DNA of 13,634 nt, taken from the NCBI GenBank assembly GCA_963827755.1, contig CAWHCQ010000025.1, positions 1 through 13,634 on the forward strand, given 5' to 3'. The notes beneath the pieces are model-generated. The model did no database searches and was not told the DNA's origin. It saw nothing but the letters and a program-made list of their open reading frames with translations. The first letter of the stretch is position 1. Each line of letters begins with the position of its first letter. This document shows, piece by piece, positions 1-13,634 of this stretch. The DNA is from an uncultured Gammaproteobacteria bacterium (GTDB lineage Bacteria > Pseudomonadota > Gammaproteobacteria > UBA9214). A program made the translations under genes and the position numbers.

Positions 1-406
1 CACTGCCAGGGATAAAAGGAAATTGACGCTGCGTTGCTGCATCTGGCGAAAGCTTTCGCCCTCCGGATAGACAAAATCCGGATCCTTCTTGTGCTGCGGA
101 TAATGTTCGGCGACCCACTTCTTTTTCTTTTTGTACAGTTTCCCGTAGTTGACCTCGTTCAGCGCAGGCGTATCGTGGATTATGTGGATACCGAGGTGCC
201 TGGCGTGAAACTTTGCTGTCTGCCTGGCTCGCTCCAGATCGCTTGAGTAGACGGCATCGAATCTGATCGCGTGTTCCTTCAAGCCGTGCTTCCACAAAAT
301 CGACATCAGCCTTCCAGCCGCTGTCACGCGGTGAATCCCCCCAACCCAGAATCTCCTCAGCCGCATTGATGATGGTCTTGTAGTGTCTTGTTAGAATCGC
401 TCGCAT
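1..406 (-). pseudogene. Histidine phosphatase (phosphoglycerate mutase-like) family protein; apparent single-base frameshift near 281-282; runs off the left edge of the window
   Basis: Absent from the ORF track; translated by hand. ATG at 406 gives MRAILTRHYKTIINAAEEILGWGDSP (RH motif plus the typical T..N...GW.D.P segment). The rest of the domain (KEHAIRFDAVYSSDLERARQTA...LNEVNYG...PEGESF) is in the adjacent frame. Removing one base at 281-282 restores ...EARLKEHAIRF. Could be a real lesion or a sequencing error. Confidence 0.75.
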
Positions 407-441
407 GCAGGCAAGATAACAAGTTATGACGACAATGTAAA
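407..441 (-). promoter_or_regulatory. Putative sigma70 promoter giving a leaderless transcript for the 406 gene
   Basis: Minus strand: TTTACA (441-436), 17-nt spacer, TATCTT (418-413) preceded by TGn, then 6 nt to the ATG at 406. No Shine-Dalgarno sequence is visible. Confidence 0.4.
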
Positions 442-544
442 AACTCTTCCAGAAAAGTCATGCAAGCTGTTTATTATTATGATCATCGCAGAATTTATGC
501 CTCATCCACAGACGCGACCGCAGACAGGATCCATGCCGGTAATG

Positions 545-814
545 TCACTTCACGGATAATGACTTCTTCTTTTTCTCGCTGCTATCGTCCACCTGCCAGC
601 TGATGCGAATATTGAAGCGGTTACGATTATCTTCCTGGGTCGCGGTAACCTTGAGATCCAGCAGACCCTCGGGCCGCATGACGATCTTTTCGTCTTCATC
701 GCTAAAGGTGACCTTCCCTTTGGCAATACCGCTGCTGATGGACTTCAGAATGCCCTGAATGGATTCTCTATCCTGCAGTGACTGATGACGAAAACTTCTT
801 TTTCCGCTTCTCAT
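545..814 (-). CDS. Amphi-Trp domain protein (GAK system), about 89 aa
   Basis: Start re-assigned to the ATG at 814 (MRSGKRSFRHQSLQDRESI...), which avoids overlap with the upstream gene. Small protein with an alternating amphipathic strand ending in Trp (RFNIRISW) and a Lys-rich tail. GAK gene context supports the call. Confidence 0.85.
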   Translation of the reverse strand: MRSGKRSFRHQSLQDRESIQGILKSISSGIAKGKVTFSDEDEKIVMRPEGLLDLKVTATQEDNRNRFNIRISWQVDDSSEKKKKSLSVK

Positions 815-872
815 ATGTCCAGATCCGTTGTCAGCATTCCCTGTACAGTGTCTTGCATTCGGGAATGACGGT

Positions 873-2207
873 TTAGTGACTGAATAATGCCGGTTCAAAT
901 ATCTTGATGTAAGGATAGTCGCTACTGATACCCATCACCAGTCCTTCGGGTCTGAAGATGGTGACCGCCGCTCCCGGTCCCTCAAGCCCTTCTTTTGCCC
1001 GTGTATTGCGATCCAGCGTGGCATCGCATTCGAAATTGACAATGCCCTTTCTCAACAAGACCCGTTGCCCGTGCAGCAGGTTTCGATGCCCGTGAACAAT
1101 GGCATGCACACCATTCTTTTTGCGCAGCAGCCTGACCCCGCGACGGGTCAGGGGCATATCTACCGGACGATACTTGGTACGAATAATATTGGCCAGGGGA
1201 CCATAGTAGAAATCAAACGGGTCGCCGTGCATCTGCTTGCGGAATTTGCGGTTGACATATTTTATGCCTTTTTTACTGATCAATGCGGCCATTCGGTCAT
1301 CAAGGCCCGCATGTAAGAAAATAAAGGAACCTTCACGGTAGCCAAGCTGCATTCGCTTGTAAAACCACGCATATTCGCCCTTTGGATACAGAAACAGCTG
1401 CTGCCATTTCCTGGCAGCCGCGTACACCATGCGCAGGGAAAGCCCTGCCATCTCGCAACCCTCTTCGAAGCGTGCCATCTTCCTGTACAACCTGCTCACC
1501 TCACGCTCGATGCTTGCCTCAGGCATTCCCCATGCGGCAAGTTCAGGGAAATCCCGAAACCAGCTTTCGGGAGGATAGAGCAGTCGCCTGCATTCACGGG
1601 TATCCGGCACACCTTGCAGGGCATTCTTCCCCTGCAGGTAACGGTCACGAATCTCGGACAGAAAGGGGATCATCTTCGGCCCCATGCGGATAAAGAAATG
1701 ATCGGTTCTGGGGTCCGGTTCCATGCCGATCGTCTTTATTCCCAGCATCATGCGGATGTCATGATTACCGGCCAGTAACACCACGTCAGCGCCCCGGTTC
1801 ATCAGCATCCGGATTATATCGAGCAGTCGCAGTGTGCTTGGCCCCTTGTCAAAACAGTCTCCGCCGATGAGGAAACGCGCCTTCCGTCCGGCCCTGGTGA
1901 GCTTGAAATCCCTGTCCCGGGACCCGGTCTTTTTTACACCCCCCGAGGCAACCAGGGATGCCATGAAGGCATCGGCATCGGCATGGATATCGGAAATGAA
2001 ATACACGGTGCGTTTCGGCCACTTCCATGGTTCCTTGCCAATAGCCACGTGCATATCCCGCGCATAGGCATCACTGTGGTATCTGTCTTTTTTAACGGAA
2101 AGCAGTTTACCCAGCATCCAGACCTGGCCCTGCTCCGGGAGGTTTGCCGTGATCCAGGACTTCCCCCTGTAACGCGGGAGGTGTTTGCATGTAGTCTTCA
2201 GCTGCAT
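873..2207 (-). CDS. Calcineurin-like metallophosphoesterase (PPP/Shelph-like), about 444 aa
   Basis: Metal-binding motifs in the expected order: SDIHAD, GDCFDKG, GNHD, HAG, HGH. Start placed at the ATG at 2207, just downstream of the 2222 stop, rather than the overlapping 2282. Confidence 0.85.
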   Translation of the reverse strand: MQLKTTCKHLPRYRGKSWITANLPEQGQVWMLGKLLSVKKDRYHSDAYARDMHVAIGKEPWKWPKRTVYFISDIHADADAFMASLVASGGVKKTGSRDRDFKLTRAGRKARFLIGGDCFDKGPSTLRLLDIIRMLMNRGADVVLLAGNHDIRMMLGIKTIGMEPDPRTDHFFIRMGPKMIPFLSEIRDRYLQGKNALQGVPDTRECRRLLYPPESWFRDFPELAAWGMPEASIEREVSRLYRKMARFEEGCEMAGLSLRMVYAAARKWQQLFLYPKGEYAWFYKRMQLGYREGSFIFLHAGLDDRMAALISKKGIKYVNRKFRKQMHGDPFDFYYGPLANIIRTKYRPVDMPLTRRGVRLLRKKNGVHAIVHGHRNLLHGQRVLLRKGIVNFECDATLDRNTRAKEGLEGPGAAVTIFRPEGLVMGISSDYPYIKIFEPALFSH

Positions 2208-2221
2208 GATCCGTTGCCAGG

Positions 2222-2926
2222 CTAGTCTGTGTAAACGCCGCTGACCGAACGCACCTTCCACTCCCCGTCGATATGGCGCCATTGTCCCCCGGGAAGATAC
2301 TCGAGCATGACCGGCCGGCAGTGGTACATGCTGAGCTGCCCGAGTTGTTCAATCGACAGCACGCCAAGATGGCAGGCCGCATGACGAAAGGCGGCACCAT
2401 GCCCGATGAAAATCTTTAGCCTGTCATGGTCGGCGTCTTGCGTGATGGCCGCCATCGATCCGGACAGGTGAGCAGCTACCCGCGCACCGGCCTCCAGCAG
2501 GGATTCGGCGCCCTGCAACGGCAGGCGGTAATGACTGTCCGCCTTCCAGCCGGCAGGCGGCGCGGAAAAACGCGGGTCCTGCTGCAGGATGGCCTCGATC
2601 TGTGTTGTGGCGAGATTGGCCAGGCAGCCGACGCCTCTTTCAGCCAGTTCGTCGTAACTGTCGACAGGCGGCCTGGACGGGGTCAATTGTGCAAGCTCAT
2701 CGGCAAAAATCACTGCCGTTTGCCAGGCGCGCAGCATGCGCGATGAGTCAATCGCAGGCACCAGGCACCAGCCGTTGCGGACGATCATTTCATGCAGGGC
2801 CTGCGCACCCGCCTGCGCCCGGGCCTCTCCTTCGCCGGTGAGCGGCCAGGGTTGGTGGGCACTGGGAGTATCCGGTGACTGGTGATAGTCGCCATGTCGA
2901 ACCAGCGCTGCGATCAGTCTCCCCAT
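2222..2926 (-). CDS. Histidine phosphatase family protein, 234 aa
   Basis: LVRHG catalytic motif, SSRMLRAWQTA, LAER, GAES and a C-terminal GHG. Confidence 0.9.
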   Translation of the reverse strand: MGRLIAALVRHGDYHQSPDTPSAHQPWPLTGEGEARAQAGAQALHEMIVRNGWCLVPAIDSSRMLRAWQTAVIFADELAQLTPSRPPVDSYDELAERGVGCLANLATTQIEAILQQDPRFSAPPAGWKADSHYRLPLQGAESLLEAGARVAAHLSGSMAAITQDADHDRLKIFIGHGAAFRHAACHLGVLSIEQLGQLSMYHCRPVMLEYLPGGQWRHIDGEWKVRSVSGVYTD

Positions 2927-2929
2927 GCG

Positions 2930-3895
2930 TCAGAGCATGGCTGCCAGTTTTTCTACCAGTGGCCCGAGTTCCGGCTGTTTCAGCCGGCTGGCCGCTTTTT
3001 TCGCGCTCAACCACTGGCGCCCGCGGTGACTTTCCTCCCATTCATCATCTGCCAGGAGACCAGTGACCCTCATGGGATAGACGGCGACGCTGCAGGTGGC
3101 CCCCCATTTCTCGCAGGTATAGCTGCCGAGGGCATCTTCCGCAACCTCGCCTTCGATGCCTGCTTCCTCCAGCGCCTCCTGCGCGGCCGATGCCTGGGGA
3201 GAAAGCCCCGGTTCCTGGATGCCTTTCGGAACGACGAGGTGATTTTTTTTGCTCGACGCAATGACCAGTATTTCCGTTTTGCCGTCGCGCACGCGGTAAG
3301 GGATCACGGATGACTGGGTGTAGTAGTAGGCGGGCCGGTCACGCAGTTCCTTGCCGTCCGGTGACGGGTAAGGAAATTTCTCCGGCAGGGTTGCGGGATG
3401 AGTCAGGGAAACAAGACGGGCGCACCCGGCAATCAATGTACGCCAGTCTGCCTGCATCTGCAGCCTGGCCAGCGTTGCTGTCGGCATCAGTTTGCCATCG
3501 TCGGACAATGGAATATCTTCGTTCGCCAGCCAGACGAGCAAGTCTTCCAGACCCGGGTTATGGCCCACGAGCATCACCCGTGACGTATCCTGCGGACAGT
3601 CCGCGAGCACCGCGAGCAGTTCATCGAGCCCTGCCGCATAGATGCGCTCGTCCTGCACGATCCCCGCATCGCTGTAACCCATGGCCTTGCAGACCTTTTG
3701 GGCAGTGACCAGCGCACGCTCCGCCGGTGATGTAATAATCAGGTCAGGTATTGTTTTCTGCTGCGCGAGCCAAACCCCGACACGCTGGGCAGCACGTTTG
3801 CCACGATCCTTCAGCGGACGATGAAAATCATCAAGGCCGGTACTCCAGTCGGACTTGCCGTGGCGCAGCAGCAAAAGTTCACGTGTCATGATCAT
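2930..3895 (-). CDS. SixA-like histidine phosphatase fused to a C-terminal Nudix hydrolase (Ap6A/DIPP-like), 321 aa
   Basis: N-domain: LLRHGKS, D..RPL..RG, TSPAERALVTA, VGHNPG, PTA (SixA pattern). C-domain: ILVIASS...VVPKGIQEPGLSPQASAAQEALEEAGI (variant Nudix box) and WEESHRGRQW. AGGA RBS upstream of 3895. Confidence 0.88.
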   Translation of the reverse strand: MIMTRELLLLRHGKSDWSTGLDDFHRPLKDRGKRAAQRVGVWLAQQKTIPDLIITSPAERALVTAQKVCKAMGYSDAGIVQDERIYAAGLDELLAVLADCPQDTSRVMLVGHNPGLEDLLVWLANEDIPLSDDGKLMPTATLARLQMQADWRTLIAGCARLVSLTHPATLPEKFPYPSPDGKELRDRPAYYYTQSSVIPYRVRDGKTEILVIASSKKNHLVVPKGIQEPGLSPQASAAQEALEEAGIEGEVAEDALGSYTCEKWGATCSVAVYPMRVTGLLADDEWEESHRGRQWLSAKKAASRLKQPELGPLVEKLAAML

Positions 3896-3911
3896 TTAAG
3901 TTCCTGTTGTC

Positions 3912-4076
3912 GGGTCAGACCAAAATGGCACCTGCTTAAGAGGTGTTATCAATAAAAAAACACCCGATTGGCCACGGAAGCACACGGAATGACACGGAAT
4001 AAAAATACATTAATAGAATTGTTTCCGTGTGCTTCCGTGGCAGGATATTTGAATAAGTACCATTAGGGTCAGACCA
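3912..4076. repeat. REP/MITE-like intergenic element with nested inverted repeats
   Basis: Perfect 19-bp inverted repeat GCCACGGAAGCACACGGAA (3971-3989 / 4023-4041) around an AT-rich spacer. Three CACGGAA units at 10-bp period (3973, 3983, 3993). The 11-mer GGGTCAGACCA occurs at both ends (3912-3922, 4066-4076), and the ends also form a 15/19 imperfect terminal inverted repeat. Confidence 0.7.
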
Positions 4077-5172
4077 GTACCTCATGCAAACAGCGATCCG
4101 CCATGGCGGAAAAATCAACCCGCCCCCTGGCGACGTAGACGGGAATGGTCTCGAGTGCCTCCAGGTAGACCGCCTCGTCGAAGACTTCCGTATCCTGCTG
4201 GAAGGTGCCGTCCGGGTGCTGGTAGAACGGACCGGGTGATTTCATCAGGGCGTCGAGCAGGTCAGGGTTGAGCGCCGGGTCCACCCGCTCAACCTGCAGT
4301 TCCATATCACTGTCACGCTGCCAGTCCAGTATCAGGAATGCCGACAGCGGGGCCTCCGCCATGATCCGCCCGGGTCCGTAGACCCTGTCGATATGTACAT
4401 CGTATTTTTCCTCGAGCGCCCACAGCTCCGCGCCCGGCAGCTGCAGCAGGGCCTTGCGCTGTTTTGCAGGAATCAGGCTGTGCAGCCTTTTATTGTGGAC
4501 AATGGTGCCTGGATTGATGCGCGGCAATTTCGGTATGCCGCGCGCCTCGACCCGGCCGGAACCGGCATGCATGAACAAACGATCATTGGTCAGGTAGGAC
4601 ACCTCGTCATTGTCGAGCATATGCAGCATCAGGGTAGACTTCCCGCCGCCGGAAAACCCGGCAATCCCGAGTCCCTTGCCCTGGTAGACGAGCCCCGCGG
4701 CATGGCAGATCAGCCAGCCCCGGTTTTGCAGCCAGTTCATGTACTGGGAATTGATGAAGTTGATTACCTGGTTGTCATATTTCCTGCAGGGTCCGGCGGC
4801 GATGCGGCGATGCTCGCTCTGCAGGAATACCATGCCGGTGCGCACCTTGCGGACCAGGCGTCCACCCGGCAGGTCCACGTAGGAATCCTTGCGGCCGGTC
4901 TTGCCCGGTTCGCGTTTCCAGTCGATGAACTCTACATCAAGTTCCGGCGCATCGCGTTCGATGGCAATGATGTCGATGTCGGGGGTGGTGGCCTCGCTTG
5001 TGACGTGCGAGAAATAATCGGCAAGACCTGTCAGCAGTTCCGGGGAATTGGAGCGCACCCTGAGTACGCATTCGCCGGGTGCAAGATAGAGTTCGTCTGC
5101 GCACAGGGGTGCCTGCTCCTGTAATTCAGCCACGGCAGCATCCACAGTAAAGTCCATCGTCATTGTCTCCAT
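4069..5172 (-). CDS. HprK-related kinase B (GAK system P-loop kinase), up to 367 aa
   Basis: HAAGL...GIAGFSGGGKST Walker A followed by YLTNDR, the HprK/PEPCK-like pattern. Lies directly downstream of the ATP-grasp gene (3-nt gap). The start could be 5163 or 5157 (GGAG upstream). Confidence 0.88.
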   Translation of the reverse strand: METMTMDFTVDAAVAELQEQAPLCADELYLAPGECVLRVRSNSPELLTGLADYFSHVTSEATTPDIDIIAIERDAPELDVEFIDWKREPGKTGRKDSYVDLPGGRLVRKVRTGMVFLQSEHRRIAAGPCRKYDNQVINFINSQYMNWLQNRGWLICHAAGLVYQGKGLGIAGFSGGGKSTLMLHMLDNDEVSYLTNDRLFMHAGSGRVEARGIPKLPRINPGTIVHNKRLHSLIPAKQRKALLQLPGAELWALEEKYDVHIDRVYGPGRIMAEAPLSAFLILDWQRDSDMELQVERVDPALNPDLLDALMKSPGPFYQHPDGTFQQDTEVFDEAVYLEALETIPVYVARGRVDFSAMADRCLHEVLV

Positions 5173-5175
5173 TTC

Positions 5176-6066
5176 TCATGCGCTTAGTTGACGCAGCACA
5201 TGTTCGACATACAAACCGGCGGCATCGATTCCGATACCTTCGAGGGCGCCGCGAAACCCCCCAAAGGCGGACACCTCGAAAACGATTGGCCCGCTTTTCG
5301 TTTCGGCGACATCGACCGTGGTGAAGTCCATGGCAAACAACTCCTGGGCACGCCGGGCCAGCTCTATCACGGTATCCGGCGGCGTATGCGCTTCATACCG
5401 GCCACCACTGTGTATGGTCGTGTTCCAGGCGGCACCTTTCGAGACCCTGGCATAACTGCCCAGATATTCACCCGCGAGGAACACCATCCCCAGGTCCCGG
5501 CCCGGCAAGTCGATTTTCTGCTGGATATACATCACCGGGTTCTCCGCCCGAAAGGCGCGAATCTCACGCTCGACCCCGGCCGGGTCGCTGGCGGAATCGA
5601 TCACGCACATGCCGCGTGCCTTGGTGGAATAGAGCGGCTTGAACACGGCACTGCCAAAATCCTGCACGGCCGCCAGCGCCACGCCGGCATTCTCGGTGAC
5701 ACGGGTCGCCGGCATCGGGATGCCGGCGTTGCGCAGCGTCACCGTGCAACTCAGACGGTCAATCAGGCGCAGCATATTCTCCGCCCGGCTGAAGACGCGG
5801 ACCCCGGCCTGCTCGGCGACGCGCAGCAGCTCCAGGCGGTCCAGCGTGGCGGGACTGTAACTGGCGCTGATCTTCTTGATGATCAGCGCATCCAGCCGGC
5901 ACAAATCCATGTCCTCAAAAACCAGGCGCTGCTTTTCCAGGTCGAGACTGACGTCAGCCATATCGATCACCAGCCGCTGACCGGTCTTTTTCTCAACGGC
6001 GTCGGCCAGCGTCTCCGTGGACCACTTCCCCGGTATGCCGACAACACCGATTCTGTATTCAGCCAA
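5176..6066 (-). CDS. GAK system ATP-grasp enzyme (RimK/CofF/LysX-like), about 296 aa
   Basis: GIPMPAT, VFKPLYSTKARG, YIQQKI, GRDL, WNTT, VDVAET and FEVSAFGG form a RimK-like ATP-grasp layout. Probable TTG start at 6066 with GGGAG RBS, overlapping the upstream stop. Confidence 0.9.
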   Translation of the reverse strand: MAEYRIGVVGIPGKWSTETLADAVEKKTGQRLVIDMADVSLDLEKQRLVFEDMDLCRLDALIIKKISASYSPATLDRLELLRVAEQAGVRVFSRAENMLRLIDRLSCTVTLRNAGIPMPATRVTENAGVALAAVQDFGSAVFKPLYSTKARGMCVIDSASDPAGVEREIRAFRAENPVMYIQQKIDLPGRDLGMVFLAGEYLGSYARVSKGAAWNTTIHSGGRYEAHTPPDTVIELARRAQELFAMDFTTVDVAETKSGPIVFEVSAFGGFRGALEGIGIDAAGLYVEHVLRQLSA

Positions 6067-7699
6067 TGAATATCTCCCTGACCGGCACACGGAACGAGTG
6101 CGGATCCTTCAGGTCTGCCGCCAGCACCTGCTCGAGCAGGTAACGTGCACGCAGGAACATGGCGCGCGCCAGTGACTTGTCGAGTATAAACCGCGTGGAT
6201 GTGGCAAACGAGCGCGCCAGTCCCAGGGCGAGGCGCAGCTCGAAAGTCCTGTCACCGGATTTCCTCGCAAAGTCCGCCGCAAACCGGTAGAAATCCCGCG
6301 TCAGCAGCATGATGCGTCGTCGCAGTGGTGCGTCGAAAATCTGCAAACGGTAATTGGAGACCATGAAAACCGATACATCCTGGACATAGTCCATGTAGCG
6401 CGAACGATGCAGATCAATGAAGTTGATCTTCTTTTCCAGCGGATCGTAGATGATATTGTCCACGTTGAAATCGCCGTGGATATAGACTGAAAACGGCGCC
6501 CTGATCCCGGACTCGAGGCGATGCACCCGCTTCAGCAGTGCACCGAAGGACGGCACGGATGTACCACAGATGCGGCAGTCATCCTGGCGAAACTCCGGGT
6601 GGATGGTATACACCTCTTCCAGTCGCTTTGACAGCTGGCGCATGTATGCAGCGGAAACCGGTGTTGCGGTACGCGTCTCGCGCCATACTTTCCCGAGGGT
6701 GCGTTGCAGCTGCTTCCGGGTCTCCCTGAGCAGGCGGGTCGGTTCGTGCAGCAGTATCTGCTCGAATGTCAGCCCGGCCAGATGCTCTATCAATAATGAG
6801 GCGGACTGTCCGCGTTTATTGTAGGAAAGAATCCTGGGCGCCAGGCCCGGGAATTTCTCCTGCCAGCTCTTCAGGCCGCGACGCTCCTCGCGCAACTTGC
6901 GCTTCTTGCCGTCCTTGTAGATGGCCACATAACCGGCATCTTCCTGCCCGCTCGCACTGATGGCGGAAATGCCGCTGCCGGAACGTGTTTCTGCTATTTG
7001 CTCGGCCACCAGGCCTGAAGCCTTGTGTGCCGTGTCCAGCTGTTCCATTGAAGCACGCAGGGAATGGTAGCGGTCAATGTTGATCGGCTGACCCAGGTTG
7101 GCGGATATGATGGTCTCGCTGATATTCAGCATGGCATCCCCCATCTGTTCGATGCCGTGCACCAGGAACAGCCCTGCCACCAGGTCTTCCGTATGTTTCC
7201 TGCGCTTGAGTCCCGTGGTGTACTTTTTCACCAGCTTTTGGCTGGACTTGTCCAGCCGTGTCTTGATTGCGCCGATCCTGAGCGCCAGCCGGGTGTCGTT
7301 TCGACGGATTGCCCGTTCAATCCGGTCGATCCCCCGAGTGATCCTGTCCAGCATGGAGATACAGGTGCCTGCGCCAGGGCAACGTCTGTTATGCAGCTGA
7401 TCCAGTTGCCGAATAGATTCACGGCACAGGCCGGTGATACGTTCAAGCTCTGTCGCAATGGATTCAATCACACGGAGTGAGGCGGCATCTGTACCTGATT
7501 CAACCGCCTTGATGGCCTGGACGTGGCAGCTGTCGTGTATCCGCAGCATGAGATTATAGGCATAACCACTGCGGTCAAGGATATGCCGGGCAACACTTGC
7601 CGAGGGGGCATCAAGATAGGCCTGCAGGCTGGAGACCTGGGATCCGACCTCGGCGACCAGGAAACGCAGGTTGTTGCGTATATTCTTGGGGATTTTCAT
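6059..7699 (-). CDS. PhoU-like domain fused to an APH/choline-kinase-fold phosphotransferase, 546 aa
   Basis: Helical N-terminal ~200 aa with two PhoU-like repeats (ELERITG; IEQMGDAMLNISE). C-terminal kinase motifs IYKDG, HGDFNVDN and FIDL. TAATG stop/start coupling to the upstream Nudix gene. Confidence 0.82.
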   Translation of the reverse strand: MKIPKNIRNNLRFLVAEVGSQVSSLQAYLDAPSASVARHILDRSGYAYNLMLRIHDSCHVQAIKAVESGTDAASLRVIESIATELERITGLCRESIRQLDQLHNRRCPGAGTCISMLDRITRGIDRIERAIRRNDTRLALRIGAIKTRLDKSSQKLVKKYTTGLKRRKHTEDLVAGLFLVHGIEQMGDAMLNISETIISANLGQPINIDRYHSLRASMEQLDTAHKASGLVAEQIAETRSGSGISAISASGQEDAGYVAIYKDGKKRKLREERRGLKSWQEKFPGLAPRILSYNKRGQSASLLIEHLAGLTFEQILLHEPTRLLRETRKQLQRTLGKVWRETRTATPVSAAYMRQLSKRLEEVYTIHPEFRQDDCRICGTSVPSFGALLKRVHRLESGIRAPFSVYIHGDFNVDNIIYDPLEKKINFIDLHRSRYMDYVQDVSVFMVSNYRLQIFDAPLRRRIMLLTRDFYRFAADFARKSGDRTFELRLALGLARSFATSTRFILDKSLARAMFLRARYLLEQVLAADLKDPHSFRVPVREIFIG

Positions 7700-8172
7700 T
7701 ACCAGTCGATGGTCCCGAGGTAGACGCTGCCGGCCGTCGCAGCGGGCTCCGCCAGGTACGGCGCCAGCGACCGCGGGTATAGCGGCATACCCGCAAGCTC
7801 GTCCAGCCTGGCCCAGACCACCTCGACCTGGTGCTTGTCGGGGTGGTGGCCGTTTCTGGGCGCATAGTCATCGGGAACCCTGCACGCGAACAGAAACTCG
7901 ACCAGGTGACGCCTGCTGAGGGGGTCTGTGTCGCGCGGCTTGAAATAGTCAGCCACATAGACAAGATCACGGATTTCCACGCGGGTGCCGATTTCCTCCA
8001 CGCATTCACGCATGAGCGCCTCTTCAAGGGTTTCGCCGATATCCTGGCCACCTCCGGGCAGTGCAAACCGCTCACCCTTTTCGTAGCCGTCCTTGCGCAG
8101 CAACAGGATGTTCTCGCCTTGCAGGATCAATGCGCGGGCAGTATTGCGTATCGGGGGTATAATCGATTCCAT
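7699..8172 (-). CDS. Nudix hydrolase, 157 aa
   Basis: Canonical Nudix box GGQDIGETLEEALMRECVEEIG (GX5EX7REUXEEXG). Confidence 0.92.
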   Translation of the reverse strand: MESIIPPIRNTARALILQGENILLLRKDGYEKGERFALPGGGQDIGETLEEALMRECVEEIGTRVEIRDLVYVADYFKPRDTDPLSRRHLVEFLFACRVPDDYAPRNGHHPDKHQVEVVWARLDELAGMPLYPRSLAPYLAEPAATAGSVYLGTIDW

Positions 8173-8208
8173 TGGCTTACTGTAGCGGTTACCTTATTGT
8201 AGTACCCA

Positions 8209-8240
8209 ATCATACCAGTCAAGCGACAGGTTTATGATAG
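8209..8240 (-). promoter_or_regulatory. Pho-box-like site plus extended -10 element upstream of the Nudix-PhoU/kinase operon
   Basis: Minus strand 8240-8223 reads CTATCATAAACCTGTCGC, a 15/18 match to the PhoB-type box CTGTCATAAAACTGTCAC. TGgTATGAT follows (-10 at 8214-8209). Box-to--10 spacing is 8 nt versus about 10 in E. coli phoA/pstS. Confidence 0.5.
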
Positions 8241-8302
8241 CAGTCTTTAGAAGACGGACTAACCCGGAATCCTGTTTGATACAGGTTCGCAACCGACCTT
8301 GA

Positions 8303-9526
8303 ATGAACTTGACGGACCTGCCTGTGCCAGCACATAAACCGATCAGAATCACCCGCAGCGTGCAGCTGCCCGACCGGGTGCGGCTCAGCCGCTACCTGAA
8401 GGCGCCCGAACTGGGACCACGCATTTTGTTTTTCAGCGGCGGCACCGCCCTCACCGCTACCAGCCGTCATCTCAAACGCTACACGCACAATTCCATACAC
8501 CTGGTCACGCCCTTTGATTCCGGCGGCAGCTCGGCCAAGCTGCGCCGGGCCTTCTCCATGCCGTCGATTGGCGACCTCCGCAGCCGGCTGGTAGCCCTCG
8601 CTGATGAAAACGTTACCGGGCACCCGGAAGTTTACCGCTTATTCACCTATCGCTTTCCCGAAAATCAGCCGGCCAGTGAACTCTTGGCAAGACTTGACCT
8701 GATGATCAAGGGCAAGGAGCCACTGGTGGCGGCGATCTCCAACCCCATGCGCCGGCTCATCCGCAACCAGCTGGGCTATTTCCGCGAGGCCATGCCGGAT
8801 GATTTCGATCTGCGCGGCGCCAGCACCGGCAACCTGATTCTCGCCGGCGGCTATCTGAATAACCACAAGCACCTGGATCCGATCATTTTCCTGTTCTCGA
8901 AACTGGTCAACGTGCAGGGCACGGTGCTCGCCGTGGTCAATGACAACCTGCACCTGGCGGCAGAGCTGGAAGACGGCAGTTGCGTGACCGGCCAGCATCG
9001 ACTGACCGGCAAGGAAGTTGCGCCGCTGCAGTCGCCTGTCAGCCGGCTGTTCCTGTCCAGTCAGGTCGACAGGCCTGTACCCGCAAAGGCAGAAATGCGC
9101 AAAAAGTACCGCCGGCTGATACAGCAGGCGGAACTCATCTGCTACCCTCCCGGCAGCTTCTATACAAGCCTGGTGGCCAGCCTGTTGCCGGGGGGCGTCG
9201 GCTCGGCCATTGCCGGGACCGATTGCCCGAAAGTCTACATACCCAACCTCGGCCATGACCCGGAACAAATCGGCATGACCCTGGACAGTTCCGTAGCAAC
9301 CCTGCTCGATTACCTGCGCGCCGATAACCCGGACAAGTGCCCCGGCGAAAAACTGCTGAACTTTGTTCTCATGGACAGCAAACGGGGCAAATACCTGTCA
9401 CCGATATCAGCACCTGCCTTGCAGAAGCAGGGCATCCGGGTCATCGATACCCGGCTGATCAGCCGGCAAAGCGCCCCGTATTATGATCCGGAACTGCTGG
9501 TTTCTGCGTTGCTGTCACTGACCTGA
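8303..9526 (+). CDS. GAK system CofD-like protein (CofD/YvcK/UPF0052 family), about 407 aa
   Basis: FSGGTAL, VTPFDSGGSS, SIGDLR, GNLIL, G.H.LTGKE, PPGSFYTSL and KVYIPN are CofD/YvcK family motifs. Divergent from the GAK operon. The exact start is uncertain. Confidence 0.9.
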   Translation: MNLTDLPVPAHKPIRITRSVQLPDRVRLSRYLKAPELGPRILFFSGGTALTATSRHLKRYTHNSIHLVTPFDSGGSSAKLRRAFSMPSIGDLRSRLVALADENVTGHPEVYRLFTYRFPENQPASELLARLDLMIKGKEPLVAAISNPMRRLIRNQLGYFREAMPDDFDLRGASTGNLILAGGYLNNHKHLDPIIFLFSKLVNVQGTVLAVVNDNLHLAAELEDGSCVTGQHRLTGKEVAPLQSPVSRLFLSSQVDRPVPAKAEMRKKYRRLIQQAELICYPPGSFYTSLVASLLPGGVGSAIAGTDCPKVYIPNLGHDPEQIGMTLDSSVATLLDYLRADNPDKCPGEKLLNFVLMDSKRGKYLSPISAPALQKQGIRVIDTRLISRQSAPYYDPELLVSALLSLT

Positions 9527-9528
9527 GG

Positions 9529-10782
9529 TCAGCTGTCGTGGCTGTCCGGGCCACGGTGAGGGAGTTGTATGCTGACCTTGTCGATGCTGCGATCCGTCGC
9601 CCTGACGATCGTGACATCCAGGTTGTCGATAGTGAATTCTTCTTTTTCGCTGGGAATATATTCCGTATAGCCGAGGATCCATAAACTTACTGTATCGGTC
9701 GGTTTGCCGGGAAGATCCACATCAAAGAAATGTTCCACCACCCGCAGTTCAGTCGAGCCTTCCACGATGATTTCAGTTCCGGAAATACTGTCGACCTCAA
9801 GTGGTCCGACATCACTTTCATCATAGATCTCACCAACCAGTTCCTCGAGCAGGTCTTCAAGTGTAATGATACCGCGCACATCACCGTATTCATCCACGAC
9901 AATCGCAAACACCCGGTTACGCCGCCTGAATGTGGCAAACAGGTCATCGATCACCTGGTACTGAGATACAAACAAAGGATTGTGGGCAATATCAGCCAGT
10001 CGTTCTTCCGCCTGACCGTTCGCTGAAGCCTTCAACAGGTCCCTCAGATACAGCACCTTCGTAAGGTTATCCTTCTGTCCTTCATACAGGGGGATGCGGG
10101 AATAGTGCGCCTGCACAACTTTCGGCAACGCCTCGGCTACCGTAAGAGAGGCTTTCAGGGAAAATATCCTGCCCTTGGGTGTCATGACATCCCGGACCTT
10201 CAGGTCATTGAAGGCAAATACCCGCTCGATAATTTTCCTTTCATGATGTTCGATGGCGCCTTCATCAACACCGTATCCCAGCATACCGATCAATTCAGAC
10301 TCGGTAACCGTGGGGTCGCTCTCGCCGCCCGTGAGGCGATGAATCCAGCTGGTAAAATGGCTGAAGAACCATACCAGGGGATAGATCAGGCGCATGAATG
10401 CCAGCAAGGGATAGGCGATGAACAGGGAAATGCGTTCGGAATAACGTGTCGCCAGACTCTTGGGGGTGATTTCACCGAACACCAGAATAAAAAATGTAAG
10501 CAGGCCAACGGCAATTCCCGGTCCGGCACTGCCAAACTCCCGTGTCGCAATGACAGTGGCCAGCGCAGAGGCCGCTATATTGACGAGGTTATTTCCAATC
10601 AGTATCGTCGTAAGCATGGCGGATGGATCTTTTTTCAGCTTATAAAGAGCTGATGCGCCGTGGCGACCTTCATTGACAAGTCCTTCGACCCGCGCCAGGG
10701 ACAGGGTCACCAGGGCCGTCTCGGAACCGGAGAACACACCCGAGAGAATCAGCAATACCAGCAATGCTGCAAATTCGTTCAT
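9529..10782 (-). CDS. CNNM/CorB (HlyC/CorC/TlyC 'hemolysin' family) Mg2+ transporter-type protein: DUF21 + CBS pair + CorC_HlyC, 417 aa
   Basis: FSGSETAL, TILIGNNLVN, FGEITPKS, VRDVMTP, YSRIPLY, AIVVDEYG, TLEDLLEELVGEIYDE. Confidence 0.93.
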   Translation of the reverse strand: MNEFAALLVLLILSGVFSGSETALVTLSLARVEGLVNEGRHGASALYKLKKDPSAMLTTILIGNNLVNIAASALATVIATREFGSAGPGIAVGLLTFFILVFGEITPKSLATRYSERISLFIAYPLLAFMRLIYPLVWFFSHFTSWIHRLTGGESDPTVTESELIGMLGYGVDEGAIEHHERKIIERVFAFNDLKVRDVMTPKGRIFSLKASLTVAEALPKVVQAHYSRIPLYEGQKDNLTKVLYLRDLLKASANGQAEERLADIAHNPLFVSQYQVIDDLFATFRRRNRVFAIVVDEYGDVRGIITLEDLLEELVGEIYDESDVGPLEVDSISGTEIIVEGSTELRVVEHFFDVDLPGKPTDTVSLWILGYTEYIPSEKEEFTIDNLDVTIVRATDRSIDKVSIQLPHRGPDSHDS

Positions 10783-10794
10783 CGCTTGCCAATA

Positions 10795-11359
10795 AACCTA
10801 CCAGTGTCACGGTGCCGCGTAAACAGGTTCCTTGATGACGCGTCGCCGCAATTCCTGCACCATGTCAGCGAGCGGCAAATCCAGGGGCAGAAAGAAAATA
10901 TTTGACCTTGGCGTCATCAGTTCCGCGACCGTCTTACGGCCGAAATCGAACGGGTGCGATAACTCTCGCAAAGAACTCGATCGGACGACTCTGCAGGCTG
11001 GCAAAGGCGACATTGTTGCGGATTGCCAGCGTCTTTGGTGTAATCTCGCCGAACAGCAGCAGAATCGGTACCATGATGAACAGGTTCACGAATTTGTTCT
11101 CGGCCCCGAGCAACTGGATAACGATTGCCGCTGAAATCACGGATGCGGCCACATTGACGAATTCATTACGCGGATCCAGGCGCCTTGGCTGGCTCAGCAG
11201 GCGTTCAATCAGGTTCAGGTTCGGATCGTCATCACGGCGCATCTGCTCCAGCTGGATCTTGTTCAGCGAGAACAGGCTGGTTTCTGAACTGGAAAAAAAC
11301 GCGGAGAACCCCATCAGGACGATAAACAGCGCTACTTCAATCCACAGTGTTATATCCAC
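10795..11359 (-). pseudogene. Eroded second CNNM/CorB paralog (DUF21 plus a fragment of the first CBS domain)
   Basis: GTG at 11359 with GAGGA RBS. FFSSSETSL and FGEITPKT are intact, but the TILIG segment before NEFVN is lost. A frameshifting deletion near 10950 joins ...APVR directly to FDFGRKTVAELMTPRS. Small indels follow near 10845-10795, and the C-terminal half is absent. Confidence 0.8.
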
Positions 11360-11532
11360 CCGGTGTTTTCCTCATCTTTATGATTCTTCTGATCGATGTT
11401 GCAAACCTGTTTGCAGTAGTGCCACAATGGTAAAACATTCTGCTGAAACATAACAATATTTCAGACTTGTGGCCTCATTAATATTTATGAGAATGGATTC
11501 CGGGATCTGTCGGTGTAGCCGTGTTGGTCGCT

Positions 11533-11576
11533 CGCAAGCGCTTGCAGAGGTATATTCCCTGCAAGGGACGCTTGCG
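11533..11576 (+). other. GC-rich hairpin immediately upstream of the CHAD gene
   Basis: CGCAAGCG-CTTGCAG (11533-11547) pairs with CTGCAAG-gga-CGCTTGCG (11559-11576), giving 15 bp with a 3-nt bulge. No U-tract on either side. Confidence 0.4.
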
Positions 11577-11587
11577 GTAATGACTGC

Positions 11588-13147
11588 GTGAGTACGTCAC
11601 TGGAATTTCTGCTCCCTTCCCCGCTCGGCGCCGACGAGTTGCTTGCCGGGGTAAAGCAGGCGTTCAGGCACCAGGCCGATGCCCCCCGCATGCTGCAACG
11701 CACCTGGTATGACAGCTTTGACTGGCGGCTGTACTCGGGCAATTCCATACTCGAGGATAGCCGTGACGGCGACGGGCACATGCTTGTATGGCGGACGCTG
11801 AAAGACAAGCGCGCTGATGCCCGGCTGAAAGTGCAGAAGGTGCCCAGGTTTGCCCGGGACCTGCCAAAGGGCCACTTTCGCGAGCGGCTTGAAAAGCTGC
11901 TGGAAATGCGCGAACTCGCCGTGAAAGTCAGGGTCCGTTCCAGGATCAATACCCTGCGCATTCTCAACCTGGACGACAAAACCGTCGCCTACCTGGTCGT
12001 CGAGGAGAGCACCCTGCCGCGACAGCAAGGCACTCGTTCCACCCGGCTGGGTGACCGCGCGATCGTCATCCCGGTCAGGGGCTACCAAAAACCCTGCAAG
12101 CAAGTGACCTGCCTTCTCGAGGAGCTGGGCCTGACCATGGCAGGCGATGACATCATGCTGGTAGCCCTTTCCGCTATCGGGGTAACACCGTGCAACTACT
12201 CCAGCAAACTGGACCTGACACTGGATCCCGCCATGCGCGCGGACCAGGCAAGCAAGCTCATCCTGCACCGGCTGCTCGATATCATGTTGCAAAACGAGGC
12301 CGGCACGCGCGCGGGTAGAGACACTGAATTCCTGCATGATTTCCGGGTCGCGATCCGCCGCACCCGTTCTGCCCTGACCCAGATCAAGAAGGTATTCCCG
12401 AAACGGACAGTCGCCCGCTACAAAAAAGAATTTGCCTGGTTGGGGCTGATGACCGGCCCCAGCCGTGACCTGGATGTTTATTTACTGAATTTTGACGAAT
12501 ACCGTGCCAGTTTGCCCGCGTCCATGCAGGCCGATATCGAAGCACTGCGCGATTTCCTCATCAGGCACCAGCAGAGTGAACTCAAGGCCCTGGTCAAGGC
12601 ACTGGATTCAGCACGCTATCGGCGGCTGATCAAGAGCTGGCGCAGCTTCCTGGAGCAGCCGGTCAATGAGCGCACGACGCTGAAAAATGCAGGCCGACCC
12701 GTCATCAATGTTGCCAGCAAGCGGATCTGGAGTGTCTACCGGCTTATCCTCAGGGAAGGTGCGGCCATTAAACCGCAGACCCCGGCAGAAGCATTGCATG
12801 AACTGCGCAAGACCGGCAAGAAACTGCGTTACCTGATGGAGTTTTTCCAGAGCCTGTATCCTGCGGCCGAAATCAGTAAACTGATCAGGGCGTTGAAGTT
12901 GCTACAGGACAACCTGGGTAATTTCCAGGATTACGAGGTTCAGGTGATAACCCTGAAAAAATTCAGCCACCAGATGGTAGCCGAAGGCGGGGTTTCAGCA
13001 GATACGCTCCTGGCCATGGGCATGCTTATCGACGGCCTGGAAAGACGCCAGCATCAGGCACGGTGGGAGTTTGCCGGGCGCTTCGCGAATTTCTCCCTGC
13101 TGGAAAATCAGGAGCAGTTCCGGAAACTGTTCGCATCCAGCCATTAG
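11588..13147 (+). CDS. CHAD-domain protein (polyphosphate-binding) with an N-terminal CYTH/TTM-like region, 519 aa
   Basis: CHAD motifs EFLHDFRVAIRRTRSAL, RDLDV, LHELRKTGKKLRY and LQDNLGNFQD. The N-terminal ~200 aa includes RTWYDSFDWRL, resembling the CYTH Y.DT.D..L segment. Confidence 0.9.
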   Translation: MSTSLEFLLPSPLGADELLAGVKQAFRHQADAPRMLQRTWYDSFDWRLYSGNSILEDSRDGDGHMLVWRTLKDKRADARLKVQKVPRFARDLPKGHFRERLEKLLEMRELAVKVRVRSRINTLRILNLDDKTVAYLVVEESTLPRQQGTRSTRLGDRAIVIPVRGYQKPCKQVTCLLEELGLTMAGDDIMLVALSAIGVTPCNYSSKLDLTLDPAMRADQASKLILHRLLDIMLQNEAGTRAGRDTEFLHDFRVAIRRTRSALTQIKKVFPKRTVARYKKEFAWLGLMTGPSRDLDVYLLNFDEYRASLPASMQADIEALRDFLIRHQQSELKALVKALDSARYRRLIKSWRSFLEQPVNERTTLKNAGRPVINVASKRIWSVYRLILREGAAIKPQTPAEALHELRKTGKKLRYLMEFFQSLYPAAEISKLIRALKLLQDNLGNFQDYEVQVITLKKFSHQMVAEGGVSADTLLAMGMLIDGLERRQHQARWEFAGRFANFSLLENQEQFRKLFASSH

Positions 13148-13163
13148 CCGGGGAACCACGCGC

Positions 13164-13634
13164 TTGAAAGTAATCGCCACATACAACATCAAGGGGGGTG
13201 TCGGGAAAACCGCCACCGCCGTCAATCTTGCCTGGCTTGCGGCCCGCGAAGGTGCGCCCACGCTTGTCTGGGATCTCGATCCACAGGGCGCCGCAAGCTA
13301 CTATTACCGTATCAAGCCGAAGATCAAGGGCGGCGGCAAACGCCTGGTCCAGGGCAAACGTGACCTCGATGATTTTATCCGCGGCACCGACTATGCACTC
13401 CTCGATCTCCTGCCGGCGGATTTTTCCTACCGGAACATGGACCTTTTCCTGGACCAGACGAAAAACCCGCTACGCCAGATACACAAACTGCTAAAGCCCT
13501 TCAGGAAAGAATACTATTACGTATTCCTGGACTGTCCACCGAGTATTTCACTGGTATCGGAAAACATCTTCGAGGCGGCCAGCGCGGTGCTGGTGCCGAC
13601 CATTCCAACCACCCTGTCATTGCGTACCCATGAA
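13164..13634 (+). CDS. ParA/Soj-family ATPase (partial; runs off the right edge of the window)
   Basis: Absent from the ORF track; translated by hand. TTG at 13164 gives MKVIATYNIKGGVGKT (deviant Walker A), WDLDPQG, LLPAD, FLDCPP (Walker B) and VLVPTIP. The frame is open to the window end and starts 16 nt after the CHAD stop. Confidence 0.92.
   Translation, partial: MKVIATYNIKGGVGKTATAVNLAWLAAREGAPTLVWDLDPQGAASYYYRIKPKIKGGGKRLVQGKRDLDDFIRGTDYALLDLLPADFSYRNMDLFLDQTKNPLRQIHKLLKPFRKEYYYVFLDCPPSISLVSENIFEAASAVLVPTIPTTLSLRTHE

Follow-up and report, generated by a model that had tools for sequence, protein, structure and literature searches.

A complete, phosphatase-rich GAK system in a phosphate/polyphosphate gene island of an uncultured gammaproteobacterium

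The window analysed here is the whole stretch of 13,634 nucleotides that makes up contig C25 of an uncultured gammaproteobacterial genome (2.85 Mb, 52 contigs, 91.8% complete, 5.4% contamination). It is a slice of a phosphate/polyphosphate (polyP) gene island and includes a full GAK system of the phosphatase-rich, proteobacterial type. TIGR04354–TIGR04357 are the NCBIfam/TIGRFAMs families of the GAK system, and all four score above cut-off at this one locus. This HMM check confirmed every GAK family listed in an earlier sequence-only reading. Pfam matches above gathering thresholds were Metallophos, His_Phos_1 twice (once fused to NUDIX), a separate NUDIX, PhoU and APH in one 546-aa protein, CNNM with CBS and CorC_HlyC, CHAD, and AAA_31/CbiA of ParA type. 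The other domains named in that reading are present as well, although its third histidine phosphatase is frameshifted and cut and its second CNNM gene is a fragment. Motif inspection found catalytic motifs in each enzyme of the window. A conserved operon encodes, in order, Nudix, PhoU-APH kinase, ATP-grasp, HprK-B kinase, SixA-Nudix, histidine phosphatase, metallophosphoesterase, and amphi-Trp proteins, and a CofD-like gene is divergent from it. The same gene order was seen again in 92 related loci, and the grouping is not chance. These loci and the window form the sample of 93, of which the 63 with full flanks were used for composition counts. The sample is biased toward the kin of the window, since 80 of its loci were the nearest ones in a set of at least 571 relatives. 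Cultured carriers of the operon include Roseibium aggregatum, Thalassospira australica, and Marinobacterium lutimaris.

The operon is encoded on the minus strand. Its first gene (7699–8172) is a stand-alone Nudix hydrolase (Pfam NUDIX, 63.9 bits) with a canonical Nudix box and PDB neighbours of generic MutT/NUDT1 types, found in 43/63 full-flank loci. The second (6059–7699) encodes a fusion of a PhoU-like domain (residues ~7–206) and an APH/choline-kinase-type kinase (residues ~232–464; Pfam APH, 31.9 bits). The Pfam PhoU score is 28 bits against a gathering threshold of 23.5. Full-length PhoU models cover residues 7–206 with scores far under their equivalog cut-offs, so the domain is PhoU-like and not PhoU itself. 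The kinase carries HGDFNVDN at 408 and FID, with the metal-binding Asp, at 427; its H.D....N loop is conserved in 87/87 relatives. The fusion is present in 63/63 full-flank loci, each time adjoining the ATP-grasp gene, and the order of the two is inverted in locus L069.

The GAK ATP-grasp ligase (5176–6090; TIGR04356, 448.2 bits, cut-off 300) is of the RimK/LysX/MptN type and is also present in 63/63 loci. It scores 138 bits on the MptN model and matches the CofF model, and its PDB profile matches are RimK (1e-19), LysX (2e-17), and alpha-L-glutamate ligase (1e-17). Four bases away lies HprK-related kinase B (4069–5172; TIGR04355, 354.6 bits, cut-off 200), a two-domain P-loop kinase of PEPCK/HprK fold with the Walker A motif GFSGGGKS, again in 63/63 loci. 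Sequence searches gave no Pfam family at E ≤ 0.01 and no PDB chain at E ≤ 0.1. Its AF2 model (pLDDT 94.8) was aligned using VIA-align with ATP-PEPCK over residues 6–367 (Z 16.7). The C-terminal domain aligned with the HprK/P catalytic domain 2qmh (Z 15.1, rmsd 2.1 Å, 129 residues), with close values for 1kkl and 1ko7. It is not assigned to HprK/P by sequence: there is no Hpr_kinase match, and the whole protein fits PEPCK better.

Next is a fusion of an N-terminal SixA-like histidine phosphatase and a C-terminal Nudix domain (2930–3895; Pfam His_Phos_1 and NUDIX), found in 47/63 loci. It scores 50.8 bits on the sixA model TIGR00249, under the cut-off of that model, and its SixA half matches SixA structures at E 2e-12 by sequence search. 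The best PDB matches of the Nudix half are DIPP1/2/3 (E 9e-7 to 1e-5), followed by Ap4A/Ap6A hydrolases; catalytic residues E240, E243, and E244 plus G246 are conserved in 67/67. Histidine phosphatase A (2222–2926; Pfam His_Phos_1, 55.9 bits) belongs to branch 1, is CobC/dPGM-like, and contains RHG and GHG motifs. The metallophosphoesterase lies in a 469-aa ORF (873–2282; Pfam Metallophos, 36.3 bits) whose true start may be downstream. It has weak matches to ApaH, Pnkp phosphatase, and PdeM, a match to PDB 4j6o, and the motifs DIHAD, GDCFDKG, GNHD, and HGH, with GNH[DE] conserved in 74/74 relatives. These two genes are each found in 55/63 loci.

The last gene of the operon encodes the 89-aa amphi-Trp protein (545–814; TIGR04354, 66.8 bits, cut-off 31), present in 60/63 loci. 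The longest ORF begins at TTG 898, and the start was placed at the conserved ATG at 814, as in relatives. F8, S12, G33, and W73 are each conserved in 135/139 family representatives. The AF2 model (pLDDT 86.5) had no fold match in the PDB. Beyond it lies the third histidine phosphatase (1–442, minus strand; Pfam His_Phos_1, 63.6 bits on frame 1–366). A tblastn search with the intact relative from locus L035 placed it in two frames (442–269 and 282–4), with a frameshift near 270–285 and the 3′ end cut by the contig end. An intact copy follows the amphi-Trp gene in 10/93 loci.

A divergent promoter region (8173–8302) separates the operon from the GAK CofD-like gene (8303–9526, plus strand; TIGR04357, 555.1 bits, cut-off 340). 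The protein matches YvcK-type UPF0052 structures in the PDB (E 6e-25). It is not assigned to the F420 CofD equivalog (2-phospho-L-lactate transferase), as its matches are confined to the Pfam superfamily model and the one specific to GAK. It had been counted among the defining parts of the system; that view is not supported, as it occurs in only 32/63 full-flank loci and was not found in three of five genomes checked. The conserved unit is larger than the database GAK label: the PhoU-APH fusion is no less constant than the named components, and the CofD-like gene is optional. The proteobacterial form adds two Nudix domains, two or three histidine phosphatases, and the metallophosphoesterase. 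A search of the source genome for the XXXCH-domain protein (TIGR04358) gave no match, but its control matched in no genome either.

Right of the CofD-like gene is an intact CNNM/CorC-type Mg2+/Co2+ transport protein (9529–10782, minus strand; Pfam CNNM 190.9, CBS 58.5, CorC_HlyC 53.6 bits). A 141-aa CNNM fragment (10934–11359, minus strand; Pfam CNNM, 97.7 bits, profile positions 2–135 of 181) covers only the beginning of the transmembrane domain (~136 residues), and its likeness to the intact paralogue stops at 136. The ORF antisense to it (10902–11453, plus strand) has no family match. CNNM also adjoins CHAD without a GAK system in three loci (L110, L111, and L126). The two-domain CHAD protein (11588–13147, plus strand) scores 202.9 bits on Pfam CHAD (cut-off 25.6) over residues 225–453. 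Its N-terminal 222 residues have no Pfam match and are probably CYTH-like, CYTH being found in 24/30 nearest Atlas clusters (score 0.94, a lead only). CHAD domains are reported to bind polyP (PMC6537752). The ParA/MinD-type ATPase gene (13071–13634, plus strand; Pfam AAA_31, 103.6 bits; ParA_partition, 69 bits) encodes a deviant Walker A motif, KGGVGKT, at residue 41 and breaks off at residue 188, where the contig ends. ParA follows CHAD in 17/17 loci that have CHAD, and the two stay together whether or not a GAK system is present. Some genomes that lack GAK also have a SixA-like gene with the pair, making up a CHAD-ParA-SixA triad; in one case (the G312 operon) the triad follows PPK1. This counts for a link between SixA and polyP.

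Unbiased clustering of the 93 loci placed phosphate and polyP families at the top of the non-cassette neighbours, after the nine cassette families. Counts were ParA 18, CHAD 17, CNNM 15, Na/Pi cotransporter-PhoU 14, PstS 11, PhoU 7, PPK1 6, and Pit 5. The sequence-only reading had named a lack of polyP/Pho-gene enrichment around GAK loci as its refutation. That refutation fails: CHAD, the Na/Pi cotransporter, PstS, PhoU, PPK1, and Pit do recur there. CHAD-ParA adjoins 17/93 loci in at least seven arrangements, three of which, differing from one another, are on the same strand and in line with the cassette (L022, L024, and L088). CHAD adjacency requires at least six changes on the HprK-B tree, with a chance expectation of ~0.6% per genome, and Pi-gene linkage requires at least 10. 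In L072 and L075, pstS..pstB-phoU leads straight into the operon. At least one phosphate/polyP gene is nearby in 28/93 loci. Against a phosphate role, 65/93 loci (~70%) have no Pi/polyP gene inside the fetched flanks, and any CHAD gene is present in only 7/13 GAK genomes of the phylum sample and in none of the other six. Much of the neighbour signal comes from a single 13-row clade around the window. Neither PPK1 nor PPX was detected in the source assembly, which is 92% complete. The recurrent neighbours and the PhoU-like domain in the core kinase support a link to phosphate.

In favour of the phosphate link, Pho-box-like sites with 1–2 mismatches were found upstream of the operon in L018, L097, L017, and L095, and upstream of the CHAD gene heading the L022 operon. 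The pstS promoters in L040, L072, and L094 were positive controls. The promoter region of the window holds a Pho-box-like 18-mer (8223–8240, minus strand) with three mismatches; 0.95 such matches are expected across the window. This site is not conserved in the nearest relatives, in which −35- and −10-like hexamers are kept instead. Set against intergenic controls, Pho-box-like sites show no significant excess overall (9/83 vs 25/322). A positional test gave 13/83 vs 10/322, with a test window picked after the data were seen.

A literature search found no paper naming the GAK system or HprK-related kinase B. Several known systems resemble parts of the locus. HprK-B shares the fold of its P-loop catalytic domain with HPr kinase/phosphorylase, and its neighbouring genes include one for a small partner protein whose Ser is almost invariant. 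HprK-B differs in its N-terminal domain and two-domain build, which match PEPCK, and the amphi-Trp protein has no detectable likeness to HPr. The LysW/LysX amino-group carrier-protein pathway and RimK with ribosomal protein S6 are also comparable: in the cassette, a RimK/LysX-type ATP-grasp is accompanied by kinases and by a small protein with an acidic tail. Unlike the RimK and LysX substrates, the amphi-Trp protein has no conserved C-terminal acid (no conserved Glu) and has a different fold; neither a reductase nor an aminotransferase is present.

The eukaryotic inositol-pyrophosphate/SPX toolkit comprises the PPIP5K ATP-grasp kinase, which includes a histidine phosphatase domain, DIPP Nudix hydrolases, the SPX sensor, and a polyP polymerase that has a TTM domain. 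By analogy only, the cassette shows the same folds: an ATP-grasp, histidine phosphatases, a DIPP-like Nudix, and an enzyme carrying a helical phosphate-sensor domain, with a CYTH/TTM-like-CHAD protein as neighbour, all beside Pi transporters and polyP genes. The differences are that this ATP-grasp belongs to the glutamate-ligase branch, PhoU is unrelated to SPX, and inositol chemistry is not indicated. CHAD above its Pfam cut-off followed by a deviant-Walker-A ParA resembles, on the one hand, the CHAD "phosins" of polyP granules and, on the other, ParA/MinD cargo-positioning systems such as McdAB. In PMC13556221, however, the mechanism placing polyP granules is called undefined, and granule placement in S. 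elongatus does not depend on its only ParA.

The favoured reading, which may well prove wrong, places the amphi-Trp protein at the centre of a Pi-gated write/erase cycle. The PhoU-like domain would gate the APH-type kinase by phosphate status. This kinase, the RimK/LysX-type ligase, and the PEPCK/HprK-fold kinase would perform successive ATP-dependent steps on a single acceptor, the amphi-Trp protein, which could serve as phospho-acceptor or carrier through the nearly invariant Ser12 in its FxHESLQD motif. The DIPP-like Nudix-SixA fusion, the histidine phosphatases, and the ApaH/PPP-like metallophosphoesterase would strip the modification. Through its state, the amphi-Trp protein would inform polyP granules (CHAD-ParA) and transport about the phosphate or energy status. 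Points counted for this acceptor are the conservation of Ser12, the superposition of HprK-B on the HprK/P catalytic domain, and the presence of LysX/ArgX, loaders of a small carrier protein, among the nearest solved relatives of the ligase. In addition, a rearranged lineage moves two blocks, [PhoU-APH, grasp, HisP, MPE] and [HprK-B, SixA-Nudix, amphi-Trp]. The intact catalytic motifs of all the enzymes count for the reading as a whole.

Counted against the amphi-Trp cycle are the missing conserved C-terminal acid of the amphi-Trp protein and several features that suit a free small-molecule substrate equally or better: the PEPCK alignment of HprK-B over both domains, the two Nudix domains, the CofD-like protein, and the APH-type kinase. 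A close rival, itself rather unlikely, is a small-molecule pathway that would yield, under Pi control, a metabolite or signal rich in phosphate. The PEPCK-like and APH-type kinases would make phosphorylated intermediates, the CofD-like protein would form a phosphodiester from a nucleotide-activated donor, and the ATP-grasp would add glutamate as in an F420 or sarcinapterin tail. Nudix, histidine phosphatase, and metallophosphoesterase enzymes would trim or recycle intermediates, and the amphi-Trp protein would be merely a regulator or chaperone. The MptN and CofF matches of the ligase, the CobC and dPGM matches of the histidine phosphatase, and the small-molecule kinases among APH relatives agree with such a pathway. 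Nudix enzymes act on nucleoside-diphosphate-X compounds, which agrees as well. It fits poorly with the absence of the CofD-like gene from half of the loci and with the nearly universal amphi-Trp protein travelling with HprK-B, and Pfam/NCBIfam searches found no nucleotidyltransferase in the cassette.

The sequence-only reading saw the locus as assembling, altering, placing, and dismantling a phosphate store (polyP granule) or a phosphorylated signal molecule. A granule machine of this kind, acting directly on polyP or nucleoside polyphosphates, appears improbable. Its hydrolases would cut polyP, ApnA, or pnA chains, its kinases and ligase would use or extend chains on the granule, CHAD would be the anchor, and ParA would space granules. 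The DIPP and Ap4A/Ap6A relatives of the fused Nudix fit this proposal, as do the ApaH matches, the varied CHAD-ParA linkage, and the PPK1-CHAD-ParA-SixA operon of G312. Yeast DIPP-type Ddp1 and Aps1 also hydrolyse polyP, according to PMC8064635 and PMC11323792. Yet CHAD is missing from 6/13 GAK genomes and CHAD-ParA from 76/93 loci, the DIPP E-values are modest (about 1e-6), no kinase or ligase resembles PPK1, PPK2, or PPX, and the source assembly yielded no PPK1 or PPX. Very improbable is an incidental phosphate neighbourhood around a cassette of unrelated function, such as maturation of a peptide-like product. Related HprK-A kinases act in lasso-peptide clusters, and both the loci without Pi/polyP neighbours and the single-clade signal are in keeping with this explanation. 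It is opposed by the PhoU-like domain fused into a core enzyme in every full-flank locus and by the repeated gain or loss of Pi-gene linkage on the tree. Moreover, the amphi-Trp protein is modelled as a folded domain, not a leader-core peptide, and Pfam/NCBIfam searches of the cassette gave no protease, transporter, or PqqD-like gene.

The reverse reaction of HprK/P is driven by Pi and PPi. By analogy, a reversal of this kind in HprK-B would fit a switch that senses Pi. Since the cassette adjoins polyphosphate-granule and magnesium-transport genes, it likely serves in storing phosphate or in signalling, and the GAK system is probably linked to phosphate homeostasis.

The source assembly (G000) comprises 52 contigs totalling 2.85 Mb, is 91.8% complete with 5.4% contamination, and contains the window as the entire contig C25. 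The closest listed relatives of the window are metagenome bins from Gammaproteobacteria; Ectothiorhodospiraceae and Sedimenticolaceae are frequent labels among them. Profile searches, proposed as a check in the sequence-only reading, placed all four GAK models (amphi-Trp, HprK_rel_B, grasp_GAK, and CofD_rel_GAK) well above their curated cut-offs. The reverse strand encodes an operon of eight genes: a Nudix hydrolase (8172–7699), an APH-type kinase with a fused PhoU-like domain (PhoU-APH, 7699–6059), the GAK ATP-grasp enzyme (6090–5176), HprK-related kinase B (HprK-B, 5172–4069), a fusion of a SixA-like histidine phosphatase with a second Nudix domain (SixA-Nudix, 3895–2930), a second histidine phosphatase (2926–2222), a metallophosphoesterase (2282–873), and the amphi-Trp protein (814–545). 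On the same strand, 3′ of amphi-Trp, lies a third histidine phosphatase (1–442) that is cut at the contig end. Its frames are split near 270–285, and either a real pseudogene or a contig-edge assembly error could apply. The GAK CofD-like gene (8303–9526, forward strand) is divergent from the operon. Beyond it, the CNNM/CorC gene is intact and is followed by a CNNM fragment of 141 aa (10934–11359, reverse strand) covering the first ~136 residues only; the last two genes encode a CHAD protein of two domains and an ATPase of the ParA type, truncated by the contig end. Relatives L034 and L035 have two CNNM genes in this region. A motif check found catalytic motifs in every enzyme of the window. 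The gene list drawn up from sequence was borne out, with corrections for the broken third phosphatase, the CNNM fragment, and the truncated ParA. Anti-phage defence was considered and rejected; PADLOC gave weak generic Nudix and ParA matches and nothing more.

Across a phylum sample of 401 genomes, grasp_GAK scored over its cut-off in 13 (GAK genomes), and relatives of grasp_GAK occur in at least 571 species-level genomes. The comparison set of 92 loci combines 12 from the phylum sample with the best 80 of these at least 571 relatives, and is skewed to the window's kin because those 80 are the nearest. Full flanks, at least 7 kb on either side of the ATP-grasp gene, were available for 63 loci. 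PhoU-APH and HprK-B are present in all 63 and amphi-Trp in 60, and therefore the constant core comprises a putatively PhoU-gated kinase, a ligase, a P-loop kinase, and a small protein. Around this core the hydrolases form a lineage-typical shell (histidine phosphatase A and metallophosphoesterase, 55/63 each; SixA-Nudix, 47/63; Nudix, 43/63), and the CofD-like gene is optional (32/63). Among five GAK genomes without a nearby CofD-like gene, it is located elsewhere in two and was not found genome-wide in three, one of them 100% complete. The conserved GAK unit is larger than its database label. A rearranged lineage (L046, L048, L053, L058) carries it as two separately placed blocks, one of PhoU-APH, ATP-grasp, histidine phosphatase, and metallophosphoesterase, the other of HprK-B, SixA-Nudix, and amphi-Trp. 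An extra 185-aa Nudix gene lies between metallophosphoesterase and HprK-B in this lineage (L058, 8677–9231, and five other loci). One cassette, with an ATP-grasp 73% identical to the query consensus, is found in an actinobacterium-labelled bin (L061, record labelled Ilumatobacteraceae), which mis-binning or gene transfer could explain.

The solved structures nearest to the ATP-grasp enzyme are RimK, LysX/ArgX, and alpha-L-glutamate ligase, and its best named model after grasp_GAK is MptN. HprK-B has no sequence match in the PDB. Its predicted model (pLDDT 94.8) aligns as a whole protein with ATP-dependent PEP carboxykinase (Z 16.7, 299 residues, rmsd 4.2 Å), and its residues 153–367 align with the HprK/P catalytic domain (Z 15.1, 129 residues, rmsd 2.1 Å). 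The model places HprK-B in the PEPCK/HprK superfamily, a placement that does not separate a protein from a small-molecule substrate. The SixA half of SixA-Nudix matches SixA structures (E 2e-12), and YvcK-type structures are nearest to the CofD-like protein. The top solved relatives of the fused Nudix domain are diphosphoinositol polyphosphate phosphohydrolases (DIPPs), followed by Ap4A/Ap6A hydrolases, at a modest E of ~1e-6. The abstracts of two papers on the yeast DIPP-type enzymes Ddp1 and Aps1 give inositol pyrophosphates and polyP as substrates (PMC8064635, PMC11323792), with dinucleoside polyphosphates added in one (PMC8064635).

Members of the amphi-Trp family are stand-alone proteins of ~90 aa, with 997 representatives at 50% identity; the best 150 of these are all 59–152 aa. 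Weak evidence against fused forms comes from 8000 longer candidates, among which none was found. The predicted model (pLDDT 86.5) has one helix and four strands. Foldseek against the PDB returned nothing at E ≤ 0.001, VIA-align against 48,161 chains gave a best Z of 2.6, a PDB profile search returned nothing below E 0.02, and an Atlas search gave no usable match beyond the protein's own Pfam family. F8, S12, G33, and W73 are each conserved in 135 of 139 representatives and H10 in 115, and a conserved L-x-[IV] pair lies close to the C-terminus. A proteomics paper ranks an amphi-Trp domain protein of Dissulfuribacter thermophilus within that organism's top 20 by abundance in one growth condition (PMC13490349), which hints at a stoichiometric or structural rather than catalytic role for some family members.

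Neighbouring genes were surveyed by clustering all ORFs of 93 loci (the window and the 92 related loci) blind to function and naming recurrent clusters by Pfam. Excluding the nine cassette families, the recurrent neighbours are ParA (18 loci), CHAD (17), CNNM (15), a Na/Pi cotransporter with a PhoU domain (14), PstS (11), the third histidine phosphatase and a universal stress protein (Usp, 10 each), PhoU (7), PPK1 (6), Pit (5), and DUF47 (4). The expectation that phosphate and polyP genes would gather beside GAK loci held in that these families recur there, with one or more Pi or polyP genes within the fetched flanks of 28/93 loci (17/63 with full flanks). No such neighbour was found in the fetched flanks of the other 65/93 loci, which counts against an obligate link. 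On the HprK-B tree, with short-flank negatives treated as unknown, Pi/polyP linkage changed at least 10 times and CHAD adjacency at least six; FastTree with all negatives counted gave 13 and eight changes. CHAD occurs in 182 of the 401 phylum-sample genomes (a tally that takes in one unpublished genome, G383, used for no other claim), mostly as a single copy, and chance adjacency is therefore ~0.6% per genome. The probability of six independent CHAD adjacencies in 30–40 lineages is near 1e-7. Any CHAD is present in just 7 of the 13 GAK genomes, near the 45% background, and this also counts against an obligate link.

The CHAD-ParA pair takes at least seven distinct places or orientations relative to the cassette. 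It is in line and on the same strand in three lineages, with the orders CHAD-ParA-PhoU-APH (L022), metallophosphoesterase-x-CHAD-ParA-amphi-Trp (L024), and amphi-Trp-CHAD-ParA (L088). At L072 and L075, pstS..pstB-phoU reads directly into the GAK operon. The closest relatives of the window (L030–L039) share the order PhoU-PstS..ParA-CHAD-CNNM-CofD, cassette, histidine phosphatase-Na/Pi cotransporter-Usp-PPK1 or Pit; C25 thus represents one segment of a larger island. Two Na/Pi-cotransporter-PhoU genes in the source assembly lie at contig ends (C8:362–2236 and C27:216–2090); in relatives, genes of this kind border the cassette, and assembly has therefore probably broken the island. PPK1 and PPX were not found in this 92%-complete assembly, which may be because the island continues past C25. 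A single PPK2 is present (C22:2100–2771).

Neighbours of CHAD were also surveyed, within 1.5-kb flanks, for the best 30 CHAD loci of the phylum sample. ParA lies 3′ of CHAD in two of these, the window's own not counted, and SixA-like genes adjoin in five, CNNM in three, and PPK1 in two. CNNM/CorC adjoins CHAD at L110, L111, and L126, in genomes that lack the GAK cassette or carry it elsewhere, which suggests that Mg2+ transport and polyP are recurrently paired. A CHAD-ParA-SixA triad is found in two genomes without GAK, once in G159 (L142, contig C1, 7008–9930) and twice in G312 (L143, contig C70, 6100–8640; L144, contig C183, 5166–10114). One G312 triad reads PPK1-CHAD-ParA-SixA, and both are near PstB-PhoU. 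These arrangements make CHAD-ParA-SixA a self-standing polyP-linked module, and the SixA family is common to it and the GAK cassette. The triad is a candidate dedicated module for positioning or maintaining polyP granules. Passages of PMC13556221 call the mechanism of granule placement undefined and report that placement in S. elongatus is independent of its only ParA. The first 222 residues of the window CHAD protein are CYTH-like by language model alone, with no Pfam match there.

A Pho-box-like 18-mer lies in the divergent promoter (8223–8240) with three mismatches to the E. coli-type consensus, and is not kept in the window's nearest relatives. Sites with one to two mismatches occur in 5/83 cassette promoters, and one with a single mismatch lies 5′ of the CHAD gene heading the L022 operon. 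The pstS promoters of L040, L072, and L094, used as positive controls, have two mismatches. Even pstS promoters fail to match the consensus in the window's own clade, where it is therefore powerless. The overall excess is not significant (9/83 cassette promoters vs 25/322 other intergenic regions); a positional test gave 13/83 vs 10/322 over an interval picked post hoc. These sites are suggestive of Pho control of the operon in some lineages other than the window's. An Rfam search returned no match, and promoter and terminator scans were near chance and set aside.

We consider it likely that the GAK system belongs to phosphate homeostasis. The 65 loci without a Pi or polyP neighbour would suit a function unrelated to phosphate, which the repeated linkage elsewhere makes very improbable. 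The mechanism that we favour, tentatively and at somewhat less than even chances, is a Pi-gated, ATP-driven write/erase cycle acting on the amphi-Trp protein. Ser12 would be its prime modification site, and HprK-B and SixA-Nudix the nearest writer/eraser pair. A close rival, in which the product is a free metabolite that is phosphorylated and possibly glutamylated, is rather less probable. It is compatible with the ligase-like ATP-grasp and the superfamily placement of HprK-B, and would leave to be explained an amphi-Trp gene kept in nearly all full-flank loci.

In the sequence-only reading, the locus builds, modifies, positions, and dismantles a polyP granule or a phosphorylated signal. Direct processing of polyP is consistent with the DIPP-like Nudix domain and the CHAD and PPK1 neighbours; given the near-background CHAD frequency in GAK genomes, it is unlikely. 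More doubtful still is the idea that bacteria have in this cassette a convergent equivalent of the eukaryotic inositol-pyrophosphate/SPX circuit. The PhoU-gated kinase, ATP-grasp enzyme, and PEPCK/HprK-fold kinase would put energy-rich phosphate on a dedicated small protein or metabolite, and the DIPP-like Nudix, histidine phosphatases, and metallophosphoesterase would discharge it. Its charge state would govern polyP storage, granule placement through CHAD-ParA, and Pi/Mg2+ transport. No publication naming the GAK system was found. A search of article texts on phosphate responses in the carriers Thalassospira, Roseibium, and Marinobacterium returned nothing relevant.

To our knowledge, bacterial sensing of internal phosphate and control of polyP stores beyond PhoR/PhoB/PhoU and PPK/PPX are poorly understood. 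The GAK operon is conserved, has apparently intact catalytic motifs, builds a phosphate-sensor-like domain into its core kinase, and is repeatedly coupled to polyP-granule, Pi-uptake, and Mg2+-transport genes. It is present in at least 571 species-level genomes, and could be deleted in the cultured marine bacteria among these. Cultured carriers include Roseibium aggregatum IAM 12614, Thalassospira australica NP3b2, Marinobacterium lutimaris DSM 22012, and Gilvimarinus xylanilyticus HB14. The GAK-linked CHAD-ParA(-SixA) genes offer a concrete candidate for the mechanism of polyP granule placement, described as still undefined in passages of PMC13556221.
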